Assembly: GCA_051294905.1 (NCBI GenBank) | Contig: CM119373.1 | Location: 2,420,001-2,484,000 of the forward strand | Reading direction: 5' to 3' | Origin: Botryllus schlosseri | Taxonomy: Eukaryota | Length of the DNA stretch: 64,000 nt | In this document: in pieces, positions 1 through 64,000 of the stretch | Position numbering within the stretch: the first letter of the stretch is position 1 | Layout: each line of letters begins with the position of its first letter | Translations under genes and position numbers: made by a program | Notes under the pieces: model-generated | Database searches by the model: none | What the model was told of the DNA's origin: nothing | What the model saw: only the letters and a program-made list of their open reading frames with translations

Positions 1-110
1 GGACTCGGACTTGACTCTCCGTTTAGTGAAAATGACTCGACTTGACTCGAGTCAAAACTATAAAAGTGAGAGTGACTTGTGACTCGGAGCCATGTGACTT
101 GTTTATAACC
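1..110. repeat. Terminal fragment of a GACTC/GACTT-repeat MITE family
   Basis: Clustered gactcg/gacttg motifs; closely matches the right end (about 15040-15150) of the element at 14620-15154. Confidence 0.7.
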
Positions 111-761
111 ATGGGCCACACTCAATAGCTTCATTAGCCAACATCAAGGTGTCCGCTGTCCAATGGTCCATTATATCAGAAATAACCTGATTTCATGAAG
201 TAACAATGCGTGTTGTAGGCCGACATATCGTAATATCGCCTCAGGACAAGCTACATATTTTTGAATTACAATTATGGTTCTGTCAAATTGATATTGCTTG
301 GTGATCATCCTGCCAAAGCACAGAAAATTATTTCAAAGTTCAACAAATTGATAAAAATATTCATATGACTTCTACATTCTTAGAGTCTACGATTTTAAAA
401 TCTCATTGGTTATTTACGTAGTGGAAATTAAGATAAGCAAATGCAATTGTAACGCGACAGCGGTCGAATATCATTTATTTTATGCTATTTAACTTGGAAT
501 GAATATCATCCATAATGTCATCTTCATTCGTATGCGCGTCGCGCAACTTTGTTGTCTTCAAATAGATGTCGACTAGGGTTAGTTCGGATATCAATAATTT
601 TCACTATCCGGATAACGGATATATCCGGATATTTTGGAATTTATCTAACCGGTTAACCGGATAATAACTGCTAAGTGAGACAATCGATTTCATTAGATCT
701 GCATGTAAAACGGATCGCAAAATCATTACACAGTGTTATTGTAGAGTACCTACCTAAGTAC

Positions 762-974
762 CTACGCGCGCAGTATGAGCGAATACGAGAAAAACCACGC
801 AAATTTAATGTTCACTGCTTCTGCAATGCCCTCTTTTGAAAGCACAGATGCATCAATTGTGGGATCCTGTAGCCGGGACCGGAATTTTGTAACAAAGAGT
901 CCACGTTCATTGAATGCTTTTTCAGCTTCCACAGAAGTGGGCTGAATAGAAAGCAGCGCTTCGTAGAGAGTCAA
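762..974 (-). pseudogene. hAT transposase C-terminal dimerisation-domain remnant
   Basis: LYEALLSIQPTSVEAEKAF...TKFRSRLQDPTID resembles the hAT dimerisation motif (L-s-i-p-x-t-S-x-x-x-E-R-x-F-S...R-s-r-L). Confidence 0.75.
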
Positions 975-1414
975 AAGGTTGGCAGGTCGTACGCCGGAAA
1001 CTTCAACGGCTTTACATCCTTTTGACCATCCTTATGTTTAGGTTTGGAGTTCTAGAAGGACGACTAGCTGACACTGGAATTGATGCCGACATGATACCTC
1101 GCTCTAATTCACGTGATCAGGCACGCAGCCAGCCGAAAATGTAGGGGGATTGAAATAAAATCAGGGGGTTTCGATTTTTTTTTCGAATTAATCATCAGCG
1201 GAAATCAATTACGCTTGCACGCACGCACATTTTTGCGAACATTCGATGTCATTCAGTTTCGCGGTGTCACTCTCGGAATCACTAATTAGAATACACTTAA
1301 AGGCATATCGTCAACAAGCCATCGAGAGATAGGAGCCAATGCATGCTGGGTCCGAGATGGTTAGGCCAGCGACTATATCGTTCGTAGGCCTATTGCAGAT
1401 GCGATTGTGTAGGT

Positions 1415-3863
1415 CAGGGGTCGCCAACTCAAAAGGGGTCGCGGGCCACTTTTTAGACTTGCACGAGGTCGCGGGCCGCAATAATGTAGTAGCGAGACAA
1501 ACACGCCATACATCTTAGAAAGCATGTTTATGAAACATTACTGAGTCTACTACATCATCGTGCACTTCCTAACGTGGCCATAGGCATATAGTTACGACAA
1601 AAGAAACATTGTTTATTAACGAAATTTCAATACAACGAAAAAAACATCATGATCATCACTTCAAATATGATTAAATTATACGCTGCGCTTGAGACCTGAC
1701 AACGCTTTCCAGCGACTAAAGAATCGATGTCAGGGCTGATGGAGCGTTGGTTCGCAAGTCTCAAAATTGCTTTGAGATGCTCATCTGTTAGTCGCGAGCG
1801 TAAGGCTGATTTATTGATCTTCATGGTCGAGAAAAATTGCTCGCAGACATACGTACTGCCAAACATTGCGAGGATCTTCCGGAAGTGCGAAGAAAGCTTC
1901 GGAAACTAATGCTGCGGCAAGTACTTGAAGAATTCAGGCAAGGCTACTTCCGAATACTTTTCCTTCATTGCCGAGTCACATTGGAGATCCAACAATTCCA
2001 TTTGATATTCCTCGGTGACTGATCCGACATCAATAGTCATTGGTGTAGCAAAAAGAGCAAGTTCATTTTCCAGAGTCACAAAATCCTGAAATCTTGAATT
2101 GAATTCCGTATTCAACAACATGAGTTTATCAGAATATTGCTTCATATTCCCGAGCTCGACTGTTGTCAACGACCGGAGAGTTGCAAAATGAGCAAGGTTT
2201 CCGACTTCAAGTTGCTTTGTCCATAGCATCAGTTTGCGCCTAAATGATTTGATTGAATCGTACATCGCAGTTACAACTTTCATTCGACCTTGTAATGTGG
2301 TGTTTAAATCGTTCAGATGTGCCGTAATATCGCATAAAAACGCAAGATCAGAAATGAATTGTGCGTCTCCCAACTCTGGCACGTCTGCATCTTTCAGCGC
2401 CATGAATAAACCAATCTCATCTCTCAATGCGAAAAAACGTCTCAGCACATTACCACGACTGAGCCATCGCACTTCCGTGTGGTATAATATTTCGCCATAC
2501 TCACTCTCGGTGGCTTCTAAGAAAGCTTTGAACTGACGATGATTCAGGCCCCTCGAGCGAATGAAATTCACGGTTTTTACTACTACGTTCATAACACCAC
2601 TCATTCCCAAATATTTGCTACACAATGCCTCTTGGTGTATAATGCAATGTATGGCATGGATAGGAACGCCTAATGTCGTCATCTTGTTTCGTAGAAGCCC
2701 AACTAGGCCTACTTTTTCTGACCTCATGGCTGGAGCTCCATCGGTGGCTACTGAGACCAGCTTACACCAATCCAAATCGGCATGGTCGACACATTTGTTT
2801 AGCTCGCGGAATATGTCTCGCCCTGTCGTCGTAGTTTTCATTGGCAGGACCTCCAGAAGTTCCTCCGTGACGTTAAAATCTCTGTCGACTCCTCGGACAA
2901 ATACAGCCAAGACAGCGCTGTCGGTGATGTCGGTACTCTCATCCAGTGCCAATGAAAATGATTGGAAATTCTTTCCAATTGAGGATAGTTGTTGATACGA
3001 GTCTGCAGCCAATTCCGTGACACGACGAGCAACTGTACTGGCTGAAAGACTGACGTCCTCGAAGAGCTTGATCTTTTCTGGACATAATATTTCACTAGCC
3101 TTCAGTAGACATCGCTTCACATAATTTCCTTCGACAAATGGTCTCGAGTCCTGCGCAATCATTTCAGATAGGGCAAAACTGGCTTTAACTGACAGTTCAT
3201 TTGCTTTTTTCAGATTTGAGAAGTGGCTCTGCTGCTTATTCAAAGAATTCTTTAGTTGCGTCAACTTCTGTTCACGGTGTTTTCCAGTATAGTCTTGAAA
3301 CTTATCCTTGTGTAAAGACTCATAGTGGCGACGAACATTGTATTCCTTTCGGACAGCAATGGTAGAATAGCAGACGAGACATTGTATTTGGCCGTTGCAC
3401 TCTGAAACGAAATAGTTCAGTTCCCATATTTCCTGAAATGTCCTGTTCTCGTCCGATATCTTTCTTTTGGGCATCGTAAGTATGTAGGGAAGAAAAATCG
3501 CGAGAAACACGATTCCAGACTCCAACTCACCTAGTACGCGTATGAGGAAGTATCGAACTGTTTTGTAGGCCTATGCGTCTCGATCATTGTCAATGTCTGG
3601 TCCATTATTACGTCACAAAGTGTACCACTTCCTATCAGCTGATCATCTCTCGAGGGAGTGGAATTACCATCGCCAATGTGTTTTCAACGAGTGAGTGAAA
3701 ATAATGTAGGTCACATGAGAATAGAATATTTTGATCAACAACATTTTGAAACTGGAATTAATTTCAGCATTTCAATATTATTTACTCGGTGTTCATTCAA
3801 AATTTCAAATGGGTTCGCGGGCCGCAAAATATGACCTCGCGGGCCGCGTGTTGGTGACCCCTG
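1415..3863 (-). mobile_element. Full-length hAT transposon, Buster/Charlie/SPIN-like (2449 bp)
   Basis: TIRs CAGGGGTCGCCAAC / GTTGGTGACCCCTG (13/14 match); perfect 8-bp TSD GTGTAGGT (1407-1414 and 3864-3871); subterminal gcgggccgc repeats; internal transposase. Confidence 0.95.
1627..3474 (-). pseudogene. hAT transposase (SPIN/GTF2IRD2-like) with one in-frame TAG at 1906-1908
   Basis: ATG at 3474 (MPKRK). BED-type finger CLVC...RRHYESLH; catalytic-region motifs SLALDESTD, VATDGAPAM, HCIIHQEAL, EVRWLSRG. After the TAG the same frame continues FPKLSSHFRKILAMFGSTYVCEQFFSTMKINKS. Confidence 0.93.
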
Positions 3864-5005
3864 GTGTAGGTCAACGATAATATCGTGAGCACCAAGCCAA
3901 TGAAGATGCGATTGTGCAGGTCAGCGATTGAATAGTGTGTACACTGCACAATGCACATGGCCTATTGCAGATGCGATTCTTCAATCCAGTGGAACTATCG
4001 GCTTGTTGAAGACGCGATAAATCAGGTCAGATACGATAGCCGAGCGCGCGGCAATCAATGACCTAATTTAACGATCTTCTCAGCAGGAGATCGCATCACA
4101 TTCAATGTTCCCTCTAATTTTCGACGAGTCTGCGACCACTCACCAACTTAAGGGTGATGGACACTAGTTTACATTGAAGGCGAAGGCTCTGTTTGTTTAT
4201 TATAATTTGGAGCGCCTCATTACGCCTCAATACGCTTCATTACGCTTCGCCTCACTGCGCTCGAAAATCGATCTCCGAGCGTTTTTTTCGTGGCGTAGGG
4301 AAGCGCACAGCGGCGGCAACTCGGACTCGCGGTCGTAGTCGAATCAGTATATCGCGATGCCGGTATTGATGAGTAGAGACGGAAAGAAAAAACGACTCCT
4401 TGGCGTTGACTTTGTTACTTTTGACTGAAACTGAAGAAAAGAAAAGATTGAGGGTTGACCCAATATTGAAGAAAAGAGAAACTTTAGGTAGGTAGACCAC
4501 TAATGCTTTATATTACTCTTATGAAATGAAGTATTTCCCAGTACCAATTTTAACCTACTCAGAATCGGTTCGTGTGCTGGAAAAAGTTGTCTGACAGGCC
4601 AGATGCGACTCGCGGGTCGTATGTTTGACGACCCTGCTCTAGAACCATCCGTGCCAAAAGCGATATCATTTTTGGCTGATTTCAATTTTTGATGTTTCAC
4701 CGGCCCGCCAAATACCTTATAAAATTTTATCGGTCCACTAGGTGAAAATTTGAGAACCACTGCTCAGCACTTATGTGAAGTACCATAAATGCTTTTTTCA
4801 ACTCATAAATACTATTCAATGGCATAGCCAATTCTCAATTATCTCACTATCCTTTCCACTTGGCTATTTCAATGAGGTGGACCAATTTCCTGCTAATCCG
4901 TGCCGTATCTTTTTTTTTTGTTTATTGGCGATGTCTCCATCCAAACACCACCATAGGCCCTTGTCAAGATCAAAACAAATAGGAAAGACATCCCTACCTC
5001 TACCG

Positions 5006-6617
5006 CAGTTGTTCCCAACCTTTTTCGGTGTCAGGGCCAAATTTAGAATTTCAGAGTCGGTCGGGGTCGCACCAATACCAGGGCAATGAAACATACCCAA
5101 AATAGTCATCAATATATGAAAATCGGCAGTATTCTGATCAATCGTTATTGTTATGGTCATTGTGCTGCTGCGCTCCCAGTGCTCAGAACAATCGACCCTT
5201 GGTGGCTATTTAGGAGTAGTTTTATTGCGCTGGCGAGATTTCAATTCGTATTTTTGCATTCATTGCAACACTAGCTTTCGATAATGACCAGACCTATTAA
5301 ATTATTCGGACGCTTCGGTCGTGAGCTGTAGGACTACCAATTATGCTGCTTTCGGGGCAGTTTTGTGAGTCAGCTTTTATCGCCTATAAGCGCGAAAATT
5401 TTCTATAATTCAGATTGAATCGGTCAATACGATCGGGAATCGAATATATATTGCCATCAATTTTTATCCTCTCTCTGCTCGCGTAATCAGTTTTACATGT
5501 AGAGCCGAGGGAGGTGTGTTTGAAAAGGTGGGACTACTCAAAAATAATTAAACATCTACTAGCGTATACCCGTTGGCAGGTACGAAACAGCACTTCGTCA
5601 GCCCCCTCCCCAAAAATAATAATAAATAAAAATAAAATAAACTTGGGTCTTGGGCTCCCATAGGATGATAAACCTACCCCTGTTACCTTTTCGCTGTTGC
5701 CACAAAACTAATGGTACTGTTAAGTGGGCCAGAGCGAAGCGCGAAAATTTTCGATAATTGATGATAAAATCGTTCAATATGATCGGGAATTGCATATATA
5801 TTGCTATCAATTTCTTGTCCTCGCTTCTCACGTAATCAGATTAACCGGTAGAGCCGAGTAAGGTGTCTTGGAAACTGTAGGGCCCGTTAGTATGATTCCG
5901 TAACAAGTTATTTCGTGACCTCCTGTCTGCTATATCAAAAATATAGAATCGCCCAAACGTAGGCTTCTGAACTGAAAGACGCACACGATTTCAAATTGTT
6001 ATTTCTTCACTGGAATATAATTTTTCCCTGTCCCGTGAGGTTCAGATTACCTAGGCAGTATTTTGTATATATAACGAAGTCTTCAGTCATCATAAGGGCA
6101 GTCCTGTTGGGCCAAGGTTTTCTCGCTGCCGATCGTTCTGACCCACTTCTTGGAGTCGCATGTTACATGGCCTAAAACTTAATATGTCTTGGTGCGTCGT
6201 GGCGCGGTAATGGCCAACGCCGATTTGCCCAATGCCTATTTTTATAAATTTTACGCATTTTTTCTTGGGGATGACTACCCAAAAATCTCGATATTTGGCA
6301 GCATGAAATCACGCCTAGAGTGAAAAATTTTTGAAAAAGATGCATAATTTTGAAAAAACACTCTATAATTTATGCTAATTCACGAAATAATTTTTTGCCC
6401 CGTTGGGGGTTTCACATGCGGCAGTTATGGTCCTGTCTTTACCTAGTGACGATAGCAATCTACTCACTTTCCTGCAATCCTAATTAAAAACTCCAGACTC
6501 CAAGCCAAGCAAGTATATTTTATAAATATAAATTTTATTTGTTGTCATAACTCGATTTCCTAATATTTTCTGGGGGCCGCAAGAAGGCTAACTGGGGGCC
6601 GCGGTTGGGAATCATTG
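5006..6617. mobile_element. Non-autonomous hAT element in the Harbinger transposase intron
   Basis: CAGTTGTTCCCAACC...GGTTGGGAATCATTG termini; TSD ctctaccg/ctctacag (7/8). Confidence 0.75.
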
Positions 6618-6640
6618 CTCTACAGGCATACCTGGAAATC

Positions 6641-6835
6641 CTATGTTGCCTCTCAGCTGCGCACGTGCGCAAATGCGCAGTGCTGACATGGTCTCTGCGC
6701 ACACAAAATCTAAGTTGCACACGAAAAATCCGAAGTGATGACCTTTTTTTTTAGTCGTTACGCACTGTCGTCCAAGTGTCTGCGCAGTAAGTTGGTGAGT
6801 GTGCGCAGACTCGTCAAAAATTAGAGGTAACATTG
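6641..6835. mobile_element. CAATGTTCCCTC-family MITE, diverged copy
   Basis: Aligns along its length with 9001-9191. Confidence 0.75.
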
Positions 6836-9000
6836 CCTGGAACATGATTTTTAGTCATGACCGAGTGATGCAATTGGTCACCGTAAATACTATTATTTGT
6901 AAAATGAACGAAATTCCAATTTGACTGACCTCGGGTTCTACTGGTTGGAATTGAGTCAAATTTGGTAACATGACGATTTGACGACTAAGCCGATGAAATT
7001 TGAAAAAAAAATTTGTACGCTCCTATTGCTTACATTGAAAAACAGATCATTGATTAGAAACCATTTGATGTATTATTATATTTTTAGGCGAATATCATCG
7101 ACTTGTTCAAGAGCTTCGGCACAATAATGAAGAAGAAGAATTGAAGAATTTAATAGAATATGGCATTTTCCAAATTGCCTCGGATCAATAGACGAGAAGC
7201 ATGTCATGTCGCAAGCACCAGCCAACTCTGGCTCATTATTCTTCAACTATAAGAAATATTTTAGTATTGTGCTACTAGCAGTTGCTGATGCTTCATACAA
7301 GTTCAGAGTGGTTGACATTGGTGCGTACGGTGCTCAATGCGACAGCTCGATATTTGCGAATTCGGCCTTTGGCAAACATGTTTTGGGAAAGACATTGAGT
7401 GTACCCCCAGATAAACCGCTTCCTGGGGAAGTTGCTCCTCTCCCTCATGTTTTCATTGCGGATGAAGCATTCCCTTTGAAACCAATTTGCTAAGGCCTTT
7501 TCCTGGTTGTGATCTAGACAACTCAAAAAGAGTATACAATTATCGAATGAAATTATAGAATGAAATGCTGGTAATCTAATTCTAATCTAATTTGTAGAAG
7601 CTGAAAATTTTCAAGTTGTCGAAGTCTGTTCTTAATGAGAGAACATTGAAACTATTGCCACGTTGGAAGTTTTTAGGCGTCTTGCTGTCAAACACTGTTG
7701 TATGCTCCTGTGCAATATCATCTTGCTATTGGTAATTGTATCTACTGTCTCTCACTCTCGCATTAATGTTGAACAGTGGTATCAAAATGACTTGAGTCAA
7801 TTTAACACATTTTGAGAAAATTGACTTGAAGTAAAGTTTTCATCTTCTTGCAGACATATATTCACCATGATCAACTTTGAATTAGTGAGACAGACATTAG
7901 CATGGTTAAGATATTGCCGAAAATTATTGTAAATTTTCAAAAACTGTATTTCTTCAAGTTTTGAAAAATAGATACTTTGATTCCACTGTTACGATATACG
8001 GAATTGTTGCTGTATGTGTGGCATTGAGAAAGTTGCCTACATTTATGCAACTCTAGTAGAATGCATGCTGGTCTCCATTTTCATGTTGTATTTCCTATGA
8101 AGTAGGCTACTGCACGACCGTACTAATATGAGTTTATCTGATTGTTATACTGTGAGCTGAACGAAAACATTCCGTGTTGTAGAATAAATGTATTCCTATT
8201 AACCTTTGTCGAGTGATGGACCCTGGTTTACACTGAAGCTGAAAGCCGGACACCAATACTTGATCAGTCGTAAGGGCCTTTTTGCACAGTAAAGACCTTC
8301 TGCAGGTTGACACAAATAACAACAGGTTAGAAATGGTTCATGTTATTTACAGGAAAGAAGGCTACTGCATGCCAATATACACAAAGTATATGGGTGCATC
8401 ACAATTGAAACATAAGTAAACAGTCAAAGAAGGGAACTGCATGTTATTTACAGACATTATATTTGCGCATCCCAGTAAAACCATGAAAACTGGCAAGGGA
8501 TGAGGCTACTACATATTCCATGTCTCCAACTAATCTTCACTTCTATTTTCTGCAACTACTTTCATAATTTCAATTTCCACTTTCAGCCTTTTCTCTGGAT
8601 TCATACTTCTCCAAGAGCGGTGCAAGCATGCGTGCGAATAAGTCAACTTCGTCTTCTTTCTCATCTACAAAAATTAAACTAGATGCATTCAGGATATTTT
8701 TTCATAAATAAGATTGTAATAATTACCTGCAGTAAGGCGTTCAATCGCAGAAAGAATGATTCGCTCACGATCTGACGACCGTGAGTCTTGTTTGTTTTGC
8801 TTTCCTGGAACCAGTTTGCTTAATGGCGTGCTGCAATCACTTGGCAACGGTGGTGCTGGATCTCCAGAATGCAATGGTCCTGTAGAGTGATAGGCACATA
8901 ATATACATCTATTCTATATACATAACGAAATACAATTTGACAGGGTGTTCACAATTAATATTTGTAACTGAACTGAGCTGCTGGTAACTAAAGTCCTGAC

Positions 9001-9191
9001 CAATGTTCCCTCCAAGCTGCGCAAACGCGCATCGCTGATCCTGATACGGTCTCTGCGCACAGAAAATCTAAGTTGTGCACAAAAAATCCGAAGTGATGAC
9101 CTTTTTTTGGTATTTACGTACTGTTGTCCAAGGGTATGCGCAGTGAGTTGGTGAGTGTGCGCAGACTCGTCAAAAATTAGAGGGAACATTG
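9001..9191. mobile_element. CAATGTTCCCTC-family hAT MITE (191 bp)
   Basis: TIR caatgttccctc/gagggaacattg; TSD gtcctgac/gtcttgac (7/8). Confidence 0.88.
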
Positions 9192-9313
9192 GTCTTGACC
9201 AACGTCTTTCATGTTACGTGAAATTTGAATGTTGTACTAACCTTGATTCTGCAAACCGCCATTCAGAACTTCAGTCAGGGTCAAAGTAACTAGTGGGTCA
9301 TGTGTATCTAGAG

Positions 9314-9509
9314 CAGTGGTTCCCAACCTTTTTCGACCCATCGCCCCCTTTTCAAGGTCAACACCGATCATCGCCCCCCAAATTTTGTGCACCGATAATT
9401 GGGCATACAGGCTGTAATCACCGGCGGTTTGACTAAAAAAAAAAAGGTCATCTTTCTCTGCTCAGAGCTGAAAATAACGTTTTTTCTCTCCGAATGGCTA
9501 GGTGGATGA

Positions 9510-9544
<35 letters not shown>

Positions 9545-9714
9545 TCAGCCGTTTTGACGCGTCATCGCCCCCCTATCGCCCCCTTCGCTATTTTCGCCCC
9601 CCGTCGCCCCCTTTGTCCATTTTCGCCCCCCTATCGCCCCCTTCGTAATTTTCGCCCCCCTAGATCGCCAAATCGCCCCCTGGGGGGCGATATCGCCCAC
9701 GTTGGGAACCACTG
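9314..9714. mobile_element. hAT MITE with TCGCCCC subterminal repeats
   Basis: TIR cagtggttcccaac/gttgggaaccactg; perfect TSD ATCTAGAG; related copy at 40497-40763. Confidence 0.92.
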
Positions 9715-10194
9715 ATCTAGAGGATCTTGTGTATCCATGGGGTCATGTGTAATGTATCGACGGCATTATGTGTATCCTCCAGGGAATCCTGTTCTTCACT
9801 ACAATATTCGTCGACGTTTGAATATGTGCTGGAATAAACATATGAATTTATTTCATGATAGGAAATCGTATCTAATCAGTACCGTAACTAATAGTCATTT
9901 ACCTTCGGATTTCAACAACTGCATCCAGAAAATCAAACATTGGCATTAGCTGCCACGGCCTGTATTTTGACTTTCCCGAACCAGATCTGGTTTGTTCTTG
10001 CATATTCTTTTTCTCCCGTCGATATTTATCACGGAGATAATTCCATTTCTTTTACATTCATCAACTATGAGAAAAAATAAGCAAAGCAATTGGTGAGTAG
10101 TTCGAAGTACTGTACGCGTTTTTTTTATAATTACCTGGAAATTGTACATCCCAGCTCACGCGTTCCTAGCAGTTTGCATAGCCACTTTGTCGCC

Positions 10195-10726
10195 TTACGA
10201 TTTGTGTGACTTTAAATACAGCGCTGGGAATTGCCTTACCAATTCGATCAGTACCTCCGGATCCATTAATGCAGATTGCAAAATCACAGCCGTAATAGAC
10301 ATCGTGCCGGGAATGTTTGTTGTTAGCGCGCGAACAATCAGCTGATCTCAGTGACGCCTGACTGAGCACAATTTACGCTGCCAGTGTGAACCTCAGGTTC
10401 GCTTCACATAGTTTAGCTTAGTTTAGCCTAGCTTAGCTTATTCTCAGTGTACACCGCCCTTTACGATTTGTGTGACTTTAAATACAGCGCTGGGAATTGC
10501 CTTACCAATTCGATCAGTACCTCCGGATCCATTAATGCAGATTGCAAAATCACAGCCGTAATAGACATCGTGCCGGGAATGTTTGTTGTTAGCGCGCGAA
10601 CAATCAGCTGATCTCAGTGACGCCTGACTGAGCACAATTTACGCTGCCAGTGTGAACCTCAGGTTCGCTTCACATAGTTTAGCTTAGTTTAGCCTAGCTT
10701 AGCTTATTCTCAGTGTACACCGCCCT
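10195..10726. repeat. Tandem duplication (2 x 266 bp) of the Harbinger right end
   Basis: 10195-10460 is repeated at 10461-10726, including the TIR AGTGTACACCGCCCT. Confidence 0.92.
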
Positions 10727-11209
10727 TTACTGCGCAGACCCTTGGACAGCAGTGCGAAACGACTAAAAAAAAGGTCATCACTGCGGATTTTTTGTGCGCA
10801 ACTTAGATTTTCTGTGCGCAGAGACCGTGTCAGCACTGCGCATTTGCGCACGTGCGCAGCTTAGAGGGAACATTGGTCACATTAAATTGTGCAATGTGTA
10901 CAGACGCATCTCGCTAATTGGCAACACGCTTCTCGTTAATCGGCCGCGCCAACACTGAATACGACTTATTGAAGCTTACTAAAACGTGTAAAATGCATTA
11001 GCAACGATTCTTTTTTTATCCGGTTAACCGGCAGAAAAATATCCGGATATCAGATAGTGAAAATACCTGCGGTTAACCGGTTAACCGGTTAACCATTATC
11101 CGGATAATCCAACCCTAATGTCGACCGAGATGGGTGAGTCATGAATCACAATATGAGATCTGAACACATACAATGAGCGATTTTCTGTCGTATGCAATCA
11201 ATTTGACAA

Positions 11210-11409
11210 ATCGAAAGTAGGATTATTGTCATGGTTTTAGGTGAATCTGTCAAAGTATGGAAAAAGCATGGAAGTATGGGAAAATGTTCCATACCATACT
11301 TGACAAATTTCCATACCATACCATACTTGCGCTCTTCCATATTCCATACCGAAATTTCGTTCCGTACCATACCATACTTCCATATCTTACCATACCATAC
11401 CTTGCCCTG
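11210..11409. repeat. CCATA/TATGG pentamer-rich MITE fragment
   Basis: Short array of inverted and direct ccata repeats ending in ttgccctg. Confidence 0.6.
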
Positions 11410-11629
11410 GTTGTGGGTGCTGGAGGATTATCTAGGCTCCTCCTTTGGGTTGCATTTAAAACAAAAACCAATTAAAAACAAATACGTTTGAAACAAGGCC
11501 CTAATTTAAAGCATGTTGTTTTTTAAGCCATGACGTCCCGAATGTTCAATGGTGATGTCATAATGGATCGACATTCGCAATTGAAAACATAGCGTAAATA
11601 TAGCTCCTTTGACGAACCTCTGTTTAACC

Positions 11630-13625
11630 CAGTGGTTCTTAACCTTTTTTCTTCCAGCGCCCCCTTTCAAAAATTATCGTGCTCCAGCGCCCCCCACCTC
11701 ATATTGCAAGGACTGCAATAAAGACAATGGGTGAGAGGGAGGCCGTAACAGCACTTCGTCAGCCCCCTAAAAGAACGATTATCTTGGGAACCCATAGCGT
11801 GATAAACCAAACTCATGAGGGCCTCGCCCCCCAAAAACCCCGTCGCGTGATTTCGACGGTCAGCAAAGTTTATGTGGCCAGGTCGCCCTAGGGGCCGAAA
11901 TTTTCTATAATGCATGAATGAAATAGGTTGTAAATGCGTATATATGTTGCTATAAACTTTTTATCCTCTTAGCCCACGTAATCAGATTTACCAGTAGCGC
12001 TGAGTGAGCTGTTGTATTGGAAAATGAAGGCCACGTAATTAATAATTGAACATATTCGGGCGTGCCCGTTGGTACAATTAAATCGTTTCATGTTATTTTG
12101 TTACCTCTGGTCCGCTATATAGTCAAAAGATATTGAAACGCATAAACGTATTAAACTAAAGTAAGCACACGATTCAAAATTGGTATTTTGTCACTGGCAA
12201 ATAATTTTCTCTGATGGATGTTATTTGTCCTGTGGGGTTCAGATTGCGACGACCTGATAATTCGGCACGAGCGATTTAACCACCAATGGAAAATTAGACT
12301 TATATGCATCGAAGTTTAAGCTCAACATAAGGACAATCCTCTTCAGCTAAGGTTTTCTCGGTGGCGATCTTTTTGACAGACTTCTCGGAGTCCCATATTC
12401 ACCGGAACTTCATATGTCTTCGTGCGTCGTGGCGTGGTAATGGCCGACGCCGAAATGCCAATTTCTATTTTCTATAATTATGCGTGTTCTTCAGTGGGGG
12501 AGTCGTCAGAACATGATGTTTAATTTTTATGTTCATTAACCGAAATAATGTAGAGTACCCTTCGAGTTAACCGATTGGGGGTTTGGGTTGCAGCAGTCTC
12601 GAGTACAACGTTCAGTCGGTATTTTTGGGACTTTGGTATTGTAAATATTTCGCGCTTTAATCGCGCTCGAGGACCAGTCGACTATAATAAACCATTAATA
12701 ATTGTGTGTGGTATATTCAGGGTCAAATCAAGGTTGTTATGACAACAATAGAGTACGGTCTCATACCCTGTGGTTCGAACCCTCGCGAATTCACATCGGC
12801 GATTGGCAATATGGAGAAATTAAGGGTATTGGATTTTGTCTTAGTGCGCTTCGTGAAACTATAACTAAGTCAACTGAGAATGGGATGCATATATCTGATC
12901 ACATTGAATATAGTACTGTACCCAGTTATTAATTTTAACATGAATGTATTCCAAACAAAGCAACTCATATTATATAACGTTCATGTGAGTTTGTGAGCCA
13001 CAACACGAGATCGTATATCATCCTTTATGACACGATGAAGAAATATTCTGACGATTTAATTTTGCAGCTATCGAATACAAGTATATTTCGTTATTCAGTT
13101 CGTGCACAAAGCTTCAAAACTTATTTTATGTACAAGGGGATCTCACTATCAAAAGTGATATACATGGCCCTATTCTTCGATTTCCACATGCTGTGCGTTG
13201 CGGGATATAATACCTAATGCGAAACATTTTGTTGAAAATACCCCTAGCAAGCGTGACGGCAGTGTTTTACATAACGGAAAATTGGCGATCTAAAAGTACG
13301 CTCAATTCGTTTTATAACAATTATAATAACCCATTACATTTATGAAAACATATGTAGGTAACATCGTTGCGTAGCGCGACCAAAAATATCGGGATTTGAC
13401 ATGTTTTGTTGGATGTTCATTTGTTCGGAATAGTCATTAAGGATATGTCCTACTACCACATCATCTACGGCGAAGCCATTTTTCTTCAGCGCCCCTTTAT
13501 CGCTCCCTTGAGCCCAGCGCCCCCCATATCGCCCCCTGAGCGTTTCCGCCCCCTGAGCGTTTCCGCCCCCTTGAAAATTGCCAGCGCCCGTTGGGGGGCG
13601 CTTGAGGCAAGGTTAAGAACCACTG
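11630..13625. mobile_element. Non-autonomous hAT element (~2.0 kb)
   Basis: TIR cagtggttcttaacct/aggttaagaaccactg; perfect TSD GTTTAACC; cgcccc subterminal repeats. Confidence 0.92.
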
Positions 13626-14209
13626 GTTTAACCTATACTATTTTGAGGTTTGCAACCATCCCATATCGCATACGCCGTATATAAATCGGGTGGTAATTGC
13701 CTCTAGGCTCACACAACATGTGCTTGGAAAGTATTCTCACAATTATGGTATGATTTCACAACTTGAAAAAAGAAATTTAAAAGGCCTCTATTTCAAACAC
13801 TATTTAAAAAGTGTTTTAAACAAAGTGTTTCGAAGCACAGTTTTCTATGCAATCCTACTCCTCCTGTTCATCTGATCTGCGTGGGATAAGCGTCTTGAAA
13901 AAGACTAAAAGTGGGCCGTGCTACTAGTCGGTAAATACAGGAACATAATAAAGAATATATGACCGATGTAAATGACCATTGCACTTGCAAAGCACCATGA
14001 ATCTCACAAACAACGACAATCCTTTTATAATGTAGCGAAATAATCACATTACCACAATGCTACAGTGATTCTATGATTGTGAATGATTCTCCATATAGAT
14101 TGTATACATATTACTGCGGTAATGAAATACAAAGAACTACCAGCTCCGCATCATTCGCTCGATTTATACGGAAGGGCATAAAAGGACCTGAGCGGCAATT
14201 CCATTAAGC

Positions 14210-15739
14210 CAGTGGTTCCCAACCTTTTTCATCTCGTGCCTCCCTTGGCCGAAATTTTAGTCAAAATTCCCCCCTTGGGATAAATCTGCCCGATGAATAA
14301 AAATGGTCATTTTTACCGCGCAAACACCTGTTGACTGAGAGAATAAGACGAGCGGTACCGAGTGTTTTTTCTAGAAGTGCTGTAATAACACTTTGTATAC
14401 CTCCAAAAACCATGGTCTTGCATGGTCCCAATCACACAAATTATGGAAGGCTTGACTCAACAGACCCCCACACTTTCATTTGTGTTTTCGGCTTACCATG
14501 CACCAATCGCTAATATAACAGCTGTGAAAAATCAGTATCCATAAATTTACTGTTCGCGCGATTTTTTTGTCAAGTTTGCGTATGCATTTGGCCAACAATA
14601 GTGGTACTTTCATATATAGCAGGGTTGACCAGACTCGAGTTTGACTCGTGTCACCATTTTCTGATAACTCGACTTGACTCGAGTCATTTTCTCAAAATAC
14701 GGAAACGACTCGACTCGAGACAATCTGGGTATTGACTCGACTTCGACTCGAGTCATTGTGCATGACTCGAACCAAGCCATATGACTCAAGACTATAAAAC
14801 GGCCAAGACCGACATTTCATTGTAATTTCGAAGAACAGTAAAGTGACCACTCTGTTGGAATTTCGTCTATTGATCCTGGTACTTGACAATGCGACAAGAA
14901 ACTGCTCAAAGTGAGGAAAATTAGTATATCATAAATCCAAATCATCCAATATCACCCAACAGTGTTGACTTGAATGTGACTTGGACTCGTACTCGAGTCA
15001 TAATAACATGACTCGGACTCGACCGTCTGCTCGGTGACTTGGACTCAGACTTGACTGAATGATGAATTGAAAATGACTCGACTTGACTCGAGTCAAAACT
15101 ATGAAAGTGAGATTGACTTGTGACTCAGAGCCTCGTGACTGGGTTACAGCTCTGATATATACCATACACGTGATCAGATTCCCTGCTGGAGCTAATTGAA
15201 ATTTAGGAAACCCATTACGTTTCGGCAACATTGCACCAAGTTTACCAAGTCTTTTTTCGATCGGGTAGCTGTTCACTAAAAATAAACCAAGGCTAGCGAT
15301 CTCTTTGATTTGAATCGATGACGTTGGAATATTTAGTCACTGTCTGAAAATGTTGACTTGAAAATAGAAGATAAATACTTTCACTAGAGGCCTTGTTGTG
15401 ATAGATTCGGCACGACATTTACTCGCGTAGTTGATTGAGTGGCCATCGCTGGCCTACAAAATTGCGTCTTGCGAACTGCAGCACATCGGAACTAGTTTCA
15501 AAAAAAGGGGTGGGGGGGATTTGTATGTGCAAAAGAGATTTCAAATTGCATTTGGAAATACTTTCAGCAAACAAAAAAACAGCCATAAGGAGAATACGTT
15601 CGAATATAACTGGTTGACTACATGACAGTTCGAACATGAACAATTTGGGAAATTCGGTACAATTCTAAAGTGGAATTCCTCCCTAAAAATTGCAAAATTC
15701 CCCCCAAGGAGGGAATTCCTCCCCGGTTGGGAACCACTG
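14210..15739. mobile_element. Non-autonomous hAT element
   Basis: TIR cagtggttcccaacc/ggttgggaaccactg; perfect TSD CATTAAGC. Confidence 0.92.
14620..15154. mobile_element. GACTC-repeat MITE nested in 14210-15739
   Basis: cagggttg...cagctctg termini; TSD atatatag/atatatac (7/8); gactcg/gacttg arrays. Confidence 0.78.
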
Positions 15740-15768
15740 CATTAAGCTATCCGAATATGTACGTACAT

Positions 15769-16212
15769 TAGGGCTGTTCAAAAATTTTTTTTTTATGGAT
15801 TCCAGCCATTCAGTGATTAAATTGTCAGGTTACCCTAAAAAAACGCTGCACACGAAATTTGGTTCAGTTCTAACAAGTATAGGGCTCCGCGGATCCAATT
15901 AAATTTTTTAATTTATACCAGGAAATTATTTTTAAAAAATCAAATTTTTCTGTCAACCCCATAAAATTGTTGAGCTGTCTTCAGAGACGATGCAAAACAA
16001 ATTTGACTCAATTCCAACTAGTAGAAGCGGAGTTATTGGAGTTTTTCGTTGATAATCCTCCGATTATACACTAATCAAGGATAATCCGAGAATTATCAGC
16101 GAAAAAGTCAAATAACTCCACTTCTACTAGTTGGAATTGAGTCAAATTTGTTTTGCATCGTCTCTGAAGACAGCTCAACAATTTTATGGGGTTGACAGAA
16201 AAAATTGATTTT
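15769..16212. mobile_element. Truncated copy of the fold-back MITE at 29726-30337
   Basis: Starts tagggctgttcaaaaa; internal inverted repeat ~15940-16212; aligns to 29726-30337. Confidence 0.8.
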
Positions 16213-16719
16213 AGTAGATTTGTCCCTACTGACAAAATATTTAACACAAAGAACTACTTCGTGATGGGGTGAATTCCTAAAAGACCGAACCTGGCTAAAT
16301 CGAATGGATGAATACCGAGAACCCCAAATTGACGGATTAAAATCGGACTCATATCAATGACGGAAATAAACTTATTGTTGGCCAGCGTCATTGAAATTAC
16401 ATCATTATTACAAAATTAAGTAAGCACACACCCACATACACTCACGGTTTTTCTGTACTAAATACAGTCAGATTCACGAATGAGACGGATTAAACAGGCA
16501 GAATTACGAACATTAGACATAGTTATTTGTTTCTATAATCAAAATCCCCTATTTTATTGTAATTAATTAATTTAGCGGGCATTTGGTTCTCTAGTCGCGT
16601 CAGGAGCAAATTTTTTAAAGTTCAGTATATGAATTCTGTTTACAAAAAAGATTCTCGCTTAAACTACTGTTATATTTTTCATTCCTCTCTCACCTGAATA
16701 GTATTCATATTGATATAAG

Positions 16720-17050
16720 CCCGAATGTTTTTGGGTGGCACTCGTCAGCAACTATAGTAGAGAATTGGAAAGAACAATGTATGTCAACAATCGTATCACA
16801 GAATAAGACGTCACCAGCATGAAATGAGATCTCAAATAACAGAGCGTCCAATGTACTATTTTAAGATGGTACACGAACTCCTTTTGTAGACAAGCTTCGG
16901 CTGATGTATTTTGATAAAGGTCGACCCCAAGGCATACAGATGAAAGTGTGAGCTTCTTGGAGGTACAGCGCTTCAATATAGAATTGAATAGTATAATAAT
17001 ATTGAAATGAACCCGAATATCCTGCCCATCAAAAGACTGATTCAGCAGTC
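16720..17050. repeat. Dispersed repeat family (other copies ~20485-20800, ~51710-51980, ~56650-56835)
   Basis: Shared blocks such as gcttcttggaggtacagaacttcaatata, ttcatattga and agagaattggaaagaaca recur at these loci. Confidence 0.65.
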
Positions 17051-17109
17051 GGAAGAATTACAAGAATGCGTGGTATATTGTATGGGGGAAAACTACGATG
17101 TATTTGCAC

Positions 17110-19088
17110 TCTGGAGTCGTAGTCGGAGTCGGTGGAGTCGGAGTCGGAGTTTGGCTTATTTTCGCTTGATGGGGTCGGAGTAGGAGTTTGGCTTATTTTC
17201 GCTTGTTGGGGTCGGAGTCGAAGTTTGTAAAAATGACCCTGACTTTGACTCCGACTCCAACTTCTTTATAATGAAAACAATTGATTTCAAAGGTATCTTT
17301 AAATTTCTAATAAGAACTATGTTAGGATTTATTCTGTATCATCAATCGTTGTTATTAGTAACGTTACAGATCAGGGACGGCCAAACCGTGCCCCACAGGC
17401 CAAATGTGGTCCACGAGAAGGTTTTTTGTGGCCTGTGAGGTAATTATCGAAATTAGATATAACATCAGGTAAAATTGCATGGGGAACCAAAGTTTGATTA
17501 GCCTAACCGCGAAATTTGATGATGACCAAAACATCGTTTTCGAAGCATTGACGTAACCAGGGCCAAGCCACATTCATCGCACATCTTGGCATATAACCAT
17601 AAAGTAGAATGTAGATTATTCCGTAGCAGATTTATTTGACTTGAAATTTTTCTTAGCATCTCGCATGATCTTTTGTCACATTTCTTGCATTTAGTATTGG
17701 AACCCCTCTTGGAAATTATAAATACGCGTAATTTACAGGATTGAGTCCAACTATACTCGCAATTAGGAGATAACGCGTCGTCCAACATGCGACTTCGCTT
17801 ATGCGCTCGCAGCGAGATCGTCCGCATTGAAACACTTTCACAAAATGACTGAGTTCCCCAAAACTGGCGATATTGCTATGTCTAAAACGCCAAATAATCC
17901 TGTCCGTGCCAAACGAGCCACTTGCTATACAGAGGCGACCCCCAATATATGCAAGTGATATATTTATTGATCGAATTCATTCATTACCTTTGACAAAACA
18001 TCGTGCTTCGCGCGACCAGGGCATGACTGCACACTGTACAGTTGGACACGGAGTTTTCATGACATATTTGTTATCAATTTTAAAGCGTAGTCATATAAGT
18101 CTTGTTTTCAATGTTACCTAATATCGGACGACTAAAAAAGGTTATTAACATTCCAGTTGCCCGCGCGATGGTTCGTAAATCTCATGTGGCCTTTTGGCCG
18201 AAAAAGTTGGCCACGTCTGATAGAGATAAAATTGGAAGTTATTTTTTGGAAATTTTAATTCAGTTGCATAGAGGAAGAAAAAAGCAATCTGCATCTTTGC
18301 GATGCAGTCACAAATTAATGCAAGTTTTAACATTATACCATGATCTTGTGACAGAGCAAATACATCGCCTGGTTGTGAAATTGATGTAAATATAACCGAG
18401 CGCTCCTTCCCACTTGACAAATTTATAAATATGTGTAGTGTTGCTTAACTGCTTGGGCCGAACAAATGATTGAAAAAGACTGCAAGTCCTAGTCCTTGAA
18501 TACTTGACTAAGTGCATGTATACTAGACATATTCTATTTGACTACTTCCTAAATTTCGTGTATGTCCGATGTGTGTTAGTAGTGAGAGTGTGTGTGCTTG
18601 TAATCAGTACAGTGTGTAATGAGGAAATTAGTAAGATGCGTCTTTGTATTAGTTGCTGACTCATACACAAGAGGCAAACTTCGATTGCTTTAACTACATT
18701 TTGAGTATACAGTATGGGATATATGTCGCTGTTGAATGATTCATACATATAAGGGTATTATAGAGTCCATGTTATAAAGACTGATAAGATATGTAGAAAG
18801 GCAATCTCTCATGCATGCTGAGTAATTCGAGCTGTGCAACAATGAAACAATTTTGCATGCCATCTTGAATTATATGTTTGAATATGTTTAATGGTTATAT
18901 GATATAGTCATTTAACCGTCGCTGTGGCATATGATTTTCGAAGTAAATTGGTAATACTGTTGAAGTCAAGTTTGGAGTCGGAGTCGGTAGGATTAAAGAC
19001 TCTGGAGTTGGAGTAGGAGTCGGTCCATTGAAAATGTGTGGAGTCGGATTTGGAGTCGGTGGTAAAATTTACCGACTTCACTGTCCTG
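17110..19088. mobile_element. GGAGTC-repeat non-autonomous element with a nested hAT MITE (17372-18219)
   Basis: ggagtc hexamer arrays at both ends; nested cagggacggccaa...ttggccacgtctg with a degenerate TSD. Confidence 0.6.
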
Positions 19089-19885
19089 ATTTGAACACTT
19101 ATATTGCTGCACAGTTAGGTGCGATGGCTTTACGGAAAACTGCCTTCCGCAGTTGTACTCTCTGTTTCAAACTATCGTGAAATATTCACACTGATGCTAC
19201 CCTGTCCCAACATAGTTCTGGTTGCGAGAAAAGATATCGCTTATAATTGACGGACATAAGCTATTCATCAAGTTTTATGAGTCGAATATATCCTTTTTCG
19301 GAAATGATGAAATCTGATCAAGGGGGAAATGGCACTGTCTGGAGTCAGTAATGAGCCAGTGGTAGATCAGAGAGATTTATTAAGACTTGGATCTTTTCCA
19401 ATTCTCAAGCTTGATTGGGCTGGATAACGGTGTGCTCGCATAGGCCGATCTAATGTTGATGTAGAAGCATACAACAATCATTTCCAAAACTGCAAAATGA
19501 TATAAGGTAATTTGATTTCAGGAAATATTCCAATCAGAGGTTCGTTACTGGATAATCAGTAGGCTACATTCCGTGAAATTTCCGAGCATGTAATGATTAA
19601 AAATCCGTCTACATTGCATAACAATTTTGTGCTCATACCAAAGTTCAATATCTCTGACTATCAATCGTGCTGGATACACAATTGAATCATATAAAAATAC
19701 TCTCCCTGGAGTCGAGTTAAATTTTCCCTCATTGCCCCTACATGCTTATATTCATTGGAACATGCTGCCGGTGCCGCGACAAATCTTCGGACTCACAGCA
19801 GAAACCTACTTCAGATAGCCGGACGTGGAGGCTTCAGATTGTTCTTATAAAACATCAAACCAAATATAATGATGAGGATGATGAC

Positions 19886-20310
19886 TAGGGCGATATTTAT
19901 TTAACCTAAAAACGAAAGATTTTGACCTAAAAAATCTAAATTTTGACATTTTTTGACTTTGAAAAACTAAATTTTGACCTAACGTATGCAAATTAGGCGT
20001 TTTCCCAAAAAATGTTAGAATTGTACTACTTATCCTGATTTCTGGTTTGAACTGTCCGTAATTACGAAGTAGTTTTCCCTGGAAAAACTTTTCTGACTTA
20101 AAAACTGACAAATTTTCACATAACAAAATTTTATTTCAACAAAATCCGGCCCTATTATGAATTCCAGTACATGACGTACTATGGTGAAAATTTGTTGTGG
20201 TACAACGAAAGATACTTTCTTACATTCTCGGTAGGAATATCAAAATATCTATTCTAGATATCCGTGATTCTCGGGTAAAAAGTATCAGTCTTTACTAAGT
20301 AGCTTGCCAA
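19886..20310. mobile_element. Truncated copy of the hAT element at 23713-24591
   Basis: tagggc terminus, ttttgacct repeats and internal sequence align with 23713-24130. Confidence 0.75.
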
Positions 20311-20314
20311 GGAT

Positions 20315-20470
20315 GGAGATGTGGCGAGATAGCCTAGTGGGATAATCCACCAATGGGTTGTGGGTTCTAGTCCGACCGAGGTCGACTCCAGAATTACTAC
20401 CCAAGTGATGAAGGTTTATCTAGGTACCTCTTCGTCATCTCATCCGCGTAAGCGGTGACTTTACAAAAAA
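20315..20470 (+). mobile_element. tRNA-derived SINE-like repeat
   Basis: A-box-like tggcgagatagcctagtgg and B-box-like ggttctagtcc followed by a conserved body; related copies on the minus strand at ~27400-27492 and ~31720-31840. Confidence 0.6.
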
Positions 20471-21285
20471 CATAGAAGCGGGCCGTGCTACAAGTCGGCA
20501 GACACTCGGCAGATACGGAATCGAAAATAAGGAATATCGGCCTGGCGCGAATGACCATTTTAGTCGACAAACACCATGAATATACAAACAACAACAAGAA
20601 GAATGGAGAAAGAACGTTCAACTGTAAGTGCTTCTTGGAGGTACAGAACTTCAATATACAAATGGATAGTATATTCATATTGAAATGAGCCAGAAATTTT
20701 TCGGTTGACACTCGTCATAGGTAATCGTCAGCAACTATTAGAGAATTGGAAAGAACATTGTATATCAACAATCGTACCACAAAATATGAAGTGACTCATT
20801 CAGCATGAACAGATAACGGCGGAACTGATGTGGGCGGTGTCTTCGAAATCTTTTGGTGCGTAGTTATACATCCTAATGGAATGGTGAAGCCTACACATCC
20901 CAATGCACTTGGATACATACATATCACCAATAAGGGGTCGCGTGAAAATTTGTTGTTGCAATAAATCCAAGAAATATCACATACATATTTGTACACGATT
21001 ACTCCGGAGCGGTCGCGACCTAAATCTAAACCCTTCGCAACCCATGTTTGGGTAGCGACCCATACCTTAATATCCCCTGACATATAGTGTCGTATAGTGT
21101 AGTATAGGGTCATAACGACTCCGTTCACAAACGGTCTTACAATCGATCCGATGGTTGTGACGTCATAAGGTTATTGCCCATGTAATCTTTGACACAATTG
21201 TGACGTCATAGCACGGCATTCAAGTCAAAATACAGATTCTACTGGAGACATAGGCGCCGACTTTTATTTTTGCATGGGGTGGCGG

Positions 21286-22524
21286 CAGGCGCGTGGCCAG
21301 GGTAGTGTCGAAACCCCTCCTTTTGAAACGCAAAACCCCTTCCTTTTGAAATGACCATTCTGACGCAAATATTCAGTTGCAATTCAACAAGCCGTGTTAT
21401 CAGTGTTACGCGGGGCCAATTAGCGAGATTATTCTGTGCACGCATATCGCATCACACAGTGTAACGCGACGCGATCTTCCGCTGAGATTATTGCGAAAGT
21501 AGGTCATTGATTGTCGCGCACTCGGCATTCGTCGCTGGACTGAGCAGTAACACGACGCGACAATTCTGGAACACAAAAGACAGGCAAGAATGATGATTAC
21601 AAACGCGCGCGGCCAATCAGTAATTATCCCTTACCCTTACCGCTAACGCAATAGGTTTTTAGCTCACATCGCTACAATTGGTTGCTGATTAAAACATCGA
21701 TTTTGACTGCATTGCTGCATTCCCCGATTTACGTTCGCAAATCATAATTGGAATTATGGGCACTGGAATAAATTCCAACTAGCAGGCACACACAATAAAA
21801 CACTGTTCAACTTCGCGCTACGAGAATATTTATCACAAAAATGGTTCACAAAATATTTTAAACGCGGCTTGCGGCCCTCAACGATGCAAATAATGCACTT
21901 TAATTTGTAGAAGGTGAACGTATATTTGGTCGTCAAATCGCGATAGGAGATGGTGTGTCTCAGAGCGCGCGATGAAATCTACGTTTCTAGCGATGAGGTC
22001 GAATTTGTACATCTAATAAGGATCGTCAGTATGCTGAAATCAGCATCAGTACGCTGCGCGAAATACTTAGTATATGATCAATTTTATCGGACTGTACGTA
22101 CAATCGGCCGGCAAGGTTGCGCTGATAACGAAACTGCAGACATGCCGCAAACCTTCAACAATTACAATTACAGGGTGCGCTAGTCATACCTAAATACCCA
22201 GATTCGGCAATGACAACGAGCACAATTTGTTCAGACGCGGACATAAGTTTCAATCAAAAAGATACATAAACACTAACAATATTACACTCAGATATTGTTA
22301 CTGTTTGGCGAAAGTGATTCTGCAGACGGTAGCAGGCCTGCATGCGGGGGCGCTAAATCATACCACCGCCGATAGTACCAATGAGACATCGATGACCCAT
22401 TTCGCATACAAATGATTCTCGCTAAATTTGAGTACGCAGCATCGATAATACGAATTAGTGAATTGGCATTTCAAAAGGACTGGATTTCTAGTTTTAAGTG
22501 AGAAACTCACTGGCTACGCACCTA
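21286..22524. mobile_element. Degenerate TIR element (CAGGCGCGTGGCCAG...CTGGCTACGCACCT)
   Basis: Imperfect inverted termini but no clear TSD; internal segment is related to ~4040-4100 and ~10880-10930 in reverse complement. Confidence 0.45.
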
Positions 22525-23712
22525 GGGTTTTAATACCGACAACGCGCTGGTTATTCGGCCCGGGACCTACGGCAGACGCAAGTCCCGATCAGCCAGTCGA
22601 ATTTGATCGTGAAATGATGCGATTTTAATTATTCAGGTGTTATTGCTGCAAGAGCATTATGGCTGCACAAGCACATGCCGTAACCTTATCAATGGAAATA
22701 CAAATCCCGATGGTTTGAAATTCGATCCGCGACATATAGCTGTGCCCGATAGAGTCCGTCCAGCAATGAAGTTTATTGGAACTTAAAAGGTTCCCGCTCA
22801 AAATAATCGAATAAATTCGTAATTTCCGCCACCGAGAATCTCTTGTTGCATCAATATTTGACAACATAATTCAACGCCGTGCACTGCACAATGTGCAGTG
22901 TTAATAACAGATCAAACACTGATAAGTGTCTTCGAGGGTATGCGAGTGTGTAAAGCAGAGAAGAATTAGTAGCCTAGAGATGATAGCAAACGAGAAAGCG
23001 CGCATCTAATCCGTAATTCCTCAACTTGCGTATGGCACAATGGAGTTCCGAGTAGCCTATGACATCGCGACAATTCTTTGCAATTGAATATGCGCACTTA
23101 GCGCAGGAATGACTTTCAATTCGCAGGCATACACAAACACACTGTCCTTTTTCGCGGTTCAATTAACACTAGAACTACCGGAACTTCGAACTACCTAGAA
23201 CTACCATGTGGCTTTTTTGACGCATGTTGAATCTTCTTCGATTAAATGCATTTACCAGAGCTAAAAATCAGCACAAATTTCAACAAACGGTATCAGAAAC
23301 CATTGTTTATTGCGCTCACAGCTACTTGCAATATTTTACATACACCTTAAGTCAACACTTATAAAACAAATCGCCGTTTTTAGGTGTAACATATAAGTGT
23401 TGCTCTGGTGCGCATTTGGTATTTGAGCACGTTCATTTATAAATTTAGAGTAGGTTCCAGATCCGCTAGCCACATCATCATTGTTGGTTATTGCTGACAT
23501 GTCATAAAGCTTATCACATAAGATTTGCATAATTCAATTTTGCAACTAATCCTCGATTTGCATATTTTTAGATTATCGGCATTTTGGCAAGTAGACGATC
23601 ATTCACATTCTAAGAAAACATGCACGGACCATCGTCGACTTGTTGGTACCCTCATAGAATACTGCCTTGCAACCTGGCCAATAATATCCCCCTGGTTTTG
23701 TTTCGTTATAAC

Positions 23713-24591
23713 TAGGGCAATTTTTTTTTGACCTAAAAAACGGAAGATTTTGACCTAAAAAATCTAAATTTTGACCTTTTTTGACCTAAAAAAACTGAAA
23801 TTTGACCAAATTTTGACCTCACGTATGCAAATTAGGTGTTTTCGCATATAATGTTAAAATTGTACTACTTATCTTCATTTCTGGTTGGAACTGTCTGTCC
23901 TTACAAAGTAGATTGGCCTGAAAAAACGTTTTTGGCTCAAAAACTGACAGATTTTTACATGAAAAACTAGTATTTTAACGAAATCTGACCCTATGAAGAA
24001 TTCCAGTAGTTACATTACGTATTCTGGTGGAAATAATTAAAATTTGTTGTAGTACAACGAAAGATCCTTTCCTACATTCTCGGGTAGAAAGTGTCTGTCC
24101 TTACTACGTAGCTTGCCAAGAACGGAGAAAGAACGTTCAACAGCAGCATTTGTTGGCTGACAACACTCAAGTTGTGTGCACACTGCTGGTGACAAACCGT
24201 GTTGCTTCATTCTGACAATGTTGTCTATATCACAATTTTTCAGCTTGCGCTTCATGGTATAAGAACCATGCAATGTCCAAGCAGTCTTGCTTCAGCTAGG
24301 ATATTGCGGTACGTTGACCATAAAACCATGTCACTATTTGTTTCATTTGACCGTTTATGATTCACAATGAGCAGACGATGGTCCGTTTACAACGGTAGGC
24401 CTATAAAGTAGGCTACAAGCTGTAAAATACCGAATGATAAGTTCACCGACGGCGCAAAATCTACGATACAAACGAAATGCAGATGTCAAAAAATGTTTGA
24501 CTTTGTAAACAATTTTGACAAATTTTGACCTAACGCTACAATTTTGACCTAATTTTGACTTTTTTTGACATGTCAAAAAAAAATTGCCCTA
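23713..24591 (-). mobile_element. Deleted hAT element with a transposase C-terminal remnant
   Basis: TIR tagggcaattttttttt/aaaaaaaaattgcccta; perfect TSD GTTATAAC; remnant CCQPTNAAVERSFSVLGKLRSKDRHF (24037-24273). Confidence 0.9.
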
Positions 24592-24932
24592 GTTATAACA
24601 TTTAACCGTCACTGGTTTCTTGTTTGTGTTGTTTCCGAAGGAAATAGTTACCTCAGGTTGCAGTGAACTCAATATATATGTGTACAACTTCGATCTCTAC
24701 ACTGGTATCTCGCCGTTACGCTTATCAACAAGATGATAGCTTTGAAAAGTATGGCTACATGAAGCTGCCTGTGTTACTTCTGGTCCTGGGTAGCTTCAAG
24801 CAACTTTTGACAATAGTGTGAACTGAGACTTCGTTTGCTTCTCCAAGCGTATACAGCCTCATTCATGTAACATTGTTTCGAGATGGATTACATCAGACTC
24901 TTCACATTACTATGCTTGGCAAATGTATAGAT

Positions 24933-25900
24933 CAGTGTTGGGATGACTCGAGTCATGACTTGACTCGAGTCAGACTCGAGTCACCTTTTTCGCATGACTT
25001 GACTTGACTCGAGTCACTTTGCCAAAATGACTTGACTTGACTTGACTCGGCGTATCAGAAATGTGGATTGACTCGTGACTCGGAGCAAAATTCACGAGTC
25101 AATTTCAAGTCATCAAGTAATCGGTGTCGATAAAAATCACTGTATCTTGGATATGTTCGGATTGTTCGCGAAATGCATGTGTAACGCGTGAGAGCGACCA
25201 ATCATTCAATAAGCGTGCATTTCATCGAGCCTCGATTGTTCTCTCACAAATAGATTGTCTGCAAACGAAGTGATCGAAGCTTACGCTGTCGTAACTCTAG
25301 TGGTAAAGTAATAGAATAGCAAAATGTCTATTTTTGTTCTCATCTTACCTTAACCAAACCGATTGTTTTATTGAAATTGAAGTCGAATATAGTTTATATA
25401 GTCCCCAACCATTGGCACAGGCTCGAATGGTATCATATCTATTTGTAAATGGGTAACGTATTGCATGTTATCAATTCGTTTCCCTATTCTCTGTTTTGGC
25501 TGGTGACTATAAACTGAGGCTATGCAATTACGTAGTTTCACAGTTCTACGTATATGTGAGCGATAAAGCGCCTTCTTGCGTGTATAACTCTATATTCGTT
25601 CATCGGTTCGGAATCAATGACCAATGACCACTCAAACTGTATTTCAGACAGCTAGCAAATTGCAATGACGTAATCATGCCTCATACATACATCGAAAAGG
25701 CAACTTGACTTGAAATGTGACTTGACTCGTGACTTGACTTGACTTGACTCGACTTGACTCGAGTCACCTCCAAAAATCGAGTGACTTGACTTGACTCGAG
25801 TCACCTTTGAAAATCGATTGACTTGACTTGACTCGAGTCAAAATGTGCAATGACTCGAAATGACTCGTGACTCGAAGGTAGTGACTTGATCCCAACACTG
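24933..25900. mobile_element. hAT MITE with GACTT/GACTC arrays
   Basis: TIR cagtgttgggat/atcccaacactg; perfect TSD GTATAGAT. Confidence 0.92.
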
Positions 25901-28900
25901 GTATAGATTATGCAAGAGGTGTCCTGTCCTATCCTTGCCTAAATATGAGACGCCCTTGTACAGATACTTGGTAGCAGCAGCTTCCACCATCTGACATTTT
26001 ACCCCAATTATTTGCTGGCATTTCGACCATGTAATGAACGGAAACCATATTATCTTTATCGAATCCACACCTTTTTTTACTCCTTATGTCAATGGAATGA
26101 TCATGACTTCCATAAATATGTTCTTCGAGAGGGCCTGACTAAACATAATGCACCCATGCCCTCAGTCCTCACATGCATTCAATTCACTAGATTCAGCTCA
26201 CTCTCCCCCCGAAGATCCATCTCGTAGACCGGAGCAAAGACCCTTTGCCCTTGTACAACCCTAGTATATTAGTATGGACAATACAGATGTCGGCTTGGTC
26301 TAATGGTACATTTCAAATTTCATGTCCTGTAACACGCTGAGCTTCAGAAATATAATATTACAGAGCTTTGGTGACTTGGAACGAGGAAGATCCAGGGCCT
26401 TCTATTACAAGGGATGTTGTTGCTAACACAGCAGTTAGACCGAGTCGATATTAACAAAGTTCTGTTGTTACAAACGGCTTTTCTGCGTTTATCAGATACA
26501 TAACCACTTTCAAGAATATGAAACTGCGATGCCTGAAGGTAGAAAAAGTGTAATGCGTCAAAAAAGCCACTCGGTAGTTCTAGGTAGTTCTGTGTATAAC
26601 TTTTTCATTTGTACTAGATGAGTGATGAAAATCATGGGTAAGGTGGCCTACATAAAATAAATAGAAGTCAAGAAGTTTCAGCCGAACAGCGTAAGATTTG
26701 ACTGAATGCCAGCTCTTCAAAAATGAAAATGCGTCAAAAAAGCCACTTGATCGTTCTAGTGAAAGGCTATCACAAAACTAACTGAAGAATTATTTTGTAA
26801 ACGAATATGTGTATAAATACAATTTAATTGAGAGAAGTATAACGTGAATTCGTTCGTCCGGTAGAGAGAGCTGTTGTTTCTCAGAGCACGCGTGTCGAAA
26901 TCGACGTCGTAAACGAGGTCGCGTCGATTGTATGATTACTAATCACGGATTACAATTTATTTGGCCGTTAAGCACTAGTTTAAGCTGCGTATACAATTAG
27001 TCGCGCGCGTATCGGTTAATAGTAAATAGTTGGCATTTACGCGATAATCACAGACTCGCTAATTGACAGCACAGACGGCGGGCGTTTAAGCATTTTGTAT
27101 GGGGTGGCCGCCACCCCATAATTATGTCATGGGGTGGCTGCGCCACCCCGCCACCCCGTAACTCGGCGCCTATGACTGGAGACGTCGAGTTGATTGTGCA
27201 ATGTCCATCTATCTGATGCTTGCTGCCCTGACAATCCTCAATCCCTTACATCAGATAACGAAATCAGAATTCATCCGCTACTTGTTGTTGTTGTTCGTGG
27301 TATTCATGGTGTTTGTCGACTATGGTCAGTTACACAAGGCCAGTTATCTTCATTTTTTTTATTCCGCAGCGGCCGACATGTAAAACGGCCCACCTCTAGA
27401 CTTTTTTGAGACATCGCTTACACGGAGGAGATGGCAAGGAGCAGCCTAGACAAACCTCCAACACATGGATAGGAATTTTGGAGTCGACCTTACTGGTACT
27501 GAAGTAAGATTGGGACCTCCGTGCACATAACCAAGATAATAATCTACCCGCGCCTGATTACTGATTACCATCGCCCAGAGTTAAAGCGGGCTGCAATGTG
27601 TATTGTAAACAAATTCATCAGACGTGAATAGCTTACCCATGTTGTTACCAAGTCACAAGGTTCCGAGTCACACGTAAATCTCACTTTGGTATAGTTTATA
27701 ACGAGCCACGTCGAGTCATTTTCATCTCATCAACGAGCCATGTCAAAGTCCAAGTTGGGGAGCACACGGTCGATTCATTCATAGTGTTGAGACTTGTGTC
27801 AGAGTCCAGGTCATCATGTTCACTGTTCAATTTCGCATTAGAGTCATATTCCTTTGTCCCAACCATTTTTCCGACTTTGGGTGATATTGAATGTCTCGTA
27901 TTCGTAATATACAAATATTTTCACTATCACCATCGTATAGTGACATACTAAATAGGCTACGTATATTGTGGCGACTTTACTATTCGAAGCTACTTTCAAA
28001 CTCCTATCGGGGCCGTCCGAGTCTCGGGCCATATGACTTGGCCAATTCATACATTATGACTATCGACACAAGTTGAGTTAGCCGTTGCACCCAACAACTG
28101 AAGAGGAAAGATTGGGAGATTGCGCCTGAAAACATTCACTCAATCAAAATAGGTAGTATTGCTCTCCGCAAAATTATACAACATGCGCCATTTGGATAGT
28201 GCTTTGCACTAATGCGCGACAAAACCGTATTTTCATGTTGTTATTGTTCTGTATTCGCGGTGTTTCGACATCTATGGTCAATTGGTCATTTTAAACCAAG
28301 CCGATATTGCTTGTATGATTCCTGAGGTGCCGTCTTGTAGCACGGTCCTCGTTAGTTCTAGGCTTTTATACGTCACCGCACATGCGATGCTGATGGCGAT
28401 GCGGAGCATATACATAAAATGACCCACAAAGCTTAGGAAGGTATATTGTGGAGTCGGTCGGACTCGAAGTTGCAACCCTGTTACCTAGGGTTACCATATT
28501 TTGGTATCGGGAAAGGATGACACTTTCGGTAAATCATGAAAGTTGGTTTACCAGAATTTGAAACAGCTGATTTTGAAATATTTTTGTAAACCTTATGTTG
28601 ACTTAAAAAAAGGGCCATCGATCTGACTCGATTCTTGGATGTCATCTGCTCGAACTGGCACATTACGTATTTCGCGTCATTTATGGCGATTTTCATTTGA
28701 CCCTGGCCATTAGCCTTGTTGTCAAATCTGTAAACGATGGCGTATTTTAAAAGAAAGCGGGCACTTAGGCGACCTCGGAGGACATTTTCGATTTCTTGTA
28801 AAAGGAAGACAACTTTTATACTTTTTGAGCACACCGCTTACGTGGATAACTTGACCAGGGAGTGATCAGTGGTGGCCAACCTGCGGCCGCAGAAGGAAAT

Positions 28901-29465
28901 TTGTGTGGCCATGGACACGTATTTTCATTAGTATGTGTTGGCGGCTGTCGACATGAAAATGGAATTGGCTTATTTACTCCCAAATTTTTAGGAGACTTTG
29001 ATCAACCTTGATAATTTCTTCACGCTGCGCGCGATTCCACGCGACTTTATTTTATTATTTTAATATAGCAGCGCTCTTTGCAACCTGAGCACCACATTAC
29101 AGATGTAAACAGCAACGAAAAATCATGCGCCCCATATAAAAAATACCAACTTGGAATCGTGTCCTCCTCACTTAAGAAGTAATGTTTCTATGGTGCGTTT
29201 TGGCGATTTCGATATCCGTAGGCGCATCATCATTTATAAATTGGCCTAAATTTTCGAAAATACCCCCTCCATCAATTTTACCGGGGAATCTGATCACATT
29301 GGCTGAGAAAAGATAAATGTTTGATAGTAAAATGTGACACTACGAATATTAATGAAAAAATTTATTCGTGAATCTCAAGATTTTTGGCGCTTCGCGCGAC
29401 CATGTCACCATTAAGAATCCGTTCATAATATGATCACATGCGATTTTGGTGCGTAGCCTATATAG

Positions 29466-31540
29466 CAGTGGTCGGGAACCTTTTTTGTCCGAAGAGCCAT
29501 AGTGACCCCATATTTTCCATCTTAACTTCCAAAGAGCCATACGTTTTAATCAGCTAATACGTCACAATTGAAAAATTGTGACGACATGGTAGCGTAAATT
29601 CGTCGACTTTCGTCAGTTGTACGAAATCGTAGGTTCGTCTTCACGATATTTTTAAATGCGAGGACCCATGGGGACATAAGTAGGCGGAGCCAAAAATGAT
29701 GGTCACTACACAGCAGCATGCATACTAGGGCTGTCCAAAAATAACTTATTTTAGTGGATTTCAGTCGTTCAGCTATCAAATTGTCAGGTTACCCTAAAAA
29801 ACGCTACATACCAAATTTGGTTCAATTCTAACAAGTATAGGGCTCCGCAGATCCAATTAAATTTTTTAATTTAAACAGGAAAATTGAAAAAAAAATTTCA
29901 AATTTTTCTGTCAACCCCATGAAATTGTTGAGCTGTCTTCAGAGACGATGCAAAACAAATTTTACTCAATTCCAACTAGTAGAAACGGAGTTATTGGAGT
30001 TTTTCGTTGATATTTCTCGGATTATCCTTGATTGGTGGATAATACGAGGATTATCGACGAAAAACTCCAATAACTCCACTTCTACTAGTTGGAATTGAGT
30101 CAAATTTGTTTTGCATCGTCCATGAAGACAGCTCAACAATTTTATGGGGTTGACAGAGAAATTTGAATTTTTTTTTTCAATTTTCCTGGTTAAATTAAAA
30201 AAATTTATTGGATCTGCGGAGCCCTATACTTGTTAGAATTGAACCAAATTTGGTGTACAGCGTTTTTTAGGGTAACCTGACAATTTAATGACTGACCGAA
30301 TGGAATTCAGAAAAAACGTTATTTTTGAACAGCCCTAATGCATACCCACTGTAATGTGTGATGTGTCAGTGACGTGGTTTCAGGGGAGGCACGTGAGGCA
30401 GTGCCTTACCTGTCTACTAGATTTTGAACATTTTTACTACGAAAATCACGCAACTTACCTATTTATTGTTCGAAAATATAGCGTGAAACGGGAGGTAAGG
30501 CATTGGTGAGGCACGGCCGGGATTAGCATAGCGCAATTCTTCGTAAATATCAGAGAATTTGTAATAACTGATAACACTGGTCAACACATATTTTTAGGCA
30601 TACAAAGTAAGAGTGGGGTTGGTGGTTCTGAAGGGCGCTGATTCCGAAAATGACCTTAGTTTTTTCAAATTGGCTCTTGTTTTGGAGATAACTCATGGGG
30701 ACGACATGAGGTTTCTTCATAGTCAATTATTATCTATTGAAGTGCAGTATAAAATTGGAACAAACTACGATTTTCTTCTTGCCAAGGGAAATATTCAATG
30801 GTAAATACAGTAATTTTAGACTTTTTTAGGGGTACAAGAGCCAATCTCTAATCACTAATGTGATATTCGCAATCAGCAACCTCGAAAACCCCAGAAACGG
30901 CTCTTAGACCGAAGTCGCGATTATATTTATTCGTATCGCATACTTCATTTCATGAATCCATGCGGAATAAAATATTTCAAACAAAATTGAATGTAATAGC
31001 CACACCGATTCCGATTCGATTTCTAAATCCTCAAAGTATTCGGCGGTAACACAACGTTGTGCCACACGCCTACATCTGAACGGCAGCTGCAAAGTCACGT
31101 TGTCAATCAAGAACGTGGATCACTATGGCGTTGTTTGTAATTTGAATTTGTAATTGTGAATGTCACTTCCACGGAGTTCATTTCTCGCCGTAGATCAGGA
31201 AGAAAATGTGTATTTGAAAACTACATTGTCATACAGGCGTCGCCTTGTCTGCTATTCTCATTGAGCAATCAACGCATCGTGCAATCCGAGATTTCGTGGC
31301 GCAGGCGAGACAGCAACTTAGATTTGAGGATTTTGAAATGGGGTCCGAGCCCGTAACCCTGAATACGCCACTTTATTCACCTCTCAAAGACATGTTTATA
31401 CTGCCACAAGAATAATTATACTGGTCGTGCTGAGGATTTAATAACAAGTTGCTGCAATATTGATAAATTATGCACAAAATTAAAATTTTTGCAAAGAGCC
31501 ATACTTTATGCCCAAAAGAGCCATAGGTTCCCGACCACTG
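29466..31540. mobile_element. Non-autonomous hAT element containing further insertions
   Basis: TIR cagtggtcgggaacct/aggttcccgaccactg; perfect TSD CTATATAG; aagagccata subterminal repeats. Confidence 0.92.
29726..30337. mobile_element. Fold-back (near fully palindromic) hAT MITE, 612 bp
   Basis: ~300-bp inverted arms tagggctgtccaaaa...tttttgaacagcccta; perfect TSD ATGCATAC. Confidence 0.92.
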
Positions 31541-31719
31541 CTATATAGTAAGCCGATATGAATAAATAGGTTAGTATTGAGCTCACCCAAAATGGACACG
31601 GACAGTTTAAATTGGGTATTTGACGTCCAGTTTGTTCATTACGAACTATGTCCTGGAATGCGGCTTAAGGCTACATGACTACTCGAAATGCGGCCGTGAA
31701 TAGCAAAAAGATTGCCACC

Positions 31720-31840
31720 CCTGATCTACTTAAACCTCCAACACTTAGGTAGGAATTCAGGAGTCGAACTCGGTCGTACTCGAACCCACAAACCATTGGT
31801 GTTGCAGCTGTGGAACGTACCATCTCACCACAGCACTGTG
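31720..31840 (-). mobile_element. tRNA-derived SINE-like repeat
   Basis: Reverse complement contains tggtgagatgg...gggttcgagtacgaccgagttcgactcc, homologous to 20315-20420. Confidence 0.6.
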
Positions 31841-32726
31841 TTGTAGCATATATAGGATCATGTGGTACAAACATACCTACGTTAGTGTAAATGATCTAGT
31901 TGTAAAGTCAGGATGCAACTACTACACTGTCGAAAAGTGCAATGAAACTAGTGGTCGTTAATATCGCTAATGTAACGCAGTGCTGGCATTATATGATTTA
32001 GGCTTCATGAAAAGTACAACTTGTTTTATTTTTATGCTATTCCAGCTATATTCCTAACGTGCAATACTGCGGCGGCTACTCTATCATTCGGTTTCCTGAT
32101 ATTGAAAACAATATATATTTCGACTTTACCCTTCCAAATATCACTGCGTACCACTCTTTTTATAGCCTGGATTTACCGCGGCGTCTACTATGCACTGCCG
32201 ATGACGAAGATAGGCAAAATATGTACAACATTGATGCTCTAATATTTATATTGATTATTATAGAAAGAAAAAAAATAACACTATGCTCCAAATATCGGTA
32301 GTTATTCTGTAACATAAATTTATTCAGGGTTAGACAATATCAAATCAATTACAACCCGTCACGTAATTATCAAGTCATGCGAACAAAAGTAAAGCCATAA
32401 CTATATAGATCATTTCATATGCATTCCCATTAAATTCCTGACGAGCTTTCACGTCATATTTTCAATTCATCTTCCCCGCAGGATATTACCTAACATTGTT
32501 ACATTGATTCACTACGATGCTATCTATTTTACAGTCACCATTAATTAACAAAAGTCAATATTTGAAACAATGTAGCTCATTTCAATCTTCGCACAGCTTA
32601 GTATATATCAATATTGATAACTATAATATTGGATGTATAATTGTATATATATGGCGAAATAATTCTCATTATCCGTTCTTATTGACAATGGCAGAAGATT
32701 GAAGAAATGTGTGAAGGTTAAATATA

Positions 32727-32848
32727 TCACTCCGTGTTATTTACAATCACAGATAACATTTCGATACCGCGTGCGTTGATATGCAGGTCACCCCGCACCA
32801 ACACTGGTACATGGCTGAGTGGCTGATCCTGATTTGGACGATCAGATC
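32727..32848 (-). CDS. Candidate terminal exon (GSDRPNQDQPLSHVPVLVRGDLHINARGIEMLSVIVNNTE*)
   Basis: Strong acceptor ttcattttag|G in phase 1, matching donor CCAG|GTGGGA at 35208; AATAAA on the minus strand at 32319-32324. Alternatively the gene stops at 35194. Confidence 0.45.
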
Positions 32849-35800
32849 CTAAAATGAACCAGACATCTTCATCAATTACGATCCACTTTATATAGTTTTA
32901 CTATAATTAGGGCGAAGCATATTGGCTCGAATATGCTCCACTCCAAATCGAGTATTAATTGTAATGATCTAGCGGTAGAAGGTGTGACAATTTTCTCGAT
33001 CACTAAATATATACTATCGTATTCACTCAGATGTATATAAACAACGGAAATTATATATTCGATAGTTGCTTCATACCAAAAGATCCTTGCAGCCTCGATT
33101 AGTCATATCACAAAGAGCATGTGGCGAGAAGCATAGGCCTAGGTGCGTAAATGGCATCTAGTTTATGTGAAATCTTGATCAAGCCGTCAGCATTGGCAGC
33201 AAAGTAGGGATGGTGTGAACGTGAGGACCAAGTTCACATTCTGTGTGTGAACCTTCTAGATATGGAGGTTCGCGTTAGCAAACAAACCTTGGTATGTTCT
33301 GCACTGTGGACCTTTTTCATTTATTACAATTTGTCAGGTCATTATAACATCTTTTGTTAAACTTCATTCCATTTAAACCATTTGTGCTGGGAGTCAGAAA
33401 AGAAACATGGATGAATGAATGTAGGATTGTAGGGTTAGAATTGGCAATATGACGTCACGTGTCATGATTACGGTTGCATTTAAAACAGAAATGTTCAAAA
33501 CAAGGAATATGTTCAGAACACTGCTTAGAGCATGTTTTAAACAAACAGTTTTAAAACACCGTTTGTTTTAAATCGAACCCTAGTCGACAGAGGTTCACGT
33601 TTGCGTTCAGACAGGATGTTTCAAAAAGGTTGGGGTTCATGCAAACCAGAACCTTTCATAGGTCCACACCATCAGCGCACAGCAACAAGTACAATGATCA
33701 ACGTACGGTCGAAATAAATACCAAATCTTCTTTAATATGATGTGTACACTGCGCATAGTACATGGTAGTATTTTCTTTGTTGACGCATAAAGTGTATATA
33801 ATTCCACACTCTGTATATCCATACTGGAATTACGACGTAATGAATGATAGTCTGATACAGATGACTCCAAACCAAATGCTGTGTTCGTAATCGAATCGCC
33901 GAGGTATACTCGATTTTTACCTACTCTAATTAGAATATAACAATATACCGGTCTTAATTCTATATCGCTATAGTTTCCGTCTGCTGCTGGAGTTTTGGCT
34001 TTTATTTTTTTAGGCTATTATCTCCCGAATCGTCAAGTTACTGTAGCAAGTTCTTAGGATTGTTATTCAAGTATTTGTGATCTCCGGCAGGAGAGCACAT
34101 GAATCGCATGGAATCTTTGACCCGTACACCGATCAAGCAGGTGCCTTATAGCGGAAATTAGAGGTTAACACACTCTGTCCTTATCAGTCTAAATATTATT
34201 CACTGGTCCCATCTTAAGGGGAAGATAAAAAAATTCGTAGTCGTTTTTGAGAGAATTTTGAGAAAATTGAATGGTCTTGACCTATAGTGAGAATAACTTG
34301 ATCACTATCACTTCCCAGCTTCACAGTATCTATGCCGGCAAAATGACTTTATAAATTTGAATCGACATGCCCACTCTCAGGTAATTTTATGATTCAATTT
34401 ACAGGATTTCATGAATTGATCATTCGTGGCCACGACGAGAAGGACCGTTCTCTCAGTAGGGGTGTATTGTTGAATTTAATTGATAACACAGTAGTTTCGA
34501 GCAAGAATCATACTGAGACAGTATCAATGGGTTAGGTACTCTCGAAGGTAGGCTACATCTCACGGCAAAATAGTTGAAAATGATTGATTTGGAGGATTCA
34601 TGTGGCTAACACGAAGTCATAATTTCATACCAGAATTCGTCACTGTAGCGGGATTTTGACAACAAATTGCCGCCTACCCGTTAATATGGCGAGCCATCAC
34701 TGATATTATGAAACAAAAAGATATAATATATCATTGTAAGGTACTTGTAACAATGGAGTATTTTGGCACCGGATCCTAACACTATTCTTGGTAATCGGGG
34801 TTATTGTCAGACCATTCCTAACGATAATACAAATAGTTATAGCATATGCCTACAATCAATGATATTTCTGATGGTTATCCCGGCAAAATAACAACCAGAC
34901 ATACATGGTTGTCCCTTAACACGAGAACTCAGTGGATAAATTTATCAGTAAAATTGGAACGTGTTAAGTTAATCTGCTGAAAAATAAGTGTGCAGAGCTC
35001 TGTGAAACTGCACACCGTTCAGTCAAAATTCAGTAGCACCATAGTGGAATGGAACCAACGAAACAGGAAAGTTCATGCTAGGCCACATAAATTACCGCAA
35101 TTCATCGTATAAATACTGCATTGATATTCAATAAGCAGTTGAAGTCTACATAACTCCTACAAAATCATCATAATAGTGGTAGTGCATTCGCTTTTAATAT
35201 CTCCCACCTGGATCAATTCTGTATGGAAAGCAGTCGGGACTTCGCAACTCCCTTTCTCCGTCTTTAAGTTCAACCCGAATAGTGAATTCGATATTTGACA
35301 TAGGCTCGTCGCCTCTTAAATGACAACGTCGGAATGATGAGGTTGCATACTTAACGATTTTGCGAATATCAGGCGTGAGCAAGCCACTTTCGACAAACCG
35401 AAAACCCTGTTTATGGTTATCGCACGTCATACACATTCGGATTTTCTGGTTCCTTCTGCACGGTTGTGGACTGAGTTTCCTCATCCTCACATCATCTCCC
35501 AAGTCTTGTCTCATGTCGTTCAGCAACTGCGTTTTGGCAAGATGAGTGTCAAGAACCATCGCTACCACAAACTCTTTGTCCTTGAAAAAAATTACTGGCA
35601 ATATCATATAGGATTGGTTGAAAATATTGCGCAGCGTGGCGACCCAAGGACTAAAATGGCGGGTTTTGAGCTCGACAAATCTGGAATTTTCCGCGGGGAG
35701 AGCTGCGATGTTTTCCCATTTCTTGAAGCGTTCATTGTAATGCATCAAATCCACGACTTGATTGTCATTTTCATAAGGACACCAAGTGTGTAACTTTACA

Positions 35801-36403
35801 GTTGCTGAGTTACGCAGCCTTTTGGCGTCCACGTATAGAGTCGGAGTAATTGCCTCTTTCCCTTCTGGCCATTTTTCTTTGTCTATTTCCGCAGCTATGG
35901 TGATGGTTTGAGCTTCAGAGAAACAACCGGGGGGGAAAGAGACAAAGCAGCCCCCCACTTCGATTTCACAACCGTCCGTTCCTACGTTAACTGTTTTGAT
36001 TTGAGTTGGTACTTTTCTAACGTTTTCTTTCACGTCTTTAGCTTGTAGAGTTGATATAAGTGTCTTCGCCCTTACCGCGCCTAAAATTGCAAACTCCACA
36101 GTGATATTATCAGTGACTCACTGGAATCAGTAATATTAAACGATGTTTTATTGACAATTCCCCTTTAAACAAAATCAGATGTTTAAAAAATCACTTTTGA
36201 TAGGAGTTAGCAATGACGCTTGAAGTAAAATAAAATCCAACTGTTGCAAAAATTGTGATTCGGAATGGATATCCAAAGAGTTCGACGAATCAATACGAAG
36301 TTGAAAACTGATCAACATATAATAGCAATGAAGTCACGTTTACTTTCTAAGAAACTTTGAAGTTCCTATGTTCTTCTTTGGAAACCGACTGCACAAATTT
36401 CAA

Positions 36404-36434
<31 letters not shown>

Positions 36435-39400
36435 TACACACACACACACACTCATACAATCACACACACACACACATAGAACACACACACACGCACTAGT
36501 GCGAAGTATGAACCGGAGCCGGATTGGATATATTTTATATATATTTTTCAATTTTGGCCGGAGCCGGATAAGTACTTTTTTGATACTGCCGGAGCATGAT
36601 AAATAATTTCTGATACTGTCAGAATCTTTATGGATAAGCGTGACTTTCGTGACTAAATAACTAACAACCGAGCCGCAAGCCGCGAGCTGCGAGTAGCGTA
36701 TTTTAGACCTCTGCTGTAGACGTATTCTTAATAAGGGTATGCTAGCCTTCACTGAATAATGGGATGAATTGTGCATGCAAATATTCTTGCGAGTCTGGTG
36801 GTTGCGCGAGTTGTACGAGAACACGGGTTTGAATAATAAAGCTCGTTACCAACTTAGTGAGGCGAGATAATGGGGAAAAGCGACTGGGCTAGCATTGCGC
36901 TTAGCGGCCTTTTTGTTTTCGCCATCGCCTTAAGTTTGTCAAGTAGGGCCTACATACCTAGTATCGAACTAGGTATAGACCAATTGTAAATCGAAACTAT
37001 CTTGCCGTCAAATATTGTTAGGTCGTAAGTTGTGAAAGCAGAATCATCCTACTTGAGTACTCCTATAGATTTGAATAATTCTAACGTATGTACATATCCG
37101 CTACTTATATATACACGTCGTATCATGTCTTATTTGTTATTAGGCATTGTTTGTAACGCAGATCACTCTCAGCGTGTGAGCTCACCTGCGAGTTCAAGAT
37201 ACTTGTCAAGCAGTTTCCACCTTTTGACCAAACCTACATCATTTGGCTCCGTGATCACGTCATCAATAACATGCTGTGGCAGGTCTAACCCTTCCGGAGA
37301 TCGCGCGAAGTTTAGCCATCCCTTGTCGTCACACAATCTTGGCGATAAGATCAGGTTATCAAGTTCTTCGTGAAGCTCCTGGCGTTCTCTTTTTCTGGTG
37401 AAATACCGCGCAACCTTGTTACGCACATATTTCGGTGATACATTTTTACCTGCAACAACAAAAAAATGATGACCGTATGTGGACGTGATTTCCAAGGTAG
37501 TCGAACGAATTTTCTGCCTAAAAGTTCGAATGCCATCTTATTTTCGGATCACGGTGATTAAGTTACATCTGAAGATGACTTGCAAACCAGATACGTCACA
37601 TCCAGATAATCATTTATATTTATTTCTACCTCTGAGATGAATCCATTCCCGGAACGATGCGAGACTTTGTTCTTGATGTTCATATTTGGCAACATAGCTT
37701 TTAGGCAAATTAAGCCCTTCTCGCGACGTCAAGAAATCTACCCATTCTTCAAAACCTTTGAACTGTGAATATATTCTCTCGAAGCAGTCTTCATGTCTTT
37801 GCTTCTGATATCGATCGACCATCTGACGGACTTCGTCTACTGACCCATTATATCCTGGGAAAAATAAAAAAATACCTACGGCTTGTGCGACCAACAATAC
37901 AACAATATACCAAACAGGATGAACCAAACAAAACATTTTTATAGCATTTCGAAGGGCCGATTCCGATCACATTTTTGATACTCGAGCCCGAATTCAAGTC
38001 ATTGTGTCCACTTGTTCAGTTTTGAGTTCAAATCCGACCCACCTCAATTTTTCACAACTTCGTTAGAGTGTTATCGAATGCATCGCATTCGTAAGACAGT
38101 AATACAGGTCATGACTATTGTACATATACCCGAACTGATAGACAAAATACTAAAAATGTTGATAACTTAAATTAAAATATTTTAAACTTATTTAGTAGTG
38201 ATGTTGTAAACCTATGACGTCACGTGGCCTCATATTCCTATTTCCGACCACATATCAGTGAAGTGATATATTAATGGACTCGATACCTAGAGACGACACA
38301 GGCCACACTTTTTCAACGTCACCAAATGTATGAACTGGACCAATAATATAATATAATAATCCCATAAAATTTGTTGCTGTATGCTTTCTGGTCAATCTCA
38401 AAGCAGAGAGTCACTTAATATTCAAAAACGGAAAGCTGAATATTTGAGCAAACTTTTGTAACAAAGCAAGTGAAATTTTTGAGACTGGCATGGAGCATGT
38501 TGGTTTCGTGTTGATTTCTTCCTAGGCTACCTGTGCAATAACCATCATACATAGAGTGCCCCGAAGTTTAAATGCAAAGAATTCCAACCAAAGATGTTAA
38601 TAATGACGTGAAGAATTGTAATATATCCAAAATTTTCATAGCGCAGAACCTACCAAAGTTCGTTTGTGAACGTGAACCTCTAAATTTCGGAGGTTCACAC
38701 GCAGAACCTCACGTTCACACCATCCCTAGTATTCAGTGTAAGTAGTACTTTTGAAGTAATTTGAAATGTTGCCGAGATATCTGACGTCTCATCATTTCCC
38801 AGACCCGTTTTACCATTATACGCCGAATACGAATGCGTCAACAAATGTATTACCGTGCAGTTGTTTCCATTTGTTAAATATAAGCGACTGCTGAGACGGC
38901 GTTTCTGTCAGATCTTCGCCGGTTGTGCTATCAAGAAATTCGACCGGGATTCTCATTCCAATTGAAGACTTGAAAAATTCACTCCGTTCTTTCAAGTCAA
39001 TTAGCCTCGCAAATATTTCATTGAACGCCTCGTCAGATGCTTTTTGCTTGTGACGTTTCAGGAGCTCTTCTCTCTTCGAATATCGTACCACCAATTTGTG
39101 AAGATTGTTCGCGGTGGCGGAGTTTTCTTAACGTGTATAGTTACAATGCTGATCAACACATTCATAAATAACCCATAACACTGGTAAACACAATTTTTGT
39201 TGACTTTGATCAGACAATTAATTTCGATTAACTTTAGGGCGCTGAATTCAGAAATGACTTCCGTTTTTCTCTATCACGTAATGTTGTTGGGGTAGGCACC
39301 CACCCCATTGTCTCATAATGCACATAAAAGTACTATACCTGTAATATTTTGTGTTTATTGTATAAAACGTTTCAAAAACCACAAGCATTCGAAAGTAAAT

Positions 39401-42400
39401 CAATAGACTCGAAATAAACATTTGCACTGCCTTATTTGGTTGATTTAAACTGATATTGCTTCTGAAGGACAAATAAAGTGTGAGTTTCAGGGCCATATTT
39501 ACGCTAATAACCCATAATTCTGCGGGCTGTCTTGTTTGATACTCGAGCAATAGTCAGCTAACATATGTAAGCTCCAATCTACTCTGGTATCTTACCTCCA
39601 TCATCTTCAGATTTTGGGGGATAATTTTTCCTTGCCCATCGCTGTCTATGCCAAGGTTTTCCGGGAAATTATTTATATATTTTAGCTTTTTTGAATGTCT
39701 GCTGTCCGACACAAACATGTAGTAGTGGCACATGTGTATCAGGGTTATATGTGCATTCTTCTTGTCTGACCACTAAGAAAACACAATATTTCAAAGCTGA
39801 CACACATGATCCAATCCGAATCGTGGTTGCAATGAGTGTAACAATTCAATATTTCTGTATCATTTACGAAGACTAACTGAGTGTACAATTGCTACTGCAC
39901 CTAAGACGTTGCCATTCTGGAGAATGTCAAACTTTAGAATCCTTTTCGGGCTGCCAATAGATATTTTCCATTCGCTTGAGTTGTAAATCGGGATTCATGT
40001 CCCCTCCAGCAACCCTTGGTCACAGTATCATGCCAATGTCAGTGTTACAGCAATACAAAAATCTACCGAAAGTAACCATATACGATGAAAACGCCATTTC
40101 TTGTTATCGAAAGTAAGATATATTCGCTCTCTTGTCACGTAATCTTTTCTCAATTCGCAAGGATGCTAAAAGTTCCGGATATTTCTCTTCCAAGTCCCAA
40201 AGCCTATGTCAGATCATTTAGTTTGTGTTGAGGACTGCTCTGCGTCTGAACCATCTTCAATTTCAAAATCTTCATTATTAGGCCTGCCATCCCTGAGATC
40301 TTAATCTTGATCCAAATTATCGAACTTATTGAAGTTTCAAGTTGCTCTGGATATGCTGAATGGAGCTATAGCTGATGGTAAACGTAATGGTATTTTTTTA
40401 TTACCATATCCTGCAGTTTGCATCATATATATGTCTGAAATATCCTCGTACGATTGCATCCTCTAACCGAAAATGAGTGAAAGCATCGGCCTAGATCAGT
40501 GGTTCCCAACGTGGGCGATATCATCAACCAAGGAGCGATTTGGCGGTCTAACGGGGTGAAAATAACGAAGGGGCGATAGGGGGGCGATGGCGCGTTAAAA
40601 CGGCTATCTTGGAGTCAAGTCGGAGAAATGGTCTCTTTTTTAAAGCCTACTCGCCGGTGATTACAATTTGAATGCACATTTTTCAGTTCCTAATTTTTTG
40701 AGGGCAATGGTCGGTGTGGAACTGGAAAAGGGGCGATGAGTCGAAATAGGTTGGAAACCACTGGCCTATATCGATACCAGTACCATTTTTTCACAATAAT
40801 TTAATTGACCCCTTGACTATATAACTTATTATATCATAAAAGTGTGGATTTCTATATGGTGGGGAAAAGTAATATGACTAAATTTGTGAAAATTTTGATA
40901 TTTCCGGCATATGTCGTAGAATAAAAAATTGACGTGATGGAACAAATCCATCGGCATTTTTGGAATCAGCATACCAAATCAGCCTAGATCAAGTGCAAAA
41001 TAAAAGTCATCAAATTTTTCGTTCAAAATTGTTGTCCAGTGTAATAGACGATGGTTTAATATAGCTAGCGAACCTTGATTACTACGAGATGTTAGAAATA
41101 TCAGGTCGGAATATTTGGCGTAGACGGCAGGTCTGGCATATTCAGTTCAAATTACTGTAAAGTGAAATGGTTTCTTATACATTGATTCTGTTATGTATGC
41201 CCGTAAAATTTATACACTAAATGTTGTCTAACTGACTGCATTGTCTCAGAGTGAACTAGGCAATAGCTCCGTGTTGAAATGCAAGTCATGACCTATGAAT
41301 TCCGCAGTGCATCGGTAACTATACAATGCATTAGGCTTTGCAGGGATTTCATTCATTTTGTACTCGGTGAAAAACAGATAGGTTCCATAACTTACCGTTC
41401 ACAGACTTCCAATATTCGAACATTGCAGATTCCTGTTCCCGTACCGATGGAAATTTGAACAACTTCTTCTGTTCTGATATATGTATACCAAATCCATCCA
41501 ACGAACTCGCAAATCTACGGTATTCGGCCGAGTCGGAAAATCGCAACAATACTTCATTTTCGAACACGTATTGGATGAATTATTCCAGCCATATGATGTT
41601 ATTTTTAAGGATGGTGTGAACCCCTTAAAGGTTCAAGTTCGTGTCAATGCGAAACTTTCTAGTTCGTGTCAATGCGAAACTTTCTGAAAGGTTTTGTGTG
41701 AACGCGAAGGTGAACCTCATGACGTCATGTGACGTCATATTACTAATTCCAACCCGTATATTTCATTGAAGTGATAGTCAATATTGATGTACACGATGCC
41801 TAGCGACGACTACATAATATCACAACGCAGCAGTACATATTGACGTTTTAAACGTCGCCAATGTATTAACTGGGGCAATCAAATGATATGTTAATCCCAT
41901 AAAATCAATATATTCCGTCGCTTTGCCAACAATTTCGACGAGGACTTGCAAGGGAATATCAGCTTACCCCTTAACGGTCTAGGCCAGACCGGACAATGTT
42001 TTCGGCGTCTGCCTCTCTACTTGCTGATCATATTACTCCATTAACAAGTTACACAGCAGTAACCAGCAACCCAATCGCATGGATTTGGTTTTTATGGTAC
42101 AATGAACATATGGTATCAAGATTGGCTACCTACGCCTGCTATTTTTTTTATCAGACAACGATATCAATTTGATTGAATGGTTGAATAAGTCTCATTCGCT
42201 GACTGCACCTACATGTAGAGTATTTCTCTTTTGATGTTGTGTGAATGACAGTAATTGGGGGTCAAGCTCACAGCAGAGAGTCACTAAATATTCACAAACG
42301 GAAAGCTGGATATTTCACGCAAGATGCATGCTCGTTTAGTGTTGAGTTTTTATGCTGCCAGCACCGTGCATAGAGTGGCCAGCAGTTGAAATGCAATAAC

Positions 42401-45400
42401 TTTCAAGTGAAGATATCTTAATGAAGTGAAAATTGTAAAATATGAAAAAGGTTCACAGTGCAGAACGTACCAAGGTTCGTTTGTGAAAGTGAGAGCCTAA
42501 ATTTTTGAGGTTCACACATAGAACGCAAACGTGAGCCTCACGGTCACACCATCCCTAGTTATTTTCAATATTTGGTATGTGAAGTCCATTAGCAGACGGG
42601 CGATATCAAACAAATAAACAATTACGCAACAGCAGAACAAAACATCATAAAATAATCAAGAAAATGCTGTTTAACTTGAAATCCAATTTGAAATACGAAA
42701 TAACGTATTGTTACGCAATACTTAAATCATGGAAAGTTATGTTGGTTCGAGCATAGTGTCCTATATGGTGTCGACACAGGCAAATCTCACGCCTCAGTGA
42801 AATTGTATCACGTCACCATTTCCATTTGACTACAAGCAATTTGACGGTCATTTTTGACCGGCTTGCCGACCATTAAATTTGGTGAAACGGGTATCAATCG
42901 AAAGCTGACTCTGCACTGATTACGAAAATATACATTTTATTCCGCTCGTGGCCCTGGAACTACCACAATCAGATTGGCATTGGAACGCAACAATGCTGAA
43001 CAATGCTCTCTGTTTTTTTCTTCTCTTGAGCTACTCTCTCGTTTCGCCAGATAGCATTGTTGCGTACCAAATGGAAATTGTGACATGATACAATTTCATT
43101 GAGGCGTGATATTTGTCTGTGTCGACACCATATAGGATACTATGAATATCGTACACGCATCACCAGTTCTAACTGACGGCATTTGAATTATAGTTACTCA
43201 CCTAACACGCTTTTTGCCTTGAATGTCACTCGATGAGAAATTATGTCGACATTGTTTGATGTCTGTCCATCGTTTGAACTCACAACATACATAACATTAA
43301 TTGGATAGTCTGCCGTTTGCCGTGATCTTAGTCGATATATCCTGGACACGAAGAACGAACCGGTGCGAAGAAACATTTTGGTGAGCGTAAATCTCGACAA
43401 CACATTATTTTTTCCATCAAATGATACTTGATCATCCGGGGTTAATATTCTCATGTTGACCGTAACATCATTAGTAATTTTCATATCAATAGGCTCGAAG
43501 CGACACAGACGGCTGTAACCATTATGAGTCATCGTGGCTTCGACATCCATCTCGAAGTAGGGATGATATTGATGAAAAGTGACAACGATCTTATCGTTCT
43601 TTGCCCATATGAACCCGGATATCCGGATGTTCGTTGATTGACGTACAGATTTACAGAACGCTCTAATGGTGCCGGACGCTTTACATTCAAACTTCAACAA
43701 TTTCTTCATTGCAGCTTTCTTGACTAGTGACCATGCGTCAAATCCATCTTCACATTGAAATATCTCGGCTATTGAATTCTCATCGTACTTTTGGTATGTG
43801 ACCAAATTAATGGTGATGCTTTTCTTGGGATCGGCGTCGAGATACACACTTACCGCCGGTGTGATAGGTATGTATTCAGCTGAATGTTCTGGGGCTTGAT
43901 TGTTCACACGAAGGAAAACCTGCATAGGATATGACAGAGATTGGTTGAATACAAGTGTTGACTTCGTCAATGTTATGGTAATCCTGCAGTAGTGGAATTC
44001 ACAGGAGACACACATCTGATTCATTATTGTAATATCGTTATCTTTATTACATGAGGCACCGACTAATTAGTTTCAATGTGATTTCATACGGGTACGCGAT
44101 TATATTGGGTATAAACATTAGATATTTTACTGTAATGATTGTAATGATTCGAAAAATGCTTTAACTGTAAAATAGGTAACTCCTTTGAAACCTCCATATA
44201 AATTACATTACCACTATTCGCTTGATATTACGATAATATAAATTTTATTTCAACGTTATCAGGGTATTCGACTGACACGGGGATATCAAGTAACACATGC
44301 GCAGGACTCAAAAGTCGATAAACTGTGCCGAAAAAAATAACTCCAACGTCCTTAATATTCAAAATTTCATTCAGGTTACGTCAGATTTGATGATTATTCA
44401 TCTTTTTTTCGATTCTCCACTAGTTGCTGTCCTTTTGCTGACGTTTAATCCTGACAGGTATATTCGGGTTTATTTGAATATGAAAAGGCAACAACAGATT
44501 ATGAACTATAACACTGAAGCATCGTAAAAAACGTATATCTAAAAGTATGCCATGTGACACAGTATGTTCTGTTTGCATATACTGGTGAAATGAGGCTGCG
44601 TTCATTAAGTGCTGAAGAGTTGAGTCTCCTTCACAGGCCTATTTCTCGCAGTCAATCATAAACTGCTAATTCATTATACAACAACACGTGATAAGGTATA
44701 TTGATCGCATACTGTGTCTGAATGTGACCTAAACAGAGGCACTCCATTGAACATAGGTAACCCTAGATCTTTACAGAGGTCTACGTATTGTGTATGTCCT
44801 ACTAAGCAATGATCGATTATATGCATCAGAAGCCGAAAGTCATATTACTCACGTCCGCTACCAATCACCATTCTCGGCATGCCAAGTAATAATATATTCA
44901 CCTGGCATTCGTTTGGCAGCGAGTTGTCGTAAGGAAATTGAAATCTACAGCTTCGGAAAGTAATCGTATCGCCCGTGTTCCTGATGGTCGACTCTGCAGT
45001 AGTTAAGGAAAGAAGTTACCAGATTATATGGGTTGGACAAGCACTATGCACTTTGTACTACCAATACCTGTTACGTCGACCCACGTACTTTGCGACGCCA
45101 AGATTTCACCATCATTAATTTGTACTTTCAATTTCTGCCGACGAAAACAATTGGAACTTTTTAGTAACAAAACTAAAATCAACAGAATAAACGGAGGTAG
45201 AAGCGTAATTTTGATTTCCGTGTTTGAAACTCATAATGAGAATTTTTCTATCATTTCTGTTAATCGAATACGTTGGATATTTGGAAATTGTTGCAATAAC
45301 CGTAGGTGATTTAGGATAACAGTTATGTTAGCTTATATGCAATTAGATTTATTTTCTCCATAATATTAAACAGTTTATGCGACCTCTATTTTGTTCATTT

Positions 45401-48400
45401 GTAACCCTAACCATTTAATATAAACATACTTACCGGATTTTTTATATTGTTCAAAGCTCGTTGTATCGTTTGCAATTCGTTTTCGCCAAATTCCCAGCCT
45501 GTGCAATCACAGAACTCCGATACAGTTTGCAAGAAGTGAGTTAAAGATTGAATATCCTCATCTGTTGGCACTCTGCGATGTTGGCGGAACGTTGTACAGT
45601 TGACCTGTAATGAACCCAAGGTGGCATATACGCCTTGCAAGAATTTCGTGCAGAACGTCGACCATTTGAAATATTCGCAATCATAAATACCTCTAGTATA
45701 GTCTATAGCGGTGGTTCTTGACCGCCGGTCCATGGCAAGTCACCAGCGGGCCCGACAAATATATTAGCACTTTGGACCTCAATTCGAAAATGCCAGAAGT
45801 TGGACGATGTTCCACTAAGTAGAGAAATATGATTTCAAATTTTAATTTGATTGAAAGTTTCTGACGTATTCTTGCATGATGTCGTAGTATAGGTCATAGT
45901 TTATTTTTGGCATACGTATCAATTTTGTAAGTGTTGTGCGAGGCTGATAAGAAGTAGCCTACAGCTCGGGTCGGACAAGTTATATGTTCAACCTGGCGAG
46001 ACCTTTAAACGAACAATACAATTAGGCGACTCTTGTCAGAACAATAAAGATTACAGCTGTGCAACGACGTTCTGACGAAAATGGGTAATACTCATGGTTA
46101 CCACAAAAAAGCAATAACCTATTAAAGTAGTACATATACAACAGGAAATATCATGATCATAACGTCATTTTATTTTGTACTATGAGCTGAGCACGAAACC
46201 CGACAACGCTTTCCAGACATGTTACTAGCTGAAAGACCATCTCAACCTACAGATCGATGCTGTGGGGACTTTCTATAGGCCGTTTTCTAAGCGCCTCGGT
46301 CTTAGCAGTGTCTGGGCCATTGCACGTCAAGGAAATATGCTTATTGACATAAGGTGACTCTCCATCGATGGAATGCTTTTTCCATCGCGGAAGCCGCTTC
46401 AGCTAGTGTGGAATAGTGTTGTGGGCGAATAGTTTATTTTTAAACAACAACAATAATATTAATAATTTGAAACTGAAATCAATTTTAGCATTTCAAAATA
46501 CTTTGTTTCGCGTTCTTCCAAAAACACAAACCAGATCGCCGGTCGCGATTGCGGTGAACCCTAGCACAAAACGTGCCAGTCTTGGTGTACAGAAGTTGAC
46601 CATTCTCATGATTTGAATCGACCTGATTTTAGCTGTATTTATTTCCGTTTCACAATTCCATTCAATTTCAAAGTTATTGAGAATTCTGTAATTTTAATTA
46701 TAATATAACTTGGAAAAACTTTTTATCAGCCCGCGAAGTGTAACAGGTTGAGTGGTGTACAGAATTTCACCTTGACAATATCCTCTACATTCCATAGTTG
46801 CTCATGCAGTGCTTCCAGGAAACGACTCGATATAAGGCAACCGTCAAATTTCAATTGCGCCACCCTACCACGGGCACGTATGCAAGACGATAAAGCGCTG
46901 GCATCTGCTCGATTTAGTTTGATGGAGTTGCTGGGAATCATGGACAAGTTTTCGAATTCATCAATGACACCATCCCCAAGAAGGCATTTGGACTCCGCAA
47001 ACAAATGCAGGGCGCGAAGCTGATCGTCGATGGTTTTCGCTGATTCTAGCCAGCGACGAATCAATATTTCACTAAATCCAATGATATAACGTTTTTTGTA
47101 GTAGTGATCAGTTAACAGTTCGGCTCTTTTCTCGCAATCTAAATATAACTTCAAATTATTACACAAAGACAAGGAATGAAAATGGGTTTCTTCTGACCGG
47201 GATCAATCAGGTCAAAAGCCGTTTCTGTCATTTCGTTATCTGCAAAAAGTCCACTCAGTATTTGCCAGGCGCCATGGAAATTCTTATTGTCCACTGCAGC
47301 TTCATACTCATCTTTTAATCTTGATCTATCGCAATCGTAAAGATACAGCGCCGCGAACCCGTCTAAAATAATCGGATGACAAAATGACATCAAAATTTGA
47401 CCCCCAATCGCAATAGTTTTCGTCAAGAATAGAGAATCAAGTTCGAATCGTTTTGTGTCCGAACTGGTTATTCCGTGTTTCGCGAAGTCCTCGGCGGTGA
47501 ATGTCGAACGACCATCTTTTCTTGCGTCATAGCATGCGGTCATGAATTTACGAAAGTCTTGGATTAAATTTTTCCGCTTGATCGCGCTGAGAAGCTGCAG
47601 AAATATGCCCGCTTTTCCTATAAGAATCTTTTCGGAATCATATTTGATAGCATGAAGAACGTAAAGTAATATCATTGGATTTTCGCATAGCGCCGTTGAA
47701 TATGGTGTCATTTTGGAAAAGTTGGTTTCGTATAAATTAAGTTCATCACTTGGAAATTGACTAACAATCGCCTGTACCGCGTCTACGGTTAATCCTTGTA
47801 CATGGTATGATCTATCGATATCAATTCCAATCGCATTAACGGAGTTCATATTGTCCTCGTGACAGGAGGACACGACGAAGCACCCAGGATATTTCTGACC
47901 CGATAATATTTCAATTAAAGTCTCGCGGGACTGATTTTCTTCTCGAGTGATGGGTCCGAGTAAAATACGATCTATGTCATCGAATATGAAGCATACTTTC
48001 GAAGGATATTTTGCAATCCAATTTGCTGCTCTTCTTGCAAACTCGTCGGGATGAGACTTGTCGTTTTGATATACGGTAGTTTCAGGACATTCAACTAAGA
48101 ACTGAGTATCCGAGTCTCCTATATCGTCGAAGATTATATTAGATACAGTTTGGTGCCCGTTGCTGGGGAATCGACGGAAACCACAGCTCACTGATATGAT
48201 GACGTCAACGTCACGGTTCAACGATCGTGGTGGTTCAGTCGCCAGATCGTGCTTCAGCTCTGCTAATACCGTACTGCGACCAGAACCGTCTTGTCCTGTA
48301 ACGCAAACGTGACAACTTTTTTTGCTGGGGAGTTGTTGTTTGGAGAGAACTTGCAACAGTTTGGAGCCTTCAATTATCGATTCGTGGGATTGTAAATCTC

Positions 48401-48569
48401 GGATGATGATGTTATTGTGTAGTTGGGGACGGAGAAATCCCTTTTCCGTAATGCTGATCATTCCGTAATGCAGATCATTTGATATCTCTGCAAATCGATG
48501 CTCCCGGACATAGATTGCAATGTCATGCTCAGTGACACGATGCGGAGACACAAAATCTTTCAATCGACA
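32727..48569 (-). CDS. Multi-exon NLR-like gene: NACHT - degenerate LRR-like - ZU5/UPA-like - 4x death-domain-like - ZU5(HFS)/UPA-like - short tail (5' end incomplete)
   Basis: Exons 48569-47198, 47138-46771, 45604-45434, 45134-45068, 44993-44902, 43919-43202, 41551-41396, 39126-38854, 37854-37630, 37449-37186, 36080-35208 and 32848-32727. All introns are GT-AG with matching phases; total 4701 nt is one open frame of 1566 aa. The 41551 acceptor and the last exon are the weakest parts. Confidence 0.72.
35208..36080 (-). CDS. Exon: end of death-domain repeat 4, ZU5 with HFS motif, UPA-like domain
   Basis: VGTDGCEIEVGGCFVSFPPGCFSEAQTITI...AITPTLYV...SATVKLHTW...W...FVELKTRHFSPWV fits the ZU5 pattern; acceptor ttttag|GC in phase 1. 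Confidence 0.85.
36404..36492. repeat. Imperfect (CA)n microsatellite
   Basis: Direct reading. Confidence 0.95.
37186..41551 (-). CDS. Four phase-1/1 exons encoding tandem death-domain-like repeats
   Basis: Exons of 156, 273, 225 and 264 nt end in WKSVN, WKQLH, WIHLR and YLELA, each followed by a phase-1 G|gt donor. The next exons begin NSATANNLHKLV, YNGSVDEVRQMV, KNVSPKYVRNKV and AVRAKTLISTL, resembling the death-domain W-x4-G-x-x-A-T-x3-L-x3-L motif. A shared F-x-x-S-x-x-G-L/F/M-x-I/L core recurs in all four. Confidence 0.68.
38200..38728. mobile_element. Partial TAGGGATGGTGTGAAC-family hAT MITE (intronic)
   Basis: Ends gttcacaccatcccta; aligns to 41720-42557; another left end at 33205. 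Confidence 0.75.
40497..40763. mobile_element. hAT MITE, family of 9314-9714 in opposite orientation
   Basis: TIR cagtggttcccaac/gttggaaaccactg; TSD gcctagat/gcctatat (7/8). Confidence 0.85.
41606..42557. mobile_element. TAGGGATGGTGTGAAC-family hAT MITE just upstream of death-domain exon 1
   Basis: Termini taaggatggtgtga/tcacaccatcccta; perfect TSD GTTATTTT. Confidence 0.88.
42752..43144. mobile_element. MITE with ~75-bp terminal inverted repeats
   Basis: catagtgtcctatatggtgtcgacacag...ctgtgtcgacaccatataggatactatg; no clear TSD. Confidence 0.75.
43202..45134 (-). CDS. Three exons encoding the first ZU5 plus UPA-like module
   Basis: KLKVQINDGEILASQSTWVDVT|ESTIRNTGDTITFRSCRFQFPYDNSLPNECQ|VFLRVNNQAPEHSAEYIPITPAVSVYL...SITINLVTY...W; collinear with the ZU5 exon at 35208-36080. 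Confidence 0.72.
45434..47138 (-). CDS. Exons for the post-NACHT helical region and short degenerate LRR-like segments (47138-46771, 45604-45434)
   Basis: QLRALHLFAES; IKLNRADASALSSCI...QLKFDGCLISSRFLEAL; DEDIQSLTHFL...DCTGWEFGENELQTIQRAL. Splice phases are consistent. Confidence 0.65.
47198..48569 (-). CDS. NACHT NTPase-domain exon
   Basis: Walker A-like VCVTGQDGSGRST; Walker B-like VCFIFDDIDRI; YHVQGLT; LCENPMIL; winged-helix-like MSFCHPIILDGFAALYL. A 59-nt phase-1 intron (47197-47139) links it to the next exon. Confidence 0.9.
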
Positions 48570-48963
48570 CTACATGCTAGTGAATGTATAGGGGTATCTG
48601 ATCGCATGTGCAAGATTAAATAATTGCATGTGATTGAGATAGGGGTTTCGTCACGATACTTCAATGCTAATTTGGGTTGGGCAAAATCGAGCATTCAACT
48701 GAATCGAGCACCACTCAATGTGACGTCATCCACCGTAAGAGTGATTTTTAAAGTACAAATATGTATTTCGTGTTTTATCTTACCAATAATTATTGCATAG
48801 ACTGTCAGTATGTGACAATGCTCAAAATGTTCGTGTCCCCGCGAACATGCGCATTGCGCATCATCGTGCGTCATTTGCCTGATATGAGTGATATCATACC
48901 ATCAACCGTAGTTTTCAAAGCTTCGATATCGATGATGGGAACGTAATGTGAACAGACACATAC

Positions 48964-50994
48964 TTCCAGCCGTTGAAACAATTCTTGTCGAAATGATTGA
49001 GATTGCATCGTGTCAATGTTCGAAAACATCAGCTCCTGTGACCAGGCGCCAATCATTACAGTCAATACTTGACGCCAATACTCGACTCGCTGCGCCCAGC
49101 CGCAATGATAATCAGTAGCGATTTCGCGAATTCTACTTTCACGACTGTTCCTCATAAACTTTCTGTGGCGCTGGAACAATGATATTTACCTTGCACAACC
49201 AATACGTCCGAATCCAGGACTACTTTGAATTCGGATTGTATTGGATAAAGGAATATAATGAAATTTAATAGGTAGTTCACGTTATAGATCAACAATAATG
49301 CTTACTCGCTCAGCTACAGATTGGGGTTTTAAAATAAGATCTACCGGGAGAATGTATAGTATTAGCAAAAGTAGGAGAGCCGTACGATAAGCCAATCAAA
49401 TACAAACTCACAATTTGAGATGCAAATCGGAAAGATGTAACACAAATGTATGACGATTGAATGCAAAACCGATAATATAAAACCATATTGTGTCGTTACG
49501 CAAATTCTTTCGAAATCTTTCAATAATAAATTTGCGACAACAAAACATCTGATAACGGACAACGTGCTTACGCGATGCTGGAATATATCATAAAAGTTAT
49601 TGACTGAAGATCATAAAAGTCAAACTCATGCGGAATGCATCGCGCAAGTGTGTTATTTCACAATGATTCACCGACTTCTTTTTGACTCCAAAGTCGGATT
49701 TACGTCATTCCAACGATTTCGCACTAGCTATCGCTTGCGATACTTGGCTAACATGCACCTGGGTCATATTGCCTTATGAGAGCTGATACCATTCCCTGGA
49801 AGCATGTTAGCTCCAATCGTCTTATCTACTTTAAGCTGTCCATTAATACTGTATACGTAATCACCATGAGATATTGCTTCAAACGATGATACAATTACTT
49901 GTAATACATCTGATTATGATCACAAACATCTGATATTGTCCACTTACATACGGAACAATGCAGTATGGAATGCGTGGATCTATCGTTTATCAATCCTCGT
50001 ACCAAGGACATTTGTCGATTGAGTCCTCCGGGCACCACGGACATTTTAAATGCCAGTATCACCTTCGTGACCGTAAAGGTAATTGAGCACCTATTCTGAA
50101 TAGCTGATTTGAGTTTTGACATAAACAGACCGACTTGTTAGGTAATCCTATGCCAGACATATATTCGTAGCATCTTACAGTGATGTATTACAGTGACGGC
50201 TCGTCACAAGATCGAAAGAAGGAGGCAGGGGAATAAACTCCAGTATTTTTTTTCAAAATGGAGCATTATGACACGAAAATGTTACTTCATTGTGGTCGCA
50301 CGACAACAGGGCACATCAACCAGCATGCCGCCGCACAGTGCTGGCCGTGAAAGGCTCGTAGGAGTGCCGCGACGTAAATCTAAATACCATAGATATTTTT
50401 TGGGTATAGTCATTTTGTTAGAATTAACGCGAGAAATAACCATCTAAGTAAGAAGTCGATATCACGCGGAAAGGTGATCAGTTTGGAATTCGACTCTCAA
50501 ACCAAAAATTATCGTACGTAGTCCACTCATTTATTTCGCAGACTTTTGGAGAATACAGTGACGGCGAAAAATATTAACATCTAAAATCTATCTAAGTTAG
50601 TAATCTTGTTCATTTGTACAGCAGCATCATTTTCGCGGAGTCATCACCACACAGATCTATCACAACATCTTATACATTGCCTACTATGAACACTTGAACA
50701 GTTATACATAATCATAGTGTTGAAAGAACAAGTAACATTTAATATTTACACGAAAGAAAAACCTTATATTGAGTATTTATGCACATCAGTGTAACTTCTG
50801 CTGTTTCCTTTCAGATACCAGTTCAGAAATAGAGGCCTTTGTCTTGGAAAATGTCATCGTATTGTTCAGTCGAAGCGCTACACGTGATAGCAATTGTTTA
50901 ATTGTCAACGAGCTTTTCAATACTGGAGATAAAAGTGACATTTCAAAAAGACGGGGTACCGATTTCGAATCCAAAACTAACTCCTTATACGCCA
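48964..50994 (-). CDS. Candidate upstream exons of the NACHT gene (49170-48964, 50095-49952, 50994-50819)
   Basis: Open frames bounded by AG/GT with compatible phases; no recognisable domain; start codon not identified. Confidence 0.45.
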
Positions 50995-51236
50995 CTGCAC
51001 AAGACGAACCACTACAGGTGAGGGTTGCCAGATTGGCCCTTTTGGGCCAAATTTCACAAATTTGACCGTTTTAGAGGCAGTTGGCCCCCCAAAATAATTT
51101 GGAGCCTTGTCTCTTTGTTTTCAATATATAGCAGTTGAGACATACCATCAAACTAGCTATTCAAATAAATGTATTTCGCAAATGGACCTGACAATGTTTA
51201 TGCCACGTCAAAGACTCGAGTGGAAACAGTGTAGAT

Positions 51237-52303
51237 CAGGGCTGGATATAGGAAAATTAGGAACTTGGCGGGCCGGATTGCTGAATCGATACATTATTCG
51301 CCCATTCATCCATATATACAAGGAATAAATCGTATTTAATGAATGTAGCAATGTAGCTTCAAAGCCATTTCCCGCCAATAACGACGAAGATAGTGTGGAT
51401 TTGAGAACAGCATTGTAATACAGGCACCACCATGCCTGCTTCTCTCTGATCAATCAACACACGGTGCAATTCTTTATTAAGATTTCAAGGCGTTCGATAA
51501 GCCCGGTACCCAAAGTTTACCAAGATAATTAGGGTTTAGTACGTGACGAGATGGCGTGGTTTTTCATTATGTTCAACTATGTGGCCTAAATTTTATCTCT
51601 ATCTCGAATTCATGCGGTCCGCGGCTTCCACGAAATTTGAAAGTGGTCCCCGACCCGTTTTCAGTTGGCGACAACGGCATAAGCGGTGCCTTACAGAAGC
51701 CTAGAAGTGTTCCGTGCTACAAGTCGACGGTTACGGAATTAAAAATAAGAAATATAGGCCTGGTGTAAATGACCATTGTAGTCGACAAACACCATCATGA
51801 TCACCACAAATGACAATAGGGTGGAGTACATCGTAAATGCCGATAATGCAACAAGTCTTCTCGCTTCGACGAATTTACGCGTAAGCTCCACCCTCGCTCG
51901 CTGCGCAAGTGCGCATGCATGTGTATAAGCTTTTCGGAGTACAGAACTTCAATATTGCAGCAAACAATACGTTCATATTGTTAAATTTATTCCACTGGAA
52001 GCTTTTCGACTGGCTCTCTTCAGCAGTGAACGCCAGTAAATGAGATTAACCAAGTTCGAATTTGGTTAACCTCATTTACTGGCGTTCACTGCTGAAGAGA
52101 GCCAGTCGAAAAGCTTCCACTGGAATAAATTTAACAATATGAACGTATTGTTTGCTGCAACATTTGTATAATGACATACAGTCACTAAAATTTGACGTAG
52201 GCCTATGTAAGCAAGTAGTGGGGAATCTCGGAAGACTGGGGCCGCGGGCCACACTATCATGTAAGACGGAAAACTATCCGCGGGCCGGATTTACCCACCC
52301 CTG
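51237..52303. mobile_element. hAT MITE nested in 51021-52814
   Basis: cagggctgg...cccacccctg termini; perfect TSD GTGTAGAT; gcgggccgga subterminal motifs. Confidence 0.82.
51955..52160. repeat. 206-bp loopless palindrome
   Basis: 103-bp arms centred on TTC|GAA (52057/52058) with 3 mismatched pairs by my count. Confidence 0.95.
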
Positions 52304-53431
52304 GTGTAGATGATATAGATTTAGAATTGCTTTTGTAACTGAGTAGCTGAGACAGTCTGAAGATGATGACCTTTAAATGCTTAATGATTGATAGAAATTT
52401 GAAAGAAAAAACTTCAACATAACCGAGAGTTTATTGGTGAAAAACCTAAAAATTAGGTATATAAGTAGAGTCAGTTTCAAATGTAAAGAAACTATTCTCA
52501 CAATTTATATTTGAAATTCATGATATTTATTCACTTTCATATTATAGCACAAAAATCTTTATTTTACGATTTTGTATTCAGTTGGAAAAGGCCTGAAATA
52601 TTAGCAGGTATTAAAGTTGGATCCAGTGTAGTCGTAAGTAGTGGGTTTGGTGTCCTATGATAGTATCAACAATATCAAACTGGAATTCCTGGTGATTGAC
52701 AAACGGTCTCTGGGTAATGTTGCAACGTTATTAACGTTATTGAACAATTTGGTCCTTTTGGCCCCTTTTCGGCGCTGTTTGGCCCTTTTTCTCAAAAGAT
52801 GTCTGGGAACCCTGACCACACGGATTCACAATTTGATTACTGACTGGGCACATTCACCAGCAACCATGCAATGATGGCCAACACGGGCGTACCATCACAA
52901 ATCATATGTATGAGTTGACTGTTCGTCTTGACCTAAACGCATCCCATGAGACTGGCTTATGGAAACCTACCCTAGTGCTACATGGAACACCAAGTAAGAA
53001 CCGATGCTCAATACAATATAAATTTATGGTAATATTGTTCTATAACAGAATCATACTATAGGGCCGGCCCTAAGTTGCGCTATGCTAATTTCCAAACTGA
53101 ACTTATCAAGTCAACCAAACGAGAGTCACGCAGTTTCCTTTTATTCTTGCAAAATTAACAACGACATTTGACTCTACAATAGTGTAATTCAACATTTCGT
53201 GGCAATCCGGCCTCTTGTTTGTTGAAACCATGGAATATAATTGTTGGAGTCGTGCTCTATGCTGCTCCCTGTGACAGCTATATTGGTGTTATCTTGTGTT
53301 GAATTTGCCTGTTTGGTGTCCTGCCGATTCGACGGACGGACGATTAGTAAAGTATCCGCTGCAGATTTTGTGTTGTGAGTGATCAAACACAGGCGTCTTT
53401 AATGATGACGAGCACGCTAAAAACGTTTCTA

Positions 53432-55533
53432 CACTGTAAAAAATCTGGTAGATTTACTGGGAAATCTCTGTAAATTTTACAACGAATTACCAGTCGCAGC
53501 CAATAACTGTGCGTAGCTTGTAATTTTACATTTTGATATGTAATATTACCTTAGTTTAACTGTGAAATCAAGTTACCAGAATTTCTTCGCAAAATTACTG
53601 ACAGTTACTCGTAACTGCAGTTTACCAGGCTATTGGGAAGATTGATTAGCTTCATAATCGCTGCAGCCAATATATACGTGGAAATGAACGTTACTGATAT
53701 ATCATTCTCGTGGTGATTTGACTTGATTCAACCTCGTTCGCGATACTGGGATCTGTCATACGGAAATTGTTGGCCCTAGTACCAATTTCAGTATTATACA
53801 TAGTAGGGCACAAGAAACAACTGACAATCGTAGCTAATGTGATTACACCATAGCCATTATATTATAATATAAGGCTATATGGCTATACGACCATTCTCGC
53901 TGGTTACATTCGTTGGTACGGATAGGGCTGATAAGTTGGAAAATCAGTTTAGGATGTATAATATCGTTCGGGAAACTAGAAATATCAGCACCTCATGTTC
54001 AGTTGACCATTTGCTAATGGCGGACAAGGCGACCTGTAATAGGTTACAACAGGTTACCGTTACGCGTTACTGGTTTTCTGAGATTCGTAGTAAATAGCCA
54101 ACGCACAACTGTGACATCACAAGCAGCGTCGCGTTTAGTAAGTACGGTAAGTAGTGAACAACACTTGGGATAAATATCAATTTATACGAAATTAGATGGA
54201 AAAGAAAGGAACTATATGTAATGATAAATGTTTCTGTATGAAAGAGAAATAACCTAAGTCTTACATTATAACGTGTCCTGCAAATATTATTGGCGGCATG
54301 TCAGCGGATGAATACGACTTATTTCGAAATCGTTCGAGTGTCGTATCGTTGTCCGGCCATTATTGAGATTTGAGCAAAGGGTGGAGCGAAGCTTGTACTT
54401 GAAGAAAGTGGACACAATCGTGGACACGATCGTGGACGATTCCTAGGAACGCTGAATGGGATACGCATCGTAAAAGGTACAGTACGACATAGTATTTGTT
54501 ACCGTGACTATCTGCGACTGTGCAATGTGCACACCACTTTGATTTCATGATTGAAATATTTCATTCTCCGCATTCTCTGTTCTATTTTGGGATATCAGTC
54601 GACTTATAGAGTGACCTGTGACACCACATACTCCGCCGCCGAGGACTTGAAACTGTTAGCTTGTTTATGTCATTTTTGGGCCATAGCATAGAGATGTTTT
54701 CATCCACTGCTGGATTAGTTCGGCACACATGCCACATCAAATGAGGAACCTTTTGCTTCAATACATTAGATAGAGTAAGTCATGAATCTCTGCTACATCA
54801 TGTACAAGGCGGAGCCTTCATCACATATTGTACCAGTACCGGTACTTCAAAACATGTTACCGTATATTTTTGTTAGCCTATTTGTCTTAGTAGTCTTTAT
54901 AATGTCATGTCTAGGTTAGGAACTTTGCTTTATATAGCGACTTACTCATGAATTCTGTTTAGTGGAACTGCAAGATACTAGTTACACAGAAGGAATGAGG
55001 AAGAGAAAAAGAAACAATTGAAAGTTTGGCCGGTGATGGAATTAATTCACCTTTTCTTGCGACCACTCGTGTTACTGCATGTCTCCTAAAGAAGAATTCG
55101 ACCTCCAGCAGCAATACTTTTCCATCGATTACCACTTCATGGTGATATCATGAATGAATATACAGTTTGTTCCAATGTCGTTTTGGGAGTGTGAAGAAAA
55201 TTTTGCAATATTTAAGCATCGGGTTGCTTTGCGATAGGTATGGATGTATGTGAATTTACAAGCTGGTATGTAAGCCTGATTTACAGGGACAGCATGTAGG
55301 TAGGTAGGTAGGCGGTAAAATGACAGTCTCGGTCGCAAATGTACGGGAGAAAATGTAGATTGGGTATACCGGAGGGAACTGTAACATTACAGTCTGGCGT
55401 GTAAAGTGAGATTACCGGACGAGTGTAAGTTGAATTTGCATTGACTAACGGTGATGTTAGATTACCACGAAATGTCTGGCTACCGTGCTTCCAAACATTT
55501 CGCGGTAAATCGAGGTTTTTATTTTTTACAGTG
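53432..55533. mobile_element. Non-autonomous CACTG-ended element (EnSpm/CMC-like)
   Basis: TIR CACTGTAAAAAAT / ATTTTTTACAGTG flanked by TA on both sides. Confidence 0.7.
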
Positions 55534-56959
55534 TACGTTAATTCGGCTGAATTTGGAAGATTCCTGGATTGTGTTTTCATACATGGATTGGAAATCGATC
55601 ACGGCATTGCCTATCTGAACCGATTTACTAAACAGCTGTTCATCGATATGGGAAGTTTGAAGACTTCAGAGGTCGCTTCACTTCGAAAAGGCTGGTGTAG
55701 CTGTTGTGAGCGCGCGTGTGGTGGAATGGAGCTTGTGACTATCTAGGTTCGATGTTACGAAGTGGCTATGGGGCATGTGCATCCTTACTCAAATGCGACT
55801 GACAATGTCAAACTTTGAAGCTCGCTACTGGCGAGCACAATATATGCGTCTGTAGCAATAACTGTTCAATCGTCTGGTGATAAATTCCTAGTGAAAGACT
55901 ACAGACGTGAGAAGAATATTGATTCGAAATGTTTTTTCGTACACGGTTACATAATAATACATGGCTATGTAATACTTCTATCGTTTCGGTTTCGCCTTGT
56001 TTTTGCTGAGTGTAAGGCGAGTTACAATGTTGGCATTAAAAACCGAATAGTGAGGATCGGTAGTTCGGTACCTGTACAACTTATGCTCGAATTTGAAGGT
56101 GATTAAAGCTTTAATAGTGAATTCACAAAGTTTATTTGGGGATAATGCATTCTTGACGACACTTAACGTAACTGTAAAAAAGATTTATTGTCAGACACAA
56201 GCTGCCAAATTGCGAGTTAGAGTGATTGAGGGGGGACGTTGCTTGTTCACTTACGAAATGAATGTTTTTATGAACGTGATTGATTTTTTTTAATAAGGCC
56301 TTAATATGCAATTCAAAATCACAATTTGACTTCTTTCCATTATCATATTGAATTTTCATTTCTTTCTAATGTATATCTCCTTAATTTATATTCAATAACC
56401 AACAATGAAATTTTTCAGACTACTAGTTCGCGAAGAGGTAACAATACTTTTGCATAGCGCTCAGGACCACTGATAAAAATTGAAAATGAATCAAGGTAAT
56501 CACCGGGGTTGTTTAGAACTGGCCGATGTTCAAAAACTCATGGTTTTCAGTCCGTTCCCATGCCGCCTTAAAAACATATATGGGATACGTCAAAGGTATT
56601 ACCTCTGTCCACGAATAGTCGCTCCTACTACCCCGTTGCGATATGACGCTGCTGAAAGCGTTGTTGAAGAGCTTCTTGGAAGTATAGAACTTCAATATAC
56701 AATGAAATAATACATTCACATTGAAATAAACCCAATATTTTCGGATGACACTTATCAGGGGTAACCGTAACCAACTAATAGAGAATTGGAAATAACTTTG
56801 TACATCAACAATCGCATCATCAAATATGACGTCACCGGCTTGAAGTTTCGAAAGCGAATTGATCGCTTAAGTGCTGTTGTTTATTGAATGTCATGGTACT
56901 CATGGTTGTTCTTTCAACACTCTGTTGATACACGGCTCACTTTGTGCAGCAGTACTCCA

Positions 56960-58210
56960 TAGTATTGCATACAGAGCCGTAACAGCACTTCGCCAGCCTC
57001 CCCAAAACTTTGGTCTTGGGCCCCCCATACGGTTATAGACCGAACGTCTGGGGGGCTTAGCCCCCCAGACCCCACTCCGGCGATACACTGTTTACCACTA
57101 TTCATCATGTTCGTTGGGTGTTTCTTTAGTGACTCGGCCTTTGTCGCCTAAGCGCGCGAAGGGCGCAAAATTTCTAGAATTCATGATTTTATCGGTCAGT
57201 ATGATCGGGAATAGCATACATTGTTATCAAGTTTTATCTTCTCTCTGCTCACGTAATCAGATTAGCCGATAGAGCTGAGTGAGGTGTGTTTGAAAAGGTA
57301 GGAAAACTCAATAATAAATAAACATCTTCGGGCGTATACCCGTTGGCAGGAACAAAACAGCACCTCGTCAGGCCCCCAAAACGTGGGTCTTGCGCTCCCA
57401 TAGGGTGATAAAACGACCCCCCTCATCACGTTGTTCGCGTTTGTCACGAAATTACCCGTACTGTATTGTGAGCCAGCGCGAATCGCGAAAATATTGGATA
57501 ATTTATGATAAAATCGTTCAATCAGATCGGCGACTGCATATATAATATGCTATCAATTTATTGTCCTCTCTACTCACGTAGGTAGATTTACCGGTAGAGC
57601 TGAGTGAAGTGTCTTGAAAATGGGAGGGATCGTAAATAATGATTAAACATCTTCGGGCGGGCAGAACCGTTGATATGACTTCGTTACATGATGTTATTTC
57701 GTGACTTCCAGTCTGCTATATCAAAAAATATAGACCCGCCCAAACGTAGGCTTCTAAACTAAGAGAAGCACATGATTTCAAATTGGTATTTCTTCACTGG
57801 TTCAGATTGCAAAGACAGGAACATTCGGCGCCAGTCATGTAGACGCCTATGGACAATTAAACCTATATGTATTTTGTATATATAGCGAAGTCTTTGATCT
57901 GCATAAGGGCATAGCCCTTTTCGGCCAAGCTTTTCTCGCTGCCAATCGTTCTGGCACACTTCTTGGAGTCGCATGTTATATGGCCTAAAACTTGATTGTA
58001 TGTCTTGGTGGGTCGGGGCGCGGTAATGGCCCAATACCCAATAATAAAGATAAATGGCTACTTGAATTCGCGCAGGGCACGAAAATTTTTTGAAAAAATT
58101 GCATAAATTTTCAAAAAATACTCTATGATTTATGCTAATTCACGAAATAATTTCGGGCCCTTCATCGAGCTCGCCCCCCCAATTGGGGGGTTTGGGGTGC
58201 GGCAGTTACG
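56960..58210. repeat. Dispersed repeat also present inside the hAT elements at ~5380-6430 and ~11740-12480
   Basis: Collinear blocks such as cacgtaatcagatt, cttcttggagtcgcatgtt, gcgcggtaatggcc and tttatgctaattcacgaaataat. Confidence 0.8.
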
Positions 58211-61200
58211 GTGCTGATTGCATAAGGTGTAAAGTATGGCGTGCATTGTCGTTAGATTTCTGTCTCCATGATTTTGCAAAAATTGGGGTCCGCGAAAGTT
58301 TGCAAATTTGCGTAAGTTTTTCGCGGGTTAATACAGATGAGGAAAAACTACCATAGTTATACTGTGGCACAATTTGCATTTGCCTGGGGTTGAGGATTAT
58401 AATATTACATTGCGGGATCATGGGCCAGATTAGTACTTGGTAAGACATGGTCAGTAGTTGAGTTAAAGAAATTCGATACTGTGTAGAAAGTATCGCCAAT
58501 GAAGATGCCACAACCGTTGAATATATGACAGTCGATCTCGTGATCCTGATTTCAAAGTGCCTCTGTAATACAACTTCTTTAGAATCAATATGGATCATCA
58601 GACTAGTGCCGGTAAAGGACTCTACGAAGACGTATACACTGTTTTGGTGTACAATCGTTGCAAAACGCAGTCTTACGGAGACTGTGATAATTCATCACTT
58701 ACATTACATAGTAATTTGACCACATCCTACCATTTACCTGGCTCTGGACTCGCTGCGGAATGCAGTTTGAACCCAATTTGTAGGATTGCGAGACCATTGC
58801 TCCCTAACCAGTGAACCACGGCAGCTGTGCCAGAATTAGACTGGAGACTAAATCAGGGGTGGCCAACCTTTTTGACCAACGAGTCACGCACGGCTTTCCA
58901 AACCATTGCACGGGCCACTTTCTTATTGATGAAGTTTCGCTTAGAGCTCCGCTGACAGGACATCAAGAATCAGTGTACAATGTACATGTACATCAATTTT
59001 CTATCCGCGTGATGGACGGCACTATTTCAACGTGAACGAATGAATTACAGGTCAATAATATCAGTAGGCCTATACTTGCCTATATTGCATGTATTGCGGG
59101 TCCCATTTGTACCACAGCCCTCAGATTGCAATGGTAGGAGTATGCGACAGGTTTAAGCGATCATTTGGGCCAAAAGTTCATAACTGACGCTCCTTCTAGG
59201 ACTCACTCATGGAGTCGCATGTTTGGTGACATTTTATATTTCTTGGTAGGTCCTAACTCAATTTTGTATATTCGACGTATCTTCCAGGGTGGTTACTAAA
59301 GGCAAGAATTACAGAGGTACATAATCGCGCCAAGCGCGAAAAAAAATATAGGTGGATCAATCTGCCTCCAAATACTTAAGTTATGTTAATTTACAGATAT
59401 TTACGAAAATGTGGGGAGGAGGGCATCGCCCCTTTTGTCGTTCCTAGTTACGGCAATGCACCGAAACCTCTCCTTATTACGAATATCACATTAGTTTTGT
59501 CGGGTGGCTCTTCGTCAAAATATATTTATACCCCTACCCCCATATTTATATCCTTAAATATTTCACTTGGTAGTAAGAAAATCGTTGTTTTTTCTACGTG
59601 TTTACTGCACATAAATAGATAGCCCTAATGTCGTTCTCAGTCATTCTATCAATATTAACATGGCATGATGCTAAATATTTGTTTGTCAAAAAAGCAGTTT
59701 GTCAAGCCTAAAAATTGTACTCTAGTTCAACGGAGATACATATTCTCCTTTATCAAATGGTCATTCTACCAAGACTAAAGAGTAGTAAAAAACTACACAA
59801 TTTTTCCTTAAAAAGCATAAGTATACTATACTGATATGCGTCTTATTCCTTTTGACTGGTAAATGGATAATTTTCCGCTGAGTCAACAAAGTATAGGTAT
59901 ACCTAGTAACCCTATCAAACGAGAAGGCTAAATCTGGTATCTGGTATATTCGAATACCGATGAAAGATTCCAATTTCACATTAGAAAGGAGTTCACTGCA
60001 TGTATTTTCTCCTAAGATGTAGTCAATGAAACTTTTTAAATGATCCCAGAGCACCCAACTACAAATAGTTGGTCCGAAAATTCGTATTTGCATATCGAAA
60101 ACTTGAGCACAAACATGAGCATAAAAGTTCACTTCCTATTCATTCATCTAATATACTTCCTGATAATCTTGTTGATTAGCAAGGGGAGTTTTTCCAAGAC
60201 ACCAGAAAAACAAAAGAACGATATCAGGGCAGATGAGACGAACAATTGAACATATTATGGCAAACCATTGTCGGAACCTTTCGACAAACTGCACTAACAG
60301 GCAAAAATCGTACAAAAAATAATAGTGCTTTCAGATAAATTAATAATATTATATTCCAACTGACTATTTCAAAATTACAATAGGTGGTTGACGTAAAACT
60401 GATTGAATTAATGCCACGTTACTTGAGTATCTAGGTAAATATTGATATACATGACAGGATTATATTTATGTACATGATATCCGTGAAAGTATGTAACTAT
60501 GATAAATCTATTACCTTTAAGTATAGTGCTGTTGCTGTATTTTGATTTAAAAGAGTCTTTTGTGTGTAAAAATAACAAGTAGATTTAATTTCTAAACTTT
60601 ATAGTACGACTGAGCCGATTTTAAAATTTAGTCATTACCGCGAAAACGGGATGTTTTGGTCAAAATAGCCCCATGGGTTATCTCCTTAACAAGAGCGAAT
60701 TTGAAAAAAACTAAGGTCATATTCAGAATCAGTGCCCTTCAAAACCCCCAAAACCACTCTTACTTTGACTGCCTAAAAATATGTGTTGACCAGTGTAATT
60801 TATCTATCACACAAAATCAGAAATTTCGTCGTGCCTCGCGCGAAGTAGATATTGAGGGTCCAATATGTTTTCGCGAAATTGCTGGTCAGTATCATTTAGG
60901 TAACAGGTTCCTTTCATACCGTATTGTCGTCCATATGACATGTTTAATCACGGTCAATATGACTCGGTAAAATATTTGGAACTATCTAATCGTAACCTAG
61001 TATTCTAGCCGCACATCGGGTGTTCAAATAGGGAAAAAGTGGTACTTGACTTTTTACCGTTAGACCGTTGAGCGTCAACCACAGTTGAAACTGTATGGTC
61101 AAAATACCTGAAATATATTAACCTTTTAAAATTATTGCAGTAGTATTTTTTATGCACGGTATCGTTGCAGAGAAGTATTCTAATTAATCTGAATTAATTT

Positions 61201-61569
61201 TGTCTGGAGCACATTCACGTAGAAGTTTAAAAAATACGAAGTAAAATTAAATGCAAATTGTATTTTAGGGGTTACTATATCGTTATTTCACGAAGCAATC
61301 ATCACACAAAACGGCAATGTCATTTCTGATACAACTCGGTGTTGCTTTTCGCCTGAGCTACAAGCCTTATAATACAGCGGAGAGCACAACTCCATAACAT
61401 GTTATGATATGGAGCTGTCGGGCAAACAAAGTTAAGGGCCGCTTCTCCAAAACAAAACTATCATTTGCGTCCCAGGATACGGTCTAATTCTTATATGTGG
61501 ATAGCCTACTTTAGTAGTATATACGATCGGTCGCGAACTAGCGTGGGGTTCTTATGGGCCCGCTCGCAC

Positions 61570-61937
61570 GGTGCCTCGAAACTCGTGTTGGCACGGTGAC
61601 CCTTTTGACCCCCCCTATCTCTCGCACGGTGCCATTGTGTCTTATGGAGCCTCTCACACGGTAACCCTTTTCGGTATAGGCATCTCTCACACGGTGCCTC
61701 GAAAACTCGTGTTGGTGAGTCGTACTTTCGAGTATAGGCATCTCTCGCATGGTGTCATTGTGTCTTATGGAACCTCTCACACGGTAACCCTTTTCGGTAT
61801 AGGCATCTCTCACACGGTGCCTCGAAAACTCGTGTTGGTGAGTCGTACTTTCAAGTATAGGCATCTCTCGCACGGTGCCGTTGTGTCTTATGGAGCCTCT
61901 CACACGGTAACCCTTTTCGGTATAGGCATCTCTCGCG
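61570..61937. repeat. Minisatellite, 123-bp unit (about 3 copies) built from ctctcRcacggt sub-repeats
   Basis: ctcgcaYggtgYcRttgtgtcttatgg recurs at 61621, 61744 and 61867. Confidence 0.9.
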
Positions 61938-63389
61938 CGGTGTTGAATATGTACGAGTCACCAACAATAACCGCGCAAACGGAAACGTGGCTTGTTGTGA
62001 GGATTAAGCAGTGCGTGCGACAGACGGTGATTCGAATATCAACAATAGTCGCGTTCGCAAACTAACACTTCAAAAAGATGTGAAATATTTGTAAAATCCT
62101 ACGATCGCTCACAAGATACCACTTCCGGCAAATCGATCTATCACTCAATACACAACCGAAGTTGAATTGTAATTGAATGCGTAAATTTATCACCTCGACA
62201 TCAAAATTCGAAAACAACAACTTGACGCTTTATGTTCTCACTCTAATTTCATGATAAGTGTAATAAGTGCCGAATAACAGATACATCACCGGCGAGACTT
62301 GAATACCAACAAATTGTCACTTATTTCTATTCTAGCCGTAATCCTTTGTGAAGTTAACGCTTATTCAAAAAGGTGTGAAATAGTTTGCAAAACCCCGCGA
62401 TCACTGACAAGATAATGTCTCGGACATACCCATCTTTCGCGACTTGGTGTCATAGCCATACCGATCGCTCACGCGGTGAAATTTTAGTAATCAGTTTGTC
62501 ACAGAACTAGATTTCACTGGTAAGATTTAATAAATACCGACTATCAGAACCATCAGTGTGGGTAACTTGAATAGCAACAAATTGTCACTTATTTCCGACG
62601 AGAAATTCACTAAACCGCAGTACATTGTGTGATTTTGAAAAACAGATGTTTGCGCTTGCGTTTTGATATGTGCGACCCACTAACTACATCCGTTTTGCGA
62701 ACACGGCTTGTTGTGAGGATTACGCGCGCGCCCTATATTTCGAATGACCTGCGCGCTGAAGTGCGAAATAGTTTGCTAAATCTAGTAATCAGTCGCAAGG
62801 TGTTACTTTAGTAATTAGTTTACCATAGAACCGGCGTAGCCGGTGATTCGAATACCGACAAATTTTCACTTATTTCTGACCCAACCCTAATCCTCTGTGA
62901 AGTTGACGCTTATTCAAAAAGGTGTGAAATAATTGTAAAATCCTAATCCGAAACCGATTATTTTGACTTTGGCGTAGTGTGCATTGAAATAGGATTGACA
63001 AACATGACTAGCAACTTCCCCACAGTCCCGTTTCGATATTATACACACATTGATTTGAAACAAGTAATGTAACATTACAACTCTATTCCCGATCCAGCTT
63101 TCCGTTTGTCAAAGAGACATTTTAACATCTTACCATACTCAAAAGAATTATTCACAACATTAACAAGTGTTTAAAATCTAGTTTTCACTTACTTGGCTAT
63201 ATCAGTACAACTCGCAAACTTGAATTAATTCATCTGGTTGTATTCATAGGACCGATAATTTTTATCCAACTGTAAAGGTCGTTATACTATTCTGTAAGAC
63301 AGAGTATTTACTAATCGGTGCATATACGATTTGACTTGGTCATATTATATTTTGAGTATACGAGATTTGAGTGTCAGAACAATAACTGA

Positions 63390-63467
63390 GAATTAAATTA
63401 TCACAATTGAATCCATATACGACAGCGTGAATTAAATTATCACAATTGAATCCATATACGACAGCGT
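63390..63467. repeat. Perfect 39-bp tandem duplication
   Basis: gaattaaattatcacaattgaatccatatacgacagcgt x2. Confidence 0.9.
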
Positions 63468-64000
63468 AAAAGATATTGGGATGTCAGCATCTCTTTACGG
63501 TTATAGTTACAACCACATTACCTAATTTACCCGACCAACTCGTCATGATCATTCCCGAAATCAACACAAACATGACTACTGACTTGAGTCAACCACAAAA
63601 CAGCATCAAGTTTTAAATCCACTTGTAGCTTACGGCTTATTTGAATGCGGGTTATGTTTTGTTGTAATTGAGTGTACGGAAATAGTATTACGTCTCGACA
63701 TCTCACCATCTTACCATACTCAAAGAGTCAACCACGAAAACATTGTCAAGTAAATCCGTTTGTAACTTACCCAACCAACTCAAACAGTATCAGTATGAAA
63801 AACAGCCAAACATACACGAATCCATACAATCACTAAAACCTAAAATCCATAACAAGCTTGGTTGTATTCATATCCCTACACATCTTTTTTTATTCAGCTT
63901 CAAAAGTCGTTACTATTCTGTAAGATAGAGGAATTACTACGCGGTATATTCTGCAAGACAAACTAATTACTACTCGGTATATTTTGTAAGACAAAAGTAA

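Follow-up and report, generated by a model that had tools for sequence, protein, structure and literature searches.

Serine-mediated self-cleavage is described for PIDD1, Nup98, UNC5CL and CARD8 (PMC3210808, PMC7883297), and the ZU5, GPS and Nup98 domains have been placed in one superfamily (PMC3482391). In CARD8, the autoproteolysis site lies in the loop ahead of the last ZU5 strand, and the fragments stay associated after cleavage (PMC3210808). PIDD1 cuts after both of its tandem ZU5 domains, behind which come a single UPA and, at the C-terminus, a death domain (PMC3210808, PMC7883297). In the accessible literature on NLRP1/CARD8-type processing, self-cleaving FIIND sensors have been characterised only in vertebrates, and the accessible text of PMC8195603 and PMC11508797 adds no invertebrate case. 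Proteins with NACHT and ZU5 are known from the expanded NLR repertoires of sponges and cnidarians as domain combinations with no function assigned (PMC8260672, PMC12909245); the available parts of these two accounts describe no cleavage site, no pattern of dead and live domains and no tail. The available literature on ZU5, ascidians and NLRs does not describe a gene layout like the one presented here. Nothing joining ZU5, RHIM, amyloid and invertebrate was found in open-access text without supplements, and the matches in the wider literature were mostly NLRP1/CARD8 or unrelated work.

The gene analysed here lies on the minus strand of a 64,000-nucleotide stretch of Botryllus schlosseri DNA (the window). 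It probably encodes an NLRP1-like cytosolic sensor with a probable 40-aa tail, likely cutting itself once, at the HF/S site of its last ZU5. Eleven exons, from 48569 to 35208, splice to 1526 codons without a stop, the start codon being provisional. The predicted order is NACHT, an LRR-like stretch, a ZU5-UPA without the motif, four helical modules, the ZU5-UPA with HFS and a probable last exon of 40 aa. The HFS codons are read at 35650-35658 (minus strand; sequence context FVELKTRHFSPWVAT), with the predicted scissile bond F/S between 35653 and 35652, and they lie in the exon of the second ZU5-UPA (FIIND-like; 35208-36080, 873 nt, AG/GT ends, phase 1-1). HFS is unique in the whole gene model including the candidate last exon (1566 aa), and it coincides with a conserved family column in the alignment of the in-genome copies. 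In the shuffled 275-aa domain, HFS would arise anywhere with a probability of 0.015 and at one given position with 5e-5.

A ZU5-UPA fold is predicted for the module with HFS. The AlphaFold2 model reached a pLDDT of 90 (20-row alignment), and its best structural matches were UNC5b (Z 18.4, rmsd 3.5, 255 aligned; Foldseek E 1.6e-11) and ankyrin-B (Z 17.6), with the CARD8 FIIND at Z 15.8 (rmsd 3.0, 235 aligned). In the Atlas, the module scored 0.96 with ZU5 on 47% of the cluster, a recognition below the Atlas threshold, and no match was found at the sequence level in Pfam, including Pfam FIIND, or in PDB sequence searches. The HFS triad forms residues 125-127 of the model, in a loop ahead of the last ZU5 strand (129-133). 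Alignments with GAIN chains stop at model residue 126, the phenylalanine, against residues 837 of latrophilin-1 and 382 of GPR56 (Z 6.6 and 6.3), which are the leucines before the cut, i.e. P1 (PMC3321182, PMC13123842). This cleavage register consists of alignment end points at moderate Z, and the structural matches listed included no PIDD1 or Nup98 row. In the model, HFS thus occupies the canonical autoproteolysis position of the last ZU5.

The earlier note on this DNA had claimed an HFS in the second ZU5 and none in the first, and both readings hold; the position just ahead of the final ZU5 strand agrees with the proposed type of cleavage, here by register with GAIN P1 and not with PIDD1, and the motif is also kept in homologues, namely the in-genome paralogues (Ser or Cys in 28 of 33 copies). 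The first ZU5 is encoded by 44902-44993 (first strands) and by 43202-43919 (second half, together with the first UPA), and the part collinear with the HFS region reads KFECKASGTIRAF, as in the earlier note. At the site equivalent to HFS it carries the codons for A-S-G (43671-43679), with Gly at the nucleophile position. Homology to the family was found with an HMM (E 1.3e-5, among 20,271 ORFs), and hhalign of the first against the second ZU5 (E 8e-5, probability 60%) set K-A-S-G over R-H-F-S; the Atlas gave no match at 0.9 or above. Judged by these comparisons, the first ZU5 is a distant homologue of the second. A Phe-Cys register, suggested by a non-significant BLAST alignment (E 0.48, RAFC gapped over RHFS), was rejected in favour of Gly at the nucleophile site: the hhalign result, the Phe conserved four positions earlier (-4) and the strand with AFCK behind the motif all speak for Gly. 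This strand reads PVGAFCK in two paralogues versus TIRAFCK in the first ZU5.

With the NLRP1/CARD8 FIIND the gene shares the order NACHT-(LRR)-ZU5-UPA, the fold match to CARD8, the nucleophile before the last ZU5 strand and a single cut, here predicted, near the C-terminus. Unlike there, the triad is HFS and not SFS (SF/S), no CARD was found after the UPA by paralogue comparison and helical-module profiles, no Pfam FIIND match was obtained for this copy, the predicted active ZU5-UPA is preceded by a further one that lacks the motif and by four helical modules, and the Walker A motif carries Arg. PIDD1 and UNC5CL have the identical HFS triad at the ZU5 end, and PIDD1 also has two ZU5 domains; however, each ZU5 here has its own UPA, the motif is present only in the last, a NACHT is present and the death-domain-like modules precede the predicted cut. 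The arrangement found is ZU5-UPA ... ZU5-UPA with one HFS, and not the PIDD1-type tandem ZU5-ZU5-UPA with two cleavage motifs. The module is predicted to work like the FIIND/PIDD autoproteolytic module, with PIDD1 itself excluded by the single site and the different layout. The UNC5b/ankyrin supramodule gives the best structural matches and is similar also in the death-domain-like module after ZU5-UPA in the first repeat, but these proteins have neither the motif nor a NACHT; in UNC5b, Leu677 stands at the position of the Phe (PMC3210808). GAIN/GPS domains (latrophilin-1 and GPR56, both HL/T) belong to the same superfamily and their P1 residue is in register with the Phe of HFS, but they are extracellular GPCR domains without a UPA and match the model with moderate Z (6-10).

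The upstream part of the gene begins with the NACHT exon (47198-48569, 5' boundary provisional), which is in the same spliced open model as HFS and matches PF05729 above the cut-off (E 2.4e-11). In its Walker A motif (48296-48270, minus strand) Arg replaces Lys, as it does in a paralogue on C2. Replacement of this Lys impairs switching in NLR mutants, and the NACHT with Arg is possibly that of an ATPase-impaired NLR. A 59-nt GT-AG intron follows (47139-47197), with a 60-nt GT-AG counterpart at the same place in the paralogue. A frameshift in the NACHT exon was considered for this region and rejected, since the intron is common to the paralogue and a contig breaks at its acceptor. The next exon (46771-47138) is helical and LRR-like, and two small exons conserved in the paralogue (45604-45434 and 45134-45068) end the LRR-like stretch, which was assigned by eye and gave no match in Pfam. 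The helical modules are encoded at 41396-41551 (module 1), 38854-39126 (module 2), 37630-37854 (module 3) and 37186-37449 (module 4), the last three in phase 1-1 and the last two death-domain-like. Module 1 has a weak acceptor and is shorter than in the paralogue, and skipping it preserves the frame. A repeat element with inverted ends is located just upstream of it (about 41607-42557) and its insertion may have cost the module its original acceptor. A 104-aa ORF that precedes the NACHT exon (48874-49185, minus strand) is a possible N-terminal exon; it matches neither Pfam nor the paralogue and lacks a clean splice link.

A 74-aa model of a helical module showed four helices and matched vFLIP (Z 5.8), the Fas DD (5.4) and a TNFR1 complex DD (4.9) at ranks 1, 2 and 4 of 48,161, values that are low for a helical protein. 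Foldseek found nothing for these modules and Pfam Death did not match at this gene. We tentatively regard them as death folds. What the earlier note called a NACHT-DD body before the cut contains the NACHT, but it also comprises the LRR-like stretch, a ZU5-UPA, four helical modules and most of the second ZU5, and the DD identity is weakly supported.

A search of the 495-Mb assembly with its own ZU5-UPA gave at least 39 matches, and a profile scan of the stretches around them yielded 39 segments, of which 33, including this gene, were kept (6 were duplicates or did not span the motif). At the motif site 15 copies have HFS, five HFC, eight another x-x-S and five x-x-G, so that the nucleophile is kept as Ser or Cys in 28 of the 33 and is Gly in five. 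Of the 268 columns, those of H, F and S stand at ranks 29, 28 and 45 in conservation, thus the motif columns are conserved but not exceptional. Among the 22 copies with codons read, Ser is encoded by both AGY and TCN, and Cys and Gly are the sole exchanges seen; this restriction could be a size limit in a tight turn. In latrophilin, Gly is a dead substitution that preserves the fold (PMC3321182). A tree of 34 rows, with the motif columns included, has four changes between nucleophile and Gly. Five of seven Gly modules (the five copies and two of the first-ZU5 type) are followed by helical modules or another nearby ZU5-UPA; one of the others has an HFS copy 36 kb downstream (candidate linkage) and one a stop. 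Gly copies tend to be internal.

NACHT matches were found on the same strand 9-34 kb upstream of four other ZU5-UPA copies. The paralogue on C2 (C2:35,277,000-35,350,100) is about 40% identical and has its exon order in common with this gene, with a NACHT, a dead ZU5-UPA, 12 helical modules and another dead ZU5-UPA ahead of an HFS ZU5-UPA; a last exon was not found in it. The order from NACHT to HFS is thus repeated there; no single read spans the whole of the gene in the window. A gene at C3:443-456 kb consists of a motif-less ZU5-UPA, a helical module and an HFS ZU5-UPA plus tail. Most of the paralogue regions scanned have no helical modules near the ZU5, and stops are present in several paralogues. 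Outside this genome, sequence searches with the domain found no relatives among longer proteins and, as weak evidence, one 335-aa protein with QFS.

Beyond the HFS exon, a candidate last exon (32727-32848, minus strand) would add a 40-aa tail with a hydrophobic, Gly- and Asn-rich end, followed by a stop. A possible poly(A) signal, AATAAA, is found at 32319-32324, and a 166-nt contig of a presumed RNA run lies between the two (32422-32587). A contig from such a run matches the genome as far as the donor of the HFS exon (35207) and then has 68 letters more, thus the gene probably continues beyond this exon; another stops matching at 47138, a predicted acceptor. Several exons are covered, at low depth, by contigs of two runs that are only presumed to be RNA. 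A contig at 38748-38882 extends into an intron and indicates that DNA may be present in that run. In four raw RNA runs, of which 6-13% each was sampled, reads were mostly on repeats, depth was zero in the bin 35453-36103 and no splice joints of this gene were seen, and a fifth gave no depth in 35232-35885. Transcription of the gene is thus weakly shown. Comparison with the paralogue and searches with helical-module profiles found no conserved globular exon downstream of the HFS exon. In other individuals the sequence diverges by about 2-5%, exons included (window positions 30000-49600), which indicates high polymorphism.

Tails are present elsewhere in the family. Fourteen copies extend past the UPA by at least 35 aa to a stop, although in at least one the frame may simply run on into an intron. 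In five others the tail has an exon of its own, in phase 1. Each of the 19 tail-bearing copies has Ser or Cys at the nucleophile site (naive p 0.008, the copies not being independent). Many paralogue tails are alignable and mutually related. Like RHIM, HET-s and BASS motifs they are short, follow a polar linker and end the protein, and their Gly/Asn/hydrophobic patterns resemble those of amyloid signalling motifs. In bacteria, such motifs are described as favouring N/Q/G/V/I over K/P/L (bioRxiv 2020.01.06.895854). By this measure 13 of 15 paralogue tails, which are related and were partly picked by eye, lie above the 88th percentile of 10,540 ORF ends, and the candidate tail of this gene is at the 92nd percentile. 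Unlike those motifs, the tails have no G-h-Q-h-G core and are C-terminal on an NLR. Pfam RHIM (PF12721) had no match above the cut-off in the whole genome and none at the tails, no other Pfam family matched the tails, and the tail alignment had no match among PDB sequences. Five tail searches for an effector or partner with a matching motif found none; apart from ZU5 paralogues they gave a single weak stray match (E 1.1). Tunicates are reported to lack RHIMs (PMC4262963). The paralogue tail profiles did not pick out the candidate last exon of this gene, and in pairwise comparison its tail shows no significant similarity to theirs (p 0.44, 0.71 and 0.31). In a leave-out test with the in-exon tails as query, one separate tail exon was a clear detection (first of 171, E 0.0006), another came first of 155 but only weakly (E 1), and two were missed. 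For the closest paralogue no tail was found within 30 kb.

If the protein is made, we are fairly confident that it cleaves itself at HFS. After folding, the Ser hydroxyl would attack the carbonyl of the preceding Phe, and an N-O acyl shift would be followed by hydrolysis, the chemistry of PIDD1, CARD8 and GAIN domains. With the candidate last exon the predicted C-fragment has 148+40 = 188 aa (21.9 kDa), which agrees with the fragment of about 190 aa given in the earlier note; the number holds only with 32848-32727 as last exon. That note had this fragment released by the cut alone, which is probably an oversimplification. The cut precedes the last ZU5 strand and the CARD8 fragments stay associated, thus release would need a second step. 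The C-fragment of about 22 kDa, consisting of the last ZU5 strand, the UPA and the tail, would remain bound to the rest. More speculatively, damage or degradation of the large N-fragment might free the UPA-tail part, in analogy to the functional degradation of NLRP1 (PMC11760013), and the freed part might oligomerise and signal through the tail; both the release step and the role of the tail are speculative. The first ZU5-UPA would act as a structural spacer.

The ZU5 domains of UNC5 and the ankyrins are not known to cleave, and these proteins are the top structural matches of the model. HFS might accordingly be inherited and structurally tolerated in a non-cleaving scaffold like their ZU5-UPA, a reading that we consider improbable. 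It would fit the 13 of 33 copies that deviate from HF[S/C], and a structure of the BAI3 GAIN domain shows no cleavage in spite of Ser at the site (PMC3321182). But all three motif residues are present here, both codon families of Ser are represented with Cys and Gly as the only exchanges, and last copies keep Ser/Cys while loss of the nucleophile tracks internal position, which counts against a tolerated motif. Still less probable is a site competent for cleavage in an allele that is silent or decaying, so that nothing is made. Most exons have no reads in the five raw RNA runs, a repeat lies beside module 1, the 5' end is provisional and several paralogues contain stops; however, the raw runs were sampled only in part, the eleven exons remain open over 1526 codons, contigs of two probable RNA runs lie on exons and break at the predicted splice sites 35207 and 47138, and the exon order is common to a paralogue of about 40% identity.

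The protein might also cleave but signal through the N-fragment, with the NACHT and the death-domain-like array; the cut would then remove or loosen an inhibitory UPA cap and leave the tail unconstrained. This is unlikely, though it deserves the most weight of the three rival readings. Every candidate death-fold module would stay on the N-fragment, the tail of this gene matches nothing, and in PIDD1 the precursor and the fragments differ in role (PMC7883297). Against it, related C-terminal tails are kept in many paralogues, helical modules are absent near the ZU5 in most paralogue regions scanned, and the Lys of Walker A is replaced by Arg.

Returning to the NLRP1-like sensor with a single cut in its last ZU5, the HFS motif by itself is of a kind already known; new are the layout, the single predicted cut and the fragment predicted to be CARD-less. 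Together with its paralogues the gene provides a natural set of predicted live (Ser/Cys) and dead (Gly) domains. The whole expanded family, with at least about 30 modules and several of them behind a NACHT, might consist of NLRP1-like self-cleaving sensors in which the UPA of the released fragment is fused to a short amyloid-forming motif instead of a CARD and the internal copies are repeatedly disarmed by Ser-to-Gly exchange so that only the last one cuts; we regard this as rather doubtful. If true, functional degradation of the NLRP1 style would be joined to amyloid signalling of the HET-s/RHIM style in an animal from a lineage, the tunicates, in which RHIMs are reported to be lacking, and with the tail as amyloid signalling motif the NLRP1 mechanism would gain a new kind of output. 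If the tail is not amyloid, the gene would still be a clear invertebrate case of predicted FIIND-type processing with an unusual layout.

Some further observations concern the genome and the window. At least 94 NACHT exons (224 candidates) point to a large NLR expansion. A divergent ZU5 at C3:13,222,885, with a domain of another kind after it, lies in an open frame of 724 aa. On many contigs, dozens of nearly identical exons for a Pfam Death domain are arranged in inverted pairs with about 5-20 kb between the partners, as though the arms of a foldback transposon carried them. Near the start of the window, a 554-aa ORF (1906-3570, minus strand) encodes a Spin-doc zinc finger (PF18658) and resembles transposases of the hAT/GTF2IRD2 type.

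Follow-up and report, generated by a model that had tools for sequence, protein, structure and literature searches.

Four Tandem Death-Domain Homologues Between Two ZU5-UPA Modules in a Predicted NACHT-LRR Protein of Botryllus schlosseri

Introduction

How a single receptor-like chain could come to carry four consecutive death domains, and what such an array would do for it, are the questions raised by one locus of Botryllus schlosseri, found in a window of 64,000 nucleotides (contig CM119373.1, positions 2,420,001 to 2,484,000). A first-pass annotation of this DNA had described four symmetric exons that split each repeat at the same place, and had proposed that the array grew by exon duplication and that exon skipping could yield hybrid death domains. 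Here, we follow the locus from its exon anatomy to a plausible scenario for its origin and function.

Exon Anatomy of the Gene Model

The gene model consists of 11 exons on the minus strand (six upstream of exon A, exons A to D, and a last exon, Z), which form a single open frame of 1,530 codons without stop or frameshift, in the order NACHT, short LRR end, ZU5/UPA, four repeats (R1 to R4) and ZU5/UPA. The exons preceding Z are the following.

Exon N1, 47198..48569, minus strand: NACHT NTPase and the helical domains after it (Pfam NACHT match, splice ends)
Exon N2, 46771..47138, minus strand: phase 1-0; end of the helical domain, then the first part of a short, degenerate LRR
Exon L, 45434..45604, minus strand: 171 nt, phase 0-0; C-terminal end of the LRR (tblastn to Styela P0014)
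Exon M, 45068..45134, minus strand: 67 nt, phase 0-1; linker
Exon U0, 44902..44993, minus strand: 92 nt, phase 1-0; start of the first ZU5
Exon U1, 43202..43919, minus strand: 718 nt, phase 0-1; remainder of the first ZU5, and UPA
Exon A, 41396..41551, minus strand: 156 nt, phase 1-1; end of helix 1 to helix 4 of R1
Exon B, 38854..39126, minus strand: 273 nt, phase 1-1; helix 5(-6) of R1 and helices 1-4 of R2
Exon C, 37630..37854, minus strand: 225 nt, phase 1-1; helix 5 of R2 and helices 1-4 of R3
Exon D, 37186..37449, minus strand: 264 nt, phase 1-1; helix 5 of R3 and helices 1-4 of R4

The lengths first given for exons A to D, all multiples of 3, and their common phase 1-1 were confirmed, with AG and GT ends present, and this phase occurs in none of the five other internal exons of the model. 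N1 and N2 are separated by an intron of only 59 nt. The acceptors of exons A and B have no pyrimidine tract and those of exons C and D have strong ones; that of exon A, a weak site set in repeat-rich DNA, can be read through in frame, and the longer, putatively ancestral exon A so formed scores 36.6 bits, compared to 33.8 for the spliced form. A six-frame profile scan matched exons A to D only, which rules out an extra exon or pseudo-exon near 40260-40080 as well as any further repeat in the window. A candidate 5′ exon at 49155-48964 is without a death-fold match, and no Asn/Val/Gly-rich exon with strong splice sites was found upstream.

That the repeats belong to an NLR-like chain, as had been supposed, is supported by the NACHT domain in the same gene model, with Pfam NACHT matching N1 at an E of 2.4e-11 and 44.2 bits (cut-off 26.7). 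Its Walker A has an Arg in place of the usual Lys, and the acidic pair of Walker B is present. No Pfam LRR match was obtained in the model; residues 537-674 of the spliced model (about 140 residues, across the N2/L/M joins) can be aligned with the end of the LRR in Styela P0014 at an E of 6e-10. Word-index searches with the NACHT and last exons against longer proteins gave no match, although relatives exist.

Three RNA runs, comprising 12.9, 10.0, and 9.2 million records, were compared with the locus. None of them had any depth across 37320-37983 or 43296-43959; in one run the last exon and the NACHT exon had a depth below 1. Unique exons were covered at near-zero depth in all three, and 97-99% of the RNA reads placed on the window continue unlike it, the signal of intron repeats. 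None of the modelled introns is among the 15 joints listed of 582. Since no read showed any of the modelled splice joints, the exon joins rest on sequence grounds, namely the open frame, the splice signals and an order colinear with that of Styela proteins. Run X1, which behaves as DNA, has exons C, D, and Z from another haplotype, and one of its contigs spans exon C with 0 gaps.

Such near-absence of RNA, together with the weak acceptor of exon A, would suit a locus that is decaying and silent, or one made of two adjacent genes, a NACHT-LRR-ZU5/UPA gene ending at U1 and an adaptor of four death domains and ZU5/UPA; Styela P0013, P0019, and P0029 are indeed NACHT-LRR-ZU5/UPA proteins in which the chain stops after a single module. 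However, U1 closes with a consensus phase-1 donor, the same phase as exon A, exon A has no in-frame Met close to its start, the 1,530 codons are uninterrupted, and Styela P0042 carries two ZU5-UPA modules in one chain, and we judge both versions unlikely.

The Repeats as Death-Domain Homologues

The identification of the repeats as death-domain homologues holds, by profile for all four and by structure for one exon product. A death-domain profile of Styela clava, built from Styela sequences only (5 of the 7 source proteins pass the Pfam Death cut-off), detects all four, R1 with an E of 2.9e-8, R2 of 3.2e-5, R3 of 5.1e-7, and R4 of 3.6e-4, with no matches in the reversed control. Pfam Death (PF00531) itself matches none of the four single exons at E<=10, each exon holding only part of a repeat. 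When the repeats are aligned with Styela domains, the core columns of Phe, Ser, Gly, and Trp are conserved in 10/10 rows. The model of the exon B product shows death-fold helices 1-4 with the Trp in helix 4, and its nearest structures are the death domains of TNFR1, DR3, Fas, and FADD, at a modest Z of 5-7.

Other searches were less productive. Foldseek with exon B returned nothing at E<=0.001, the ESM Atlas yielded no family of use for either exon B or U1, and a JGI metagenome scan gave 54 pattern matches, 0 of them confirmed. Sequence searches of the PDB with alignments A1, A2, and A3 yielded nothing significant; with A2, Fas appeared at an E of 0.09, ranked under a phycobiliprotein at 0.027.

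The repeats are also homologous to one another, judging from their sequences. In the series of six repeat pairs, z against 1,000 shuffles was 6.4, 3.3, 1.2, 11.2, 6.4, and 7.1, five of the six thus lying within 3.3-11.2 and R1-R4 at 1.2, and the identities in the same series were 19/64, 16/64, 6/20, 20/70, 16/47, and 9/34. The repeats are therefore about 25-35% identical, and no exon-to-exon DNA match exists among A-D.

Intron Position and the Repeat Unit

According to the first-pass annotation, every repeat is interrupted directly after W/Y-x4, so that every exon encodes the final helix of a repeat together with the body of its successor. In R1, R2, and R3 the split codon does fall at W+5. 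In R4 it is at Y+5 if counted from the Tyr, or at W+11 if the homologous residue is instead the Trp six residues before: MAFFT aligns the Trp and N-side scores favour it (2.2 vs. -7.8), whereas C-side scores favour the Tyr (-4.0 vs. -11.5), and overall the two are tied. The offset of R4 is possibly due to six extra codons at the 3′ end of exon D. Frame-preserving exons with borders at one position of the repeat are hence seen at this locus, with three introns firm and the fourth a tie.

Residues 29-90 of the exon B model match FADD 96-152 in structure, a stretch which we take to be helices 1-4 of the death domain. As the body of the exon matches helices 1-4, the conserved Trp would be in helix 4 and the intron before helix 5; by this model the intron lies after helix 4, not after the fifth of six helices. 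Exons B-D accordingly carry helix 5, with helix 6 where space allows, and then helices 1-4 of the next repeat, in keeping with the two-part exon first described, but exon A does not share this plan, having no preceding helix, and its 5′ intron lies at the start of R1, directly after the UPA domain.

The repeats may fall short of complete six-helix units. The distance from the Trp to the conserved Phe of the next repeat is 55, 45, and 52 residues, compared to 53-57 in five Styela pairs, and the 45 residues of R2 give little room for helix 6. In the AF2 model, a single helix of 36 residues extends from helix 5 of R1 into helix 1 of R2. Helix 1 of R1 is truncated. In the Styela domains too, the best stretches of Pfam Death stop at profile position 60-65 of 86. 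Repeat units of five helices, or units sharing a helix, are conceivable.

The short R2, the fused helix and the truncated R1, along with the missing Pfam Death match, would fit degenerate five-helix units serving as a rigid spacer or decoy between the ZU5-UPA modules, not as a signalling platform. This seems improbable to us, given that the core columns are conserved with the Styela domains and that open frames have been retained across a divergence that erased DNA likeness. A bolder idea, which we regard as a long shot, is an interlocked chain of death folds, each repeat having a long helix in common with its neighbour (5/6 of one into 1 of the next); this would be a pre-built filament seed in cis on an NLR, with its length tuned among paralogues and within cells by exon skipping, thereby diversifying the valency and partner choice of the effector end, not of the sensor end.

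The ZU5-UPA Modules and a Proposed Mechanism

The array is flanked by two ZU5-UPA modules, one upstream and one downstream of the repeats. The first was identified by profile only, the match of profile A3 to its ZU5 spanning the U0/U1 join with an E of 1.4e-22 (Pfam ZU5 found no match on U1 alone), and the last was assigned a ZU5-UPA fold by a model and a fold search, a PDB sequence search with exon Z giving none. A Phe-Ser pair is present in 9 of the 21 relatives of alignment A3. At the aligned place the first ZU5 has Ser-Gly, without the Phe-Ser cleavage pair; the last ZU5, which follows the repeats, carries HF|S, the cleavage motif of PIDD type. No Phe|Ser site is so placed as to free a UPA-death-fold fragment in the manner of NLRP1 or PIDD. 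The two modules did not figure in the first-pass annotation of the array, and their presence on both sides of the array is what sets the likely mechanism.

We lean, though with real reserve, toward the reading that the four death-domain homologues of this NLR-like chain form a docking tail, tethered and multivalent, and that they probably go back to old duplication in tandem of an exon of phase 1-1. The exon anatomy, the open frame, the homology of each module, and the folds of the last ZU5-UPA and of helices 1-4 of one exon are observed; all functional steps of the mechanism we infer. Upon oligomerisation of the NACHT domain, the tail of four death domains would recruit death-domain effectors. 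Until then, the first ZU5-UPA may fold back on R1 and mask the tail at least partly, by analogy with UNC5, ankyrin, and PIDD; masking of the death domain by ZU5-UPA is described for UNC5 and ANK2 (PMC9162469). Because the first ZU5 is without Phe-Ser, the array would stay joined to NACHT, unlike in NLRP1 or PIDD-CC. The last ZU5 is predicted to self-cleave at HF|S, which would free the terminal UPA only, as a cap or switch and not as an effector. Likely partners would be styelid proteins that start with the same death-domain subfamily, such as DD-FN3-ZU5/UPA-kinase-RNase and DD-DD-NACHT.

Origin of the Array and Exon Skipping

Growth by exon duplication, as first proposed, is supported: with the repeats homologous, tandem copying of a symmetric exon is the simplest and likely origin. 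Given that the repeats are only about one-quarter to one-third identical and have no DNA likeness, these duplications must be old. A recent segmental duplication is ruled out, self-blastn of 35000-49300 having returned 3 matches, all intronic repeats. In a plausible course of events, two death domains would each have gained an intron after helix 4, and unequal crossing-over between those introns could then have copied the spanning exon, from helix 5 to the next helix 4, without frame shift. The main product would be a full-length mRNA of four repeats, and the frame-keeping on skipping a by-product of the duplication route.

Exon symmetry by itself is ordinary, and exon duplication a common route. 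Supplementary Table 25 of the lancelet genome source (PMC4284660) lists 151 phase 1-1 vs. 14 phase 0-0 exons for death domains of B. belcheri, and 7 vs. 0 for human ones. Moreover, only a symmetric exon can be copied in tandem without loss of frame, and the four related exons hence amount to one observation, not four.

This bears on the suggestion that combinatorial skipping gives rise to hybrid death domains and to receptors whose repeat number ranges from 0 to 4, tuning adaptor number or choice. The claim that skipping keeps the frame proved correct, with 16/16 combinations open, and the weak acceptors of exons A and B would also be in its favor. There is a precedent in the LRR exons of NLRP3, which have borders at a fixed position of the repeat and for which real skipping is described (PMC6642158); the idea is thus plausible, yet not new in kind. 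Frame-keeping, however, carries no weight for skipping, because tandem duplication requires symmetry and because phase 1-1 is the chordate norm for death exons, as in the B. belcheri counts above. Furthermore, at identities of 16/64 to 16/47 exchanged helices may not pack, hybrids joining helix 5 to a poorly matched core, and no joint of any kind among exons A-D is present in the 15 joints listed of 582. We give regulated skipping little credence, and keep the full-length tail as our reading.

Comparison with Known Systems

Every module of this chain is known already, and the apparently new part is the C-terminal array of four death domains between two ZU5-UPA in an NLR. Neither this arrangement nor the intron position within the death domain was found in open-licence full-text literature; supplements were searched for PMC4284660 only, and those of further NLR surveys may contain domain tables relevant to novelty. 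ZU5 and death domains occur with NACHT in cnidarians (PMC8260672), sponge NLRs have death-fold N-termini (PMC3879445), and ZU5-UPA fusions have been described (PMC8195603). As for the exons, lancelet death-domain exons are likewise symmetric and phase 1-1, but the table in question counts exons without intron position inside the domain (PMC4284660), and the NLR LRR exons likewise have repeat-internal borders at a fixed position, but encode LRRs and have been shown to be skipped (PMC6642158).

Among Styela clava proteins, P0042 (XP_077973547.1), a NACHT-LRR-ZU5/UPA-ZU5/UPA protein, is colinear with the model but has no repeat between the modules. P0057 (XP_077968838.1) and four relatives are NLRs in which two death domains, from the same subfamily as these repeats, stand in tandem; unlike in this model, the two repeats of P0057 are at the N-terminus and there is no ZU5 match. 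Both P0042 and P0057 are annotated as uncharacterised only. None of the 62 proteins scanned has more than two good repeat-profile matches. In MACC1/SH3BP4, ZU5 is likewise combined with a double, “partially overlapping” death domain, in an SH3 adaptor with two repeats and no NACHT or LRR (PMC11585957).

The PIDD1, UNC5B, and ankyrin-B supramodule, ZU5-(ZU5)-UPA-DD (PMC9162469; PDB 3g5b, 4d8o), is here fused behind NACHT and followed by four repeats, with the HFS-bearing module after the death domains, not before. The architecture of NLRP1/CARD8, NACHT-LRR-FIIND-CARD with FIIND being ZU5-UPA (PMC3210808), has one CARD in place of the four death domains; in the Botryllus model, the ZU5 ahead of the repeats is without the cleavage pair, a second ZU5-UPA stands behind them, no N-terminal death fold was found, and the LRR is very short. 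Should the modelled chain indeed be produced, it would offer a clean system to ask whether death domains in cis tandem lower the nucleation barrier of death-fold complexes, and it would be an invertebrate-chordate counterpart of NLRP1/PIDD wiring with its valency held within one polypeptide.

NACHT exon and candidate first exon

The reading frame appears to shift where the NACHT exon ends, which is accounted for by a 59-nt intron at the 3′ end of that exon, and upstream of the exon lies a candidate first exon whose phase-0 donor is compatible with the NACHT exon acceptor; a family match was sought for its frame and none was found.

48964-49155, minus strand, candidate first exon: frame of 64 codons that opens with Met and ends in a phase-0 donor
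47139-47197, minus strand, 59-nt intron

Within the NACHT stretch at 47646-48402, two contigs from X1, a sequencing run that behaves as DNA, differ from the window at 27 and 74 of 757 bases, pointing to one allele together with either a paralogue or a highly divergent allele (about 90% identity).

Repeat elements and a transposon-like frame

High-copy non-coding repeat elements occupy parts of the introns, and one minus-strand frame elsewhere in the window probably encodes a hAT-type transposase.

33202-33378, 38206-38730, 40491-40771 and 41710-43144, intronic high-copy non-coding repeat elements
38390-38730 and 42260-42559, intronic repeat pair, 67% alike
42752-43144, inverted repeat pair
1906-3570, minus strand, 554-codon frame; Spin-doc zinc finger match at E 5e-8, weak DUF4371 match

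Related proteins in Styela clava

In Styela clava, P0035 and P0063 carry a caspase domain fused to a ZU5-UPA of the same family as that of the window, the caspase of P0035 matching Pfam Peptidase_C14 at E 1e-39.

A death domain of the subfamily found in the window's repeats occurs in P0048 (Styela clava XP_077972327.1) and its relative P0061. Both join it to a fibronectin-like segment, a ZU5-UPA, a protein kinase domain and a ribonuclease of the RNase L/IRE1 type, which matches Pfam Ribonuc_2-5A at E 4e-15 in P0048 and 4e-12 in P0061. Past this single death domain, at residues about 90-110, both retain a copy of the helix that opens the second death domain of the DD-DD proteins (Styela clava NLRs with two tandem death domains of this subfamily). 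This copy may serve as helix 6 or be left over from recombination. Proteins of the P0048/P0061 type are candidate effectors for NLRs of the window's kind.
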